Source: Candidatus Poribacteria bacterium (GTDB lineage Bacteria; Poribacteria; WGA-4E; WGA-3G). From it: a stretch of DNA of 64,000 bases. The notes under the pieces were generated by a model. It was given only the letters and a program-made list of their open reading frames with translations, was not told the DNA's origin and ran no database searches. A program made the translations under genes and the position numbers. This document shows, piece by piece, positions 1 through 64,000 of the stretch (position 1 is the stretch's first letter; each line of letters starts with the position of its first letter). The DNA is taken from the NCBI GenBank assembly GCA_965214095.1, contig OZ243938.1, positions 4,512,001-4,576,000 of the forward strand, in the 5' to 3' direction.

Positions 1-1111
1 CATCACGATCAACATTTCCATTAGCAATCTCTGCCAAATCTATCCCACTTCGGTCTGCATCTGGTGTCAAGCCTGCTGCATTTAGACTCGTTGGGAACAC
101 ATCAACAAGACTGGTAGGTGTATCACACTGAACGTTGGCTTCAAATCGTTCAGGATACCGAACAAGGAGCGGTATACGTGCGGCGGCATCAAGCCAAGAA
201 CGTTTGCCATAACAATCATAGTCCCCAAGCAGTTCCCCGTGATCCGATGTGAAAAGTATCAATGTATTGTCAAGTTCTCCTTCAGATTCAAGATATTCCA
301 AGATTCGTCCAACTTGATAATCAATGAAAGATATAGCGGCATAATATGCAGCACGCATAGTTTTGATAAGGTTTAAATCTCTACCTTGGTCCCGGTATTT
401 ATACCGATTTTGATGTCGATTCCAATGTGTATGGAGTTGCTCAAAATCTGGTGGTAGGAACGGAAGCGGCATTTCTACAGAGCGGTAAAGTCGGTTCCAA
501 GGAACAGGAGATTCAAAAGGAGGATGTGGTTTTATAAAACTTGACCAGCACAGAAACGGTCTGTCAGCATCACGTCCAGAAAGGAACTGCAATGTTTTAT
601 CACCAACCCATTGTGTGTGGTGGAGTCGTTCAGGGAGTTGCGATTGCTGAGGTATATAATAATACTCACTTCTTTCACCGTGTGGAGCAATGATATGGTC
701 ATATCCGTTTTCATGTAAGGACTCTGTATAATCATCTGGTCCAGCACCCTCTTCTGAGAAATCTCTGGTCTCATATCCCCACAACTTACGACTTTGCGGA
801 GTAAAGTGCATTTTCCCTATACCGTGTGTCTGATACCCATCCTCATTAAGTATATCCATGACAGATGACCGGTCCTGTGGCATCGCAGAGTTGGTAGTAC
901 AGCCTGTTTCGTGAGGCCACTGTCCAAGTAGGAAACTACAACGAGACGCAACGCATACAGGTGAAGGACAGTACGCAGATGTATAACTCGTTCCTTCCTC
1001 AACAAGTCTGTCAAGTGCTGGAGTCTGAATAATAGGATTTCCAAGTGCACCTACCGTATCAAAACGCTGCTGATCTGTCATCAAATATAAGATATTAGGT
1101 TTCTTTGCCAT
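1..1111 (-). CDS. Sulfatase (formylglycine-dependent), 3' end runs off the window
   Basis: Not in the ORF track. Manual translation from ATG at 1111 gives MAKKPNILYLMTDQQRFDTVGALGNPIIQTPALDRL...SPVCVASRCSFLLG; later GKMHF, KPHPP and FTSDHGELLG are sulfatase motifs. Confidence 0.92.
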   Translation of the reverse strand, partial: MAKKPNILYLMTDQQRFDTVGALGNPIIQTPALDRLVEEGTSYTSAYCPSPVCVASRCSFLLGQWPHETGCTTNSAMPQDRSSVMDILNEDGYQTHGIGKMHFTPQSRKLWGYETRDFSEEGAGPDDYTESLHENGYDHIIAPHGERSEYYYIPQQSQLPERLHHTQWVGDKTLQFLSGRDADRPFLCWSSFIKPHPPFESPVPWNRLYRSVEMPLPFLPPDFEQLHTHWNRHQNRYKYRDQGRDLNLIKTMRAAYYAAISFIDYQVGRILEYLESEGELDNTLILFTSDHGELLGDYDCYGKRSWLDAAARIPLLVRYPERFEANVQCDTPTSLVDVFPTSLNAAGLTPDADRSGIDLAEIANGNVDRD

Positions 1112-1291
1112 TGAGTGATCCGTCCCTTTCTGTGTATATATTCAGAAACTTGATTGCCTATTTGAACAATATCATAACATCTTTTTGGTCATCATACAAT
1201 CAGAATATTGATTTTGCTGAGTTATTCAGTTTTAGGTTTTTATTCGCTATTATTCACAAACGTTAATTTTGTTATGAGTTTGTATTTCTTT

Positions 1292-1454
1292 TTGTCTGAA
1301 CCAGGATTTTCAGGATTAGTAGATTTTCAGGATTATGAGGTTGGCACGCTGAAGTGCAAATCAAAAAGATGACTCTTTCCTCTTGAATGTCACTTAGAAA
1401 CACCAAGTATCTATCTTGCACATCCTTGAATCCTGTCCATCCTGGTTCAGACAA
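1292..1454. repeat. Palindromic intergenic element with 16-bp perfect terminal inverted repeats
   Basis: TTGTCTGAACCAGGAT (1292-1307) and ATCCTGGTTCAGACAA (1439-1454), with internal CAGGATT/AATCCTG sub-repeats. Confidence 0.85.
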
Positions 1455-1667
1455 TAAACAATGATACCACTATAATATCTCTGTATTCCGTTACGATATC
1501 TAAACTATTAGTCAAATCAAGTAGAATTCTTAAGACTAAATACCCTGTCCTGTTTATATATTATATTGAAATTTATCCAATAACATGGTATTATCTATAT
1601 CATTGAAAATTGTAATACATCTCCTATCAACATAGATTATTTCACCTAAACAATTGAACTAAAATCA

Positions 1668-1859
1668 ATGCAGAAATGGTATGAAAACAGAACTCTATTA
1701 AATATCCTTATCTTCCTAATGGTTGTCTTTTTCATTTTGTCCTTTTTCTATCAATGGCACTGGGGAATACCTCTATTTCTTGTTTTTGGCACTGCAATCA
1801 TGATCAGAGGTGTAACGAAAATAACAATGCGGATGCATGGCAGAAATAGCAAAAAATGA
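1668..1859 (+). CDS. Small membrane protein (2 predicted TM segments)
   Basis: 63 aa with two hydrophobic stretches and a basic C-terminus; 21 bp upstream of the oxidoreductase on the same strand. Confidence 0.6.
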   Translation: MQKWYENRTLLNILIFLMVVFFILSFFYQWHWGIPLFLVFGTAIMIRGVTKITMRMHGRNSKK

Positions 1860-1880
1860 TTCTCATTTTAAGGAGTTAGA

Positions 1881-2888
1881 ATGAAAAGACGAACCTTCAT
1901 CAAATTGAGTGCAATTAGTGCTGCGGGATTAGTTTTACCGCTACAGTTAGAAGCACAAACAGATGATGCACCTTTGCTTAAACCACGAACTCTCATTACA
2001 CCAAATGAAGAATTCTATATCCTGCAATTAGGTGATCCAGTAGAGTTAGATGCTGCAAGTTGGAGATTAGCAATAAGCGGTTTAGTAGAGAAACAAATTA
2101 AGCCGCTTGCTCTTGATGAAATCAAATCTATGGAAACAGTTGAGGTAATGCGAACTTTGAAATGCATCGGTGATCCTATTGGGGAAGAACAGATGGGGAA
2201 TGCCACATGGAAAGGAGTTAGACTTCGTGACCTAATCCAGAAAGCTGGTGTAAAAGAAAATACAAAAGTAGTCGTGTTTCAATGTGCTGATTCCTATCAT
2301 ACTGCGATCCCTTTAGAAGACGCAATGCACGAGGACACTATTCTCGCATACCAAATGAATGGTGAAACACTACCGAAAGAACACGGTTATCCTGTCCGTC
2401 TACTCAATCCTGGTCATTATGGAACAAAAAATCCAAAATGGATAGTGAACATACAGCTGGCAGAAAAACACGAAAGTTACTGGGAAAAACGTGGATGGGA
2501 TCCTGTTGCTAATGTAAAATTAGCAACTGTTATTGGCACACCAAGTCAAGAAGAAGAGATATTAGTAGGAACTGATTTTGTTGTGAGTGGTGCAGCATTT
2601 GATGCCGGACACCATGGTGGAATTAAGAAAGTTGAAGTCAGTATTGATTACGGAGAAACATGGCAGGAAACAGAGATTTGGGCCAAAGACACTCCGCTTG
2701 CATGGGTGCTATGGAAATGGAAATGGCAAGTCCCAAAAGAAAAAGGTCCCATTGAGATTTACGCCAGAGCCACCACTAACAGTGGAGTCACTCAAGAGGA
2801 AATGGGTATCAAAGCTAAACCAGTCGACGCAGTAGGTTACCACACAGTTGATGTCAAAATTGTAGAGGAATTGGAACAAACTAACTGA
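1881..2888 (+). CDS. Tat-exported sulfite-oxidase-family molybdopterin oxidoreductase
   Basis: Twin-arginine signal MKRRTFIK; Mo-ligand Cys in TLKCIG; MNGETLPKEHGYPVRL and KNPKW motifs; C-terminal Ig-like domain (VEVSIDYGETW); RBS AAGGAG. Confidence 0.9.
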   Translation: MKRRTFIKLSAISAAGLVLPLQLEAQTDDAPLLKPRTLITPNEEFYILQLGDPVELDAASWRLAISGLVEKQIKPLALDEIKSMETVEVMRTLKCIGDPIGEEQMGNATWKGVRLRDLIQKAGVKENTKVVVFQCADSYHTAIPLEDAMHEDTILAYQMNGETLPKEHGYPVRLLNPGHYGTKNPKWIVNIQLAEKHESYWEKRGWDPVANVKLATVIGTPSQEEEILVGTDFVVSGAAFDAGHHGGIKKVEVSIDYGETWQETEIWAKDTPLAWVLWKWKWQVPKEKGPIEIYARATTNSGVTQEEMGIKAKPVDAVGYHTVDVKIVEELEQTN

Positions 2889-2971
2889 TCCATTTCGTAT
2901 GCCAGAATCCCATAGCATACAAAAGTTAGAATTAGTGATAGAAGAAACACACAACCACAATACTGCACTAA

Positions 2972-4156
2972 ATGCGTCTTAAACCAACACAACTTATCAT
3001 AGTCTATCTTCCCGCACTATTTATTGATTTTGCCTTTAGCAGTGTCTTAACTAATTCCTCATTTTATTCGAGTACGCTCAATTTTTCATCTACATTCTTA
3101 GGTGTATTGGTTGCTATTGCAACAGCCTTCTATACGTTTCTTGCAATCCCATGTGGTAAATTATCTGATAGAATTGAACGGCACAGAATGCTATATATTG
3201 GTTGTCTCCTAATTGCAAGTGTAAGCATTTTACTCCGTTTTTGCAGTAGTAAATTACATCTGTTGTTGATATTCCCGTGTATTGGAATCAGCATGGCACT
3301 CTTCTGGCCTGCCTATGAAGCATGGCTTGCAGAACGAGAAGGTGAAGGAAAGTTAATTCACAGGGTCATGCTTTTCAATCTATTCTGGAGTACGGGAATA
3401 ACGTTGGGTCCAACTGTCTCAGGATATTTATATAAAGATGAACAACCATTTACCCCATTATATCTTGCTGCCGGTGCTGGATTGATAACATTGATTACCA
3501 TCTTTTTCAGCAATTCACAACCTGAAAAAGCCATCTTAGGAGAGCAATCGGATCAAACTCAAACACTGTTTCCTCCCCCATCAGAACGCAAGAAATACCT
3601 AAATATTGCAAGGTGTGCAAATTTTACATCTTGGTTTGCACTCGGTGTTTTACGATGGCTTAATCCAAAACTGACGAAGGATATGGGGATATTTCCAACT
3701 ATATTCGGAAACATGATGCTTGCACTCGGAGGGATGCAAACTATTTCATTTCTTTTTCTTGGAACAAGTTATTCCACACGGTGGCACTATCGCATAGGAC
3801 CATTAGTGTTAATGCAAGGATTAGCGATTTTATGTTTCATCGGAATATGGTGGATAGAAAACATAGTATTCTGGGTATTTGCGTTTGCCATCATTGGAGT
3901 ATCTGTGGCATTTACATATTTCGGCAGTCTCTATTACGGATTGCACATGCATTCAGATAAAGGAAATAAAAGCGGTTGGCATGAAGCAGCTCTGGGATTT
4001 GGTAGTTTATTAGGACCGCTATTTGGTGGGTTTGCTGCTGATTCCACCTTTGGTATCAAGAGTCCATATCTGTTGTGTGCAGGGGTGATCTTTATTGGAA
4101 TAGTTGTTGAATTGTTCATAGTATCAAAGAAGCGGTTGGCAGTGGATGTTCTTTGA
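2972..4156 (+). CDS. MFS transporter
   Basis: About 12 hydrophobic segments; motif A-like GKLSDRIERHR; LGPLFGG in the C-terminal half. Confidence 0.88.
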   Translation: MRLKPTQLIIVYLPALFIDFAFSSVLTNSSFYSSTLNFSSTFLGVLVAIATAFYTFLAIPCGKLSDRIERHRMLYIGCLLIASVSILLRFCSSKLHLLLIFPCIGISMALFWPAYEAWLAEREGEGKLIHRVMLFNLFWSTGITLGPTVSGYLYKDEQPFTPLYLAAGAGLITLITIFFSNSQPEKAILGEQSDQTQTLFPPPSERKKYLNIARCANFTSWFALGVLRWLNPKLTKDMGIFPTIFGNMMLALGGMQTISFLFLGTSYSTRWHYRIGPLVLMQGLAILCFIGIWWIENIVFWVFAFAIIGVSVAFTYFGSLYYGLHMHSDKGNKSGWHEAALGFGSLLGPLFGGFAADSTFGIKSPYLLCAGVIFIGIVVELFIVSKKRLAVDVL

Positions 4157-5252
4157 TATAATCTTCGTTCACTGTGATCCCAAGACCCGGTCCATCTGGA
4201 ACAGTTACGATGTGATCGTTAATTTCTACACCACTTATCACCATATCATCTAGAAACACAGGCGCATTCAGTTCGGCTGGAAGTGCTAAATCCAACGTTG
4301 AAAATAAGTGTACACTCGCCATAAAACCTACACCTGCTTCTGTTAAACCGCTACCAAGTAATTCCATGCCATTTGCAGCTGCTACATAGACACTCTTGAG
4401 ACATTCAGAAATACCACCAGATTTACAAATCTTCAAAACAACTGCATCTGCACAATCAATACGTGCTATTTTACTAAGATCAAAATATGTAAAACAACCT
4501 TCATCAATTGCAATGGGAACCGACGTTCCATCCTTGACTCTCTTCATTCCATACCAATCTTGACTTGCTACCGGTTGCTCCATACAATAGATCTCGTGGA
4601 TATCTTCAACACGTCTGAGTAATTGTAACGCATTTGCAGGAGTATAAGATTGATTCGCATCAATCCACAGTTTTACTTTAGGTGATACCTCGTGAATTGC
4701 TCTCAATCTCTCCTCATCTAATTCGGGGTTTCCTTCAACTTTGACCTTGAAACATGTGCACGGAGATAATGCCTTTGCTTTCAATGCCATTATCTCTGGA
4801 GTATCAATACTCAATGCATAACTCAGGGGTAATGTAGAATGTCGCATTCCACCGAGAAGTGTATGAATCGGTATATCTAAGATGTGGCAACACAAATCAT
4901 GTAGTGCAATGTCTACTGCAGCTTTAGCAAATGGGTGACCATTACTTACAGCCGGTTTCAATGTTTGATAGATTGAGTCATCAATTTCGTTACGACTGAG
5001 TGGGTTTTTACCAAGAAGTAAAGGTGTAATATATTGACGAATAGTTGTTGTGATTGATTCAGTCGTCTCATAGCTCCAAGATGGTAGCGCACGTTGTTCT
5101 CCCCAACCGACATATCCATCATCCGTAGTGATTTTGACAAATATGTGGTTACCAGCGGATGACGGATCACCAACGAAACCGGTGCCGATTGTAAAAACAT
5201 CCTTCATCGCAATGGCAGTGGGAAATACTTCTACTTGTGTAATTTTACTCAT
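4116..5252 (-). CDS. Enolase superfamily enzyme, muconate-lactonizing/dipeptide-epimerase subgroup
   Basis: KxK motif (FKVKV); metal ligands in IDANQ, MEQP and IDEG; VLKICK; PDGPGLG. Confidence 0.9.
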   Translation of the reverse strand: MSKITQVEVFPTAIAMKDVFTIGTGFVGDPSSAGNHIFVKITTDDGYVGWGEQRALPSWSYETTESITTTIRQYITPLLLGKNPLSRNEIDDSIYQTLKPAVSNGHPFAKAAVDIALHDLCCHILDIPIHTLLGGMRHSTLPLSYALSIDTPEIMALKAKALSPCTCFKVKVEGNPELDEERLRAIHEVSPKVKLWIDANQSYTPANALQLLRRVEDIHEIYCMEQPVASQDWYGMKRVKDGTSVPIAIDEGCFTYFDLSKIARIDCADAVVLKICKSGGISECLKSVYVAAANGMELLGSGLTEAGVGFMASVHLFSTLDLALPAELNAPVFLDDMVISGVEINDHIVTVPDGPGLGITVNEDYIKEHPLPTASLIL

Positions 5253-5354
5253 GATTATTGTAAATCTCTAATGTAGGAATTATTGAACAGCAGATTATGC
5301 TTTGTCTCGTATCTAAACTAATACATTCTACCACTTCTATGATTATAAATCAAA

Positions 5355-5492
5355 TATAGTGAATATTGAAAATAATAATGCAAAGTCCCTGTAGAAGCGA
5401 TCTCCGAATAGCGAGTTAACTCAGTGATAATCGGGAATTGGAGTTCCTTCCTACATATCCAAAATGTCCAATTAATTCAAAACTCTACCATA
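5355..5492. repeat. Composite intergenic element: TATAGT.../...CTACCATA ends around a GTAG-type REP-like doublet
   Basis: TGTAGAAGCGATCTCCGAATAGCGA...TCGGGAATTGGAGTTCCTTCCTACA (5390-5455); right end TGTCCAATTAATTCAAAACTCTACCATA resembles the ends at 23070-23098 and 52044-52071. Confidence 0.7.
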
Positions 5493-5652
5493 AATAACGC
5501 TGAACGTCCCCAATTATTTCTTGACAAAACTATAATATATGTGTCACAATAATAAGAGTAACATAAATAAATTTATAGCATCTCATAATAAAACAGTAAA
5601 CGGTTTTAATATAAATTCTGATGTCCTAACGTGAACAGACTAAGGTATTGAT

Positions 5653-6306
5653 ATGAATTCAGAACAAAACAATATTGAAGAAAAAACACTACCACTTTTT
5701 CCTTTGAATCTTGTACTATTTCCAGGTGCCGTTCTACCATTATACATTTTTGAGCCAAGATATCGAGAAATGGTCAAGTTCTGTATCAGAAATGAATCCT
5801 CTATCGGCATTGTAATGATTAAAGATGGCGATGAGGTCGGTGAGAATGCTACACCATGCAAAATCGGTACTGCTGTTGATTTAGTTGAAGTAGATCGATT
5901 TCCTGATGGACGGATGAATATTATGACATCAGGACATTCAAGGTTTGAGATACTGGAAGTTGATGATGAACTACCTTATCTCGTTGGACGCGTCAAAATG
6001 CTTGACTCTTTAGATTCTGAACCAGATACAAGCCTTGATGCAATTGCAGGTGATACGCGTGAAATATATATTGAATATGAAACATTATCAAGTTTTTTAA
6101 TGTTTGGTTGGTTGCCACCAGAGGAGATACCGCAACATCCTCAACTATTAGCATATCAAATAGGAACGCGATTACGAATCTCGCTTGAAGAGAAACAAGA
6201 CCTATTAGAAATACAATCATTCGATGAACTCCTTAAACGTGAAATTGATATACTAAAAAAACTGAATAAACAAATTGCTTTCCAATTATCAGCTCGGAAC
6301 AATTGA
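5653..6306 (+). CDS. Lon peptidase N-terminal (substrate-binding) domain protein
   Basis: LPLFPLNLVLFPGAVLPLYIFEPRYREMV signature; no AAA+ or protease domain. Confidence 0.92.
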   Translation: MNSEQNNIEEKTLPLFPLNLVLFPGAVLPLYIFEPRYREMVKFCIRNESSIGIVMIKDGDEVGENATPCKIGTAVDLVEVDRFPDGRMNIMTSGHSRFEILEVDDELPYLVGRVKMLDSLDSEPDTSLDAIAGDTREIYIEYETLSSFLMFGWLPPEEIPQHPQLLAYQIGTRLRISLEEKQDLLEIQSFDELLKREIDILKKLNKQIAFQLSARNN

Positions 6307-7013
6307 AAATAAATAATTTGATAGAGTTTATACAGTGTCAACTTCTTTGGGTTGACATCAGTAGGTCAAAAAGAGCAATGGTACTCAAGCCTCCTATTCC
6401 TCAATTCACGGATACTCGGACTATCCATATCTCTGGGAGAGAATTCTTATATATCAGCAATCTTCTCTCAATGTTCAGGTTGTTGATAGTTCCACTTCTC
6501 TTTTGGTACATTTACAATGAACAATACAAACATGCTGTAGTAGTTGGGACAATCGCGATAATCTCAGACATACTGGATGGTTTTTTTGCACGTCTACTGG
6601 ATCAACATTCTGAACTTGGCATTATTCTCGATCCTATTGCCGACAAATTTGCTATTGGAGCCGGAATAGTCGCGATAGCAATTTCAACTGCTGAAACAAC
6701 CGGTATTCCTTTATGGGCATTGTTCGCTGTAATTTTTCGTGATGTTGCAATTGTTTTAGGCAATGTCTATCTTGCCTATCGCGCAAAAATGATTACTCGG
6801 TCAAATTGGTGGGGTAAGTGCACGAGTTTTTCTTTAGCAATCGCACTAATCCTATACCTAATTCGTTCGATGGATTTCCCACTTCCTGACGATATTGAAT
6901 TATATTGTCTTTATATTGCATTGTGTTTTGTTGGTATTTCATTTGTAAGTTATTCACGACATATGCTGCGAGTCTTAAAAACTGAATCAATACAAGAAAA
7001 CCCAATACAGTGA
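6303..7013 (+). CDS. CDP-alcohol phosphatidyltransferase (PgsA-like); true start may be ATG 6378
   Basis: SNLLSMFR and SDILDGFFAR...SELGIILDPIADK, the CDP-alcohol phosphotransferase motif. Confidence 0.92.
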   Translation: MKINNLIEFIQCQLLWVDISRSKRAMVLKPPIPQFTDTRTIHISGREFLYISNLLSMFRLLIVPLLFWYIYNEQYKHAVVVGTIAIISDILDGFFARLLDQHSELGIILDPIADKFAIGAGIVAIAISTAETTGIPLWALFAVIFRDVAIVLGNVYLAYRAKMITRSNWWGKCTSFSLAIALILYLIRSMDFPLPDDIELYCLYIALCFVGISFVSYSRHMLRVLKTESIQENPIQ

Positions 7014-7088
7014 TCTCAAATAACACACAGAATATTCACTTTATCTTATGTAGTTACTACTGGATAATTCCGTTTTTAGGTAGATTCT

Positions 7089-7520
7089 ATGGACCTCTAT
7101 TTGAACCCCACTGATGTATCAGAAATTATCGGTGTTGATGAATCAACAATCAAGAAAACTTTAGAAAGAAAACATCCAGAGATTGAACCTTTCCTTCGGG
7201 TCGTTGCTTCACCATCAGAAGAAATTGATGAAACATCTAAAGCCATCCTACAATTACGGATTGATGGATTAGCACCGTTAATCACTCATCTCAGTTTTAA
7301 CATACCAACAAATGAAATTATTGAGAACTTAATTTCTCAAGTTGTCCACATTACATATCTTCGTGAAGATAATGACAAATTACAAATTGATATTAATGAG
7401 TTAAAAGAAAAAGTTAAGACGCTTCAAGAAGAAAAAGCTGATTTACGTGTGCAGGTTAATAAGTTAGAAGAAGAAAAATCTAAGTCATGGCTAGACCGTT
7501 TTTTTAAATCTGGCAAATAA
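7089..7520 (+). CDS. Hypothetical protein: N-terminal HTH-like segment, coiled coil, C-terminal amphipathic helix
   Basis: DVSEIIGVDESTIKK; heptad region LQIDINELKEKVKTLQEEKADLRVQVNKLEEE; terminal KSWLDRFFK. Confidence 0.75.
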   Translation: MDLYLNPTDVSEIIGVDESTIKKTLERKHPEIEPFLRVVASPSEEIDETSKAILQLRIDGLAPLITHLSFNIPTNEIIENLISQVVHITYLREDNDKLQIDINELKEKVKTLQEEKADLRVQVNKLEEEKSKSWLDRFFKSGK

Positions 7521-7571
7521 GATGTTGAGCAATCAATTGAATATTCTATTATCTTTAGAAAATAATCTAAT

Positions 7572-8198
7572 ATGATTAAACTTGATAGAAATCAAATCCT
7601 GGCAATATTTTTCACTATACTGGGTCTATTATTTCTATATATCAAATTGGATAACATTACTTGGTTACCTGAACGTTTAGCACATAGTAGCGTTCTTCTA
7701 AAAGGTATATCATTTGTCCTTTTGAGTCTTGCCGCAATATTGGCAAGTATTTCATTCAAAAACAAGTTATTAATCTCTCTTATATCAGGAGTCGGTTTAA
7801 TAATTGGTTTAATATTCCTATTTTTACCAGTACCACTTATTCTTAAAGGTTCAGCATTTCATCTATTATTCACATGTTCTATAGCTTATGGAATGACGAC
7901 TGCAACAAAGCGTATTGCAACAATAGTTTCTTCAGTCTGCATATCTCTTGGTTTCATTTTTCTATATCAAACGTTTTTACCCAACCTTGGAAATGCTGCT
8001 CTATCATTACTGCTACCAGGTATAGTTGTTTTTTCCATTGTCAATTCGCAAAAGGTTCTCTGTGAAAGAATTTCAATTGGACTGATTGTCCTCGGTTTAA
8101 TCTCACTTTGTCAACCTTTTCTTATCCTTTTTTATCAAACAGGTTTTCAATTATTACTAACAGGTCTAACAGGTTTTATCGTTGTGGCACATCGTTAA
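7572..8198 (+). CDS. Hypothetical integral membrane protein
   Basis: 208 aa, almost entirely hydrophobic, about 7-8 TM segments. Confidence 0.75.
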   Translation: MIKLDRNQILAIFFTILGLLFLYIKLDNITWLPERLAHSSVLLKGISFVLLSLAAILASISFKNKLLISLISGVGLIIGLIFLFLPVPLILKGSAFHLLFTCSIAYGMTTATKRIATIVSSVCISLGFIFLYQTFLPNLGNAALSLLLPGIVVFSIVNSQKVLCERISIGLIVLGLISLCQPFLILFYQTGFQLLLTGLTGFIVVAHR

Positions 8199-8288
8199 AT
8201 CATCATAAAATTGGACATAAATTATTCCTTCCGTTCAATGTACCTGACTCATACTCATTCAAAAAACCACAATAACATTACATAGATT

Positions 8289-9419
8289 TTGCCAATGATG
8301 TCAACAAATCCAAAAAATATTGTTATAATCGGGGCAGGTGTGATAGGTGCTTCAATTGCCTATAATCTCTCGCTTAGATCAAAATATCACATCACAATTC
8401 TTGAACGTGATACACCGGGATCAGGTGCAACTGGACATTCATTTGCATGGGTAAATGCTTTTGGCAAGGATCCTCGTGATTACCACACGCTCAATCGTCG
8501 TTCTTTAGATATGTGGTATCGGTTAGAACGACAATTTGATGAAGATATCGGTATCCATTACGGTGGAGAAATGCGGTGGGAGTGTACTAATGAACGGGCA
8601 CAACAATTAGCAGAACGCATCCGCCAACTACAAACTTGGGGTTATCCATGTAGATTAATCTCACGAGATGAAATGATAGAATTAGAACCTGATTTATGTC
8701 CAGGAGATATTGTAACCGCCTCCTACTCAGACGCAGATATACACATAGAAACCGATAAATTCATAGGAGTATGTCTTGAAAAAGCGTGTGAAAATGGATC
8801 AGAAGTCATTACAGATACAAATGTTACTGATTTCACAATAGACAATGATAAAATCAAAACTGTCATTACAACAAATACTGCTTATCCTTGTGATATAGTT
8901 ATCCTTGCAAGTGGAATAGAGACAACACAACTGGCTTCAAGAGTTGGAGTGTCCATTCCTCAACAATGCAGCCCTGGAATAGTAATCAAGACAACGCCAT
9001 GTCAAAAGGTGTTACACAATGTTTCAGTAATCCATGCACCACCGGTCCGAGAGAACTTTCAAAATCTACATCTACGACAATTGTCTGATGGTACTCTTAG
9101 GATTGGACAAGGAACACAAGAAGGCATTAATCGTGACGACTCACAACGCCAGGCAGACACACTCCTTGAGTATGCTAAGGTTCACTTACCACGAATAGGC
9201 AATGCACAAGCCATTCCCACTCCTATTGGTTATCGTCCGATGCCACTTGATGGGTATCCTATAATCGGTTTTACCAAAGCACTACAGAATATGTATATTG
9301 CATTAATGCATAGTGGAGTGACGTTAGCACCATTAGTGGGTGAAATGGTAACATTGGAAATAGCAGATAGTGTTGATGTAGATTGGTTCAAACCATATCG
9401 TTTGGAAAGGTTTGTATAA
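8289..9419 (+). CDS. FAD-dependent oxidoreductase, D-amino acid oxidase (DAO) family
   Basis: IIGAGVIG Rossmann motif, GATGHSFAW, GYRPMPLDGYPIIG, HSGVTLAP. Likely start is ATG 8295/8298. Confidence 0.92.
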   Translation: MPMMSTNPKNIVIIGAGVIGASIAYNLSLRSKYHITILERDTPGSGATGHSFAWVNAFGKDPRDYHTLNRRSLDMWYRLERQFDEDIGIHYGGEMRWECTNERAQQLAERIRQLQTWGYPCRLISRDEMIELEPDLCPGDIVTASYSDADIHIETDKFIGVCLEKACENGSEVITDTNVTDFTIDNDKIKTVITTNTAYPCDIVILASGIETTQLASRVGVSIPQQCSPGIVIKTTPCQKVLHNVSVIHAPPVRENFQNLHLRQLSDGTLRIGQGTQEGINRDDSQRQADTLLEYAKVHLPRIGNAQAIPTPIGYRPMPLDGYPIIGFTKALQNMYIALMHSGVTLAPLVGEMVTLEIADSVDVDWFKPYRLERFV

Positions 9420-9517
9420 TAAATACATAAGATATTAAATTTTCAAAGGTATGGTCTTCTGAGACTACATACTATCTCAAATTGAATACCTATACACTCT
9501 CAAAACTAATGGATATT

Positions 9518-10183
9518 TTATAATCCTTGTAAATAAGACAGGACAGCTTCCTCCATAATTGTTCGTTTGTCGTTATCAAAGAAATTCAGAATTGCATTGA
9601 CATTGTACATTTTCTTTTGCTCATAGGCGGTACGCACATAAGCAGAAAACCCAAATTCTTGATTAGACATATTTTGCTTATTAAATGAGTCGGCACGTCC
9701 CTTTTCTTCGGCAAAAAATTGTTGAAATAAAGATCTTTCCTCTTTACTAACTACATTACACCCACGAAAAAATGTAATATCCTGTTTCCCATAGGATCCA
9801 AAAATAAATAACCCATTGAGTCTTGGTATTCCAGAATTCCACACAGGTTTGGTATGATTTTTTTCAGTAAACTTAGATTCTATAGATACCAGAATACGTT
9901 TATCAAATATAATGAAGTCAGGATAGTTTTGTGAACCAAAAGGTTGGTACAAATAATGTTGTTTAAAATTTGTTTCATTGGAAATTATTTCATCGTTTTG
10001 TAATATTCGTTTTTTTATATCTGAAATATATTCCTTACTTAAATCTGATTTTAATATACGATTATATCCTATATTATTCAATTGTACCATCATTCTTTCT
10101 TCAAAGTCTTTTCCAATTGGTGCATTGAGATAGTTCTTGGCATTATGTTTTATACTGTAGAATAATTCGTAAATTTTACTCAT
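9518..10183 (-). CDS. Putative type II restriction endonuclease (PD-(D/E)XK)
   Basis: YPDFIIF...SIESK catalytic-like pattern; overlaps the upstream MTase stop by 8 bp; visibly more AT-rich than neighbouring genes. Confidence 0.65.
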   Translation of the reverse strand: MSKIYELFYSIKHNAKNYLNAPIGKDFEERMMVQLNNIGYNRILKSDLSKEYISDIKKRILQNDEIISNETNFKQHYLYQPFGSQNYPDFIIFDKRILVSIESKFTEKNHTKPVWNSGIPRLNGLFIFGSYGKQDITFFRGCNVVSKEERSLFQQFFAEEKGRADSFNKQNMSNQEFGFSAYVRTAYEQKKMYNVNAILNFFDNDKRTIMEEAVLSYLQGL

Positions 10184-19349: not shown

Positions 19350-21311
19350 TTACCCCGGTGCAAAATCATAGATAGGTTCACGGATAATGACACTTAAGAC
19401 ACTCCAGAACGCACCTATGCAATATTCACCCAGGATTACTCCAAAGAAGAAGAAAATCATTTTATGGTATGTGCTTGGACCTCCGAATCGGAGAGCCATC
19501 CACTTCAAAAAGGTACTGATTACCAAACAACTCCAAAAATAGCCTACACCGAATGTCATGGATATTGGGTATCCAGCAGGATGTAGGGGCCACCATATAA
19601 AACGCATCCGTAAAAACATCAAAAGGAATGTAACACCCATTCCACCTGCCATGAAAGTCATCGCCGGTACATTAGGATCGCGTGGGAATGCAAAGAGACC
19701 AGATAGCCATCCAAATTGGCCAATATGTCCAACCGATGGACCAATTCCACCTCCCGCCCCTGTGACTGCACCTCCGAGACGGTAGAGTTCACTGAGTGTT
19801 GCCCAGAATGATGCAAGTGAACCGAGTACGAGAGCGATTACCATTGCCAAAACCAAACGTTTCGTATTCATATTTGCACGTTCAGCCATTTTGAATGCTT
19901 CCAATTGATGTGGCATAATGTGTTCACGATAACCGCGTCCACTGAAAAACCAAAAGAATGGAAACACCGTCAGGTTGTTCGGCCCGATTCGTCTTGTTCC
20001 AAGAATATTGACTAAAAATTGTTGTGCATTACACATGCCAGCCATTTCATGCGCGGGAGGGCCGATTTCTGCACGTACTCGTGTAATACCGATTGAAATC
20101 GCATAAAAGAAACCGAAGAATGGCAAAATGATTGGCAGTGTCATCCCTGCCTTCAAACAGAACCAGATAATATACAAACTGGCAAGTGCGATTATGAAAA
20201 AAGCAGTTCGATAGCGAATCGGTTCTGTTGAATCATCAATACCATTTGACATACCTAAGATAGTCCTTCCAACTTTTGCTATGTGCCTGCGCGTAACAAG
20301 TAGGGCGATAACAAAAATTGCCATCCATCCACCGATAGATTGTTCACTACCATAGGGAAATGGTGCTGGAATACCAACTGCACTACCGAAAACACGTTGT
20401 ATCTTCTCGAATAGATAGAAGAACCAAAGTGAGAATGATAGGTCGAGAGGCAATAAAAACCCTAAGCCGATGACAAATGGGTACAAAGGAACTGGAATAT
20501 TACCGACTGCGTTCCAAGGTTTTTCAGTAAAGAATGCCCCCCAGTTACGGGCATTATGTCGCACACTGAAATCGGGTAAGATTGGGAAAAAGTGTGCTAA
20601 ACCGTGCCATACATTCGCAGCTGCTGCGATGATGAACCCATACCATAGAATACGGTTGCGAAAGAGTTGTCCTCTACCTCCACCTTCTGTAATCGCCATC
20701 GGGAGTTGAATGATAGGATATGCAAGTTTTTCATGTTCTGTCCACTGTTTTCGGATTAGGACATTCAGACATATCATGATGGTACCAAGTGCCAAGATGA
20801 AAGATGTCCACCACAATGTAGGTAGTATCCATGCCCCACCAATTTTGGCATTATAGAATGGAGTATCGCCTTCATAAAAACCGCGTAATACCTCTTTATC
20901 AGATACAACAAGGTGTTGCGGTATATAACTATGAAAGGTATCAGCCCAATCATTTTCTAATGTAGCGAACCAAAATGCGTGTGGAAGCGCAGGAATAGTT
21001 AATGCCAACGTATCGTGTCCAGCAAGACCAGACGCAATAGACAGCATTGCATAGATCGTGATCATCTCACCTTGAGTGAGTGCGGCTCTCGGTGCTACTC
21101 GTTTTATGAATAGGTTTATCAGAATCAGAAAAAAGATATTAAGAACGACATTCCAAAAGAGTGAGATGGTCGTTGGATGTCCAGAATGCCACACACACTC
21201 AACTTCAATGACCCAGAACACATTGGGTGGTATTAAGAGGATACCAATGAGTATGGCACGCCAAGTGACACCAAAGTCACGTTTAGTATTGGGTTCACTA
21301 ATATTTTGCAC
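19350..21311 (-). CDS. Large polytopic membrane protein (DUF6785/DUF6784-like, OPT-like putative transporter)
   Basis: GVTWRAILIG start; RKQWTEHEKLAYPIIQLP; RFIWWPLHPAGY; many TM segments. Confidence 0.75.
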   Translation of the reverse strand: MQNISEPNTKRDFGVTWRAILIGILLIPPNVFWVIEVECVWHSGHPTTISLFWNVVLNIFFLILINLFIKRVAPRAALTQGEMITIYAMLSIASGLAGHDTLALTIPALPHAFWFATLENDWADTFHSYIPQHLVVSDKEVLRGFYEGDTPFYNAKIGGAWILPTLWWTSFILALGTIMICLNVLIRKQWTEHEKLAYPIIQLPMAITEGGGRGQLFRNRILWYGFIIAAAANVWHGLAHFFPILPDFSVRHNARNWGAFFTEKPWNAVGNIPVPLYPFVIGLGFLLPLDLSFSLWFFYLFEKIQRVFGSAVGIPAPFPYGSEQSIGGWMAIFVIALLVTRRHIAKVGRTILGMSNGIDDSTEPIRYRTAFFIIALASLYIIWFCLKAGMTLPIILPFFGFFYAISIGITRVRAEIGPPAHEMAGMCNAQQFLVNILGTRRIGPNNLTVFPFFWFFSGRGYREHIMPHQLEAFKMAERANMNTKRLVLAMVIALVLGSLASFWATLSELYRLGGAVTGAGGGIGPSVGHIGQFGWLSGLFAFPRDPNVPAMTFMAGGMGVTFLLMFLRMRFIWWPLHPAGYPISMTFGVGYFWSCLVISTFLKWMALRFGGPSTYHKMIFFFFGVILGEYCIGAFWSVLSVIIREPIYDFAPG

Positions 21312-21423
21312 AGATGAAATCCAATCGCTATATCATATTCAGCATTCAATGTTCTCTAAAGCAATTACCTCACACATAGAAGGATCTACTTATATTGATG
21401 CTTAAGTTTCAGTATTTCTTCAA

Positions 21424-22890
21424 TTAAAAATGTGTTATAGGTTCATTCTCTTTCAATTCCCAAACAATATGTCCAAATTTAGATGCACCATCTGAAGTGC
21501 CGGAAAAAGTTTCTGTTTCAATGCCCCAAGCCAATTTATATGCTGATAAGATTTGTGTCAATGATGTAGATATATCACCATAGCCAAGGATAGCAACAGT
21601 ACCGCCGCCTCCACCACCAGTGATTTTCGCCCCGTAGATTCCACCTTGTTCTCCAATTTTTTGTGCGATGTTGACAATACCATCTATCTCAGGTGCACCC
21701 AGTCCTGCTAAATCACGATAACTATCATTAGATTCATACATCAAACGACCAGCCTCGGTGAGATAATCATGCACATTCTCAGGAGCATCATTTACATTCT
21801 TCAGTGCAGATATAAATTTTAACACCCGTTCGTTTTCAAAAATGGGATGTTTTGCACAATCTCTGACGGCATAATCCTTATCAGGATCAACAGTTGTGAC
21901 AGGATCAACTGTCTCTCCGTACTGATCTTGGAAATCACTACCTCGAATCAGTTGGGGTAATAGATGTTCACAGTGTTCTTGAAATTCTTGCACAGATATT
22001 TCGCAAAGATAGTTGCTATCAAGTTTTTTCCATCCAAGTTCCTTTTTCAATATGGACAAACCCATAAACGCAGCTGTACGGGTGTCAATATAGGCACTAC
22101 TTTTCGTGCTTCGAGGCACTTTAGTGTGGATTCCAACAAAACTCACATTTTTAGGACATTCGATATTTTCAAGTATATGATCAGGTTGACATAGGATTGA
22201 CAAAATCTTGTCCTTTATACCTGAAGTAGAAGTTATTTGATCCATTATGCCACAAGGAGCACCGACTACTCTATTTTCAGTTATTTGGGCAAAATGTGCA
22301 ATCTCGTTATCATTTAATTGTAGGTCATAAAGTTGATTGATTGCTGACAAAGTTGCTACTTCAACAGCTGCAGATGAAGCAATACCAGCACCCATTGGGA
22401 TATCGCTTTTGATGATGACCACAGCACCGTGCGGAAACTTATCTACCTTATTTTCTTTTAACAGAGCAAAGAAACAACCGAGTACATAGCCTGCCCATGA
22501 TGAAAGCGAATCCGTATTGAAGAGTTCTTTGATCTTTGAATAAGATTTTAGGTTCCCCTCATCATAGAAATCATTGAGAGACATTCTAACATGTTGCTTA
22601 ATCTGACTATCGATTTGAAGAGTAATAGCAGAAAGGATATTATCTTCTCGCGCTTGACATGCAGCGACGACGGCACGGTTTAATGGCATTTCAAATGTGT
22701 ATGATCCACAATAATCAGCGATACCACCCATTATATCAAGTCTTGCAGGGGCACGCGTAACTACGATTCTACCATCTTTCTGTAAACCGAAGGAAGAAAA
22801 AATAGCAGGCGAGTCTGTCTGTAAAAAGTATTCAAGTTCAACAATCTGAAAGGGTTTTACTTTGGGGCCGTGTATCTGCTCAACTTTCAT
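21424..22890 (-). CDS. GHMP-family sugar kinase (galactokinase/L-arabinokinase-like)
   Basis: RAPARLDIMGGIADY, IPMGAGIASSAA, ENRVVGAPCGIMDQ, GAKITGGGGGG. Confidence 0.9.
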   Translation of the reverse strand: MKVEQIHGPKVKPFQIVELEYFLQTDSPAIFSSFGLQKDGRIVVTRAPARLDIMGGIADYCGSYTFEMPLNRAVVAACQAREDNILSAITLQIDSQIKQHVRMSLNDFYDEGNLKSYSKIKELFNTDSLSSWAGYVLGCFFALLKENKVDKFPHGAVVIIKSDIPMGAGIASSAAVEVATLSAINQLYDLQLNDNEIAHFAQITENRVVGAPCGIMDQITSTSGIKDKILSILCQPDHILENIECPKNVSFVGIHTKVPRSTKSSAYIDTRTAAFMGLSILKKELGWKKLDSNYLCEISVQEFQEHCEHLLPQLIRGSDFQDQYGETVDPVTTVDPDKDYAVRDCAKHPIFENERVLKFISALKNVNDAPENVHDYLTEAGRLMYESNDSYRDLAGLGAPEIDGIVNIAQKIGEQGGIYGAKITGGGGGGTVAILGYGDISTSLTQILSAYKLAWGIETETFSGTSDGASKFGHIVWELKENEPITHF

Positions 22891-22997
22891 CTAATATATC
22901 AATCTGCTGGACAGAGTTTTACTGTATGTTCTTTACAATGTGACTACGTATCTCAAAGTCCATTAACACTTGCTATTTTATACTGAAATGGGTGTAA

Positions 22998-23098
22998 ATA
23001 GTAAATTATAAATATAAGTTGACACTTTTTCCCATGGTAGGCGAGGTTTCCTAACCTCGCCGATGCAGAGTGTTCAAGTAATTTAAAAATCTACTATA
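22998..23098. repeat. Composite element: ATAGT...ACTATA ends around a GGTAG REP-like hairpin
   Basis: GGTAGGCGAGGTT-TCCT-AACCTCGCC core at about 23036-23061; ends match copies at 5355 and 51953. Confidence 0.8.
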
Positions 23099-23106
23099 AT
23101 ATGAAA

Positions 23107-25011
23107 TTAGTAACGGAGAATCGTCGTTGAATCACCGATGATCCACAAAGTTCCGTTCTCTGTTCTAACAATATCTCTTAGATTGTTTCCAGTGGGTGAG
23201 TTTTGTTTTAACCAAGTCACACCACCATCTTGGGTATATAATATAATGCCTTTATCACCGACTGCCCAACCTTCTTTTTCAGTAATAAATAGAATAGCAT
23301 TTATATTTTCTTCTGTAGGTACAGTTTGATCAATCCATGTTCCACCACCATCAGTCGTGATCATGATTGTACCTTGGTTGCCAACTGCCCAAGCAGTTTG
23401 TGGATTAATTCCATAAACATCCTGTAATTCTGCAGAACCAAACGTAATTTTCCAAGTAGCACCACCGTCAGCAGTACTGGCGATTGTACCTGCAAACCCA
23501 ACAATCCATCCAGTTAGGTTATCAATGAAGTGTACTCCGAAAAGATTGTTAAATCCTGCTCCTGTAAACATAGGGTCAATATCAACACCTGCCCATGTAT
23601 CACCGGCATCTGAAGTTGTCATGGCTTTTCCAGTTTCTCCAACTGCCCAAGCGTGGGTAGAAGAGGCGAAACTCATGGCATAGGAACCTAAAGCACCTTT
23701 CCAACCCATAGCACCACCAAATTGGATTCGCGTGGCTCTACCGTGTCCTTCATCCCCAGGGTCACTCACGCTCTTCCACGTTTTTCCACCATCAAGCGTT
23801 TCAAGTAAAGCAGCATTACTCCCAACTATATACCCTTTCTTATCATTTACAAATCCGACACCGAAAAGTTCAAATACATCTCCACTATTTTGTGGTGCCC
23901 AAGTTTTTCCACCATCATTCGTATGTATAACACTTCCAGCTAATCCTACTGCCCATCCGAGATCATCGTTGTGAAAATGTACCGCTCGTAATTCTTTTGC
24001 GTTAGAGACAACATCCCACGTTTCTCCACCATCCATTGTGTGTAAGATTGTTGACTTATCTCCGACGACCCACGCTTCGGCAACACTTTTCATGTGCACA
24101 CCTTGTAAACGTGCTGCAACAGGACGAGAATCAATTGGTTGCCATGTCCTTCCACCATCAAACGTTCTGAGTACAACACCGAATTCCGCTGCAGCAATTC
24201 CCATATTCTTGTTAGTGAAATGGACATCCCATATAGGTTCTGGCATACCATTGGAATTTGGGACATTGCTCTGCTGTACTTCCCAATTGATACCATCTTG
24301 TGTGGAAACAACAGCACCACCTGCACCCACTGCCCATCCAGTAGTGTCATCAAGCATAGAGATTGCATCAAGTGTATTGACCGTCGCACTTGTCTGAAAT
24401 TCCCAATTCATTCCACCATCGGTAGTATGAAGCAGAGTGCCGCCACCACCTGCAGCCCACCCAACATGAGGACTTACAAAGTGTATGCCTTCAATTGTGT
24501 TATTTGTTTCTATTTCCTGCCGTTGCCAAGAAAGTCCACCGTTGTCTGTATGCATCACAAAACCGCCATCGCCACATGCCCATCCGTGGTGCTCATCTAC
24601 GAATGAGACTCCTAAAAGTGCTACGCGGGTATCTGTAGTTAATTTTGTCCATTCTTGTCCACCATCAACTGTTTTTAGCACCATGCCGTTCTCACCGACA
24701 ATCCAACCAATCTTAGGTGTAATAAACCTGACTTTTTTAAACTCGTTTACGAATGGTAACATTTGATTGGGTTGTTGTTTCCAAGTCTTACCACCATCAG
24801 CAGTATTTAGAATAGTTGAATTGCTACCTACAATCCATCCGTTCATATCATCTACAAAAAAGACATCAGAAAAACTTGCCTGCCATGTAGATTCATTAAC
24901 CACTTTCCATTCTTTTTGCGCAAAGACAAACGGTGTTAGGCAAAATAATATAGTCAATAGAGATGCCAATATAATTCTACGTTTCATTACAATTCCTCCT
25001 CCAATTCTCAT
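23107..25011 (-). CDS. Secreted YCF48-like (BNR/Asp-box) repeat beta-propeller protein; likely start ATG 24987
   Basis: About 13 repeats of L..V.F.....GW.VG..G.I..T.DGG.TW; signal peptide MKRRIILASLL...AQ. Confidence 0.88.
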   Translation of the reverse strand: MRIGGGIVMKRRIILASLLTILFCLTPFVFAQKEWKVVNESTWQASFSDVFFVDDMNGWIVGSNSTILNTADGGKTWKQQPNQMLPFVNEFKKVRFITPKIGWIVGENGMVLKTVDGGQEWTKLTTDTRVALLGVSFVDEHHGWACGDGGFVMHTDNGGLSWQRQEIETNNTIEGIHFVSPHVGWAAGGGGTLLHTTDGGMNWEFQTSATVNTLDAISMLDDTTGWAVGAGGAVVSTQDGINWEVQQSNVPNSNGMPEPIWDVHFTNKNMGIAAAEFGVVLRTFDGGRTWQPIDSRPVAARLQGVHMKSVAEAWVVGDKSTILHTMDGGETWDVVSNAKELRAVHFHNDDLGWAVGLAGSVIHTNDGGKTWAPQNSGDVFELFGVGFVNDKKGYIVGSNAALLETLDGGKTWKSVSDPGDEGHGRATRIQFGGAMGWKGALGSYAMSFASSTHAWAVGETGKAMTTSDAGDTWAGVDIDPMFTGAGFNNLFGVHFIDNLTGWIVGFAGTIASTADGGATWKITFGSAELQDVYGINPQTAWAVGNQGTIMITTDGGGTWIDQTVPTEENINAILFITEKEGWAVGDKGIILYTQDGGVTWLKQNSPTGNNLRDIVRTENGTLWIIGDSTTILRY

Positions 25012-25287
25012 TTTTTCCCAAATAAAACATATATGTTAAACAAAATGCTGCCAGTATAAAGAAATAATACCTATAAATTCGTTAAAGTATACCACTACTC
25101 ATAATTCTGAGTCAATGATAATTTGGATTGTACTTGCTACTTTTCAATTGAAAAATTGTCCTTGTCAAAGTGCATTAAATTTGCTATGATTGTGTCATAA
25201 TCTCACATCAAAATGATTTATGGTAAACTGATTAGTATTTAGTAGACTGCAATATGTCGCAGACAAAACTTGATTTAGGAAAATAGA

Positions 25288-26415
25288 ATGATCAATTACG
25301 GCAAAGGTTCGGGGCATCCTTCAGAACTACAGGAATTTGAAGACGAAAAGACCGGAGCACATATCTATCAACTCACTAACGACAACACAATCAACCACAA
25401 TCTTTATTTCCTTACTTCATCCTTTACACCTGACCAAAAACGTTTAGTTTTCACTTCATATCGATCTGGTAAAGCTAACTTCTATCAACTTGAATTTCCT
25501 GATGGTGAAATAATTCAGATAACTGATGGTGAAGCAGTTCATGGATATTCTGGTGTAATATCAAAAGATGGAAAGGAACTCTATTACACGGAAGGAGAAA
25601 CTATAAAGGCAATTCATCTTGACACACTGGAAGAACGTGTGTTAGCAGAATTTGCAGAGGGAAGTCTTGGTGAGTGCAGTGTGAGTGCTGATGAGAAGTA
25701 TATAGTTACGGCAATGAAACGTGATGACAAATCACACATTACCGTAACTGCTACCGATGGCAGTGGTGGTGAGATCATCTACACCTCACCCAATCAGACA
25801 ATTATTCATCCACAGTTCCATCCTACACGGGCAGACATAATAGCATATTCTGGGGATCCTGCCCCACGTATGTGGACGATTAAACGTGATGGATCTGATA
25901 ACCGTAATCTTTATCAACATGATAACAACGAGTTTCTTGTGCATGAAACTTTTCTCGGTTCACAAGACGAATTGATAGTTACACATTGGCCCTATTCTCT
26001 ACGGCGTATATCGTTAGATACTCTTGAGATGCAAACTATCTCCGATTTTAATGCATGGCACATTGCAAGTAATCGCGCAGGAACAAAGGTTTTGTGCGAT
26101 ACGGTTCACCCTGATATTGGGTTGCGGTTGGCTGATGTGGAAACAGGTGAGCATGTGCCTATTTGTTATCCTCAGAGTTCGTCAAGCGGAAGTCAGTGGA
26201 AAAAAGATAGATATGCCGTTGCTGAAGATTGGGCAGCTGCGCAACAATCAGGTGATAGAGAAAAAGCGTTGAGTTGGATGGAGATGAAGGTAGATACCGT
26301 GTATGGACCACAGTGGACACATCCGCATCCATCGTTTAGTCCTGACGAAACATCCGTGGTATATACATCAGATGTTTCGGGGCATTCACAGGTTTATGTT
26401 GCAGTGATTCCGTGA
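25288..26415 (+). CDS. Oligogalacturonate lyase (Ogl/PL22)-like beta-propeller protein
   Basis: DEKTGAHIYQLT, NHNLYF..SFTPD, IHPQFHP, VHETF, THPHPSFSPD..VVYTSD..G..QVY. Confidence 0.8.
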   Translation: MINYGKGSGHPSELQEFEDEKTGAHIYQLTNDNTINHNLYFLTSSFTPDQKRLVFTSYRSGKANFYQLEFPDGEIIQITDGEAVHGYSGVISKDGKELYYTEGETIKAIHLDTLEERVLAEFAEGSLGECSVSADEKYIVTAMKRDDKSHITVTATDGSGGEIIYTSPNQTIIHPQFHPTRADIIAYSGDPAPRMWTIKRDGSDNRNLYQHDNNEFLVHETFLGSQDELIVTHWPYSLRRISLDTLEMQTISDFNAWHIASNRAGTKVLCDTVHPDIGLRLADVETGEHVPICYPQSSSSGSQWKKDRYAVAEDWAAAQQSGDREKALSWMEMKVDTVYGPQWTHPHPSFSPDETSVVYTSDVSGHSQVYVAVIP

Positions 26416-26452
26416 TAATGGTAAGCGGCACTCATTATAATGTAGAATACTG

Positions 26453-27142
26453 TTAGTCATTCAGAAAAGGTAGAATCTGTTGTAAAGCACCTTCTTGTTT
26501 CGCAAAGTCTTTTAGTTCAGGATTAAGACTTATCGCTTTTGCTAAGGATTTCACAGATTCTGTTGTCTCATCAGTAAGTGCATAAGCAATTGCCAGATTA
26601 TAGTGAAGAAGAGGTGCATTAGGGAAAGATTGTAGGGCATGTAGACAAATCTCACGTGCATTTGTCGGTTCGTTCATCCGTAAATAAACAGTGGCGAAGT
26701 TCACATAACCTTCAGGAATATCCGGATTCATCTGAATTACTTTTTTGAAGGTATCAATCGCTTCTATAAATTGACCCGCAAACATATATGCTTGTCCCAG
26801 ATTGTTATATGCCGAAGGTTCATTTTTGAAGAATATTGTACGATTTTTGTTTTTGATTGCTTTTTGATACGATTCAATTGCCTTTTCGTGTTCTCCGTTT
26901 CGCATCAAGAATAGTGCTTCTCTATAGTTATCGTTGAACTGAGATTGATGCTGCCACACCCACAAGAATAGCAAGGTCACTGCAATACAAAATGTCATGC
27001 AACCAATTCTGAATCCTTTATTTGTAGGTGCTTGCTCAGCATCAGAATCTTCTAATGCATCGGTTTCATTATTAATATTAGAGTCTGATACAACAGTTTC
27101 TATAGGTTCTTGACTCTGATTTGAAGTGTCGTTATTATTCAT
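26453..27142 (-). CDS. Membrane-anchored TPR protein
   Basis: One TM segment followed by TPRs (AYNNLGQAY, GYVNFATVY, LHYNLAIAY..AISLNP). Confidence 0.88.
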   Translation of the reverse strand: MNNNDTSNQSQEPIETVVSDSNINNETDALEDSDAEQAPTNKGFRIGCMTFCIAVTLLFLWVWQHQSQFNDNYREALFLMRNGEHEKAIESYQKAIKNKNRTIFFKNEPSAYNNLGQAYMFAGQFIEAIDTFKKVIQMNPDIPEGYVNFATVYLRMNEPTNAREICLHALQSFPNAPLLHYNLAIAYALTDETTESVKSLAKAISLNPELKDFAKQEGALQQILPFLND

Positions 27143-27206
27143 AATTTGCTACAATATAGTAATTACCTATTTATACTTATCATTTTTTTAAGGAATATTA
27201 CAAGTA

Positions 27207-28256
27207 ATGAAAACTTACGGTTTTGGTATCATAGGCTGCGGAATGATTTCAGATTTTCATTCTGCTGCAATTGCTGATTTAGAACATGGAAAGTTAGTAG
27301 CAGTGAGTTCTCGTAATGCTGATAATGCAAAACGACTCACTGATAAATACAATGTTGACGGTTATACTGATTACAATGAGATGCTCAAACGCGATGATCT
27401 TGATATAGTGTGTGTCTGTACACCCAGTGGTGCACATCTTGAACCTGCTGTTGCCGCTGCAGAAGCAGGTAAACATGTGATCGTAGAAAAGCCGCTTGAA
27501 ATAACATTGCAACGTTGTGATGAAATAATACAAGCCTGTAATGATGCAGATGTTCGTCTATGTGCCATATTCAATTCCCGTTTTACCGAAGGTGCTCAAC
27601 TCATAAAATCTACCATTGATAGCGGACGGTTCGGTAAGTTAACATTAGGTAGTGCATATATCAAATGGTACCGTTCTCAAGAATACTATGACAGCGGTGG
27701 TTGGCGTGGCACTTGGAACCTTGATGGTGGTGGTGCATTGATGAACCAATCTATTCACGCCATTGATCTGCTTCAATATTATATGGGTCCTATCAAGTCT
27801 GTGCAAGCATTTACAGATACTTTAGCACACGAACGCATTGAAGTAGAAGATGCGGCAGTTGCAGCACTTCGGTTTGACAACGGTGCGTTAGGTGTCATTG
27901 AAGGCACGACTGCTGCATATCCCGGTATGTTCAAAAAGACCGAAATCTGTGGAACTAAAGGCACTGCTATATTGGAAGAAGAAGACATTACAAAATGGGA
28001 ATTTGATCCTGAACTTCCTGAAGATGCAGAGATACGCGAGAAATACGCGCAACACACTGATACCGGCGGCGGTGCATCCGACCCACGCGCAATCAATAAC
28101 GATAACCACAGAAGACAGATGGAAAACTTTATCTATGGTCTTGAAACTGATGCATCCCATTTAGTTGACGGTCGCGAAGGTCGAAAAGCGGTTGAAATTA
28201 TCCTCGCTATCTATCAGTCAAGTCGTGAAGGTCGTATCGTTGAGTTACCTCTATAA
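27207..28256 (+). CDS. Gfo/Idh/MocA family oxidoreductase
   Basis: IIGCGMI, CTPSGAH, VEKPLE, GGGALMNQSIHAID. Confidence 0.95.
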   Translation: MKTYGFGIIGCGMISDFHSAAIADLEHGKLVAVSSRNADNAKRLTDKYNVDGYTDYNEMLKRDDLDIVCVCTPSGAHLEPAVAAAEAGKHVIVEKPLEITLQRCDEIIQACNDADVRLCAIFNSRFTEGAQLIKSTIDSGRFGKLTLGSAYIKWYRSQEYYDSGGWRGTWNLDGGGALMNQSIHAIDLLQYYMGPIKSVQAFTDTLAHERIEVEDAAVAALRFDNGALGVIEGTTAAYPGMFKKTEICGTKGTAILEEEDITKWEFDPELPEDAEIREKYAQHTDTGGGASDPRAINNDNHRRQMENFIYGLETDASHLVDGREGRKAVEIILAIYQSSREGRIVELPL

Positions 28257-28262
28257 ATGACT

Positions 28263-28290
28263 GTTCGTAGTCGCGCAATTCTTTACGTCT
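28263..28290 (+). repeat. GTAG REP-like unit (family also at 35329 and, inverted, at 56505-56526)
   Basis: GTTCGTAGTCGCGCAATTC here; TTGTAGCCGCGCAATTCATTG at 35327; reverse complement of AATGAATTGCGTGACTACGAAC near 56505. Confidence 0.65.
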
Positions 28291-28345
28291 CGGACATTCA
28301 AATACATAATGTTAGAGCATATATCGGATTTGTAATTCATCGACA

Positions 28346-29311
28346 TTAAGGATAATCAAACACTATCTTTACAGATTCATTTTTCTTATGCAGTGCCATC
28401 TCAAAACCTTTTTGTGCTTCTGTAAATGGTAAATGATGTGTGATTATCGGTGATACATCTATTCGTCCCTGAGCAATCATATCCATTGCTAATGGGAAAT
28501 CATTCAATACATCTGGTCCAACAGAACCGATAAATCTTATGTTCTTTCTGAAAAACTCAGAGAAGTGAAAATTGTACACCTCATCGTCCGGTACACCGAA
28601 TGCCAGGAGAGTCCCGCCACGTTTTAGTAGTTGAAGACAAGTGTTAATTGTCTCAGTTTGATGTCCCACCACTTCAATAACAAGATCAGCCATTCTCCCA
28701 TCTGTAATCTCTTTGACAGCATCAACAATATCTTCATTCGCAGAATTTACCGTATGTGTTGCACGCATCTGTTTTGAAACTTCAAGACGAAAATCAACCA
28801 AATCGGTTGTGACGATAGTTTTTGCTCCGAGATTACTAATCATGTGAGTAATCAGCAATCCCATCGGTCCTTGACCAATAATGACAACATCCTGATTGAG
28901 TAGATTGTCTAACTTCCGACATGCCCAAACAACAGTTCCTAAAGGTTGTGACATCAGCATACAGTCTTTCCTATGAAAATCTACTAAAGGAATAGTCACA
29001 CTCTCATCAGATAGAAAGTATTCTGAACATCCCCCAATATGTCTTGGGAGTGCGAGAACTTCATCTCCCACCTTGAATTTCTTTGACTTACTATCAACGA
29101 TTACCCCAATTGCTTCATGAATAGAGAGTCCCTTTCCAAGCGGATACTGATTAGAGGGTTTTTCCAGAACGAAATGTGGCATGTCACTTCCACAGATTGC
29201 ACTGTGTAGTGCTTTTATCATCACTGTACCATCAGGATAATCTGCAAGATCCGGTTTATCAATATCAATTATTTCTATTTGAAACGGAGCAACGATCTGT
29301 CCAGCTTTCAT
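28346..29311 (-). CDS. Zinc-binding (MDR family) dehydrogenase
   Basis: AICGSD, HEAIG, IIGQGPMG; lacks the 4-Cys structural zinc lobe. Confidence 0.9.
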   Translation of the reverse strand: MKAGQIVAPFQIEIIDIDKPDLADYPDGTVMIKALHSAICGSDMPHFVLEKPSNQYPLGKGLSIHEAIGVIVDSKSKKFKVGDEVLALPRHIGGCSEYFLSDESVTIPLVDFHRKDCMLMSQPLGTVVWACRKLDNLLNQDVVIIGQGPMGLLITHMISNLGAKTIVTTDLVDFRLEVSKQMRATHTVNSANEDIVDAVKEITDGRMADLVIEVVGHQTETINTCLQLLKRGGTLLAFGVPDDEVYNFHFSEFFRKNIRFIGSVGPDVLNDFPLAMDMIAQGRIDVSPIITHHLPFTEAQKGFEMALHKKNESVKIVFDYP

Positions 29312-29356
29312 AAAAACTCCTTTATTCTTACTCTAAAACCAAACAAACTCTTCTAT

Positions 29357-30337
29357 TTAAATCGCAGATATTAGGGACAATGCATCCTCATGCAATACTC
29401 CGTTTGTCGCAACAACTCCACGATTGTTGATCATCCTTCTACCGTCAAGAAAGTTTAGCGGTTTACCATTTGCATCTGTAACTTTACCACCTGCCTCCTC
29501 AACGACTATCTGTCCTGCAGCGTGATCCCAGATACATTCTCTATAGTCAGGATATGCAGGATTCGGGAGACGAAGATAAAGAGAGGCTTCACCACGTGCG
29601 ACAACACCATATTTCGCTTGGCTGTCTATTTGTAGTGGTGGTTTGTTGAGACCAAGTTGCTTTGCAATTTTTATATGTGTATTTCCGTCACCGTGTGTGG
29701 ATTCAAAACTTTCTGCTAATCGTGAGGAATCTGCTGATACGTTTGCTTTTCCTAAATATTGTCCATTGGATGTATATATAGATGTACCTTCTCCTTTAAC
29801 AGCGACAAAAAGACAGCCGCGATCAGAATCAGGATCGTCCAATCTTAAGGGAAGATTGGGACAACCTAAGACACCCAATTCAACTTCACCTTGAACTATC
29901 CACGCTAAGGCAATTGCGTACTGATCTTGCCGTAGAAATCCTTTCGTGCCATCAATCGGGTCTAACGTCCAGAAACTATTAACATTTTCACCATCCCCAA
30001 TATCAATCCAATCGCATACGTTTTCAGAAGAGATTGTTTTCCTTTTCTGTGTATTCTCTGAAATAAATTGATGGACATATTCAGTCACTCGTTCAAGGAG
30101 TTCTGGATTCTGTCTAAGGGAATCTGAATTTTCTTCTGCAATAATAATGTCATTGGGATAGATATCGCTTATTGCTTTACATATAAGGGCTTGTGAACCG
30201 AAATCAGCAACGGTGACAGGACTTCGGTCTTGCTTTCGGATAGCATCGGATGATACCATCTCTGATTGCACTTGAGAACAGAGTTTACTTGCTATATTAA
30301 CTGCATCAACTGCAATCTCAGTTTTTCGATTAAGCAT
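29357..30337 (-). CDS. 3'(2'),5'-bisphosphate nucleotidase (HAL2/SAL1-like, inositol monophosphatase family)
   Basis: KQDRSPVTVADFGSQ, AEE, WTLDPIDGTKGF, DSQAKY, ECIWDHAAG. Confidence 0.92.
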   Translation of the reverse strand: MLNRKTEIAVDAVNIASKLCSQVQSEMVSSDAIRKQDRSPVTVADFGSQALICKAISDIYPNDIIIAEENSDSLRQNPELLERVTEYVHQFISENTQKRKTISSENVCDWIDIGDGENVNSFWTLDPIDGTKGFLRQDQYAIALAWIVQGEVELGVLGCPNLPLRLDDPDSDRGCLFVAVKGEGTSIYTSNGQYLGKANVSADSSRLAESFESTHGDGNTHIKIAKQLGLNKPPLQIDSQAKYGVVARGEASLYLRLPNPAYPDYRECIWDHAAGQIVVEEAGGKVTDANGKPLNFLDGRRMINNRGVVATNGVLHEDALSLISAI

Positions 30338-30363
30338 GTGTGTAGTGCGTTAATTCCAAATTA

Positions 30364-32967
30364 TTATTTGGAACCACCTTCTGTCTTCATAAACTGAATA
30401 CTTGCGTGGATCACTGAGTCAGATGCACCAAACGTCAACTGGTAAATCGGTTTTTCCCAACGATACTTATACTCACTTCCATACGCTGACACACCTGTTG
30501 GGATATAGTTTTCAGGGACATGTACAAATACCGAACCTTCAACTTCACGAGGCGGTTGACAGATGACAAGGTAACTTTGACTATGTTCGTCCCACCCAGC
30601 AGATATAATTTCAACACTGCCTTGTGTATAATGCATATCCGTTGAAAGGAATTGCGGTGTTTCTTGTTGTTCTCTCAAACACAATAATTTCGCAGAACGT
30701 GGTCCCATATTCAAGAGCGTTACATTTCTGGATACAATACCCAAATAATCACTCATCCAAAAGTCGTGTACAAGGTAATCTTTTTCTGGATTAAGACCTA
30801 TCTCATCTAAATCTAATTGTAAATCATCCTGTTGGTCTTTCCAATTAAAGATTCCTATGAGTTCCCATGATTCCCTCTGTGTTTCAATTGGTAGATGCAA
30901 AACACGTGGTAGTACCTCATCATAAACGTCAACTGATTGTGCTGCTTGTCCAATGAGCGGAAAAATCTTTGCTGTTAATTCAGCACGGTGTTTTGAAATT
31001 TGATTCGGAGTGTTCCCGATTTGTACTGATGCACCACTCAATGCAGCAGCGGTCAACTCAACTATTGTCTCATTCACAGGACGAGGTTCACCAACAACTA
31101 ACTCTCCAAAAACATGTTTCCATAAAACACCGTATTCGCCTAAATAGCCTGCATATCGACAGAGTCTATGCTTTGTCCCTTTCTGCTGATGCCAATTATC
31201 ACTGTGATCTATGGATTTCTGTCGCAATTGTGGGTAATTCAGTGGAAAACTCCCAATACATACACCATCAATTAAATTATACCCTGCAAGTTTAACATCG
31301 TTCTTTGTTGAATCAACGGCTTCTTTCAGAATAGTTAACGCGTACCTATATAATTCCGTAGAGGAAAGAGATTTGTCATACCATGTTGCATTTGAAGCAA
31401 CCGTCATCATACCACTTGTATAACTTGATAAATCCATCTTTATCATATCATATCCCCATTCATTTGCTATCTTCTTAATGACACTTCGGATGTGTCTTTG
31501 AACTTTAGGATGTGAAACATCTAAGATGGCGACAGCACTTTCTCTATCAGGTAGGTGAACTTCAATAGGTTCATTTGGTTTGATATGTGCAGGTTTCTTA
31601 ACATTAGTTTGTGAACGTCCAGAAGATTTGTACCGTAAACAAGTATCAGGATTCCTCTTAATAAAATCAGAATTAGATTCAATAGCAAACGGGTCAATAC
31701 ATATTCCTGCTTTAAAACCACTTTTGTGAATCATGTCAACTATAGGCACCATTCCTTCTGGAAAACTATCACGGTTCAGAGACAAGTTGCCTGGATGCGG
31801 TTGCCAACCTGATTCTAAATGAATGTAATCTATGCCACCAATGAGAGTAGGATTAAATAACGGACTTTTGGAGATTGATTCTACTTCTTTCTTGATCGCT
31901 TTTGCATTCACTTTTCCTTGCATGTTGTCATCCGCAAAACACCATCCAACATCAGATTTGTTAGTTATAGTATAAGGTGCTTTGTCGTCAATGTCCGCGT
32001 TCTGTTTTGTTGATGAATTTCCTTCAGCCGCATGTCGTTCTGTATATCGAATGTAGGATGACTTGGCATCATCTGTAAAATCTATGTATCCTATTTCTGA
32101 TGAAACCACTTTACCTGATGGACATTCTGTATCTTCACAATCGTTATAGAGTGCCCATGTTGTCAGCCCTTGTGGAGTTTTACGTTTTGATTTTTCATAG
32201 CCGATTTGCATACGAGGCCACCACTTATCGGCCGTGATGAACCCAAATACGAGTGATTTTTTGCTAACTGTGTCGTGAAGTATACCATCCTGACAAGGTG
32301 GGACAGTGTTATCACGATTAAAGTGAAATCCATCGTAGATCTTATGACGTGCAGTTGCACTGGGAGAAATCGGGGGTATCCTTAAGAACAGATGATATTG
32401 AGACGGATGACTATCTAATTGGATTGCACCATTCTGTGCTGAAATATCAATCAGCGTGATATTTGTCAAACAAATCGGTGCGTTGTTTCCGTTTTCTACC
32501 TCAACTTTTAACAGAACATAAGGTTGAGTGACATAACAAGTAAAGTAGGTATGAATACGGATACCAGATGCACTGGAAACTTCGTCTGAATCAGTTGAAG
32601 AGGTTTTAGATGTATCCGATTTGGAAGGATTCTCTATTTCGTCAGAATCAGCGTGAGTGGATTTGGAATTCTTAGATAATTCTTGATCTGATATGTTTTC
32701 GTAGATAAAATGAAATGTTTGGTAAGTCCCATAGGCATCAGTGTTTACAGGTTCAGTACGGAATTCTCGTAACCCTGGATTAAGTGTTTTCAAAGTGGTT
32801 CCATCTGCAAGACTTATATGTGTGAACCCATTCTTGATGATCGACTTGCCATTATTATCACTAAAATTCCATGTTCCTTTTGTTAGATTATATTCAATTT
32901 GATATTCTTGATGGTTAATTACAACGAGTTTCCCATGACGAGAAATGGATAGGTCCTCAAGTTTCAT
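30364..32967 (-). CDS. GH36/alpha-galactosidase-like protein, possibly catalytically divergent
   Basis: FPEGM..IVD.IH..GFKAGI, LDVSHP.V, WGYDMIKMD, C-terminal GIFNW..YLVHDFW. The usual DDGW motif reads ESGW. Confidence 0.7.
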   Translation of the reverse strand: MKLEDLSISRHGKLVVINHQEYQIEYNLTKGTWNFSDNNGKSIIKNGFTHISLADGTTLKTLNPGLREFRTEPVNTDAYGTYQTFHFIYENISDQELSKNSKSTHADSDEIENPSKSDTSKTSSTDSDEVSSASGIRIHTYFTCYVTQPYVLLKVEVENGNNAPICLTNITLIDISAQNGAIQLDSHPSQYHLFLRIPPISPSATARHKIYDGFHFNRDNTVPPCQDGILHDTVSKKSLVFGFITADKWWPRMQIGYEKSKRKTPQGLTTWALYNDCEDTECPSGKVVSSEIGYIDFTDDAKSSYIRYTERHAAEGNSSTKQNADIDDKAPYTITNKSDVGWCFADDNMQGKVNAKAIKKEVESISKSPLFNPTLIGGIDYIHLESGWQPHPGNLSLNRDSFPEGMVPIVDMIHKSGFKAGICIDPFAIESNSDFIKRNPDTCLRYKSSGRSQTNVKKPAHIKPNEPIEVHLPDRESAVAILDVSHPKVQRHIRSVIKKIANEWGYDMIKMDLSSYTSGMMTVASNATWYDKSLSSTELYRYALTILKEAVDSTKNDVKLAGYNLIDGVCIGSFPLNYPQLRQKSIDHSDNWHQQKGTKHRLCRYAGYLGEYGVLWKHVFGELVVGEPRPVNETIVELTAAALSGASVQIGNTPNQISKHRAELTAKIFPLIGQAAQSVDVYDEVLPRVLHLPIETQRESWELIGIFNWKDQQDDLQLDLDEIGLNPEKDYLVHDFWMSDYLGIVSRNVTLLNMGPRSAKLLCLREQQETPQFLSTDMHYTQGSVEIISAGWDEHSQSYLVICQPPREVEGSVFVHVPENYIPTGVSAYGSEYKYRWEKPIYQLTFGASDSVIHASIQFMKTEGGSK

Positions 32968-33020
32968 GCACGTTTTCCTTTTTAAACAAGACCTTTATGT
33001 TTTTTAATTAGAGGAATACA

Positions 33021-33587
33021 TCAATTATGTTCAATTCGGTAAAAACTTAAACATGTATCACCATACTGCTTGTTTCTATAACAGCATAGTCTATTATAAA
33101 CAGCTGGTAGTTCTCTCTGTTTACGATGTTCGACGAGAAGTATTCCAGTATCCTCAAGCACTTTTGTGTCAGAAATATAGGAGAGGCACTGATTGTATAG
33201 ATCAGAATCGTATGGAGGATCAAAGTATATAAGTGCAAATGACTTGGATTGTTGATGAAACTGATTAATTCCGTGTATTGCATCTGATTGAATCAGCTGG
33301 ACATCAGAATGGTTGTTATTCAATCCTATCGCTTCTAAGTTCTGTTCTATCAATTGAACACATTTGAGGTTTTTGTCCAAAAATGTGACGTGTTTAGCAC
33401 CACGACTAAGTGCCTCTATCCCAATGTTCCCTGTTCCTGCACACAGATCTAAAAATTCTGCCTCAATTACATGTCTCTGTATTATACTGAAGATGGACTC
33501 TTTGACTCTATCACTTGTTGGTCGCACATTAGTGCCTTTTGGGGCAGCAAGACATCTTCCTTTATATCTCCCCGCAATTACACGCAT
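33021..33587 (-). CDS. rsmD: 16S rRNA m2G966 methyltransferase
   Basis: MRVIAG, RPTSDRVKESIF, LDLCAGTG..GIEALSRGA, DPPY, YGDT. Confidence 0.95.
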   Translation of the reverse strand: MRVIAGRYKGRCLAAPKGTNVRPTSDRVKESIFSIIQRHVIEAEFLDLCAGTGNIGIEALSRGAKHVTFLDKNLKCVQLIEQNLEAIGLNNNHSDVQLIQSDAIHGINQFHQQSKSFALIYFDPPYDSDLYNQCLSYISDTKVLEDTGILLVEHRKQRELPAVYNRLCCYRNKQYGDTCLSFYRIEHN

Positions 33588-33685
33588 TTATCACACCTTT
33601 GCAGGAATACATACTTGATATGGTATTATGTAAGATAGATGCATTTTGTCAAATGTTTCACCTAAATGTATCCGTAGTCGGAGGA

Positions 33686-34993
33686 TTATATAAACAATTC
33701 CTCAACTACACTACCATCATCAACGACACGAATTGGTCGTCCAGAACGAGACATATTCTCTTCCTGATAATCAATCCCAAGTGCAAAGCACATGGACGCA
33801 AACAAGTCAGGCACAGCAACCGGTGCAGAGACAACTTTGGATCCATCACCGTTCGTGCTGCCAACAACTTGTCCACCACGAACACCACCGCCTGCGATGA
33901 CTGCAGACCATCCATTCGGATGGTGATCGCGTCCATCATTCATATTAATTTTTGGTGTGCGACCAAATTCACCAAGCCAAAGCACAATTGTTTCATCAAG
34001 AAGATCACGTTCACTTAAGTCTTTGATAAGCATAGCATAGGCCGGGTCAACAACATCAAGAAGTTCTTTTGTTCTTTCAAAGTTATTTTCATGCGTGTCC
34101 CAACCATCAAGCGTGATTTCTACAAACTTCACACCAGACTCAATCAATCTGCGTGCCATCAAACAACCTTGACCAAACCTAGTTTTTCCGTAAGCTTGTC
34201 GGACTTCTTCCGGTTCCTCATCAAGTTCAAATGCCTTGATTTTTGGGGAGTTAATCAATTCATCCGCTTTCTTGTATATGGCTTCATGTGTCTCTGTACC
34301 AATCCCAGAACGTTTGCTGATGAAATCTTTTTCCAGATTCTTTAGCATTTTGAGGCGTTCACGAAAACGGTGTGTATCCATCTGTTTCGGATACTTAATA
34401 TCTTCAACTTCTTCCATTGGGTTATTTACCACAAAAGGATCGTGTGTTGCCCCCAAAAATCCACCAGAATATGTCGGAGAACTAATATTAACACAAGCAG
34501 GGAGTTTAGACTCATCGTCATCAAGATAGTAAGAAGTCAATGACCCCAATGTAGGATGGCGTACAGCACCACCAGGGGCATAGCCTGTATGCAACAAATA
34601 CCGCGCACGTTCATGGTTACCTTCACGGGATACCATCGACCGAATAATGGAGAGGTGATGTGCCTGTTCAGCAACATTCGGTAAATGTTCTGATATTTCT
34701 ATACCCTTAACACTTGTAGGAATCGCCTTGAAAGGTCCGCTATTTTTCTCCGAAGGATCTTTTGGATCAAAAGTATCTAATTGACTTGGTCCGCCGCTCA
34801 TAAACATCACGATACACTGTTTAGCACGAGGTATCACCGTTTCTAATTGTGCGTTAGCGGTAGTTCCAAAATGCTGCATCGCAACAAGTCCCAGAAAACT
34901 ACTAACGCCATATTTGAAGAAACTACGACGGGAAATTTCATTATGCCATATTTCAGGTGTGTCGTATTCAGGTACCCAAATTCCTGTTCTCAT
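33686..34993 (-). CDS. DUF1501 family protein with twin-arginine motif
   Basis: SRRSFF; MSGGPSQLDTFDPK; FGQGCLMARRL; GWDTH; GEFGRTP; GRDH. Confidence 0.92.
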   Translation of the reverse strand: MRTGIWVPEYDTPEIWHNEISRRSFFKYGVSSFLGLVAMQHFGTTANAQLETVIPRAKQCIVMFMSGGPSQLDTFDPKDPSEKNSGPFKAIPTSVKGIEISEHLPNVAEQAHHLSIIRSMVSREGNHERARYLLHTGYAPGGAVRHPTLGSLTSYYLDDDESKLPACVNISSPTYSGGFLGATHDPFVVNNPMEEVEDIKYPKQMDTHRFRERLKMLKNLEKDFISKRSGIGTETHEAIYKKADELINSPKIKAFELDEEPEEVRQAYGKTRFGQGCLMARRLIESGVKFVEITLDGWDTHENNFERTKELLDVVDPAYAMLIKDLSERDLLDETIVLWLGEFGRTPKINMNDGRDHHPNGWSAVIAGGGVRGGQVVGSTNGDGSKVVSAPVAVPDLFASMCFALGIDYQEENMSRSGRPIRVVDDGSVVEELFI

Positions 34994-35551
34994 TCTCCTA
35001 TTTACAGCATATCTTAGGCAAGCAATTTCACCTACGAATGCATCTCCTTTATTTTGTTACCCGCAACCAACGTCATCTGCAACACACCTGCGGGAAAGAT
35101 GTCAAATCTGACGCAGTTAAGCACATTAACTTTACAATTAGCAATATGTCATTACTTTTTACGAACTAACAATTCCATTGGTAAAGAATACATATATAAT
35201 ACCATAATAATTTTACGTAATCAAGTAAAAAGTTTGATAGTCTTGTGCAAGTTATTTCAGCATAGAACAGGATTACATATTAGTACCATATCTAAGAAAG
35301 AACATATCATTAGGGAAACAGCTAATTTGTAGCCGCGCAATTCATTGTGCATCTTACATTTCTTGCTCTAGAGTCAACCAACTATTCTCAAATGAAACCC
35401 ATTTTTTGAAATTGTGTTTTATTTTGCATACGACAATCAAGTAGAATGGAAACAACGTCTCTTGATTAACTCATCATTCCATTAAAATCGTTGTTGATAA
35501 TTATGCTCTCCTATGCTAATATACAAGAAAAGTATCAAAGGAGTTATAAGT

Positions 35552-36421
35552 ATGTTTAAAATTGGTGTTATAGGTGATGAGGTATCTCAAGAATTTTCTA
35601 CCGTGGTCAATTTTGTCCAAGATCATGAACTAGATTCAATTGAAATTCGTTCAGTATGGGATAAATTACCACATCAGCTTACAGACAAAGACATAGACGA
35701 CATGAAACGTCTACTTGATGGCACAGATATAGAAATCATCGGTGTCGCATCTCCATTCTTCAAATGTGATATGGACAACGCAGAAGAACGTAAGGAACAT
35801 CTTGACATTTTAAAAGGATGTATTCGCACAGCAAAGGCATTTGACACAAACCTTATTCGCACTTTCGTTTTTTGGGATACCGGTAAAACTGAAGAACGTT
35901 GGGATGAAATTATCTCGGCTTATGATGAACTGCGTAGAATAATCGATGGTGAAGGTATTACATTAGGTATGGAAAACGAATCCACTACCTCGCTTAGTAC
36001 TGCTAAACTTACAGCACGTTTCATTGAAGAAATCGATTCACCAAACGTACGTGGAATCTGGGACCCAGCGAATGAAGCTCACGCAAAGGAAGGTATAACA
36101 CCATATCCTGATGCATATAATCAGATGAAACCCACTATGATACATGCACACTTAAAAGATGCTGCACCAAATCCTGATAGTGGTGAAATGGAATCTGTTC
36201 CTGTCGGAGATGGTATTATAGATTGGCAGGGACAACTTCAAGCGTTTGTTGACGAGGGATATGAAGGACATCTTTGTCTTGAAACACATTGGAGACCTAC
36301 ACTCAAAATTGACGATGACCTGTTAAATAGACCTGGTGGAAAAGCCTTCTCTGAAGCCGGTGAGGAAGCCTCCCGTATTTGCACTGAAAACCTAAAGGGC
36401 ATGATCAATAAGCTAAAATAG
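35552..36421 (+). CDS. Sugar phosphate isomerase/epimerase (AP endonuclease 2 TIM barrel)
   Basis: GMENE, WDPAN, HAHLKD, VGDG.IDW, LETH; RBS AGGAG before ATG 35552. Confidence 0.9.
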   Translation: MFKIGVIGDEVSQEFSTVVNFVQDHELDSIEIRSVWDKLPHQLTDKDIDDMKRLLDGTDIEIIGVASPFFKCDMDNAEERKEHLDILKGCIRTAKAFDTNLIRTFVFWDTGKTEERWDEIISAYDELRRIIDGEGITLGMENESTTSLSTAKLTARFIEEIDSPNVRGIWDPANEAHAKEGITPYPDAYNQMKPTMIHAHLKDAAPNPDSGEMESVPVGDGIIDWQGQLQAFVDEGYEGHLCLETHWRPTLKIDDDLLNRPGGKAFSEAGEEASRICTENLKGMINKLK

Positions 36422-36436
36422 CCATTTTAAAACCAT

Positions 36437-36482
36437 AGTATTGCATGTCGGTTGTAGAAAACAACATCTGATGTGCAATACT
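36437..36482. terminator. Intercistronic stem-loop (terminator or mRNA-stability element)
   Basis: AGTATTGCA...TGCAATACT outer stem with an imperfect inner stem; no clear U-tract. Confidence 0.45.
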
Positions 36483-36511
36483 GACATAAGTCTACACTAA
36501 AGAAAGTCTAA

Positions 36512-37597
36512 ATGAAAATTAAATCTGTTCGCACTTCACTATATGACATTCCACCACAAGTTCAACGCACCGATGCTATACAAGCTTTCGTTTCAATGGA
36601 ATTCCCATTCATTGAGATAGAAGATGTTGACGGTGTCATCGGCACAGGTTTTTCATACACAATCGGTAAAGGCGGAGAAGCAATAAAACAGATTATAGAT
36701 GCATACCTCACACCAATCCTTCTTGAAGAAGATGCCTCAAATATTGACCGGATTTGGAATCGGATGTGGATGGAAACACATTGGGTCGGTAGAGGCGGAA
36801 TAGTCGGATTAGGAATGGCTGCTGTTGATATAGCACTCTGGGACCTTATGGCAAAACGTGCAGAATTACCACTTTATCAACTCCTCGGTGGGGCACGTGC
36901 TTCTGTTCCTGTCTACAATACAGATGGAGGCTGGCTACATCTCACAGAGGATGAACTTGTCAAGCAATCCGTAGAATATGTTGCACAAGGTTATAAAGGT
37001 ATAAAGATCAAAGTCGGTCGTGACAGTTTGTACGAAGACATTAATCGCATTTTCGCTGTTAGAAAAGCAATCGGACAGGAACCTTATCTAATGATCGATG
37101 CAAATATGAAGTGGAATGCACGCGAAGCTATACAACTGGCATGTCGTGTTGAAGAAGCTGACATATTCTGGTTTGAAGAGCCAATAGAAGCAGATGATGT
37201 TGAAAGCCATGTGGAATTACGCGAGAAAACTACCATCCCAATCGCCATCGGTGAAACGATATACAACAAATATGTTTTCAAGGAATACATTGCACAAGGT
37301 GCAGCAGACATCTTACAACCCGATGCAGTCCGTGTTGGTGGTATATCAGAATGGATGAAAGTCGCGCACACTGCAGAATGTTTCGGTCTCTCCGTTTCTC
37401 CGCACTTTCTTATGGATTTACACGTACATCTCTCTGCTGCTGTGCCACATTCGTTGTTTGTGGAGTACATTCCATCACTTGACCCAGTACTACATGATAC
37501 ATTAACGTTGAAAGATGGACACTTTTCACCACCAGATCGTCCAGGACACGGAATAATGTTTGACAAACAGAAACTTTCTCTGTATAAAGTTTCTTAA
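36512..37597 (+). CDS. Mandelate racemase-subgroup enolase superfamily protein
   Basis: DIALWDL, YNTDGGW, IKIKVG, MIDAN, FEEP, IGET, SPH, PGHG. Confidence 0.92.
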   Translation: MKIKSVRTSLYDIPPQVQRTDAIQAFVSMEFPFIEIEDVDGVIGTGFSYTIGKGGEAIKQIIDAYLTPILLEEDASNIDRIWNRMWMETHWVGRGGIVGLGMAAVDIALWDLMAKRAELPLYQLLGGARASVPVYNTDGGWLHLTEDELVKQSVEYVAQGYKGIKIKVGRDSLYEDINRIFAVRKAIGQEPYLMIDANMKWNAREAIQLACRVEEADIFWFEEPIEADDVESHVELREKTTIPIAIGETIYNKYVFKEYIAQGAADILQPDAVRVGGISEWMKVAHTAECFGLSVSPHFLMDLHVHLSAAVPHSLFVEYIPSLDPVLHDTLTLKDGHFSPPDRPGHGIMFDKQKLSLYKVS

Positions 37598-37674
37598 ATT
37601 TGGTTTGTTGGATTGTACTTCTGATATTCATGAAATCAAAAAATAATAGAAACCTTTTGTATTGAGGTATTAAT

Positions 37675-38385
37675 TTGAAACTTGAAAACCGTATAGCAAT
37701 TGTCACAGGAGCAGGACGTGGCATTGGACGTGCCACTGCATTAGCATTTGCAAAGGAAGGTGCAGATATTGTTCTTGCCGCACGCACAGAATCAGAAATA
37801 AATTCAGTCGCATCAGAGATTGAAAATCTCGGTAGACGCGCACTTCCCATCAAGACAGATGTTCAAATGAAGACAGATGTTGAAACTTTAGTAGCAAAAA
37901 CAATCGGCAACTTCGGCAAGGTGGATATCCTTGTGAACAATGCTGGTGTAGCCATACATAATCCTATACAAAAGATACGTGAAGAAGATTGGGACTTGAC
38001 AATGGCAGTAAACCTAAAAGGGGTATTCCTTTGCACACAAGCAGTTTTCAGTTTTATGTGTGAACAGAAATACGGTCATATTGTCAACGTTTCATCGGTA
38101 TCAGGCAAGTATGGACATGTTAACGGTGGGTCTTATTGTGCCTCCAAATTTGCTGTCATTGGCTTCACTGAAACAACCAACAATGAAGGTAGACCGCACG
38201 GTGTCAAAGCTTCTGTTGTGTGTCCTGGTCCCGTTGATACGAAGATGCGTCGTGATAATCATCCTGATGATATACTTGAAAACCTTACACAACCAGAAGA
38301 TGTCGCTGATCTCATTCTATTCCTTGTTTCACAATCACCACAAGCACACACACTTGAAACAGTCATCAGAACACCTTTAATGTAA
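37675..38385 (+). CDS. Short-chain dehydrogenase/reductase (SDR)
   Basis: TGAGRGIG, NNAG, YCASK, CPGPVDT; TTG start with RBS GAGG. Confidence 0.95.
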   Translation: MKLENRIAIVTGAGRGIGRATALAFAKEGADIVLAARTESEINSVASEIENLGRRALPIKTDVQMKTDVETLVAKTIGNFGKVDILVNNAGVAIHNPIQKIREEDWDLTMAVNLKGVFLCTQAVFSFMCEQKYGHIVNVSSVSGKYGHVNGGSYCASKFAVIGFTETTNNEGRPHGVKASVVCPGPVDTKMRRDNHPDDILENLTQPEDVADLILFLVSQSPQAHTLETVIRTPLM

Positions 38386-38386
38386 T

Positions 38387-39157
38387 ATGTTCATAGATTC
38401 ACACGCTCATATACAAATAGATCAGTTCAATTCAGACCGAGATGCCGTACTACAACGCTCCTTAGATGCAGGTGTTTCACATATCTTGATAATTGGATTT
38501 GACTTAGAAACAAGCCAAGAAGCTGTTAAACTCGCGGAAAAATATGATAACCTATATGCAACTGTAGGAATGCATCCACACAGTGCAACGGATTTGACAT
38601 CCGCCATTCTATCAACATTCCGAGACCAATTAGTCCATCCGAAAGTAATCGCTCTCGGAGAAATAGGATTAGACTACTACCGTAATCTGTCTCCACATAA
38701 CATTCAAAAGGACGCATTTGAAAAACAGTTAGACCTTGCAGAAGAGATGGAAATGCCAATCATTATTCATAACCGCGATGCTTATACAGATATCCTACCA
38801 ATCTTGGAAAAACGTAGAACCAAGATTTCTGGCGTTTTGCACTGCTTTACGGGTGATGTTGAATTAATGCACAGAAGTATTGAAATAGGATTCCACATAG
38901 GCATAGGAGGAATAGTAACCTATCCAAATGCAAAAGATGTCCAAGATGTAGCACTTGAAGTTCCTATGGAAAGATTATTAATTGAAACGGATTGCCCTTG
39001 GCTAACGCCTCAATTCCGTCGTGGAAAACGGAACGAACCCTCGTATGTTCTATCAGTAGCAGAAAAGATCGCTGAATTACGTAACATTACCACCGAGGAA
39101 ATCGGCAGTATAACGACTAACAACTTCAACACACTGTTCGGAACTGCTCTGACATAA
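38387..39157 (+). CDS. tatD: TatD-family deoxyribonuclease
   Basis: DSHAH, GMHPH, GEIGLDYY, IHNR, LHCF, ETDCP, RNEP. Confidence 0.95.
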   Translation: MFIDSHAHIQIDQFNSDRDAVLQRSLDAGVSHILIIGFDLETSQEAVKLAEKYDNLYATVGMHPHSATDLTSAILSTFRDQLVHPKVIALGEIGLDYYRNLSPHNIQKDAFEKQLDLAEEMEMPIIIHNRDAYTDILPILEKRRTKISGVLHCFTGDVELMHRSIEIGFHIGIGGIVTYPNAKDVQDVALEVPMERLLIETDCPWLTPQFRRGKRNEPSYVLSVAEKIAELRNITTEEIGSITTNNFNTLFGTALT

Positions 39158-39170
39158 CAAACTATCAAAT

Positions 39171-40286
39171 ATGAAGCATCTGAATCTTCGCACGTATGCG
39201 ATGGTGATTGCACTCATCTCAATCTGGATCATCTTCACTCTCATTACAAATGGCACTTTCCTCACTACACGCAATCTCTCAATTCTATCACGACAAGCAA
39301 CAGTTACTGCTATTCTTGCAATAGGAATGGTATTAGTCATCATCTCAGCAAATATTGACCTTTCAGTCGGGTTCGGTTCAGGTCTACTTGGTGCTATCAC
39401 TGCAATATTACATGTTTGGTGGGAATTTCCAATAATCCTGACTCTCATTTTAGTAATTTTCATCGGCATACTAATCGGTGTATTGCATGGGTTTCTCATT
39501 GCATATCAACGAATCCCAGCATTTATTGTCACACTCGGTGGATTCCTGTTGTATCGTGGACTAATGTTGGCATTCACAAAAGGTGAAACTATTCTCCTTC
39601 CTGACAATTGGTTAAAGTCTATCGGAACCACCCACCTTCCGCCTACGATTGGATGGGGGATAATGCTCATCGGAATTGGTTTGAGCGTCTATGTGTTTTA
39701 TAGGCAACTCATTTCATCACAATTGCCTAAGACGTTCAAAGATCAGCTTCCAACGATGATGAAACTACTATCTACATTGGGATGTACTATAGTATTCGTC
39801 ATGGTAATGAATTCATACAAAGGAATTCCGCTTCCGGTATGTATTTTATTAGGTCTTGCATTCATATTTCATTTTATAGCAAACCGCACTCGGTTCGGTC
39901 GGTATGTTTATGCCATCGGAGGAAATGCTGAAGCTTCCTATTTGTCTGGATTAAACGTACGTCTTATAACTTTGCAAGTTTTTGCATTAATGGGGGCATT
40001 AATGGCAGTCGCTGGGGTTGTAATGACAACACGACTTGGGAGTGCAGGTCCAGGGGCAGGACGATTGCTTGAATTGGATGCAATCGCAGCATGTGTGATC
40101 GGCGGGGCAAGTTTGATGGGTGGACGCGGAACAATATTTGGGGCGATATTAGGTGCATTTGTCATGGCAAGCCTAAGTAATGGAATGAGTATGGCAAATA
40201 TGGGACCTGCATGGCAAGATATAATTAAAGGGATTGTCCTGGTAGCAGCTGTCGGATTTGACATGGCATCAAGAAAGAACAATTAA
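39171..40286 (+). CDS. Monosaccharide ABC transporter permease (XylH/GguB-like)
   Basis: IDLSVG, IPAFIVTLGG, RFGRYVYAIGGN, ELDAIAACVIGG. Confidence 0.92.
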   Translation: MKHLNLRTYAMVIALISIWIIFTLITNGTFLTTRNLSILSRQATVTAILAIGMVLVIISANIDLSVGFGSGLLGAITAILHVWWEFPIILTLILVIFIGILIGVLHGFLIAYQRIPAFIVTLGGFLLYRGLMLAFTKGETILLPDNWLKSIGTTHLPPTIGWGIMLIGIGLSVYVFYRQLISSQLPKTFKDQLPTMMKLLSTLGCTIVFVMVMNSYKGIPLPVCILLGLAFIFHFIANRTRFGRYVYAIGGNAEASYLSGLNVRLITLQVFALMGALMAVAGVVMTTRLGSAGPGAGRLLELDAIAACVIGGASLMGGRGTIFGAILGAFVMASLSNGMSMANMGPAWQDIIKGIVLVAAVGFDMASRKNN

Positions 40287-40363
40287 CTTCTAACGTCATT
40301 TTTTTAAACCAATTTCAAATTCTTCACCCTCTTTAAAGCCAAATTCTAATTGGGAATCTATCT

Positions 40364-42121
40364 ATGAATCATAATTTTGACAATCCAAACAACTTTACTG
40401 ATGCAGAATTGGTGAGACTTGTCCAATGTCGAGACGAAGCTGCATTCACCGAATTAATATCTCGGTATAGTCCACGAATCTGGAACATTGTATTAGACAA
40501 ATCAAGACAAACACGCGACGCAGAAGAAATCCTCATGGATATCTGGTTGGCTGTTTGGAATAACATTATTGGACTCCGTAATGTAGAAAGTTTTGGGGTA
40601 TGGTTACGTAAAATTGCAAATAGTGCATGCAATAGATATTATGCTTCAAAAAAGAACAAACACTCCGAAATCATTATGAGTTACGAAGATTTAACCATAC
40701 AGATTGATAGAGAAGCAGAACGACGGTTTCACGATGCAAAGTTGCGTGCTGATGCAAGAGAAGCTGTACATCAACTGCCGAATAAAGTACGTTCTATTGC
40801 AGAAATGTACTATTTGGATTTATTCAGTATCAATGATATTTCTAAAGAATACAACCTACCAATTGGTACGGTAAAGTCAAAACTGAGCGAAGTCCGACAG
40901 CTACTACGAAAAGAATTTGAAATTGAACCTACAAAGGAGAACACAATGTCAACAAAACATGACAATCATAAAAATGGTGGAATTAAATGTAAGATAGTTG
41001 GTGTAGGTGGAGCAGGATGCAATGCTGTCAAACATCTCATCAAAAAAGAAGATACTGACATAATAGATTTTGGGGTGAATGATGAAATTGTCATAGATTT
41101 CTATGCAATTGATACAGACAGTGAGGCTTTAAATTCATGCAAAGAAGTCACTCAGATTCAAATTGGTGCAACCGTTACACAAGAACAAGGAACGGGAGGG
41201 AAGCTTGAACTTGGTAGAAGAGCAGCAGCCGAAAGCATGGATGAACTTCAATCCATTGTCTCCGATGCCGATATGCTTTTTATTATTGCTGGTATGGGTG
41301 GTGGAACGGGGACTGCAGTCGCACCTGTAATCACATCTTTAGCTCGTGTACATAAAACATTAACTGTCTGCATTGCAACCCGACCGCTTGACACTGAGGA
41401 AAAACACAAAAAAGAAAATGCTGATGAAGGATTGAGTGAACTCCAAGATGATCCAGATTCGTGTGCAGATGCTGTTATCGTTGTTCCAAACCAGCAAATC
41501 TTGGATTCACAAGAGCCAAAGTTACAGATGAGTGGATTATTCCAGCTAACAAATGATATCCTTTCCGATGGAGTAATGTTAATTTTGGACTTACTGTTAC
41601 AAACCGGGGAGATAAATATAGATTTTGATGACATACAAGAACTGTTCCGAGATAAGGGAACTATGCTAATAGGTATTGGGAAAGCAAAGGGTGAAAATCG
41701 AGCAACAATTGCTGCCAAAAACGCAATCAACTCGCTTCTCATTCAAGGAAACACTATTGAATCAAATGTCGATATGTTAATTAACATATATTCACCATAC
41801 GATTTCACAATGCATGAACTTGACCAAACGATGTGTGTCATTTGTGAAAAATATCGCGATGCACAACCCATGTTTGCATTAGTCTACAAGGATGAATTAG
41901 AAAAGAACGATGAAGTAATTGTTACGATATTATCAAGTTGTGCAGAAAAGCAAGAATCATCTCCCTCATCAATTCCTACAAGAGAAGAGGGTAAGACTCC
42001 CGAACAAGATCCAGAAACGTCATCATCTGATCCAGATTCTGTAGCTTCACAAAGTCGCGATTTCTTTAACACTCTTCCTGTCAAATCCCCATGCTTTAGT
42101 GCTTTAGCTTGCGGGATGTAG
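40364..42121 (+). CDS. ECF sigma factor fused to an FtsZ-like GTPase; 3' end disrupted by an IS605-family insertion
   Basis: aa 1-187: sigma2 (DAEEILMDIWLAVW..FGVWLRKIA) and sigma4 (LPIGTVKSKL). aa ~207-530: GVGGAGCNAV, IDTD, AGMGGGTGTA, GEINIDFDD, GIGKAKGENRA. The last 17 codons come from the IS left end. Confidence 0.9.
   Translation: MNHNFDNPNNFTDAELVRLVQCRDEAAFTELISRYSPRIWNIVLDKSRQTRDAEEILMDIWLAVWNNIIGLRNVESFGVWLRKIANSACNRYYASKKNKHSEIIMSYEDLTIQIDREAERRFHDAKLRADAREAVHQLPNKVRSIAEMYYLDLFSINDISKEYNLPIGTVKSKLSEVRQLLRKEFEIEPTKENTMSTKHDNHKNGGIKCKIVGVGGAGCNAVKHLIKKEDTDIIDFGVNDEIVIDFYAIDTDSEALNSCKEVTQIQIGATVTQEQGTGGKLELGRRAAAESMDELQSIVSDADMLFIIAGMGGGTGTAVAPVITSLARVHKTLTVCIATRPLDTEEKHKKENADEGLSELQDDPDSCADAVIVVPNQQILDSQEPKLQMSGLFQLTNDILSDGVMLILDLLLQTGEINIDFDDIQELFRDKGTMLIGIGKAKGENRATIAAKNAINSLLIQGNTIESNVDMLINIYSPYDFTMHELDQTMCVICEKYRDAQPMFALVYKDELEKNDEVIVTILSSCAEKQESSPSSIPTREEGKTPEQDPETSSSDPDSVASQSRDFFNTLPVKSPCFSALACGM
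40934..40948 (+). promoter_or_regulatory. Internal in-frame RBS + ATG at the sigma/FtsZ junction
   Basis: AAGGAG (40934-40939), 6-nt spacer, ATG 40946 = codon 195 of the fusion ORF. Confidence 0.7.
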
Positions 42122-42134
42122 ACGGGCAAAAAGG

Positions 42135-42162
42135 TTGATTTTGAGAAAGAACACACTATAAT
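42135..42162 (+). promoter_or_regulatory. Putative sigma70 promoter for tnpB within the IS left end
   Basis: TTGATT-16 nt-TATAAT. Confidence 0.55.
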
Positions 42163-42248
42163 ACAAATACCTTTTCAGTGGTGGATGTCGTTAGCATCTG
42201 CCACACTACTAACGATGGGTAAGAGGTTCTTCACCGAGAAGGCGGACT

Positions 42249-43361
42249 ATGAGAAAAACCTATAAATACAAGGGACAACATCAAAAGAACACGCTAAAAC
42301 TTGGCAATCTGCTTGACGATATGCATCAGATCCATGTGCATATTATGCGATTGCAGAAGAGGTATTATCGCATATATAAGAAAAACATATCTGCCTATAC
42401 TATGAATCGTCATATTACGAAGTTGAAAAAGCGGACAAAGCCTCATTGGGCAGACTTGCCGAGTCAAGTTATTCAAGATGTTGTGCTGCGTATGGGTAAA
42501 GCCTACGACGCGTTTTTTAGGAATATAAAAGACCGCAAAGAAGGTAAAACAGCAAAGAAAATCGGTAGACCAAAGATTAAACCGCAACATAAATACAACT
42601 CTATGACGTTTACACAGGCAGGATATAAACTTGAAGGGAACCGTATCAAGATCAACTGTATAGATACGTGGTTTTCCTTTCATAAACATCGTGAAATAAC
42701 AGGTGACATCAAAACAATAACCCTCAAGCGTGACAGGTGTGGCGATTACTGGATATGCTTTTCTTGTGATAACGTTGACACACCGAAATCTTTTGCGAAG
42801 ACAGGTGAAAGTGCTGGCTTTGATTTCGGATTGACAACCTTTCTCACAGCTTCTAATGGTAATAAGATTGTGTCTCCGCAGTTTTTGAAAAAGTCCTTGA
42901 ACAAGTTGAGAACACTGAATAAAAGTGTGAGTCGTAAAGTCGAGGGATCAGGCAATTGGTATCGTGCTATCCGTGCGTTGTTGCGGGAGTATAGGAAGAT
43001 AGCGCGACAACGTCTTGACTGGCAGTGGAAACTTGCTACAGACCTTTGCAGGCATTTTGATACCTTGTGTTTTGAAACCCTCAATATAGACGGCATGAAA
43101 CGCCTCTGGGGACGCAAAGTCAGTGATCTCGCTTGCTACCAGTTCATTCAAGTGTTGGCATTCAAGTGTGCGAAACACGATAAAACTTTCCTCAAAATCG
43201 GACAATGGACAGCGACAACAAAACCCTGTAGCAACTGCGGACACACAAACGATAAACTAACACTTTCAGATAGACACTGGATATGTCCTACGTGCAATAC
43301 TGAACACGATAGAGACATCAATGCCGCTATCAATATCAAACAGGCAGGCTTAGCTGCCTAA
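42249..43361 (+). CDS. tnpB: TnpB RNA-guided endonuclease
   Basis: RuvC-I GFDFG, RuvC-II FETL, zinc finger CSNC..CPTC, RuvC-III HDRDINAAINI; N-terminal KTYKYK. Confidence 0.95.
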   Translation: MRKTYKYKGQHQKNTLKLGNLLDDMHQIHVHIMRLQKRYYRIYKKNISAYTMNRHITKLKKRTKPHWADLPSQVIQDVVLRMGKAYDAFFRNIKDRKEGKTAKKIGRPKIKPQHKYNSMTFTQAGYKLEGNRIKINCIDTWFSFHKHREITGDIKTITLKRDRCGDYWICFSCDNVDTPKSFAKTGESAGFDFGLTTFLTASNGNKIVSPQFLKKSLNKLRTLNKSVSRKVEGSGNWYRAIRALLREYRKIARQRLDWQWKLATDLCRHFDTLCFETLNIDGMKRLWGRKVSDLACYQFIQVLAFKCAKHDKTFLKIGQWTATTKPCSNCGHTNDKLTLSDRHWICPTCNTEHDRDINAAINIKQAGLAA

Positions 43362-43474
43362 AGTGGAGATGACGTGAGACGGGGGATCCTTTTGGAGAAA
43401 CGCTGTTGTCAAGGAAGCACAAGCCCCAACCTTTAGGTTGTGGGTCACTATGACCATATTGATTGATGACCAAC
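43340..43474 (+). ncRNA. Predicted TnpB omega/reRNA (right-end scaffold plus ~16-20 nt flanking guide); 5' boundary uncertain
   Basis: Inferred from established TnpB biology. The scaffold would end at the IS right end (TGAC 43454) and the guide would be CATATTGATTGATGACCAAC. Confidence 0.55.
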
Positions 43475-43605
43475 AGATACCAGAATCTGTACAGTTAGCT
43501 ATTGATAACAGTTTATCTGTAAGTAATTCTTCCAGACTAAATCTCAGAGCGCCACCATACTATCTGTTGACAGAACTTCCAACTCCGGTTTTATGTTTTC
43601 TATAG
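43455..43605 (+). pseudogene. Displaced original 3' end of the sigma-FtsZ gene
   Basis: Joining 42069 to 43455 reads in frame: ..DFFN-ILIDDQQIPESVQLAIDNSLSVSNSSRLNLRAPPYYLLTELPTPVLCFL* (TAG 43603-05). Confidence 0.75.
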
Positions 43606-43707
43606 ACATCGGAGCCGCATATCTTATCAAAAACACTTTGAAAGTTCAAACGACTATCCTGAAAATCCTAGTTCAGAGAAAAAGAATTGCACTAAATTAG
43701 GCGTTTT

Positions 43708-43806
43708 CCCCAGGACGGTAGGTTCGGTTTCCTAACCGAACCTACCGTCCTGGGGCGTTTGGCATTTGTGAAAAAGACACAAGAAAAACCAAAAACTAAA
43801 TAGCCC
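43708..43806. repeat. Palindrome with perfect 22-bp arms (GGTAG REP-like), plus a TIR-family end
   Basis: CCCCAGGACGGTAGGTTCGGTT-TCCT-AACCGAACCTACCGTCCTGGGG (43708-43755); 43762-43806 is close to the reverse complement of 46845-46891. Confidence 0.9.
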
Positions 43807-43825
43807 TACATGGCTGCAAACATTA

Positions 43826-43854
43826 TTGACATAATACCCTATCCGTGTTAATAT
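43826..43854 (+). promoter_or_regulatory. Putative sigma70 promoter for comF
   Basis: TTGACA-17 nt-TAATAT with an extended -10 TG. Confidence 0.55.
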
Positions 43855-43883
43855 ACCACGACATACATAAACGGTAGCCAAAT

Positions 43884-44645
43884 ATGCACATACGACCCAA
43901 CTTTCTACAACAGACCATTGAAACTGCAATTACATTCTTATATCCAGCACAATGCAAAGTTTGTGAAAATCAACTCGGACTTGAATCTGCACCTTATATA
44001 TGCAATGCTTGCTGGAAAGATATTGAATATATTGAGCCACCTTGGTGTGAGATCTGCGGAATGCCAAAGGCTGAAAACCTATGTAATTTTTGTGCAACGA
44101 AACCGCCACGTTTTGGTAAATTGCGAACGATCACTGTTTACGAAACTACAATACAACAAGCGATACATCTATTCAAATTCAACAAACGACCTTCATTCAG
44201 TCATACACTAATACAACTTATTTTAGACAACATACCACGCGACTTAAACCTTACTGACTATGACTACGTCCTTCCAGTACCCATTCACAAAAAACGGCTA
44301 CGTGAGCGCGGATTCAACCAGTCTACACTCCTTGCAAAAGGGATTGCGAAAGTTGTTGGTCTTAGAGTAATAGAAGATGTACTTATAAGAGAAAAAAATA
44401 CATCACCTCAGAGCAGTTTAGACAGAGAAGCACGTCAAACGAACATAAAAGGTGCATTTAATCTACTGGATGCTGATAAAATACGTGACAAACATATCCT
44501 CGTTTTTGATGATGTTTTTACCACGGGGGCAACAATTCGTGAAGTGGTAAATGTATTATGGGATGCCGACCCAATTGAAATAGATGTGTTAACATTAGCA
44601 AGGACTTTAACACTCTTCCCGTCAAATCCGCCTGCATTAGTTTAG
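43884..44645 (+). CDS. comF: ComF family protein (double zinc ribbon + phosphoribosyltransferase)
   Basis: CKVC/CNAC/CEIC/CNFC, PVPIHKKRLRERGFNQS, VFDDVFTTGAT, LTLAR. Confidence 0.93.
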   Translation: MHIRPNFLQQTIETAITFLYPAQCKVCENQLGLESAPYICNACWKDIEYIEPPWCEICGMPKAENLCNFCATKPPRFGKLRTITVYETTIQQAIHLFKFNKRPSFSHTLIQLILDNIPRDLNLTDYDYVLPVPIHKKRLRERGFNQSTLLAKGIAKVVGLRVIEDVLIREKNTSPQSSLDREARQTNIKGAFNLLDADKIRDKHILVFDDVFTTGATIREVVNVLWDADPIEIDVLTLARTLTLFPSNPPALV

Positions 44646-44697
44646 CTTCGGGATGTAGATGGGTAAAAGGTTGACCTTGAGAAAGAAACACGATGAC
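44611..44697 (+). mobile_element. 87-bp internally deleted remnant of the IS605-family element
   Basis: Follows TTTAA (44606-10); close match to 42070-42155; ends in CACGATGAC, like the right terminus CACTATGAC. Confidence 0.8.
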
Positions 44698-44782
44698 TGT
44701 ACGTATCTTCTTGCTAAAATAAAAATACTATCCTTTTTGAACAATACTGTCTCTACTTCATTAGGATAAGGAGATACGTTTC

Positions 44783-45367
44783 ATGAATCCAGACGAATTG
44801 AAAGATGCTGAGGATGCGGAACTCATCGTGGCGGTATTGGCTGGTAATCACAAAGCGTTTGATGAATTAGTGTACCGGTATCAACGCGGTATGCTTTCCG
44901 TAGCACAACAGGTTGTCCGAAACCCAATTGAAGCGGAAGACATTGTCCAAGATGCATTCTTACTTGCATTTGAGGCATTACCGCAACTTGATAATCTAAA
45001 TAGATTTGGTTCTTGGCTCTATTCAATTACACGTAATCGCGCACTACGTTTCATGAAACGATCAAGTAGAATACAATTGCATGACGATGTAGATACAGAA
45101 TTGCAAATAGAGGCAGATCCTGCTTCAACAGATCCTGCACAAATAGTGGAACAGGAATCTACCCATGAAGATGTCAGGGAAGCGATTGATTCACTACCTT
45201 CAGATTTTAAGGAGGTAATCACGCTCTATTATTGGGCAGATATGCCGCAGAAACGGATTGCCGAAACACTTTCGCTCCCCTTAACAACGGTAAAATGGAG
45301 ACTTCATAAAGGGAAAGACTTACTAAAAACCGTATTAGAAAAACGTGGATATGGAGATATTTTGTAG
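44783..45367 (+). CDS. ECF (sigma-70 group 4) RNA polymerase sigma factor
   Basis: AFDELVYRY, EAEDIVQDAF, FGSWLYSITRN, IAETLSLPLTTVKWRL. Confidence 0.95.
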   Translation: MNPDELKDAEDAELIVAVLAGNHKAFDELVYRYQRGMLSVAQQVVRNPIEAEDIVQDAFLLAFEALPQLDNLNRFGSWLYSITRNRALRFMKRSSRIQLHDDVDTELQIEADPASTDPAQIVEQESTHEDVREAIDSLPSDFKEVITLYYWADMPQKRIAETLSLPLTTVKWRLHKGKDLLKTVLEKRGYGDIL

Positions 45368-46766
45368 CATGGAACAGGAACGACAACAAGAAATACGTGG
45401 ACTTTTTCAAATTCTTGAGCAGACAGCAGAGATCGCAGAAAATTCAGCATTGACAGAGAACTATAAGGATGGAGAAAGGCGATGCGTCTCTCAATTCAAT
45501 AAGGTCTTGAAACGACTGAGTGCGTTAGATGCTGTCCCAGATGCGCTCTTTGAACCATTACATGAAGATGCTAATTATAGTGAAATTAGTATTGCTTGTA
45601 ATCATCTTGCAGCGTATCTAAGCGAGGGATTAGGATCATTTCCCGATCTAAAAGGCATGGTGACCAACATTCTTGGGAAAAGATTCATTGAGAACATTGA
45701 GGAAGAGTTGAAAGAAGGTAAAATTGGTGATTTGATACGGAACGCGATTCCTGAATTTATGACTGAGACTACTCTGGATGACATCAATGAATCGTTCAAT
45801 GTGAGTCCGGATGGTAGGTTGATACTTGATGTAGACATTGGAACGATTGACATTCGGACAGCAGAAAGCGAGGCAGTTAATGTTGTCGTGCACCGGGCAG
45901 CAAAGTTCAAGACAGATAGGCATGCAACGGATTTACTTAAGGATTTCCAAGTCAACATTAATCCAAAAGAAGGTGAACTTCAAATTGATGCGAAATTTAA
46001 AGATGGTAAACGGTATTGGAAAAAAAACACAGAACGACTGAATATCCATTTTGATATTACAGTTCCCAAAACTTTCCACGGTGTATATTTAAAAACAGCG
46101 GCGGGTGATATTACTGTTCATGATTTTAGTGGTGCAGTCCAATCGCAAACAAACAGTGGGGAACTGAAGTTTGAGAATATCACAGGTCCAATTTTTGGCA
46201 ATACGGTCAATGGTGATGTCAGGTTGGCTCAATGTGAAAGTGATGTTAGGATTGAAGCATTACGAGGAGACATTGAGATAAATAACAACATCGGAAGTGT
46301 TGACGCGACTACATCTGGTGGAAGTATACGTTGTGTAGATGTTGATGGTGAAATCATCGGAGAAACATCTGGTGGTAGTATCAAGTTGGTCCGATGTAAG
46401 GGGGAGGCAAAGGTTCAGACTTCAGGCGGAAGTATCGACCTGGACAATGATGGTTCGATCACTGCCAAAACCTTTGGTGGTTCTATTAACGCAGGTATAT
46501 CGGGACAACTCAAAGGCGATTCAACTATAGAAGTCTCAGGTGGAGACATCACAGTTTCATTGCCTTCTGATATTGCATTAAAGGTTGATGCAAAATGTAG
46601 TGGTGGAGCGGTAGTATCTGAACTGCCGGATGTTATCGTCGCTGATGATGAACATATATCTGGACAACTGTATGGGGTTGTTAATGGTGATGGTCCTTTA
46701 CTGAAACTCCGTTGCATTGGTGGAGATATAAATTTGAAAAGTAAGCATGTTGATAGTGAAACATAA
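45345..46766 (+). CDS. DUF4097/putative-adhesin beta-repeat protein with N-terminal helical domain; likely start ATG 45369
   Basis: Repeated TSGGSI/TAAGDI/VSGGDI units; ending VNGDGPLLKLRCIGGDINL; no signal peptide or TM segment. Confidence 0.82.
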   Translation: MDMEIFCSMEQERQQEIRGLFQILEQTAEIAENSALTENYKDGERRCVSQFNKVLKRLSALDAVPDALFEPLHEDANYSEISIACNHLAAYLSEGLGSFPDLKGMVTNILGKRFIENIEEELKEGKIGDLIRNAIPEFMTETTLDDINESFNVSPDGRLILDVDIGTIDIRTAESEAVNVVVHRAAKFKTDRHATDLLKDFQVNINPKEGELQIDAKFKDGKRYWKKNTERLNIHFDITVPKTFHGVYLKTAAGDITVHDFSGAVQSQTNSGELKFENITGPIFGNTVNGDVRLAQCESDVRIEALRGDIEINNNIGSVDATTSGGSIRCVDVDGEIIGETSGGSIKLVRCKGEAKVQTSGGSIDLDNDGSITAKTFGGSINAGISGQLKGDSTIEVSGGDITVSLPSDIALKVDAKCSGGAVVSELPDVIVADDEHISGQLYGVVNGDGPLLKLRCIGGDINLKSKHVDSET

Positions 46767-46812
46767 TTGGATGTAGTTGAGTGCATTTTTAGACTGGTTG
46801 TAAATACATGTT

Positions 46813-46837
46813 GTTGCCAAAGCTTACCTTTGGCAAC
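46813..46837. terminator. Stem-loop downstream of the sigma/DUF4097 pair
   Basis: GTTGCCAAAG-CTTAC-CTTTGGCAAC perfect 10-bp stem. Confidence 0.5.
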
Positions 46838-46842
46838 TTATC

Positions 46843-47069
46843 TCAGGGTTATTTAGTTTTAGGTTTTTCTTGTGTATTCTTTCGCAAATGCTAAATTCCC
46901 CAAGCCGATAGGTGCGGTTTCCTAACCCGCACCGGATTTGTGTCAAACACCTTTCATAATAGGTCTTCTCACAGGTTTTGGTGCGGTTAGGAAACCGCAC
47001 CTACCGCTTTGAGTATTAACTTTCAGTAAATCCTGATGTTGATAATTTATTAAAACTAAATAACCCTGA
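46843..47069. repeat. MITE/REPIN-like element: 19-bp perfect TIRs enclosing two inverted GGTAG-type hairpins
   Basis: TCAGGGTTATTTAGTTTTA (46843-61) and TAAAACTAAATAACCCTGA (47051-69); cores GATAGGTGCGGTTTCCTAACCCGCACC and GGTGCGGTTAGGAAACCGCACCTACC. Confidence 0.88.
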
Positions 47070-47085
47070 ACTTATCTTAATTTTC

Positions 47086-47115
47086 TTGCATTAAATACAC
47101 CCTCTTTGCTATAAT
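47086..47115 (+). promoter_or_regulatory. Putative sigma70 promoter for the sugar ABC operon
   Basis: TTGCAT-18 nt-TATAAT with an extended -10 TG. Confidence 0.55.
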
Positions 47116-47210
47116 CATGAATTAAATTGGGATTGTTGGTTGTCTGAACGAACCAGAAGGGACGTTTGGTATTGATCAAAAGTGTTATAGAATAATAAGG
47201 AGTTACAGAA

Positions 47211-48530
47211 ATGAGACGTTTGTCTATAAGTTTTATTCTTTTAATGTTGGTAGTTATAGTAGGGTGCGGTCAAAAAGATGAAAAAACATTAACGATTGTC
47301 TGGGCAGAATGGGACCCAGCTAATTATTTACAAGAATTATCTAAAGACTTTACAACTGAAACAGGAATTGCAGTGGATGTTGTCCAGATTCCTTGGCCTG
47401 CTTTCCAAGATAAAATTGACAATTCCTTCGTGGGGAAGAGTGATTTATATGACATTGTGATAGGAGACAGTCAATGGTTGGGAAGAAATTCTGTTGGAGG
47501 ACATTACATTGACTTGACAGAATGGATCAATGCGAACATAGATGTGCCTGCTATATATGGACCTGCTATGACCGCTTTTGCCGAGTACCCGAAAGGGAGT
47601 AGCAAGTATTGGGCATTACCTGCTGAAGTGGATGCGGCAGGATATGTGTATAGGAAAGACCTATTTGAAGATCCTGCTGAAATGTCTGCGTTTGAAGAGA
47701 AATACGGTTATGCACTTGCTCCACCAACAACTTATTCACAGCTTCGTGATATTGCTGAATTCTTCACCCGTCCAGATGATGATCTCTTCGGTATTGCTAC
47801 ATGGTATAGTAAAGAATATGACGGCATTACGATGGGTTTCCAACAGGTCATGTGGAGTTTTGGTGCCTCTTATGGTGACCCAGAGACCAAGAAAGTTGAT
47901 GGTTATATAAATACAGAGGATGCGGTCAAGGCACTTGATTACTATAGAGATTTGCTTCAATTTGCCCCACCGGATGCCCCGAATTACTATTGGGCAGAAA
48001 CACTTGATGCTTATATTAAAGGGAAAGTTGCGATGGCGATGAATTATTTTGCCTTTTTCCCGGGTGTTGTTGATCCTGATACAAACGAAATCTCACATGA
48101 TAAGAGTGGTTTCTTTGTTGCCCCTAAGGGCCCCAAAGGACACTATATTAGTATCGGCGGACAAGGCATGTCAATTTCCTCCTATTCTAAAAATCAGGAC
48201 ATTGCGAAGCAATATCTGAAATGGTTTATGCAGAAACCAGTGCAGGAAAAATGGGCGATGTTAGGTGGTTTTACACCGATGAAAGAAGTCTTGGAATCGG
48301 ATACCTTCAAGACAGCGACCCCTTTTAATGAGGCGTTTGCTGCAAGTTTCCCATATCTTCGTGATTTCTGGGCAGTACCTGAATATGCCCAACTCTTAAA
48401 TGAGTGCCAAACCAATTGGAGTGAGGCAATTACCGGTATCAAGACATCAAAGGAAGCACTTGATGCTATTGCCCAAAAACATGAGGAAATCTTTACGGAA
48501 GCCATGAAGGATAACAGTGATACAGAATAG
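47211..48530 (+). CDS. Carbohydrate ABC transporter substrate-binding lipoprotein (CUT1)
   Basis: Lipobox IVGC; FTTETGIAV; YRKDLF; PPTTYSQLRDIAEFF; RBS AAGGAG. Confidence 0.93.
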   Translation: MRRLSISFILLMLVVIVGCGQKDEKTLTIVWAEWDPANYLQELSKDFTTETGIAVDVVQIPWPAFQDKIDNSFVGKSDLYDIVIGDSQWLGRNSVGGHYIDLTEWINANIDVPAIYGPAMTAFAEYPKGSSKYWALPAEVDAAGYVYRKDLFEDPAEMSAFEEKYGYALAPPTTYSQLRDIAEFFTRPDDDLFGIATWYSKEYDGITMGFQQVMWSFGASYGDPETKKVDGYINTEDAVKALDYYRDLLQFAPPDAPNYYWAETLDAYIKGKVAMAMNYFAFFPGVVDPDTNEISHDKSGFFVAPKGPKGHYISIGGQGMSISSYSKNQDIAKQYLKWFMQKPVQEKWAMLGGFTPMKEVLESDTFKTATPFNEAFAASFPYLRDFWAVPEYAQLLNECQTNWSEAITGIKTSKEALDAIAQKHEEIFTEAMKDNSDTE

Positions 48531-48546
48531 TTCTGTTGGAAATGTT

Positions 48547-48660
48547 ATACCATTTCTATAAATGTTTATCCTATTAACAATTTGTTAAGAATGTCTTGTA
48601 GGATGGCACAAACTGGCAGTTTGTGCTACAAAATGCGGCGTTCTCTATTAGAAATGGTAT
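48547..48660. repeat. Element with 12-bp TIRs enclosing a GTAG-type hairpin
   Basis: ATACCATTTCTA (48547-58) and TAGAAATGGTAT (48649-60); core GCACAAACTG-G-CAGTTTGTGC-TAC. The same right end recurs near 56536. Confidence 0.75.
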
Positions 48661-48762
48661 TACAAAATTCCATTTAGGTAGGCGCGCTTTATGAGCGCGC
48701 TTTTCCATATACTGGAAGAATGTGCTACAACGCACGCACAATACGGAACAGACCTAAAAAAT

Positions 48763-49692
48763 ATGCAGCACAACCGTTTCTCGCGTGGGATGAGCGATTA
48801 TCAGATTAAGATGGCATTCATCATGCCAACGATGATTTTGCTTATCTTAATGAACATCTTTCCCCTTCTATGGTCCCTGTATTTGAGTTTCCATGACTAC
48901 AAAGCCAACATGCCAAATGCCCCAGAATATATTGGTGCTAAGAACTACATAGAAGTCCTTACGGACCCTGATGTATGGGGATATTTCCGTACAACTGCTT
49001 ATTTTGTAATTTTGGCAGTAGCTGCGCAATTCCTGATTGGGTTCGGTTTGGCACTTCTGCTCAACCGTAGTTTTCCTGCAAAAGGTGTGGTGACAACGTT
49101 GCTTCTGCTTCCGATGATGTTGTCCCCAGTGGTTGTCGCACTATTTTGGCGATTTATTCTTGCTTCAGATGATGGAGGTTTGCTGAACTATCTATTAAGT
49201 CCTCTTCTGAACTTACCTGTATTAAACACTATCTTTGATCCACCTATTGAATGGACAACCGATCCCAAGATTGCGATGTTATCTGTTGTCATTGTGGATA
49301 CGTGGATGTGGTCTCCATTTATGATGTTGATTGCATTGGCAGGATTGAGTGCCATACCTAAATATCTCTATGAGGCAGCAGATGTAGACCGAGCTTCATC
49401 CTGGTTTAAATTTCGTTGGATTACATTACCCTTAGTGTCACCACTACTACTTATAGCCTTATTGTTCCGCACTATGGATGCATTTAAGATGTTTGACATT
49501 GTCTATGTGCTTACCCGTGAGGGTGGTCCGGGGACTGTCACTGAGACTGTTTCCATGAACCTTTATCGGCTTGCCTTCCGAAACTATGATACTGGGAAAG
49601 CTTGTGCGATGGCGTATATTCTCCTTATAATCATCGTTGCCCTCAGTAACATTTATGTGAAATATCTCAATCGTGTTAAGGGAGAAACTTAA
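48763..49692 (+). CDS. Carbohydrate ABC transporter permease
   Basis: EAA motif LYEAADVDRAS..FRWITLP. Start moved from 48691 because that ATG lies in a REP-like hairpin. Confidence 0.92.
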   Translation: MQHNRFSRGMSDYQIKMAFIMPTMILLILMNIFPLLWSLYLSFHDYKANMPNAPEYIGAKNYIEVLTDPDVWGYFRTTAYFVILAVAAQFLIGFGLALLLNRSFPAKGVVTTLLLLPMMLSPVVVALFWRFILASDDGGLLNYLLSPLLNLPVLNTIFDPPIEWTTDPKIAMLSVVIVDTWMWSPFMMLIALAGLSAIPKYLYEAADVDRASSWFKFRWITLPLVSPLLLIALLFRTMDAFKMFDIVYVLTREGGPGTVTETVSMNLYRLAFRNYDTGKACAMAYILLIIIVALSNIYVKYLNRVKGET

Positions 49693-49697
49693 TCTAT

Positions 49698-50942
49698 ATG
49701 AGAACTTATTCGATATGGAAACTGATTGCATTCATCATCATAATGGCGATTATTTTATTTGCTGTTATAGTCTACATTATTCCGATTTATTGGATCGTGG
49801 TAACGTCATTGAAAGCACCTTCAGATATCAACACAAAACTGCCGCAGTTCATCTTTGATATATCGCTTCAAAGTTATAAAAAGTTGATGCCTGAGGGGCA
49901 AGTTTCTACCGTAACATATCTGTTTATTGGGCAAATACTTTCTGGATTGATTCTATTTGCGTTCTTTTCGCTTGTCAATACACAACTGCTGCGTCGTATA
50001 TCACTTCGGATTATCGGTTTATTCTGGAACCTTCTATTTGTTTTAACTTGTTTATTCGGCTTTTTCAGCACAGTGCCGCATTCTCGGTTGAAAGTTGATG
50101 TGCGGTATCATTTTTTTTCTTTGATAGTTTGTTGTGTGATAGCTTGCCTTATAGTTATTCCGTGGAAGAAAAAGATCTCTGCTGTTATTCCAAATATGGA
50201 TGGTTCTCCGCTCCCGAATAAAAAGGAAAGACTGGCGTTTATCATTCCAGTCATCTTTGCAGCCATTGGGATCTGTATTGCTCTTGCGAATGATGGTTCA
50301 AAATATTTCTATCAGTTACTCAACAGTATTATTATAGGTGGGGGTAGCACAATTCTTGCTGTTGGTTTAGGCACTATTTCCGCCTATGCCTTTTCTCGTT
50401 TCAAAATTGCTGGCAAGGACGATCTGTTGTTCTTTATCCTCAGCACACGTATGTTACCGCCTGTTGTCGTTGTGATTCCTATCTATTTGATGTATATTTC
50501 GCTTAGATTATTGGATACTCATTTTGGTTTGATTTTGCTTTATACGACCTTCAATGTTTCATTTGCTGTTTGGCTTATGAAGGGTTTTATTGATGAGATA
50601 CCGAAGGAATATGAAGATGCAGCACTCGTTGATGGTTATACCCGTTTTCAAACTTTTTTGAAGGTTGTTTTGCCACAGTCTGTAACAGGAATTGCTGCGA
50701 CTGCAGTATTTTGCTTGATTACAGCATGGAACGAGTTTGCCTTTGCGCTTGTGCTTACTAATGTTGGCGGTGTAGCCGTTACATCTCCGCCTTCCATCAC
50801 AAGTGCTACCGGTTCTGCTGGAATGGACTGGGGTAAGATTGCTGCATCCACTTTTGTTTTTCTCCTACCTGTTGCTATTTTTACTTTTTTGATGCGAAGT
50901 CATCTCTTGCGCGGTGTTACGTTTGGTGCGGTTAAGAAATAG
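49698..50942 (+). CDS. Carbohydrate ABC transporter permease (with extra TM insertion)
   Basis: IPKEYEDAALVDG, AWNEF, LLRGVTFGAVK. Confidence 0.92.
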   Translation: MRTYSIWKLIAFIIIMAIILFAVIVYIIPIYWIVVTSLKAPSDINTKLPQFIFDISLQSYKKLMPEGQVSTVTYLFIGQILSGLILFAFFSLVNTQLLRRISLRIIGLFWNLLFVLTCLFGFFSTVPHSRLKVDVRYHFFSLIVCCVIACLIVIPWKKKISAVIPNMDGSPLPNKKERLAFIIPVIFAAIGICIALANDGSKYFYQLLNSIIIGGGSTILAVGLGTISAYAFSRFKIAGKDDLLFFILSTRMLPPVVVVIPIYLMYISLRLLDTHFGLILLYTTFNVSFAVWLMKGFIDEIPKEYEDAALVDGYTRFQTFLKVVLPQSVTGIAATAVFCLITAWNEFAFALVLTNVGGVAVTSPPSITSATGSAGMDWGKIAASTFVFLLPVAIFTFLMRSHLLRGVTFGAVKK

Positions 50943-51263
50943 ACAGTTGAGATTTCTCAATACACTGTAAAGTTAGTACCTATCAACGCCTATCAACATT
51001 CTCTCAATATAAGAGCATGAAAATGCGAATTTAAGTATCTTGTTTTGTTCCTATTTTGTGAAAAAACTGACTTATTTCCAATACAAAATAGTATAAAACG
51101 TTCAAGAAGATGGGCTTTCTAACAGAAAAACAAGCAAAATCATTGTATACCCGAGCGCATTTTCATAATCACATAAACGTTGCGTCTTTATGGTTATTAG
51201 GTTTAGAACCATTGTGAGAAATCTTAGTTAAACTTAAACCTACTAAGAATACGGTGGAGAACA

Positions 51264-51572
51264 ATGAAAAAATATAAATTGCATCTACTTTCAATTATGA
51301 TAACTTTGACATTCTGTATTGGGTGTATGCCTAACTATCTTTCAAGAGAATATCTTTATACCCATGAGGATGAAGGACGTTTTGTGATGAAAATCAGGTA
51401 TAAACCAAAACGTCATATTGTAGACGGTCGTGAAGTTGGTGAATATTACTTTAAACTTAGACACATCCCTACAGAGAAAAGCATAATTTATGCAAAATAT
51501 GAAAAAAATAGAAAAGATGCAGAGAGACACCTACGCCAAACGGGACGTGCAAACGATTTAGTGGGAGGGTAA
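51264..51572 (+). CDS. Small hypothetical basic lipoprotein
   Basis: RBS GGAG; signal peptide with lipobox-like CIGC. Confidence 0.65.
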   Translation: MKKYKLHLLSIMITLTFCIGCMPNYLSREYLYTHEDEGRFVMKIRYKPKRHIVDGREVGEYYFKLRHIPTEKSIIYAKYEKNRKDAERHLRQTGRANDLVGG

Positions 51573-51849
51573 CCTATAATGATTTCATTCTTAGACTCGG
51601 ATGGGAACACGTTATTTTGTTTAAAATTATCAGTATGGCTAAAACGTGTAGGTGAAAAGTTGCGCCTAACAGGTCGATTTTTGGAAAACTTGTTCCCGGT
51701 AGAGAGTTTTTATGAGGTACATTCTATTGTTGTCGAACCATATAATTCACCACCTCGTTAATTTATTTTCGCTCCCTTCACTGTAGAATCCACCGTATAA
51801 TCTACTGCGAAATTGCCGTAAAAGTTATCGTCTTTAGCGAAATAAAAAA

Positions 51850-52071
51850 ATAAGTTGACATCTGCTGTAGGAGCAATTCCCGAATTGTGACCTAACACTT
51901 GGATAGTCAGGAATCGGAGTGGTCTTATACATATAAGAGTGTCAAAGTAATTTATAGTAAAGTTTAGAATTAAGAAGATATTTCAATGCACTTGCAAGTA
52001 GCAGAAGTCCCGTAGGGGTGAGGTTTCCTCGCCCTCTGAGGCGTGTCCTATTAATTGTAAATTCCACTATA
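51850..52071. repeat. Two adjacent composite GTAG-REP-like elements
   Basis: AAGTTGACA..TGTAGGAGCAATTCCCGAATTGTGA..TGTCAAAGTAATT (similar to the 5390 core), then TATAGT(51953)..CGTAGGGGTGAGGTTTCCTCGCCC..ACTATA(52071). Confidence 0.72.
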
Positions 52072-52115
52072 GTATAGAAGTGCATCCGAAAATGTGTTAA
52101 ATCGGAGGTGTTAGA

Positions 52116-53570
52116 ATGGCTAAAAAGAAGAAGAAAGAAGTCACGCCTGAAGATGAATTTGCACGTTTGCCTTGGACGATGCGAGATCATATACATAAAC
52201 TCGGACTTTCAACGGTTGAAGAGTATAAACTTTGGTGTCGTCAACATAATTTCTGTTGTAAATTGAGGAAAAATTATCGTGAACGTATTAATGAATTAAG
52301 TGCTTTATCATCTATAAGTGTTTCTCAGATAATGGCGAATGAGAAAAAAGGGCGGAATTTGAAGGAGGTACTTCCGAAAATTTACAAAGAAGAATTAGAT
52401 GGAGAAAATCTGAGAAATCCGATTGCAAAAGAGATCGCATACGCATTTGAGAGAAGTAATTCTCGTGAAGATTTACTCCGACTTATGTTGTACATTGGTG
52501 AAAATTCTGAACTGTTGAAGGATACTTCATATATTAAAGGAATTGAGATGATTGCGAACCATGCTGATAGTTGGATTCGTCCTCTTGAGTCGTGGTTTGT
52601 AAAAAGACATAACCGTGATTGGCAGTTTTCTCAACTTCTGCGTCACCTTTTTGCTAAGTATGATATTCCACAATTCATGGATCGTGTGTGGTTGATAGAA
52701 AACGAGACTTATCAGAATTGGTATAAACATATCGGCTCTGGACAAAATATCCGCACTGCCCCTGAGATACCGATTACACTAACGAAAAAGATGGCACATC
52801 ATTTTCTGAGTGCTCCAAAGCATTATAACGTTGATGAAGCACTTCGTTGGGGACAGGTACAGGCACTCGGTGGGGACAAACGTTTGATGGATGCACTTCG
52901 TGGAACCCATCTGATTAAAAATTTTAGCAACGATGATTTCTGGTTGAATGTTATAAGGTTCTTTATTGCAAATCCGATGTTGGATGTTCAGCATGTCAAC
53001 CCAATAGTAGATTTCATCTGGAATCATAAGTTTGCCAATCAACGTGTATTTGTTGAAAGGGGTGTTGTGGAAGAAATTGGACCACCACAACCCAATTTCA
53101 GTATGAGAGGTAGGACACCCAGGAAATTACTTAGCCAAGTTAATGATTGGCATCGTCAACTTGGTAAGGAGTCAAAACAGGGAAGTTACGAGTGGGAACA
53201 CTCAGAAATCGGTGATTTAGTTGTAAAAGAACAACGGATGGACAATTACACACCCAGATATTGGCGTATTCAAGAACTGCTAAGTACAGATGAACTCATT
53301 GAGGAAGGTAGAGTCATGAAGCACTGTGTTGTCACTTACTCAGAATCGTGTTTCACTGGAAAAACTTCAATATGGTCAATGGAAACGGAAGATGAATATG
53401 GCAAGAACAATGTTTTGACGATTGAGGTGTTAATGGCTGAAAAACTTATTCGACAAGTTCGTGGTAAAAGGAATCGGTTGCCAACGCCAAAAGAAAGAAG
53501 TATTTTAAAGCGATGGACAAGGAAGGAAAAACTTAAAATCGCGGATTATGTGCAGTTTGAGGGTGAGTGA
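52116..53570 (+). CDS. PcfJ-like domain protein
   Basis: C-terminal ELLSTDELIEEGRVMKHCVVTY...SIWSM...LTIEV...IRQVRGKRNRLP pattern; RBS GGAGG. Confidence 0.8.
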   Translation: MAKKKKKEVTPEDEFARLPWTMRDHIHKLGLSTVEEYKLWCRQHNFCCKLRKNYRERINELSALSSISVSQIMANEKKGRNLKEVLPKIYKEELDGENLRNPIAKEIAYAFERSNSREDLLRLMLYIGENSELLKDTSYIKGIEMIANHADSWIRPLESWFVKRHNRDWQFSQLLRHLFAKYDIPQFMDRVWLIENETYQNWYKHIGSGQNIRTAPEIPITLTKKMAHHFLSAPKHYNVDEALRWGQVQALGGDKRLMDALRGTHLIKNFSNDDFWLNVIRFFIANPMLDVQHVNPIVDFIWNHKFANQRVFVERGVVEEIGPPQPNFSMRGRTPRKLLSQVNDWHRQLGKESKQGSYEWEHSEIGDLVVKEQRMDNYTPRYWRIQELLSTDELIEEGRVMKHCVVTYSESCFTGKTSIWSMETEDEYGKNNVLTIEVLMAEKLIRQVRGKRNRLPTPKERSILKRWTRKEKLKIADYVQFEGE

Positions 53571-53664
53571 ACCTTGAATTTTGACAATCTTATGTTAAAC
53601 TTGATGAATGAAAATAGTTGTGGGAATTGCTTTATTGTGATTCTATTGTAAAGGAGGCAGCACC

Positions 53665-53895
53665 ATGGAACATTTTACTACTATACAAGAAATTGTGGAA
53701 CGGTTGAAAAGTCTTCCACTTGAACAACAGAGGACAGTGTTAGATTTCATATTAGAGCTGTCAGGTGAATTGCCAAAGCAATACCCTGGTAAAAATCTTC
53801 TTCAATTTGTAGGCACAATTTCAAAATCGGATTTGGAAATAATGAAACAAACAATTGAAGAAGGATGTGAGCAGATTGATGAATCAGAGTGGTAG
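53665..53895 (+). CDS. Putative antitoxin (VapB-like)
   Basis: 76-aa acidic ORF overlapping the downstream PIN toxin; RBS AGGAGG. Confidence 0.8.
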   Translation: MEHFTTIQEIVERLKSLPLEQQRTVLDFILELSGELPKQYPGKNLLQFVGTISKSDLEIMKQTIEEGCEQIDESEW

Positions 53896-54274
53896 ATATC
53901 TGCTTGATACGGACATTGTTATTGCCTTATTTTCTGGCGATAAAGCCGTGGAAGCGAAAGTAGAGACTACATATAATGTTGCCCTTGCCCCGCCAATTAT
54001 TGGTGAACTTTTCTTCGGTGCACAGAAGTCTGAACAAGTCACTGAGAATCTTTATAGAATCAATATGTTCATTGAAAAGCATCTGTTATTTTCTTGTGAT
54101 TTTGTAACTGCTCAGTGGTATGGAATCATAAAAAATCAATTACGACGTAAAGGGACTCCTATACCAGATAATGATATCTGGATTGCAGCGATAGCGATGC
54201 AGCATGGATTAATTCTCGTTACACGCGATTCCCATTTTGATGTAGTTGAATCACTTGAAACCGAACGTTGGTAG
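53879..54274 (+). CDS. vapC: PIN-domain toxin (VapC family)
   Basis: YLLDTD, IIGELFFG, IPDNDIWIAA, LVTRDSHF: all four acidic PIN residues present. Confidence 0.93.
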   Translation: MNQSGRYLLDTDIVIALFSGDKAVEAKVETTYNVALAPPIIGELFFGAQKSEQVTENLYRINMFIEKHLLFSCDFVTAQWYGIIKNQLRRKGTPIPDNDIWIAAIAMQHGLILVTRDSHFDVVESLETERW

Positions 54275-54303
54275 GAATAGATATACGACGTAACGAGAAC
54301 AAT

Positions 54304-54330
54304 TAGGCGGGTTTGAATTACCCGCCTACA
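54304..54330 (-). repeat. GTAG REP-like hairpin between convergent genes
   Basis: TAGGCGGGT-TTGAATT-ACCCGCCTA-CA. Confidence 0.65.
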
Positions 54331-54358
54331 GATTTGCCGACTATAACCTAAACCAACT

Positions 54359-55402
54359 TTACTTCTTTTCTCTATATTCACTTAGCAATTTGTTAATCTT
54401 ATCAAGAAACTCTTGAGAGTATATTTCCCCGACAAGAGCTTGATGCGTTTCTGTAGCGAGGGTATCCCAAGCCTCTAATGAATCCTCTTCAAACTTGACA
54501 ACTTCAATCCCGACTTTCTGCACAAGTGCGTCAAGTGAATTCTTATTGTCCTGTCGAACATTCTTCATCAATTCAGTCTGATATTTATCTCCGGCATCAA
54601 GGATAACTTTCTGATGCGCGGGTGTAAGTTTATCAAACTTCTCTTTTGTAATAATTGTCGCACCGACACCGACATTAACAGGTAGATCAGTCATGTATTT
54701 AAATTTGGATGCCCATTGTAGTGCAACTGTAACATAAGGAGAGACCGTTACTGCATTTATCCTTCCAGCGTATAAACCCGGCAAGACTTGTGTAACTTCT
54801 CCTGGTACTGTTGCGATATCGGCTTTTTTGTAGAACATCTGTGCGATCTTGTCATTTGTTCGCATCCACATTTTGACATTTGGTGATTTAAGATCATCAA
54901 TATTCCTAATGGGATGATTACTGAAAATGTGGTAGAACCCTATGTCACCCATTCCAATTAGGACATATCCTTTATCCAAGAATACATTGTATAGATCTTC
55001 ACGGAGATGTTGTCGGACATAGTCAAGTTCTTCGTAGCTTCGGAACATGCGCGGGAGTTGGAAGATCAGTACTTCTTCATTAATTTCGCCAAGTCCTGTT
55101 GCAGTCATAGCACCAGCATGGATTAATCCATTTCGCATTTTACTGATCACATCAAGTTCGTCACCTTGGATACCGTTTGCGTAGAAACGGAATTTTATCT
55201 GTCCATCCGTATTAGCCTGAATTTCTTTCGCCATTGCATTGAAATTGTTCATCCACGTAGAACCTTTCGGTGCAAGTGTGGCGAACTTTATAGACTCAAC
55301 AGCAAGCAGTGTTGCTGGCAAACATAGTAATCCAATTAATAGTATAATCACACATACAATACTTGAAACATTTCTCTTGTACATTGTTTTGAAATTCCTC
55401 AT
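54359..55402 (-). CDS. TRAP transporter substrate-binding protein (DctP/TatP-type)
   Basis: IKFATLAPKGSTW, TDGQIKFRFY..G.QGDE, PIRNIDDLK, ALQW. Confidence 0.9.
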   Translation of the reverse strand: MRNFKTMYKRNVSSIVCVIILLIGLLCLPATLLAVESIKFATLAPKGSTWMNNFNAMAKEIQANTDGQIKFRFYANGIQGDELDVISKMRNGLIHAGAMTATGLGEINEEVLIFQLPRMFRSYEELDYVRQHLREDLYNVFLDKGYVLIGMGDIGFYHIFSNHPIRNIDDLKSPNVKMWMRTNDKIAQMFYKKADIATVPGEVTQVLPGLYAGRINAVTVSPYVTVALQWASKFKYMTDLPVNVGVGATIITKEKFDKLTPAHQKVILDAGDKYQTELMKNVRQDNKNSLDALVQKVGIEVVKFEEDSLEAWDTLATETHQALVGEIYSQEFLDKINKLLSEYREKK

Positions 55403-56304
55403 TATTCTATTTCCTCTTCTTCTAAATCAAAAAGTGTATCAATTTGTGAAAGTAATCGTTCAGATCGTGCTTTTGCAAGAGAAGTTGCTGCATTTTCTCC
55501 AGGAAAAATGTCTGGTGGCGCGTCAATAACTTCTTGCAAAGCCTTCTTGAATAGTGGTGCGTCCTGTATGGGATAGGCATAGTATTTTGCCAAATAGAAT
55601 TTGCTCATCAGGAACTTTCCATCATTAATTTCATCTACGCGTTCGATGTGTTCCTTTGCCTTTTCTGGATTCCCACCAATTGCTGGCGATCGGTCACCGT
55701 AAAAGACAGCATAGAATAGGTGTGCACTCCCGAAATAGAAGGTTTCATCTAATTCCAATACGCGCTTCATCATCAGTTCAACCCGCTCAAGGTCAACCAC
55801 CTGCATTGGGTCGTCTTTCTGTAGACTAATACCGCGTCCGACCGAATAAGCTGCCCAGAACAACGGCTCAACATCCTTCTTTTTGATTTTCTGAACTGCT
55901 TTTGCGAATGTATCTGGATTCACTGTACGCGCCTCTTTAAAGGTCTTATTGGATTTTGCCAATGCTTTGAATGCATACATTTCAGAACGGACGTAATGTT
56001 CAATAGCCTTGCTACGCATTTCATCTGCAGTTTCAAAATCACCTGCAATCTCTGCCTCCTCCATCTTATCTTCGAGAAATCCGGCGTAAGAAGAAAAAGC
56101 GCGTGAAGTCTTAACAATTAAGGACTTGTTTCCTAACTTCGTTAATCGTTCAAGCGTTTTTAGGTTTTTCTCAAGTGTGGTTTCAACCACCTGCAAGTCG
56201 CCTTCCTTTTGAATACTGGATAACTTGCTTAGACCACACCCGCCAAGTAATAGAGTTAGTAGAAGTATATACACTATACGCGTGTAATAATTGTTGAATA
56301 TCAT
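55402..56304 (-). CDS. TRAP transporter T-component (TatT, cryptic-TPR lipoprotein)
   Basis: Lipobox LGGC; PLFWAA..MMKRVLELDETFYFGSAH..P.IGGNPEKAKEH; 1-bp overlap with the dctP-like gene. Confidence 0.85.
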   Translation of the reverse strand: MIFNNYYTRIVYILLLTLLLGGCGLSKLSSIQKEGDLQVVETTLEKNLKTLERLTKLGNKSLIVKTSRAFSSYAGFLEDKMEEAEIAGDFETADEMRSKAIEHYVRSEMYAFKALAKSNKTFKEARTVNPDTFAKAVQKIKKKDVEPLFWAAYSVGRGISLQKDDPMQVVDLERVELMMKRVLELDETFYFGSAHLFYAVFYGDRSPAIGGNPEKAKEHIERVDEINDGKFLMSKFYLAKYYAYPIQDAPLFKKALQEVIDAPPDIFPGENAATSLAKARSERLLSQIDTLFDLEEEEIE

Positions 56305-56577
56305 GAGTATTGAATTCCCCCCTTATTAATAGAATTATCCTCTTCCTTAATGATACAGAAAAAGTGGAATCTCGGTTTCTTGTATGAGGTGTTACGTAAC
56401 ACTACCGACAAAAAATTCACGAACACTTTTTCTTCCATAAGTTCTCTCCTTTTTTATATCAATTATAAATATGAATTCCTTTTGCTTTGGAATATAAGAG
56501 GTGTAATGAATTGCGTGACTACGAACTGTATATTTTAGAAATGGTATTATATTACAAAATTATTCAATGTCATAGTG

Positions 56578-57666
56578 TTAAGTTATATGAGATACAAAAG
56601 GCAATTTGACAACTGTCCCGTCAACCTTACCTTCTGTTGTCTTAATCTGAATAGAGTAGCCCTGTTCAGTGTGTGCCATTCTGATGTATCCCAATGCAAT
56701 GTGTTTATCAAGTGTAGGTGAATAAGCAGAACTGGTGACCCATCCGATTTCTTTGTCATCAACGATAATAGACGATTCTTGTGGCACAGATTCATCGGCA
56801 TCTATTTCTATTCCACGCAACAATCGGTTGGGATGTCCACGATATTTCATGCGTGCGACTATCTCTTGTCCGATATAACACCCTTTTTCAAAATCAATAG
56901 CATGGTCTAATTCTGCTTCAAGCGGGAAAATTGAATCTGTCAGTTCAGTTTCGTATCTTGGTGTACCCGCTTCAATTCGTAGTGCTTCACGTGCTTCCCA
57001 CCCAATCGGGGTGATATCCTCTCTTTCAGCCATTATTTTGTTCCATAGCCATACTAATGTGTCTGATGATGCATAAAGATGGTATCCATATTCTCCCACG
57101 TTATGTGCACTTACACATCCAATCCATTGGTCATCAATTTCAGAACTGCGAGAATGATGTTCTGGTAATGTGCTAAGGTCTTCTAAATTTAGAACAGACT
57201 CCACCAGTTCAATTGAATGTGGTCCGTAGACTGCAATTGCGCCGACTTTACCTGTTTCAATAGTTAATTCTACATCATCCGCGATGATATATTTATCCAA
57301 TTCTGTGTAGACTTGTTGTTCACATTCGGGGGCAGTACTGATATAGATTTTATCCTCAAAGTTATACACCCGGAGATCACCGATAATTTTACCACGATTT
57401 GTTAAGAGTGTGGCGTAATTTCCTTCACCGACAGATAGGTTTTCAACATCGTTTGATATAATACGGTGTAAGAATTTCGCACGATCTTCACCCGTTAAAC
57501 ATAGTGTGCTAAGGTATGATATATCTACAATTCCGATATCAGACCTAACCATTTTATTTTCATGATTAGGTTTTGTATAAACTAATGGTATATTCCATCC
57601 TTCGTGCAATTCCACAAAGGTTGCATCAAGTGTTTGATGTATTTCGTAAAGTGGTGTGTTTTTCAT
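56578..57666 (-). CDS. GcvT-family folate-binding protein (YgfZ/CAF17-like)
   Basis: TPLYEIH, LRIEAG, and the KGCYIGQE signature of YgfZ-type proteins. Confidence 0.88.
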   Translation of the reverse strand: MKNTPLYEIHQTLDATFVELHEGWNIPLVYTKPNHENKMVRSDIGIVDISYLSTLCLTGEDRAKFLHRIISNDVENLSVGEGNYATLLTNRGKIIGDLRVYNFEDKIYISTAPECEQQVYTELDKYIIADDVELTIETGKVGAIAVYGPHSIELVESVLNLEDLSTLPEHHSRSSEIDDQWIGCVSAHNVGEYGYHLYASSDTLVWLWNKIMAEREDITPIGWEAREALRIEAGTPRYETELTDSIFPLEAELDHAIDFEKGCYIGQEIVARMKYRGHPNRLLRGIEIDADESVPQESSIIVDDKEIGWVTSSAYSPTLDKHIALGYIRMAHTEQGYSIQIKTTEGKVDGTVVKLPFVSHIT

Positions 57667-57691
57667 TTTCTTCCTATATTATATCACGGAA

Positions 57692-60600
57692 TTAGAACAT
57701 CTGTTCCAAACGCCAAAGAATTAATAGTTTCCGTGCCGAAGATTCTACATTGAGTGGCAGCGCGAATTCAAACACAGAGTTTAAAGGCAAATCAACACCT
57801 GGTGGACGGACAAAGATTGATATTCCAATACCAGCAGAAAATTTGAAATCATTCAATGAAAAATTGGTAAGCGGGTTTTCATCATACCACCAAACTTGTC
57901 CTGCATCCAAAAAAGTGCTGAGTGCCCATCCGATTGAAACATCTGAAAAGCCTTCAATATAGGTTATATCCACATATCGGTGTTCAAGATTCAGCACAAA
58001 TCGTCTATCCCCTACAAATGAGTTGTGTCTAAAACCGCGAAGATTTGGTAATCCACCAAGGTAAAATAGATGTTGTGTTGGTAGTCGTCCATCAGAGAAA
58101 TCGGTAAGCATACGGACATTTAGATTATGTTTACCAATCAATGGCGTGTATCGTATTAATTCCAATTGATAAGCATTATATGTCCAATCTCCACCGAGGC
58201 TGCCGCCAACTATTTCTATACCAATATTTCCTCGCCAACCTCGTCGTGTTTGTGGATTGGGTCTCAGAATCATCTGGCTCGCGAGATTGTCAGCACCATC
58301 CAGAGTTGATTTATGATCTCGTGTGTCAAAAGTGTATCTTAATGAAACGATGTTTTGTGTGCCAGTGTCTATCCGTTGATTTCCGAGTTTGACTTTGCTT
58401 CTATTGTAGTAACTCCAATCCGTTGATTTGAATAGATTATCATGATCCTCATAAGTCAATTCAAGTCTTAATTGAGATGATTGCCCAAATTTCTTTGCAA
58501 TCCAGACATGTTCTCCCTGACTTTGAAAAAAATGGTCAACAGAAGTCCCGTAGAACGAATCGCTTAGATTAAATTCAGCAGGTAATAAACGGAAGTCATT
58601 TATACTCTTATTCGTTAATTTGTATGAACCCACCCCTATAGTCAATGGGAAACGTGTGAAAAATGTATTTTCCACACCGACTTGATAGTTCAAAATACGA
58701 CTTGATACTCCGAGACTGAATGAACCGAAGAGATGTTCTTCATCCAAGAGATGGGTTGATAAGTTTCCACCCGCACCTAATACTAACCCGTGCACACGAT
58801 TGAATCCGAGTATTGGAAACCAACCGGATTTTACTAACGGATGTTCAATTATATCTACAATTAGAACATTTTTGCCACCTTCTTTTTGTGCTTGCCAATC
58901 GCCAACCGACTTGAAGGCATCATTGTTCTTTTTGAGTTCTTTCTGTAGGTTATTGATCTTGTTTTGACCTAAAGAGTGAAAATATACACCTTCGCTATCC
59001 AAATCCAATGCAGTAGTTAGTACCGACTCTGGAATACGACGATTGCCAGTAAACCGAATTTCATCAATACTGCCCTCGCTAATGTTATACTGTAATTGGT
59101 CGTTGGTATATTCATGTGTGACATTTGCAAATGAGAAGCCGCGGTTTAAATAGAAATCTTGAATGATTTGTTGCTTCAAGTGTATATTTATTTTAGCATA
59201 ATAACCTGGAAACAGATCAACCCAACGTTTGATGAAAAGTGCGGGAAAACTCCTATTCCCACGGATGTTTATTTTCTCTGCAAACTGCACATTTGCTTCG
59301 GTCACACTGATTTTCACATTGACTTTCAACAGTCCTTCCTTCGGTAGACCATCATTCTTGACAGTGTCGGTATCATCCGTTGTAGAAGTGCTTGGTGGAT
59401 TTGTTGGTGCGGATTTAGTTTCTTCTTGTTCCACAATAGTAGTAGTCAATTCCACCTTTTCAAACCAATCCAAATTCTCTAAATGCAAAATTAGGTAAGA
59501 CAATTGTTCGTTTGTAATTGTAGCACCAATTGTAATCGGAATTCCTCCTAATAGGACATCAGAAGGAATTGTCCTGTTTCCCTCAATTTCAATAGTATTC
59601 ACTATAAAATAATCTGATATATCAAACGTGTCTGGGAATAGTGGGTGTTTCGCAACTAACTTTAATTTTCCCATTCCCTCTTTCCAATGGGGCCACCACG
59701 GATATTCTTCATCATACATAGGCAACCAGTAACTATACTCACGATGAACAACCGGATTTATATCGTTGCCTACATCCTTTTTCAATTGTGAATTGCGAAA
59801 AACGTTGAGGAGCCAAGTTTCACTTCCGTCTGTTTTCTTCGTTTTTCGTGGAATAGCTGCTTCTAAACTCCAATAATTAGCATTGATTTTAGTTGCAACT
59901 TTTGCATTTGAATTCCATGAACTATCAGCCTTGAACTGGACGACTGAACTATCACTCTTTTCTCTTTTTACGCCACTGGGTGCGAATCGGAAATTTGGGA
60001 AACCAACTTTTGTGACCATTTGATCGAACACACCTCCAATCGGATTGATGATAAGATGTGAATACACTTCAGTTTTTGGATCCATATCAAGCAGGATTTC
60101 AATAGATTCATCTTCCCAGATAGGTGAATCAAGTTGTGTTTGTGACACGCGCGGAACTTGTGATTCCTGTATGAACGCTCTTGCTCCAATATAAAAGTTG
60201 TCTGTGTCATACATCATATACACATCTGTCTGATTTTCAGCGGTTTCTGTCCCCGCGGGATTCTGAAATGCTGAGAGTGTATTTGAATATAGCCAGGTTC
60301 TTTCGGATAAATCTCCATCAATCGTTGGTGGTTCTGTGGCTAATGGGATAGGTAACTCGCTATTAGATGCTGGTAATTCTTGATCACTTCCCTGATTGGC
60401 ATCATTGGATTTACTACGTAATCTTGGATTCGTTAGTATTGAGATTGCATCGGTGGCATTTAAACGGAGCAGTGGACCTCCCTCGTTGATGATACCGATA
60501 TTATTTTCAATGTCGGATGGTAGATTTATAAGATACTGTTGTTTTTCACTATTGAGTTCAACATCAGCAGAATAATTGATCGGAAGGAGTAGCTTGATAT

Positions 60601-61387
60601 TACCACCCGATGCAGTTATATCGAGTGGGGCAGGAAGGTCGTCAAGTACGGATAGATCAATCGAACCTTTTTGCGTTTTTATTTCGCTCTGTCCAGGTGT
60701 CAATAGTATTTGTCCATGAATGCGTCCACTATATGTTTCCACTTGATAGATTCCCGTGGTCTCATCCAAATGGACGTTTCCCAACTCATTGGTTATTTTT
60801 ATTTTTCCGCGTAAGTGATGAATGTAGACATCTCCAACTCTAATCCTGAGATCTACAGCAATATCTGGCGGTGTTTTAATTTCATAGTTTAGTTGCAAGT
60901 CTTTTTTTAAGTCGGATGTGCTTTTTTTATTGTTTGTCTGATCGGGGATGTCTTCTGGTAACTGCGAATTCAACTGAAGCACTCCATCTTTTTGAGTGTT
61001 TGTTAATCTGATTTTTTCCAAATATTCCTTTGTAAAGAGTGGATTTTCCACGAGTACGTGTTTTTCCAGTTTAACACTAATGGTATCTTTGACTTCTACA
61101 TTACTGTCAATCGCCAATATTTTTATATTACCGGGTATGTCTAAATGGAGTTCTATTTTGAAGGTGTCGGCATACCTAAAGGTATTTTCTATGGTTGGTG
61201 GGGAAGAAGTATTGGAAGGTGTTTGTGTCAGGTCTTTTTCCGATTGATCACTAAGGGTTGTAGAACGTTCAGTGCCAGTCTGCACAACGTTGAGTGCGTC
61301 TATTGACTGGACTGATGTACAAATTCCTAATAGGACAAGACAAATTATGCTTTGCCAATAACCTGACGTAATCATAAATCTCAACAT
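57692..61387 (-). CDS. Omp85/BamA-TamA-family protein with N-terminal DUF4097-like and CBM9-like domains and about 3 POTRA repeats
   Basis: Signal peptide; beta-repeat region ending INEGGPLLRL; PPTIDGDLSE..YDTDNFYIG..WEDESIEILLD..WSLEAAIP; IEIEGNRTIP/INIRGNRSFP/IRFTGNRRIP; LGGLPNLRGF, FLDAGQVW, SAGIGI; terminal Phe. Confidence 0.82.
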   Translation of the reverse strand: MLRFMITSGYWQSIICLVLLGICTSVQSIDALNVVQTGTERSTTLSDQSEKDLTQTPSNTSSPPTIENTFRYADTFKIELHLDIPGNIKILAIDSNVEVKDTISVKLEKHVLVENPLFTKEYLEKIRLTNTQKDGVLQLNSQLPEDIPDQTNNKKSTSDLKKDLQLNYEIKTPPDIAVDLRIRVGDVYIHHLRGKIKITNELGNVHLDETTGIYQVETYSGRIHGQILLTPGQSEIKTQKGSIDLSVLDDLPAPLDITASGGNIKLLLPINYSADVELNSEKQQYLINLPSDIENNIGIINEGGPLLRLNATDAISILTNPRLRSKSNDANQGSDQELPASNSELPIPLATEPPTIDGDLSERTWLYSNTLSAFQNPAGTETAENQTDVYMMYDTDNFYIGARAFIQESQVPRVSQTQLDSPIWEDESIEILLDMDPKTEVYSHLIINPIGGVFDQMVTKVGFPNFRFAPSGVKREKSDSSVVQFKADSSWNSNAKVATKINANYWSLEAAIPRKTKKTDGSETWLLNVFRNSQLKKDVGNDINPVVHREYSYWLPMYDEEYPWWPHWKEGMGKLKLVAKHPLFPDTFDISDYFIVNTIEIEGNRTIPSDVLLGGIPITIGATITNEQLSYLILHLENLDWFEKVELTTTIVEQEETKSAPTNPPSTSTTDDTDTVKNDGLPKEGLLKVNVKISVTEANVQFAEKINIRGNRSFPALFIKRWVDLFPGYYAKINIHLKQQIIQDFYLNRGFSFANVTHEYTNDQLQYNISEGSIDEIRFTGNRRIPESVLTTALDLDSEGVYFHSLGQNKINNLQKELKKNNDAFKSVGDWQAQKEGGKNVLIVDIIEHPLVKSGWFPILGFNRVHGLVLGAGGNLSTHLLDEEHLFGSFSLGVSSRILNYQVGVENTFFTRFPLTIGVGSYKLTNKSINDFRLLPAEFNLSDSFYGTSVDHFFQSQGEHVWIAKKFGQSSQLRLELTYEDHDNLFKSTDWSYYNRSKVKLGNQRIDTGTQNIVSLRYTFDTRDHKSTLDGADNLASQMILRPNPQTRRGWRGNIGIEIVGGSLGGDWTYNAYQLELIRYTPLIGKHNLNVRMLTDFSDGRLPTQHLFYLGGLPNLRGFRHNSFVGDRRFVLNLEHRYVDITYIEGFSDVSIGWALSTFLDAGQVWWYDENPLTNFSLNDFKFSAGIGISIFVRPPGVDLPLNSVFEFALPLNVESSARKLLILWRLEQMF

Positions 61388-61509
61388 AATAGTGAATAGG
61401 GTGAAGCTATGAAAAGGTGGATCAGAATAATAGATATGGTGTTCGACTGCATCGCTTGTATTGTGAACGACACACAGATATCTTATTTACTACCCCAATT
61501 TTAAAAGAC

Positions 61510-61553
61510 TTGACACGTATTATATAATACTTTATACTTATTATTAAAGTCAA
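61510..61553. promoter_or_regulatory. Overlapping divergent sigma70 promoters
   Basis: Plus strand TTGACA(61510)-17-TATACT(61533); minus strand TTGACT(61553-48)-18-TATTAT. Confidence 0.6.
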
Positions 61554-61676
61554 GACGTTTATTGGATTGTAGTAACTGTTTGCAGTTATATTTCGTTAAC
61601 GTATAGGTACGTTACATTGCTATAAAGACAATAAAGGGGTGTGTTCACATACTTGTTGTCACGGAGTAATATTTAG

Positions 61677-62720
61677 ATGTCCAATTCGCTTACAGAATAT
61701 CGTTTTTCATTCGGTCCTTGGAATATACACGAGGGTGCTGACCCATTTGGACCACCTGTTCGGGACTCCTATAGTTTTGATGAAAAGGTAAGTTTTTACC
61801 GGGATCTCGGTTTTGTCGGTATTCAATTTCATGATGATGATGTCGTTCCTGACATTGATGGCAAAACGCATTCAGAATTAATCTCACGTACACGAAGCGT
61901 TAAAGCACAACTTGATGACCAAGGTTTGACAACAGAGGTAATAGCACCACGCCTATGGGAATCACCACAGACGATTGATGGAGCTTTCACTTCAAACTCA
62001 GCAGAAGAGAGACATTATGCGATTGAACGATCGAAACGTTGTATAGACATTGCCAACGTCCTTGAGTGCAAGAACTTTGTGTTGTGGCTTGCCCGGGAAG
62101 GCACTTATATCCGTGAAACAAAGCACTCTGCAAACGCGGTCGGACATATATTAGATGCCATTAATGTGCTACTTGACTATGACCCGGAGATACGTATTCT
62201 AATTGAACCAAAGCCGAATGAACCGATGGATATTGCTTATATTCCAACAATAGGACACGCTATCGGTTTATCATACTCAAGCACAGATCCTGAACGTGTT
62301 GGTGGATTAATAGAGAGCGCGCATGCTATACTTGCAGGGTTGGAACCATCAGATGAGATGGGGTATGCCCTTTTCCATAAGAAACTGTGGAGTGTGCATC
62401 TGAATGACCAGAACGGACTGAAGTTTGATCAGGATAAGGCGTTCGGTTCTGCCAATTTAAGACGTGCTTTTAATCAAGTGCGCGTCCTTGAAGAGAACGG
62501 ATACGGAAGAAATGGAGAATTTGTCGGCTTAGATGTTAAAGTGATGCGGACCCAACCGCGCGATATTTCAACGAAACATCTACTGAGTAGTCGGAGGACG
62601 TTTCTTAATTTGCTCGAAAAAGTGAGAACATTTGACAGAAAAGTAGAACAGGAGTTTATTGCAGCACGAGATTATGAAGGATTAGATTTTTATATTCTTG
62701 AGCATCTACTTGGAAAATAA
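61677..62720 (+). CDS. xylA: Xylose isomerase family protein
   Basis: FSFGPWN..GADPFG, FHDDD, WLAREG, IEPKPNEP, ESAH, HLNDQ, FDQD. Confidence 0.85.
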   Translation: MSNSLTEYRFSFGPWNIHEGADPFGPPVRDSYSFDEKVSFYRDLGFVGIQFHDDDVVPDIDGKTHSELISRTRSVKAQLDDQGLTTEVIAPRLWESPQTIDGAFTSNSAEERHYAIERSKRCIDIANVLECKNFVLWLAREGTYIRETKHSANAVGHILDAINVLLDYDPEIRILIEPKPNEPMDIAYIPTIGHAIGLSYSSTDPERVGGLIESAHAILAGLEPSDEMGYALFHKKLWSVHLNDQNGLKFDQDKAFGSANLRRAFNQVRVLEENGYGRNGEFVGLDVKVMRTQPRDISTKHLLSSRRTFLNLLEKVRTFDRKVEQEFIAARDYEGLDFYILEHLLGK

Positions 62721-62780
62721 CATTGATGTGAAGGTCTATACTGTATTACAATTGATATTTGAGTTTAATCCAGATAGAGT

Positions 62781-63482
62781 TTGAAATTAAGGATAGTAGG
62801 GAAAACAAAAAGAATGAGATCAGAGAAACCACCTATATGCAAGGAGAAGTTGGTCTTGCCAGAGTTAGAACACTCTTATAGGTCTGTAGTGTTAGTCGGT
62901 CCACCAGGTGTCGGTAAGGGGACTCAGGGAAAACTGTTGTCAAAAATCCCAGGCATATTTCACATTTCCAGTGGAGATATGTTCCGAGAACTTGATGAGG
63001 AGTCCGATTTAGGTCAGATATTTCATGATTATGCTTCACGTGGTAAGTTAGTGCCTGACGATATTACGGTGAAAACGTGGCAGAGATATGTGAAAAACAA
63101 AGTGAAGCAAAAGATCTATAATCCGGAAACGGACTTGCTTATTCTTGATGGTATCCCTCGGAACATAGAGCAAGTTGAATTATTATCTCCACACATTAAG
63201 GTACTTAAAGTGCTTTACATGGTATGTGAAGACCGCGAAGTGATGTTTGAACGTATTCGTGGACGTGCCATCAAAGAACATCGCAATGACGACTCAGATG
63301 AATTCGTCGTTCGGTATCGGTGGGATTATTATAAGCAGTTTACCGAACCGATTATTGACCACTATCCGCAAGAGTTGGTAAGAATTATTGATGCCGACAC
63401 AATCCCAGCAGATGTGCTGAATCAGATTTTAAGTGCCCTCGTTCCGATTCAGAAGGATTGCTTTTCTCCTCCGAATATTTAA
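62781..63482 (+). CDS. adk: Adenylate/nucleoside monophosphate kinase (short LID); start may be further downstream
   Basis: GPPGVGKGTQ, HISSGDMFR, GKLVPD, ILDGIPRN, RNDD. Confidence 0.85.
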   Translation: MKLRIVGKTKRMRSEKPPICKEKLVLPELEHSYRSVVLVGPPGVGKGTQGKLLSKIPGIFHISSGDMFRELDEESDLGQIFHDYASRGKLVPDDITVKTWQRYVKNKVKQKIYNPETDLLILDGIPRNIEQVELLSPHIKVLKVLYMVCEDREVMFERIRGRAIKEHRNDDSDEFVVRYRWDYYKQFTEPIIDHYPQELVRIIDADTIPADVLNQILSALVPIQKDCFSPPNI

Positions 63483-63526
63483 TTCCACAATTGTTTTGTA
63501 ATATCTAATTTGCGGACAATACTCGT

Positions 63527-64000
63527 CTATTTAACCTGACGATATATTCGTATCTCAGGATGTATCAGTGCACGCATGGGAAATGGTGTGTCATTATCAG
63601 ATATTGTTATACCTAAGAACTGTGGCACTCGTTGGAAGGTCTTCTGTAATTCATAACGGCTACTCTCCCCTAAAATCTTATCATAATATTGTAGAGTCTC
63701 TTCAATACCTACCCCTTTTAGTGGATACCAGTCTATTTCTTCATACGCTATTGGCTTCTGTTCATATTTTTGGAATACTTCCATGTTTGGATAAATAACT
63801 AAAGCCCATTCAGCATCTTCGTCTGTTAGTTCTATATCAAATTCAGGTACGAGCCAATCAAATAGTATCTCTGGTGCATGTGAAACTGAACTTTCGTGTG
63901 AGATGTTTTCGGATGCCCACGCTGATGCTTCTTGTCCTGTAGGTTGCGACATCATTACTGAAGCAAAAGCAACAGTATAGACGAATGAATATAACCATAT
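63527..64000 (-). CDS. C-terminal part of a membrane protein that starts beyond the window (possibly GT-C/ArnT-like)
   Basis: Frame is open from 64000 (IWLYSFVYTVAFASVMMSQ...) through HPEIRIYR: last TM segment followed by a soluble tail. The family call is tentative. Confidence 0.55.
   Translation of the reverse strand: MWLYSFVYTVAFASVMMSQPTGQEASAWASENISHESSVSHAPEILFDWLVPEFDIELTDEDAEWALVIYPNMEVFQKYEQKPIAYEEIDWYPLKGVGIEETLQYYDKILGESSRYELQKTFQRVPQFLGITISDNDTPFPMRALIHPEIRIYRQVK

What the first reader, a model, noticed from the sequence alone, without database searches (positions are those of the whole stretch)
40364..42121. ECF sigma factor fused to a complete FtsZ-like GTPase core
Seen: one uninterrupted ORF with sigma2 and sigma4 (aa 1-187), followed by a domain that aligns by eye, motif by motif, with FtsZ. 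The motifs are GVGGAGCNAV (T1), IDTD, IQIG..T...GTGG, GMGGGTGTA (tubulin signature; the last G is A), P...E...K, NIDFDD (T7 loop), and the C-terminal subdomain GIGKAKGENRA...MLINI...VTIL. No ftsA/ftsQ/mur genes are nearby. Established: the T7 N-x-D-x-x-D residues drive polymerisation-coupled GTP hydrolysis, and several ECF groups are regulated by C-terminal extensions instead of anti-sigma factors. I know of no characterised ECF with a tubulin/FtsZ extension. Inference: a one-component regulator in which GTP binding or (co)polymerisation, possibly with the Z-ring, sequesters or releases a sigma factor and so links transcription to division or GTP status.
Basis: partly seen in the sequence, partly recalled or inferred. 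Interest (0 to 1): 0.92.

Follow-up and report, generated by a model that had tools for sequence, protein, structure and literature searches.

The report
Sigma factor fused to FtsZ copy
A real gene, conserved in one family of uncultured Poribacteria, joins a complete ECF-type sigma factor to a diverged spare copy of the division protein FtsZ, a combination I found in no paper.

Summary
Window 40364-42121 (+) is one open 585-codon frame: an ECF sigma factor (sigma2 and sigma4, aa 1-187), a roughly 20-residue disordered linker, then a full FtsZ core. It is not an assembly artefact. 76 such genes occur in 75 of 100 genomes of one Poribacteria family, and in none of 51 genomes of eight other families. 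Contigs from other sequencing runs cross the junction without gaps.

New points:
- The FtsZ part is a lineage-specific paralogue. The genome keeps a canonical ftsZ beside ftsA.
- The gene descends from a roughly 1430-aa sigma-FtsZ-DnaE triple fusion still present in 51 genomes. Its relatives' tail is a leftover of the DnaE PHP domain.
- In this genome a 1383-bp TnpB insertion sequence (42072-43454) cut off the last 27 codons.
- A Shine-Dalgarno site plus ATG (M195) sits at the junction in all 26 orthologues that could be read. This suggests a second, FtsZ-only product.
- A conserved ECF-type promoter precedes the gene and a sigma-WD40 paralogue.

Both domains are under purifying selection. The mechanism (FtsZ-like assembly gating an autoregulated sigma) is inferred, not shown. 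I found no paper describing this architecture.

The parts
40299..40332 (+). Conserved ECF-type promoter-like element: TTTTTTTAAACC (40299-40310), a 17-nt spacer, then CCTCT (40328-40332). It is followed by the conserved leader ..ctaattgggaatct.. up to the ATG.
   Evidence: The sequence is. The element is conserved in all 27 aligned upstream regions of fusion orthologues, even where the farther flanks differ. It is present upstream of class A genes of genera g1 and g2. Class C genes carry it with a CACTCT/CACTCA variant. The strict pattern has only 3 hits in the 5.2-Mb genome. Two of them lie 62-63 nt before the ATG of this gene and of a sigma-WD40 paralogue. Promoter function is inferred.
40364..40924 (+). 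ECF sigma factor module (aa 1-187): sigma2 at about aa 13-92, a flexible sigma2-sigma4 linker at 94-128, and sigma4 at about aa 130-185.
   Evidence: Pfam and NCBIfam hits and the SigW match. In the AF2 model the helices have pLDDT of about 75-88. dN/dS is 0.11-0.14 in comparisons with dS of 0.28 or more. Many columns are invariant across 70 family members.
40925..40987 (+). Junction and linker (aa 188-208), holding an internal Shine-Dalgarno AAGGAG (40934-40939) and ATG (40946-40948, M195).
   Evidence: The sequence is. An SD-like purine motif plus ATG (GTG once) is kept at the nucleotide level in 26 of 26 orthologue junctions that could be read, while the encoded residues vary. It is also kept in 2 of 2 class C genes and 1 of 2 sigma-WD40 paralogues. 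A strict SD precedes 0.67% of internal in-frame ATGs in this genome, against 21% of first ATGs. pLDDT is below 50 for aa 188-204.
40988..41506 (+). FtsZ/tubulin GTPase domain (aa 209-381), with an 11-residue clade-specific insertion after helix H1 (about aa 229-239).
   Evidence: Pfam Tubulin E 4.4e-38. The alignment to the genome's own FtsZ is. pLDDT is about 88-93, except in the insertion. dN/dS is 0.20-0.36.
41657..41929 (+). FtsZ C-terminal subdomain (aa 432-522). The T7 loop NIDFDD lies at aa 418-423, just upstream.
   Evidence: Pfam FtsZ_C E 1.4e-9.
41945..42070 (+). Disordered Ser/Pro/Glu-rich tail (aa 528-569), homologous to the FtsZ-to-DnaE linker of the triple fusions.
   Evidence: pLDDT is below 35.
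42072..43454 (+). IS200/IS605-type element carrying only tnpB (ORF 42249-43361), inserted into the 3' end of the fusion gene. Its first 50 bases supply the last 16 codons and the stop (42119-42121) of the present ORF. Boundaries are good to about 2 nt.
   Evidence: Homology to the orthologous loci L006 and L007 stops at 42071 and resumes at 43455 (sequences). Pfam finds OrfB_IS605 and the Cas12f1-like TNB domain. Three full-length copies lie in the genome, at 100, 92 and 91% identity over bases 1-1383. A contig from run X19 joins 42068 to 43455, which is the IS-free form.
43455..43540 (+). Displaced original 3' end of the gene. It encodes ..ILIDDQQIPESVQLAIDNS.., a remnant of the DnaE PHP-domain N-terminus, and is now cut off from the ORF.
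   Evidence: The tail of the orthologue P0002 aligns with residues 574-593 of the triple fusion P0121, inside its PHP domain.

Best explanation
**What is shown.**
- The ORF is a lineage-specific, selectively maintained gene of one family of Candidatus Poribacteria.
- A complete ECF sigma factor is joined by a short disordered linker to a diverged paralogue of the cell's own FtsZ.
- It arose from a larger sigma-FtsZ-DnaE fusion by loss of the polymerase. Relatives keep about 36 residues of the PHP domain as a tail.
- In this genome an IS has replaced that tail.

**What is inferred.**
1. The sigma part is a working ECF sigma that drives its own promoter (TTTTTTTAAACC-N17-CCTCT), as ECF sigmas usually do.
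2. The mRNA gives two proteins. One is the full sigma-FtsZ. The other is an FtsZ-only protein started at the conserved internal SD+ATG (M195), which corresponds to the start codon of the ancestral ftsZ copy.
3. The FtsZ-like domain still binds GTP (T1 largely kept, the GGGTG core of T4 invariant). By assembling with itself, with the untagged product or with canonical FtsZ, it plays the role that C-terminal extensions play in other anti-sigma-less ECF groups.
4. In that role it decides how much sigma is free to join RNA polymerase. This would close a feedback loop on a self-activating promoter.

I hold the architecture, ancestry and selection with high confidence (about 0.9). I hold the two-product reading at about 0.6 and the assembly-gates-sigma step at about 0.3. 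The figure given is for the whole statement.
For: **Conservation of the fusion.**
- 76 matches in 75 of 100 genomes of family f1 cover both sigma and the full FtsZ with no stop. None of the 51 genomes of the eight other families has one.
- More than 100 fused proteins appear in the protein collection. The few that are named come from Candidatus Poribacteria.

**Sequencing support for the junction.**
- A 5807-nt contig of run X1 covers 40300-42149 with 1 difference and no gap.
- Contigs from RNA libraries of relatives cross the junction without gaps: X18 over 40859-41556 and X19 over 40738-41513.

**Selection.**
- dN/dS is 0.11-0.14 for sigma (0.65 in the L008-L009 pair, where dS is only 0.017).
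- dN/dS is 0.20-0.36 for FtsZ-N and 0.20-0.70 for FtsZ-C.

**Origin of the FtsZ part.**
- All fusion-type FtsZ domains form one clade (SH-aLRT 95), apart from the canonical Poribacteria FtsZs.
- The canonical ftsZ, with the DIPSFLR peptide and next to ftsA, lies elsewhere in the genome.

**Ancestry from the triple fusion.**

**Promoter.**

**Internal SD+ATG.**
- dS is 0 in the linker in the three closest pairs, although dN is above 0.

**GTP-binding motifs.** GGGTG is invariant and T1 is kept.

**No anti-sigma candidate** among the six neighbouring ORFs scanned.

**Precedent.** C-terminal extensions are the second most common way of regulating ECF sigmas and go with the lack of an anti-sigma (PMC7826278, passages read).
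Against: - No experiment or structure links FtsZ assembly to sigma activity.
- The FtsZ domain evolves faster than sigma.
- Its T3 loop is changed, from GLGAGSNP to EQGTGGKL. The first T7 Asp is lost in the closest orthologues. The full T7 motif is intact in only 26 of 55 members.
- The class C paralogues stop before T7, so they cannot form a two-sided polymer.
- Natural variants have deleted the FtsZ core altogether but kept sigma: P0126, and P0128 which is sigma-DnaE. FtsZ is therefore not indispensable to the sigma.
- With the strict pattern the promoter motif is found only before this gene and one paralogue. No regulon beyond self-expression is visible.
- The window copy has lost the conserved tail to an IS, so it may be impaired.
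- The RNA-library contigs may contain DNA and come from relatives, not from this strain.
Confidence: 0.45

Rival explanations
1. Collapsed operon, or cargo model. The sigma part is only the self-activating driver of the locus. The useful product is the FtsZ-like protein (in relatives FtsZ-DnaE, DnaN or WD40), made mainly from the internal start. The fused polypeptide is a tolerated side product of a lost stop codon, and the FtsZ domain does not regulate the sigma.
For: - The junction Met lies within one column of the start of canonical FtsZ.
- A strong SD is conserved in front of it.
- The same sigma module with the same junction is joined to unrelated cargos: WD40, DnaN, DnaE.
- The promoter motif is seen only before the sigma-cargo genes themselves.
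Against: - The frame stays open across the junction in 76 of 76 full-length matches. Only one genome, G044, shows a frameshift, and that lies inside sigma4. A useless fusion should often have regained a stop.
- The SD for the sigma start is weaker than the internal one, but it is conserved.
Confidence: 0.25
2. Integrated bait. The fused copies of essential cell-cycle proteins (FtsZ, DnaE, DnaN) serve as decoys for inhibitors made by phages, toxins or the sponge host. Binding of an inhibitor to the bait frees or activates the sigma.
For: - The sigma clade is fused only to duplicated, not original, copies of FtsZ, DnaE and DnaN, and to WD40 binding domains.
- The duplicates evolve fast and lose catalytic detail (T7, T3) while keeping the fold.
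- Domain shuffling in the family is extensive.
Against: - None of the four proteins scanned matches a PADLOC defence family.
- The six neighbouring ORFs scanned are not known defence genes.
- No regulon of effector genes carries the promoter motif.
- The DnaE part of the triple fusions keeps its catalytic PDIDIDF and KLD motifs (the motif names are recalled), which a pure decoy need not do.
Confidence: 0.1
3. Decaying relic in this genome. After losing the DnaE part, and now its tail to an IS, the window copy is on its way to becoming a pseudogene and has no function of its own.
For: - The IS insertion removed the conserved last 27 codons.
- The genome also holds a broken class C-like FtsZ copy.
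- dN/dS in the FtsZ part is higher than in sigma.
- Truncations at varied points are common in the family.
Against: - The 569 native codons are intact, with no stop or frameshift.
- dN/dS is well below 1 in both domains against five orthologues.
- Class B forms with the same end point persist down to about 50% identity.
- This copy retains all three T7 residues.
Confidence: 0.1
4. Assembly or gene-calling artefact: two neighbouring genes joined by a sequencing error.
For: The internal SD+ATG looks like an ordinary gene start.
Against: - The frame is open in 76 matches from 75 genomes, many of them single-contig assemblies.
- Independent proteins come from several sources.
- Contigs from four runs were laid. 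Three of them (X1, X18, X19) cross the junction without gaps.
Confidence: 0.01

Closest known systems
ECF sigma factors regulated by fused C-terminal extensions (ECF41/ECF42/ECF56 with SnoaL- or TPR-type extensions; ECF57 with WD40-like extensions)
   Same: - It has a sigma2-sigma4 core.
- No anti-sigma gene was found among the six neighbouring ORFs scanned.
- It has a large C-terminal domain on the same polypeptide.
- A conserved promoter lies in front of its own gene.
- The closest paralogues in this genome (50-54% identity in sigma) are sigma-WD40 fusions. That matches the description of ECF57 in PMC8999054 (passage read).
   Different: - The extension is an FtsZ/tubulin GTPase, and in relatives FtsZ plus a DNA polymerase III alpha core. 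Neither 'tubulin', 'FtsZ' nor 'GTPase' occurs in the main text of PMC7826278, PMC8999054 or PMC7671368. Their supplements could not be opened.
- A conserved internal translation start at the junction is not a described feature of those groups, as far as I recall.
Canonical FtsZ (TIGR00065) of the same genome
   Same: - It has both FtsZ subdomains and the T1, T2, T4 and T7 motifs.
- It is 47% identical over 282 aligned residues to the genome's own FtsZ.
- PDB FtsZ matches reach E 2.9e-56.
   Different: - It scores below the equivalog cut-off.
- It has no FtsA-binding C-terminal peptide and is not in the dcw cluster.
- It has an altered T3 loop and an 11-residue insertion.
- It carries an N-terminal sigma factor.
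Accessory FtsZ paralogues without the C-terminal peptide (for example the FtsZ-like families of PMC2875224, of which only the listing and abstract were seen, and magnetotactic FtsZm, recalled)
   Same: It is a recent or ancient duplicate of FtsZ that has lost the membrane-tether peptide and sits outside the division cluster.
   Different: As far as I know, none of those is fused to a transcription factor or a polymerase. This one is a young, family-specific duplicate of the host's own FtsZ.
Sigma-FtsZ-DnaE triple fusions of the same bacterial family (found here, not in print as far as my searches show)
   Same: It shares the promoter, leader, sigma, junction with SD+ATG, FtsZ core and linker. 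Identity is 58% end to end between P0002 and P0121.
   Different: The window gene lacks the roughly 870-aa DnaE part (PHP, palm, fingers, HhH). Unlike its closest relatives, it also lacks the 27-residue PHP remnant.

Membership tests
ECF (group 4) sigma-70 factors | Only regions sigma2 and sigma4, with no region 1.1 or 3 | tested here: met
   Pfam finds r2 at aa 31-97 and r4_2 at aa 131-180 and no other sigma region. AF2 shows two helical bundles joined by a low-confidence linker.
ECF (group 4) sigma-70 factors | Score above the curated family threshold | tested here: met
   NCBIfam TIGR02937 sigma70-ECF scores 62.1 bits against a cut-off of 42.9. Pfam r4_2 alone falls just short (25.1 against 25.7) in this protein, but passes in the relative P0121 at 35.4 bits.
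ECF (group 4) sigma-70 factors | Self-regulated promoter with an AAC-containing -35 element upstream of its own gene | tested here: inconclusive
   A conserved TTTTTTTAAACC-N17-CCTCT element lies upstream in all 27 aligned orthologues and one paralogue. Recognition by this sigma was not tested.
ECF (group 4) sigma-70 factors | Cognate anti-sigma factor encoded next to it | tested here: not met
   The neighbours are an SDR, TatD, an ABC permease, TnpB, a ComF-like gene and another ECF sigma. This is the usual state for ECF groups with C-terminal extensions (PMC7826278).
ECF57 (WD40-extension group) | Assignment by the ECF classification HMMs; WD40-like C-terminal extension | not testable with these tools
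   The group HMMs are not on hand. This protein has FtsZ instead of WD40. Its nearest paralogues in the genome do carry WD40.
FtsZ (cell-division protein, TIGR00065 equivalog) | Score at or above the equivalog cut-off | tested here: not met
   255.7 bits against a cut-off of 295.2.
FtsZ/tubulin superfamily | GTPase domain plus FtsZ C-terminal subdomain | tested here: met
   PF00091 at E 4.4e-38 and PF12327 at E 1.4e-9. The AF2 model is confident in this region.
FtsZ/tubulin superfamily | Tubulin signature GGGTG(T/S)G (T4) and glycine-rich T1 | tested here: met
   The T4 sequence is GMGGGTGTA, with the last G changed to A. T1 is GVGGAGCNAV. GGGTG is invariant in 70 family members.
FtsZ/tubulin superfamily | T7 synergy loop N-x-D-x-x-D (motif as recalled and as in the finding) | tested here: met
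   The window protein has NIDFDD. In the family the motif is intact in 26 of 55 members with a C-terminal subdomain, and the last Asp is kept in 54 of 55.
FtsZ (cell-division protein) | Conserved C-terminal peptide that binds FtsA/ZipA | tested here: not met
   The canonical copy ends ..WDIPSFLRVQQK... The fusion has no such peptide.
FtsZ (cell-division protein) | Location in the division and cell-wall cluster next to ftsA | tested here: not met
   The canonical ftsZ next to an FtsA-like ORF (by eye, not scanned) is at G000:C1, about 4085-4088 kb. The fusion lies elsewhere, among unrelated genes.
FtsZ/tubulin superfamily | GTP-dependent polymerisation and GTP hydrolysis | not testable with these tools
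   This needs purified protein.
IS200/IS605 family (tnpB-only element) | TnpB with OrfB_IS605 and a zinc-ribbon/TNB domain; a discrete unit present in several copies | tested here: met
   PF01385 at 1e-18 and PF07282 at 1.9e-19. There are three full-length copies with the same ends. The empty site is seen in relatives.

The most novel reading that the evidence does not exclude
The sigma module, with its own promoter, leader and a junction that keeps an SD and start codon, is a portable self-driving cassette. In this bacterial family it has repeatedly been joined, exactly at the start codon, to duplicated copies of core cell-cycle machines: FtsZ, DNA polymerase III alpha and the beta clamp.

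Two bold readings remain open:
- The copies are built-in baits that report attack on division or replication proteins to RNA polymerase.
- The fusions physically tie RNA polymerase to an FtsZ-like filament and a clamp-independent DNA polymerase, making a transcription-linked DNA-synthesis or positioning device.

The window gene would be the FtsZ-only version of such a device.
Probability: 0.12. Interest if true: 0.92.

Novelty: new variant of a known kind. Interest (0 to 1): 0.78.

Why it matters
- ECF sigma factors with fused sensor domains are a known class. A cytoskeletal GTPase as the fused domain would be a new input type: it would tie promoter choice to the nucleotide state or assembly state of a tubulin-like protein.
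- The relatives add a DNA polymerase core or a sliding clamp to the same sigma. I know of no such combinations, and the searches found none.
- The family offers a natural series for testing how a polymerising domain can control a transcription factor. The series runs: full triple fusion, FtsZ only, GTPase half only, FtsZ deleted.
- It also offers a test of whether one mRNA makes tagged and untagged subunits on purpose.
- The bacteria are uncultured sponge-associated Poribacteria, so heterologous work is the only route at present.

Tried and rejected
**Steps that led nowhere or were set aside.**
- **Complex prediction.** I tested sigma (aa 1-192) against the FtsZ part (aa 196-530), both as 70-row alignments. 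The median score was 0.26, under the mark of 0.32. The tool gave no verdict, so this is no evidence either way.
- **The search for related loci.** I used the genome search instead.
- **Rfam.** A scan of window 40000-44000 found no family.
- **PADLOC.** A scan of 4 fusion proteins found no match.
- **Second sigma-WD40 paralogue.** The one at C1:885939-888335 lacks the strict promoter motif. A relaxed motif scan gave 9 hits. Only the same two sigma genes looked meaningful, so no wider regulon was found.
- **G044.** It first looked like a natural split into two genes. It is a frameshift inside sigma4 in a single-contig assembly, so I do not count it as a split form.
- **A sigma-70-type reading of the promoter.** With TATAAC as the -10 element, the spacing to the conserved T-rich block is about 23 nt. 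The TATAAC is also not kept in the window's clade. I therefore prefer an ECF-type reading.
- **Sequencing runs.** Shares of 0.05-0.3 in many runs are largely the multi-copy IS or conserved parts from relatives. I draw no habitat or abundance conclusion from them. Run X5 covered only parts of the gene.
- **Fold search.** I did not run it, because sequence matches to solved FtsZ and SigW structures were already decisive.
- **Supplements.** An ECF group with a tubulin-type extension listed only there would escape my searches.
- **First filing of the report.** It was returned for a missing confidence field. I sent it again with the field filled in.
Full report
**1. The observation.**

Window 40364-42121 (+) is one uninterrupted frame of 585 codons.

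Pfam places four domains:
- Sigma70_r2 at aa 31-97.
- Sigma70_r4_2 at aa 131-180, 0.6 bit under its cut-off.
- The Tubulin/FtsZ GTPase domain at aa 209-381, E 4.4e-38.
- FtsZ_C at aa 432-522.

NCBIfam scores the N-terminus above the ECF sigma cut-off (62.1 against 42.9 bits). It scores the rest as ftsZ, but below the equivalog cut-off (255.7 against 295.2). Against solved structures, the best hits are FtsZ (4m8i, 2.9e-56, aa 208-570) and SigW (4.5e-12, aa 17-185).

An AlphaFold2 model built on a 70-row family alignment has mean pLDDT 70.8 and pTM 0.66. It shows:
- Two helical sigma bundles.
- A low-confidence stretch at aa 188-204.
- A confident FtsZ fold (pLDDT about 88-93 in the GTPase half).
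- A disordered tail from aa 528.

**2. It is real and conserved.**

A search of 5.8 billion proteins gave well over 100 proteins with sigma and Tubulin domains on one chain. The few that carry names are from Candidatus Poribacteria. The two loci found in genome contigs are Poribacteria MAGs.

A six-frame search of 151 genomes of the phylum gave these results:
- 76 matches in 75 genomes run from the sigma N-terminus through the whole FtsZ core without a stop.
- All 75 genomes lie in family f1: 32 of 38 genomes of genus g1 counting the window's own, 42 of 57 of g2, and the single g4 genome.
- The 51 genomes of the eight other families have only matches of E 3e-74 or weaker. This is the level of a lone FtsZ.

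Sequencing runs support the junction:
- A 5807-nt contig of run X1 covers 40300-42149 with one difference and no gap. X1 may be the source sample, so it is not independent.
- Contigs from two RNA libraries, about 91-93% identical and so from relatives, cross the sigma-FtsZ junction without gaps (40859-41556 and 40738-41513). RNA libraries can hold DNA, so this is a hint of expression, not proof.

**3. The FtsZ part is a spare copy.**

The genome has four other Tubulin matches at three places:
- A canonical ftsZ (439 aa) next to an FtsA-like ORF, ending in the ..DIPSFLRVQQK.. peptide.
- A near-identical second copy (415 aa) without that peptide.
- A broken copy, which gives two of the four matches.

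On a tree of 52 FtsZ cores, all fusion-type domains form one clade (SH-aLRT 95), apart from the canonical FtsZs of the phylum. The window sits in a clade of six short forms (support 100). This was a quick search with LG+G4, and several inner forks are unresolved.

The fused domain is 47% identical over 282 aligned residues to the genome's own FtsZ. It differs in these ways:
- An 11-residue insertion after H1.
- A changed T3 loop.
- A instead of the last G of the signature.
- No C-terminal peptide.

**4. Selection.**

I ran Nei-Gojobori comparisons of the window gene with five orthologues, and three further comparisons among orthologues.

| Region | dN/dS |
|---|---|
| sigma | 0.11-0.14 (pairs with dS of 0.28 or more) |
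| FtsZ GTPase half | 0.20-0.36 |
| FtsZ C-terminal half | 0.20-0.70 |

Both parts are kept by selection, the sigma more strictly. Across 70 family members most invariant columns lie in sigma. GGGTG is invariant.

The T7 motif N-x-D-x-x-D is intact in the window protein. It is intact in only 26 of 55 members that have the C-terminal half, while the last Asp is kept in 54 of 55. The three closest orthologues have lost the first Asp.

**5. Ancestry: a sigma-FtsZ-DnaE triple fusion.**

In 51 of the 76 matches the open frame is 1349-1744 aa. Two were read in full: P0121 (1435 aa) and P0122 (1426 aa).

After the FtsZ linker, Pfam finds PHP, DNA_pol3_alpha, the finger domain and HHH_6. The chain ends just before the place where the genome's standalone DnaE copies carry a Q-x-x-L-F clamp motif and the OB fold (the names of those motifs are recalled).

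The short forms end in ..IPESVQLAIDNSVSAVIHSD. In an end-to-end BLASTP this aligns with residues 574-593 of P0121, inside its PHP domain. The short form is therefore a truncated triple fusion. Other short forms end at or near the same point, or earlier in PHP.

DnaE copy numbers:
- Class A genomes G029 and G097 have one standalone DnaE plus the fused one.
- G000 and G092 have two standalone copies.

**6. This copy is clipped by an insertion sequence.**

DNA homology to the orthologous loci stops at window 42071 and resumes at 43455. The sequences show ..gatttctttaac | IS | atattgat...

The 1383-bp insert carries a tnpB gene (OrfB_IS605 plus TNB domain). It has two other full-length copies in the genome, at 92 and 91% identity. 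A contig of run X19 joins 42068 to 43455, which is the empty site in a relative.

The last 16 residues and the stop of the present ORF come from the IS. The original last 27 codons lie stranded at 43455-43540.

**7. An internal start at the junction.**

Six bases upstream of ATG 40946-40948 (M195) lies AAGGAG.

- In all 26 orthologue junctions that my pattern could read (of 30 loci; four had a variant motif and were not scored), an AGGAG, GGAGG or GGGGG-type motif precedes an ATG (GTG once). The encoded residues differ: KEN, RGK, RRG, EGE, RRK and others.
- The same holds in 2 of 2 class C genes and 1 of 2 sigma-WD40 paralogues.
- The genome has the usual anti-SD tail. A strict SD precedes 21% of the first ATGs of long ORFs, but only 0.67% of 12872 internal in-frame ATGs.
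- In the three closest pairs the linker has dS of 0 with dN above 0 (few sites).
- The Met lies within one column of the start of canonical FtsZ.

I infer a second, FtsZ-only product. This is not shown.

**8. A conserved promoter.**

Upstream regions of 27 orthologues share TTTTTTTAAACC, 17-18 variable bases, CCTCT, then a leader ..ctaattgggaa.. and the ATG. This holds even where the sequence farther upstream is unrelated.

- The element precedes class A genes of both large genera. Class C genes carry it with CACTCT or CACTCA.
- In the window's genome the strict pattern occurs three times in 5.2 Mb. Two of those lie 62-63 nt before the ATG of this gene and of a sigma-WD40 paralogue whose sigma is 54% identical.
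- The shape (an AAC-containing -35 element, a 17-nt spacer, a short C/T-rich -10 element) fits ECF promoters. Its position fits the usual self-regulation of ECF sigmas (general knowledge).
- No other target gene was found.

**9. The wider family.**

- A third class (about 400-460 aa, more than 60 listed matches) has sigma plus only the GTPase half. It ends before T7 and forms its own clade.
- The window genome's broken FtsZ copy ends like this class.
- A search of 1.84 billion cluster representatives found sigma-plus-FtsZ only in this family, plus one divergent sigma-GTPase-half protein (P0145, 35% identity). I scanned only 20 of the 150 listed hits with Pfam.
- The same search turned up several shuffles:
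  - sigma-DnaE with FtsZ deleted (P0128).
  - sigma plus tail with FtsZ deleted (P0126).
  - sigma-DnaN (P0152).
  - DnaN-FtsZ (P0170).
  - Many sigma-WD40 proteins.

**10. How it most likely works.**

Shown: the architecture, its ancestry, selection on both parts, a private conserved upstream element, and a conserved SD+ATG at the joint.

Inferred:
- The sigma activates its own promoter.
- The mRNA yields tagged and untagged FtsZ-like subunits.
- The GTP-binding FtsZ-like domain, by assembling, sets how much sigma can reach RNA polymerase.

This is the logic of other ECF groups that have a C-terminal extension instead of an anti-sigma factor (PMC7826278 and PMC8999054, passages read).

The points against it:
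- The T7 and T3 loops are eroded.
- Class C cannot polymerise on both faces.
- FtsZ-deleted variants exist.
- No regulon is visible.

The main rival is that the fusion is a collapsed operon whose real product is the cargo. A bolder rival is that the cargo copies are baits.

**11. Known or new.**

Eight full-text searches found no description of a sigma-FtsZ or sigma-FtsZ-DnaE protein. Term look-ups in three ECF overview papers found none either.

I file it as a new variant of a known kind: an ECF sigma with a fused C-terminal domain, and an accessory FtsZ paralogue.

**Verdict.**

Interest is high: the architecture is real, conserved and apparently undescribed, and it comes with a natural deletion series. 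The interest score is tempered because the mechanism is untested, the hosts are uncultured, and this particular copy is a truncated, IS-clipped derivative.

Noticed in passing
L038:8097-12404 (G029), L040:6621-10901 (G097); 51 genomes: Open frames of about 1350-1450 aa encode sigma-FtsZ-DnaE on one chain (PHP, pol III alpha, fingers, HhH). The chain ends before the clamp-binding and OB regions. The catalytic-looking PDIDIDF and KLD motifs are kept.
   Followed up: partly
window 42072-43454: A 1383-bp tnpB-only IS200/IS605-type element is inserted after ..TTTAAC in the 3' end of the fusion gene. Two more full copies (92% and 91% identity) lie at G000:C1:2066622-2067997 and 4645023-4646398. No Rfam family was hit in this stretch.
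   Followed up: partly
G000:C1:885939-888335 (-), 888713-891064 (-), 891161-893767 (-): A cluster of three ECF sigma factors is fused to long WD40 repeat regions (798, 783 and 868 aa). The first two are the closest sigma paralogues of the fusion (50-54% identity). The genome holds more than 40 ECF-like sigma matches.
   Followed up: partly
G000:C1:1883511-1884079 (L004/L005): A broken FtsZ-like copy (frameshift, 2 TGA) ends ..EFHSSITHKEIVL, like the sigma plus GTPase-half class. It has no sigma in front and lies upstream of yet another ECF sigma gene.
   Followed up: no
G000:C1:1110346-1111593 (L001:1459-2706): A second, nearly identical copy of canonical ftsZ (415 aa) lacks the FtsA-binding peptide and lies outside the division cluster. 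G092 has the same pair.
   Followed up: no
P0152, P0170, P0128, P0126: Further shuffles of the same parts were found in public proteins: sigma-DnaN (beta clamp), DnaN-FtsZ, sigma-DnaE with the FtsZ core deleted, and sigma plus tail with the FtsZ core deleted. Their genomes of origin are not known to me.
   Followed up: partly
window 40364-41500 versus L009 (G092): Divergence along the gene is mosaic. Synonymous divergence is 0.017 in the sigma part but 0.37 in the GTPase half. Amino-acid differences cluster around H7-T7-H8. This suggests recombination or gene conversion within the gene.
   Followed up: no
window 44783-45367: Another stand-alone ECF sigma factor (194 aa) lies 2.7 kb downstream, after a ComF-like phosphoribosyltransferase gene (43884-44645).
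   Followed up: no
L056 (G044:C1:4937966-4941946): In one single-contig genome the sigma part is cut by a frameshift inside sigma4, while the FtsZ part stays open from the junction Met. This may be a long-read error or a real decay step.
   Followed up: partly

Follow-up and report, generated by a model that had tools for sequence, protein, structure and literature searches.

The gene at 57692..61387 raises the question of what an Omp85-type outer-membrane protein might do with two further domains in front of its POTRA repeats, and whether it belongs to a subfamily yet to be described. Outer-membrane biogenesis centres on Omp85 proteins, and to our knowledge few of their subfamilies have known functions. 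The gene lies in a 64,000-nt window (the whole stretch of DNA analysed; assembly GCA_965214095.1, contig OZ243938.1, 4,512,001 to 4,576,000) from Candidatus Poribacteria bacterium; Poribacteria are known largely from sponge symbionts. The ORF is open throughout on the minus strand (1231 aa), and the doubt that it might be a chimeric assembly is dispelled because the full-length gene recurs in 66/66 independent public loci.

Domains were assigned using Pfam HMMs, two AF2 models (aa 32–590, mean pLDDT 74.9; aa 576–1231, pLDDT 69.7), Foldseek and further structure comparison (Z scores). Every domain claimed by the first-pass annotation was recovered, and their positions are given in Table 1.

Table 1. 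Features of the Omp85-type gene and its upstream region, in window coordinates
Feature	Residues	Position	Strand	Basis or remark
Whole gene		57692..61387	-	1231 codons plus stop (stop codon 57692-57694); full-length orthologues found
Signal peptide (predicted)	1-31	61295..61387	-	Hydrophobic core, SIDA before likely cleavage site; sequence reading
Ser/Thr/Pro-rich disordered linker	32-64	61196..61294	-	pLDDT 24-29 in AF2 model
Toastrack / DUF4097 beta-helix domain	~65-320	60428..61195	-	Structure matches, BLASTP
CBM9-like (DOMON-clan) beta-sandwich	~343-579	59651..60361	-	1i82_A, 4jpq_B both Z 19.5
Codon of W424		60116..60118	-	HMMER alignment to clamp Trp71; invariant 30/30 and 42/42
Codon of W565, WWPHW loop		59693..59695	-	Candidate Trp175 equivalent by position only; invariant 30/30
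POTRA 1	~593-697	59297..59611	-	Model secondary structure; Z 13.8 to 2x8x POTRA1-3
POTRA 2	~700-770	59078..59290	-	Pfam, AF2 model, structure comparison
POTRA 3	~776-848	58844..59062	-	Pfam, AF2 model, structure comparison
16-strand Omp85 barrel, ends at F1231	~857-1231	57695..58819	-	AF2 model, structure, Pfam
Loop-6 motif LRGF	1116-1119	58031..58042	-	Sequence; R1117, G1118 invariant
Overlapping divergent promoter-like hexamer pairs		61510..61553	.	289-bp intergenic region; consensus matches only

The predicted signal peptide agrees with the earlier reading, and its last residue, A31, is at least 90% conserved among aligned orthologues; residues 1–64 as a whole show 25% pairwise identity. 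Pfam matches to the two domains that follow are weak in this protein, DUF4097 scoring 17.0 bits (aa 195–268; cut-off 22.9) and CBM9_1 22.1 bits (aa 356–440), just under its cut-off of 23.4. Orthologues exceed both thresholds (34.4, 32.9 and 31.8 bits for DUF4097; 40.9, 44.0 and 39.9 bits for CBM9_1), and the weak matches were confirmed by structure comparison of the AF2 model.

Model residues 30–288 (aa ~61–319 of the protein) match DUF4097-type 'putative adhesin' structures, the highest being 3pet_B (Z 13.5, 184 aligned), followed by 3lyc, 4qrk, 3ljy and 4ygu (Z 12.4–13.2; 4qrk_A Z 13.0, 159 aligned). Foldseek agrees (4qrk, E 5.2e-8; 4opw_B, 3.9e-3). The matches to 4qrk_A and 3pet_B place the modelled domain in the toastrack fold (DUF4097/DUF2154/DUF2807) as defined in PMC11237479. 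This region had been described as ending like the protein encoded at 45345, the DUF4097 protein of the window (50.6 bits), and the two indeed align by BLASTP (2e-10) and have a C-terminal GGPLL(R/K)L motif in common. Toastrack domains have been proposed to act as membrane-proximal surfaces for protein docking and argued to be usually intracellular (PMC11237479); here, in contrast, the domain comes after a predicted signal peptide.

For the middle domain, previously delimited at ~345-580, model residues 312–548 superimpose on Thermotoga maritima CBM9-2 (1i82_A) with Z 19.5 and rmsd 2.7 (180/189 aligned), indicating a predicted CBM9 beta-sandwich. Foldseek gives E 9.7e-8 against 1i82, and the family profile (A4) matches 1i82 at E 2.4e-8; a genome-wide PF06452 search did not recover the domain. 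The sugar clamp of TmCBM9-2 consists of Trp71 and Trp175 (PMC8280721). By HMMER, the Trp of TmCBM9-2 'NPWEQDSVEIF' (Trp71) falls on W424 of 'DSPIWEDESIEIL'. The candidate for the second position, W565, sits in the topologically equivalent loop (aa 554–568) between the last long strand and a short helix, and W554, W565 and H567 of this loop are among the 26 residues of the domain that are invariant in 30 sequences. The glycan binding proposed earlier thereby gains partial support, from the predicted fold and one clamp residue, the other being assigned by position only.

A DOMON-type haem or cofactor binder with a periplasmic redox or small-molecule role, in place of a lectin, would fit the invariance of H444 and H567 and the presence among structural neighbours of the haem-b subunits EbdC (2ivf_C, Z 13.5) and NxrC (7b04_C, Z 11.9), with cellobiose-dehydrogenase cytochrome domains at Z 7.5–7.7. 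We consider this very unlikely, as CBM9 proper scores far higher and is the sole family found by sequence, and Phe takes the place of M572, a putative haem-ligand position, in distant lineages.

The C-terminal half conforms to the first reading of three POTRA-like repeats and a barrel. The AF2 model of aa 576–1231 contains three beta-alpha-alpha-beta-beta units, the first with a disordered insert (aa ~652–686), followed by 16 barrel strands. The POTRA region is detected by Pfam (61.3 bits, 1.5e-16) and resembles known POTRA1-3 structures (Z 13.8 to 2x8x, 13.3 to 3mc8), while Omp85 is matched over aa 1048–1190 (48.1 bits against a cut-off of 24; 1.6e-12). The model matches the known barrels of BamA (8xnb_B, Z 18.9), Sam50 (7btw_A, 18.2) and TamA (8us1_A, 17.4), as well as 9ccg_D (also 17.4). 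Across 42/42 aligned orthologues R1117, G1118 and the C-terminal F1231 do not vary, and (V/I/L)RG(F/Y) is the Omp85 loop-6 signature. A modelled 16-strand barrel with at least one POTRA before it, the loop-6 motif and a C-terminal aromatic residue assign the protein to the Omp85 superfamily.

This genome carries ten Omp85-type genes, and names in public annotation such as 'BamA/TamA family outer membrane protein' and 'outer membrane protein assembly factor BamA' would suit a BamA or TamA with lineage-specific decoration. Such an identity is contradicted by several results and is extremely unlikely. The protein scores 69.6 bits on the BamA equivalog TIGR03303 (cut-off 297.15) and has three POTRAs against BamA's five; a separate canonical bamA, the presence of which was to be confirmed, lies at C1:1388321-1390570 (402.9 bits, 5 POTRA stretches). 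The sole TamB match (a 2125-aa frame ending at C1:1285492) is directly upstream of a different, 1022-aa Omp85 (L099, C1:1285714), ~3.3 Mb from the gene studied here, which has no tamB neighbour. A tree of the barrels groups BamA with the TamA-like protein and a 623-aa paralogue having three POTRAs (88/82), apart from this family; 11/26 inner branches of the tree are open, and this family is not one supported clade. Judged by sequence, the protein is an Omp85 paralogue distinct from both the cell's BamA and its TamB-associated Omp85. Other architectures in the genome are DUF4252+CBM9_1+Omp85 and Peptidase_MA_2+PD40+Omp85, and there are three CBM9_1+DUF5916 genes.

The search across phyla that had been suggested showed the architecture to be Poribacteria-wide. 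An N-arm query found a match in 175/176 Poribacteria genomes, including 133/133 of high quality, and frames of 1098–1144 aa with near-full-length arm matches were present in all five genomes checked (four other families, two in another class). It is not exclusive to the phylum, because a few Latescibacterota MAGs have the complete architecture too. Short forms of 643–695 aa, with toastrack and barrel, are found in both phyla, and in one Poribacteria family (2/2 genomes examined) the orthologues are without CBM9-like and POTRA modules, so that the core function cannot depend on glycan binding. The conserved core looks like the toastrack and barrel pair. In Latescibacterota, a toastrack gene directly follows a DUF4252+Omp85 gene in 2/9 loci examined, and lies within 1.7 kb of one in a third locus.

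The neighbourhood gives little indication of a pathway. The gene had been described as divergent from a xylose isomerase gene, hinting at a carbohydrate-related role. The neighbour scores 197.6 bits on the xylA equivalog, against a cut-off of 447, and is therefore only a xylose-isomerase-like TIM barrel; it adjoins the Omp85 gene in 61/66 closely related loci, whereas in distant Poribacteria lineages that have retained this Omp85 it does so in 0/7 loci. The hint is not supported. Synteny with gcvT, the xylose-isomerase-like gene and adk is clade-level only, and no pathway-indicating conserved neighbour was seen among the close or distant Poribacteria loci compared. DUF4390 lies downstream in only 2/7 distant loci and was not found when searched for in this genome. 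Promoter-like hexamers that overlap and diverge, as proposed for the promoters, lie at 61510-61538 (+) and 61553-61524 (-), as pattern matches only, in a region with 28 hexamer matches against 20.6 +/- 5.6 expected.

Elsewhere in the window, a gene for a DUF4097/LiaG-like protein comes after one for an ECF sigma factor, and PSP/Lia envelope-stress systems repeatedly have the toastrack as a partner (PMC11237479). Together with the exchange of N-terminal modules (DUF4252, CBM9_1, toastrack) among related barrels, this would be consistent with an anchor for envelope-stress signalling, in which the barrel, instead of inserting proteins, presents periplasmic sensor modules that feed a response of the ECF or PSP-like kind. 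Genes for sigma factors, anti-sigma factors or two-component systems are, however, absent from the conserved neighbours, and POTRAs and loop-6 motif are kept as in active Omp85s, making such a role unlikely.

On which side of the outer membrane the arm resides bears on a further possibility, that of an adhesin which exports itself to the surface (type Vd-like or two-partner-like) and there binds polysaccharide of the host (sponge) or the environment through its toastrack and CBM9-like domains. The ends of cellulose and xylan are bound by CBM9 modules (PMC8280721), the nearest CBM9-like sequences beyond the family belong to glycoside hydrolases (GH123, GH20, GH42), and the toastrack has, besides neighbours labelled 'putative adhesin', TPS secretion domains at Z ~8. 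The export precedent, by contrast, has been overturned: PlpD, cited in the first-pass annotation as type Vd, is reported to keep its patatin domain in the periplasm (PMC11116518), which favours a periplasmic arm here also. A periplasmic topology is further suggested by the gap of only ~13 residues between CBM9-like domain and POTRA 1, and Pfam found neither a TPS domain nor, among matches at E <= 0.01, a patatin family in this protein. Mean pairwise identity is similar in all four domains (toastrack 0.54, CBM9-like 0.57, POTRA 0.53, barrel 0.58; linkers 0.21–0.25), which argues against a fast-evolving surface adhesin, and the gene is spread through nearly the whole phylum, not confined to a niche. 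A surface adhesin is thus distinctly unlikely.

The reading we tentatively prefer, at slightly less than even probability, is that of a specialised Omp85 facing the periplasm, with an arm that binds glycan and docks partners, a vertically inherited paralogue of housekeeping type. By analogy with solved Omp85 POTRA arms and PlpD, the barrel would sit in the outer membrane with the entire N-terminal arm hanging into the periplasm. The CBM9-like module may bind a glycan-bearing ligand through the candidate aromatic clamp (W424 and the WWPHW loop), possible ligands being peptidoglycan, a glycolipid, or a periplasmic or lipid-linked polysaccharide. The flat beta-sheet faces of the toastrack could serve as a docking surface for partner proteins, while the POTRA-barrel unit might insert or translocate a substrate of its own, with beta-augmentation, or might anchor the arm to the outer membrane.

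A bolder possibility, which we regard as unlikely, is a separate functional branch of Omp85 in Poribacteria and Latescibacterota that handles glycan-bearing cargo rather than ordinary beta-barrel insertion. In such a branch a divergent barrel would be combined with periplasmic modules that can be exchanged for one another (toastrack, CBM9-like, DUF4252, POTRA), fused or gene-adjacent. If true, this would make it a sugar-reading Omp85 machine, in export or anchoring of polysaccharide, glycolipid or glycoprotein, or in tethering the outer membrane to the cell wall. A near-universal Poribacteria Omp85 paralogue with a predicted lectin-type module and a beta-helix on its POTRA arm is a further sign that evolution has put the Omp85 scaffold to new uses, a case also made for PlpD, and provides a testable candidate for how glycans might be connected with the assembly or tethering of the outer membrane in an uncultured lineage. 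The domain boundaries and the candidate binding residues W424 and W565 suffice for the design of expression constructs.

Ten Omp85 subfamilies were distinguished by Heinz & Lithgow 2014 (PMC4104836). The combination of toastrack, CBM9-like domain, three POTRAs and barrel is absent from these ten as set out in section 10 of that paper, the supplementary domain tables of which could list rarer profiles, and literature searches on the architecture found no describing paper; to this extent the proposal of an undescribed subfamily stands. Close in outline is the 'BamA-like' subfamily (1-3 POTRA, always additional to BamA; PMC4104836), which is alike in three POTRAs, loop-6 barrel and co-resident BamA, but the present protein adds ~560 N-terminal residues (toastrack and CBM9-like) that section 10 of the same source does not describe for this subfamily. 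TamA of the TAM complex has three POTRAs too, and the P. aeruginosa protein (8us1_A) aligns with the barrel model over 459 residues, whereas this gene is away from tamB and its product has extra arm domains. PlpD similarly places a non-POTRA globular domain N-terminal to POTRA and barrel; the present protein is without patatin, has three POTRAs and carries other extra domains. WD40-Omp85 and metallophosphatase-Omp85 proteins likewise join an Omp85 barrel to a non-POTRA periplasmic module, but here three POTRAs are kept and the added domains differ. Outer-membrane beta-barrels preceded by a CBM9-like module are also seen in the CBM9_1+DUF5916 proteins, which have another barrel family, and in the DUF4252+CBM9_1+Omp85 paralogue, which has other partner domains and no POTRAs; the domain described here is far more divergent (19.6% identity over 112 aa to that paralogue). 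Compared with TmCBM9-2 (T. maritima Xyn10A, 1I82), it has the same predicted fold and keeps the Trp71 equivalent, but it has ~50 extra loop residues and is joined to a membrane barrel instead of a glycoside hydrolase.

Two Pfam domains lie above their cut-offs in toastrack-CBM9-Omp85, POTRA (1.5e-16, in two stretches) and the Omp85 domain (1.6e-12, aa 1048–1190), and two others fall just below, CBM9_1 (22.1 bits against a cut-off of 23.4, aa 356–440) and DUF4097 (17.0 bits against 22.9, aa 195–268). A putative signal peptide, read from the sequence, has a hydrophobic core followed by SIDA, and conservation at A31 is 90% or more; the mature protein (aa 32–1231) would then have exactly 1200 residues. 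The LRGF motif is at aa 1116–1119, and R1117, G1118 and F1231 are invariant in all 42 aligned orthologues. The toastrack region aligns (2e-10) with the DUF4097 protein starting at 45345, and a C-terminal GGPLL(R/K)L is common to both. Taken together, Pfam, the structure models, conservation and this alignment recover every element reported in the first-pass annotation: a signal peptide, a DUF4097-like repeat region ending like the 45345 protein, a CBM9-like domain, three POTRA units, and a barrel with LRGF and a terminal Phe.

The protein was folded as two parts (aa 32–590 and aa 576–1231) from the 42-sequence alignment, with moderate confidence in both (pTM 0.45–0.52). The N-terminal part (mean pLDDT 74.9) has a disordered linker ahead of two well-folded domains, and was compared with about 48,000 PDB representatives. 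Model residues 30–288 match DUF4097-type 'putative adhesin' structures (3pet_B, Z 13.5; 3lyc_A, 13.2; 4qrk_A, 13.0; 3ljy_A, 12.9; 4ygu_A, 12.4). Residues 312–548 match two structures at Z 19.5: Thermotoga maritima CBM9-2 (1i82_A, rmsd 2.7, 180 of 189 residues) and 4jpq_B, a 'putative carbohydrate-binding protein' from Bacteroides. Foldseek was concordant (4qrk, 5.2e-8; 1i82, 9.7e-8). The rival reading of the middle domain, as a haem-type DOMON, draws on haem-binding relatives found for the same domain (2ivf_C, Z 13.5; 7b04_C, Z 11.9), but these rank below CBM9. The C-terminal part (pLDDT 69.7) contains three POTRA units, the first with a disordered insert, followed by a 16-strand barrel. Its POTRA region resembles cyanobacterial Omp85 POTRA1–3 (Z 13.3–13.8), and the barrel resembles Deinococcus radiodurans BamA (Z 18.9), Sam50 (18.2–18.4), Fusobacterium nucleatum BamA (17.4, 469 residues aligned) and TamA (17.4).

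Mean pairwise identity among 42 orthologues is 0.54 for the toastrack, 0.57 for the CBM9-like domain, 0.53 for the POTRA units and 0.58 for the barrel, against 0.21–0.25 in the linkers. A profile of the CBM9-like domain, built from 30 sequences with distant lineages included, matched 1i82 on sequence (2.4e-8) and aligned the invariant W424 with the Trp in NPWEQDSVEIF (Trp71 when that entry is numbered from 0). In TmCBM9-2 the sugar is clamped by Trp71 and Trp175, as described in the excerpted text of PMC8280721. The HMMER alignment covered 1i82 residues 8–91 and 124–157 only, and Trp175 is outside these stretches; the loop at aa 554–568, which leads from the last long strand into a short helix, carries invariant W554, W565 and H567 and is a candidate for the Trp175 equivalent by position only. 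From the fold and the aligned tryptophan, we infer that the CBM9-like domain binds glycan.

One rival reading takes the protein as a plain BamA or TamA. The genome (5.25 Mb, four contigs, 94.5% complete) holds ten Omp85-type matches. Toastrack-CBM9-Omp85 fails the NCBIfam BamA equivalog (69.6 bits against a cut-off of 297), and the separate canonical bamA that the first-pass annotation had asked to be confirmed exists as an 819 aa gene, which passes the cut-off at 402.9 bits and has five POTRA stretches. The only TamB match of the genome is a 2125 aa frame directly upstream of a 1022 aa Omp85 in which Pfam marks three POTRA stretches, and the two are probably the organism's TAM pair. By BLAST, the barrels nearest to toastrack-CBM9-Omp85 are those of a 559 aa paralogue and the DUF4252 paralogues (1e-17 to 4e-13), with BamA far off (3e-5). 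A barrel tree (29 rows, the C-terminal 385 aa of each) is usable only for some small clades and for one separation, in which BamA, the TamA-like protein and a 623 aa three-POTRA paralogue form a group (88/82) apart from the toastrack-CBM9-Omp85 family; it gives no placement of the family, its backbone being open at 11 of 26 inner branches and the row own_L105 having a branch of 4.29. Toastrack-CBM9-Omp85 is a paralogue, and is neither BamA nor TamA.

Other proteins of this genome also carry unusual N-terminal modules. A 970 aa Omp85 paralogue (L101) has Peptidase_MA_2 and PD40/WD40-like beta-propeller repeats before its barrel; it is like the WD40-Omp85 class, but has an additional protease-like domain. 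Two further paralogues have DUF4252 (L103) or DUF4252 and CBM9_1 (L104) before the barrel, with no POTRA by Pfam. Three proteins of 677–743 aa have CBM9_1 at the N-terminus and DUF5916 behind it; a CBM9-like module ahead of a large C-terminal domain is thus a recurrent arrangement in the genome. A literature search on DUF5916 found no paper.

Features in the window, on contig C1 of this genome and at related loci
Feature	Location	Strand	Remarks
ECF-type sigma-70 gene (Sigma70_r2/r4) and DUF4097/LiaG-like toastrack protein	44783–46766	+	23 nt overlap; toastrack protein 473 aa, 45345–46766
TAtT (TRAP T-component) and DctP-family binding-protein genes	54359–56304	-	abutting; stop/start overlap at 55402
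gcvT			25 nt downstream of toastrack-CBM9-Omp85; TAtT and DctP TRAP-transporter genes next
toastrack-CBM9-Omp85 ORF	57692–61387	-	intact, 1231 aa
Promoter-like sites	61510–61553		overlapping, divergent; consensus matches only
XI-like TIM-barrel gene	61677–62720	+	divergent, upstream of toastrack-CBM9-Omp85; adk next
142 aa ORF	63527–64000	-	3' end of a gene crossing the window edge
L101	C1:466421–469333		Omp85 paralogue
TamB frame	ending C1:1285492		2125 aa
1022 aa Omp85	C1:1285714–1288782		
L129	C1:1874652–1876688		CBM9_1 + DUF5916
L104	C1:1887357–1889849		Omp85 paralogue
L103	C1:1967128–1969443		Omp85 paralogue
L127	C1:2357531–2359564		CBM9_1 + DUF5916
L128	C1:5040059–5042290		CBM9_1 + DUF5916
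DUF4390 genes	L130:11368–12117; L132:11811–12500		next gene downstream of the Omp85 orthologue; two distant Poribacteria lineages
TPR + Amidase_3 gene	L136:6635–8038		just upstream of the Omp85 orthologue in one genome of family f8

A word-based search returned 207 relatives. Among the 120 listed, 118 are 1123–1303 aa long and the other two 869 and 1023 aa, and those named are Candidatus Poribacteria. Taxon labels are as given by the depositors of the MAGs, and figures from the large searches rest on the best 150 matches listed. In the ESM Atlas a single cluster, that of the protein's own family, scored 0.99 (POTRA 100%, CBM9_1 93%, Omp85 86%), the remaining clusters being generic Omp85 at 0.80 or below. 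An N-arm query matched 175 of 176 Poribacteria genomes, including all 133 of high quality; the single exception is 73% complete. Since single-domain matches were accepted in this count, the distant lineages were checked directly. In families f6, f9, f10 and f11, toastrack and CBM9-like matches occur in frames of 1098–1144 aa (5/5 genomes), and f5 and f8 (three genomes) show weaker matches running from the toastrack into the CBM9-like region in frames of 1042–1112 aa. Family f4 matches in the toastrack part alone (2/2 genomes), in frames of 656–695 aa that Pfam reads as DUF4097 and Omp85 and nothing else; public clusters P0148–P0150 likewise carry these two Pfam domains without others.

Poribacteria are not alone in having the architecture. 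Cluster P0314 (1185 aa), labelled Candidatus Latescibacterota, is collinear, with the same domain order (BLASTP 2e-64 plus 6e-14). HMMER, run exhaustively against 1.84 billion representatives, gave 2347 matches, 18 of them at E ≤ 1e-30; among the matches listed, those beyond the 18 share the CBM9-like part alone, many in glycoside hydrolases. An Omnitrophota match (L138) was rejected as a relative, being a GH123-like protein with only the CBM9-like part in common. Among the matches listed from a sample of 151 Latescibacterota genomes (407 others lie beyond the listing), a full-length copy is complete in one genome (G184, 1206 aa), and partial or truncated copies occur in two genomes (G176, G177). 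Forms with toastrack and barrel only (670 and 767 aa) are found in G202, G198 and probably G181, and most other matches are toastrack or barrel as separate genes. The same listed matches include genes of about 560 aa with DUF4252 and Omp85, resembling L103 and L104; a toastrack gene follows directly in two of nine such loci examined, and lies within 1.7 kb in one more. Both the short forms and the loci with toastrack and barrel as neighbouring separate genes point to a core made of these two parts, to which the CBM9-like and POTRA modules would be accessory.

The first-pass annotation had called the divergent neighbour a xylose isomerase and seen in it a hint of a carbohydrate-related role. 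The XI-like protein lies well below all xylA equivalog cut-offs (197.6 bits against 447 for the closest), and its identity as a xylose isomerase is thus not established. Gene order is strongly maintained across 66 related loci (gcvT 64, XI-like 61, TAtT 61, adk 60, DctP 56), and the XI-like/gcvT order is absent from all seven loci of distant Poribacteria lineages; it is therefore read as clade-level gene order, functional coupling to either gene is rejected, and the hint is not supported. Of the overlapping divergent promoters also proposed, the sites are present, as matches to consensus only. The XI-like protein is itself unusually conserved, with 82–97% aa identity at 61 loci against 41–91% for the adjoining Omp85 N-arm.

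DUF4390 was rejected as a conserved partner, being downstream in only two of the seven distant loci, where no other neighbour recurs; a genome search for it returned none here and none in control genomes, and so was uninformative. The amidase gene at L136 (Amidase_3, N-acetylmuramoyl-L-alanine amidase) is a single case of a peptidoglycan-related neighbour. At the window edge, the visible 142 aa of the truncated ORF gave nothing in Pfam, and most of its homologues at related loci have about 460–680 aa. The sigma gene and the DUF4097/LiaG-like protein overlapping it likely form a sigma/anti-sigma-type pair, and this 473 aa protein was the sole match returned by a genome-wide DUF4097 family search.

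The N-terminal arm would hang in the periplasm, because POTRA arms are periplasmic in the matched solved Omp85s, only a short linker separates the CBM9-like domain from POTRA 1, conservation is even, and the PlpD domain offers a precedent, being reported as periplasmic (PMC11116518). Going by usual domain sizes, the arm would be about 15–20 nm long. The short linker, the even conservation and the PlpD precedent speak against a less likely rival reading, display of the arm at the surface. On the periplasmic reading, the CBM9-like domain would take a glycan ligand, the toastrack may serve as a docking surface, and the POTRA-barrel unit would keep its Omp85 activity. The excerpted text of PMC11237479 proposes docking as a role for toastracks; it takes the domain to be mostly intracellular. 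Envelope-stress sensing is another, less likely, rival reading.

The present analysis contributes the occurrence in Latescibacterota, the short forms and those split into two genes, the TamB neighbour of another Omp85 in the genome, and the alignment with Trp71. Literature searches found no paper on Omp85 with Poribacteria, CBM9 or toastrack; papers on Poribacteria and BamA were irrelevant, judged by title, and among the titles listed for Omp85 with carbohydrate-binding or DOMON modules nothing concerned this architecture. The proposal in the first-pass annotation of an undescribed Omp85 subfamily is, as to the domain combination, in keeping with these searches and with the classification of Heinz and Lithgow (PMC4104836), which recognises ten Omp85/TpsB subfamilies, including BamA-like, WD40, metallo, patatin, lipoprotein and noNterm. 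Toastrack-CBM9-Omp85 is unlike all ten, as these are given in the excerpted text, in carrying a toastrack and a CBM9-like domain ahead of its POTRA units and barrel.
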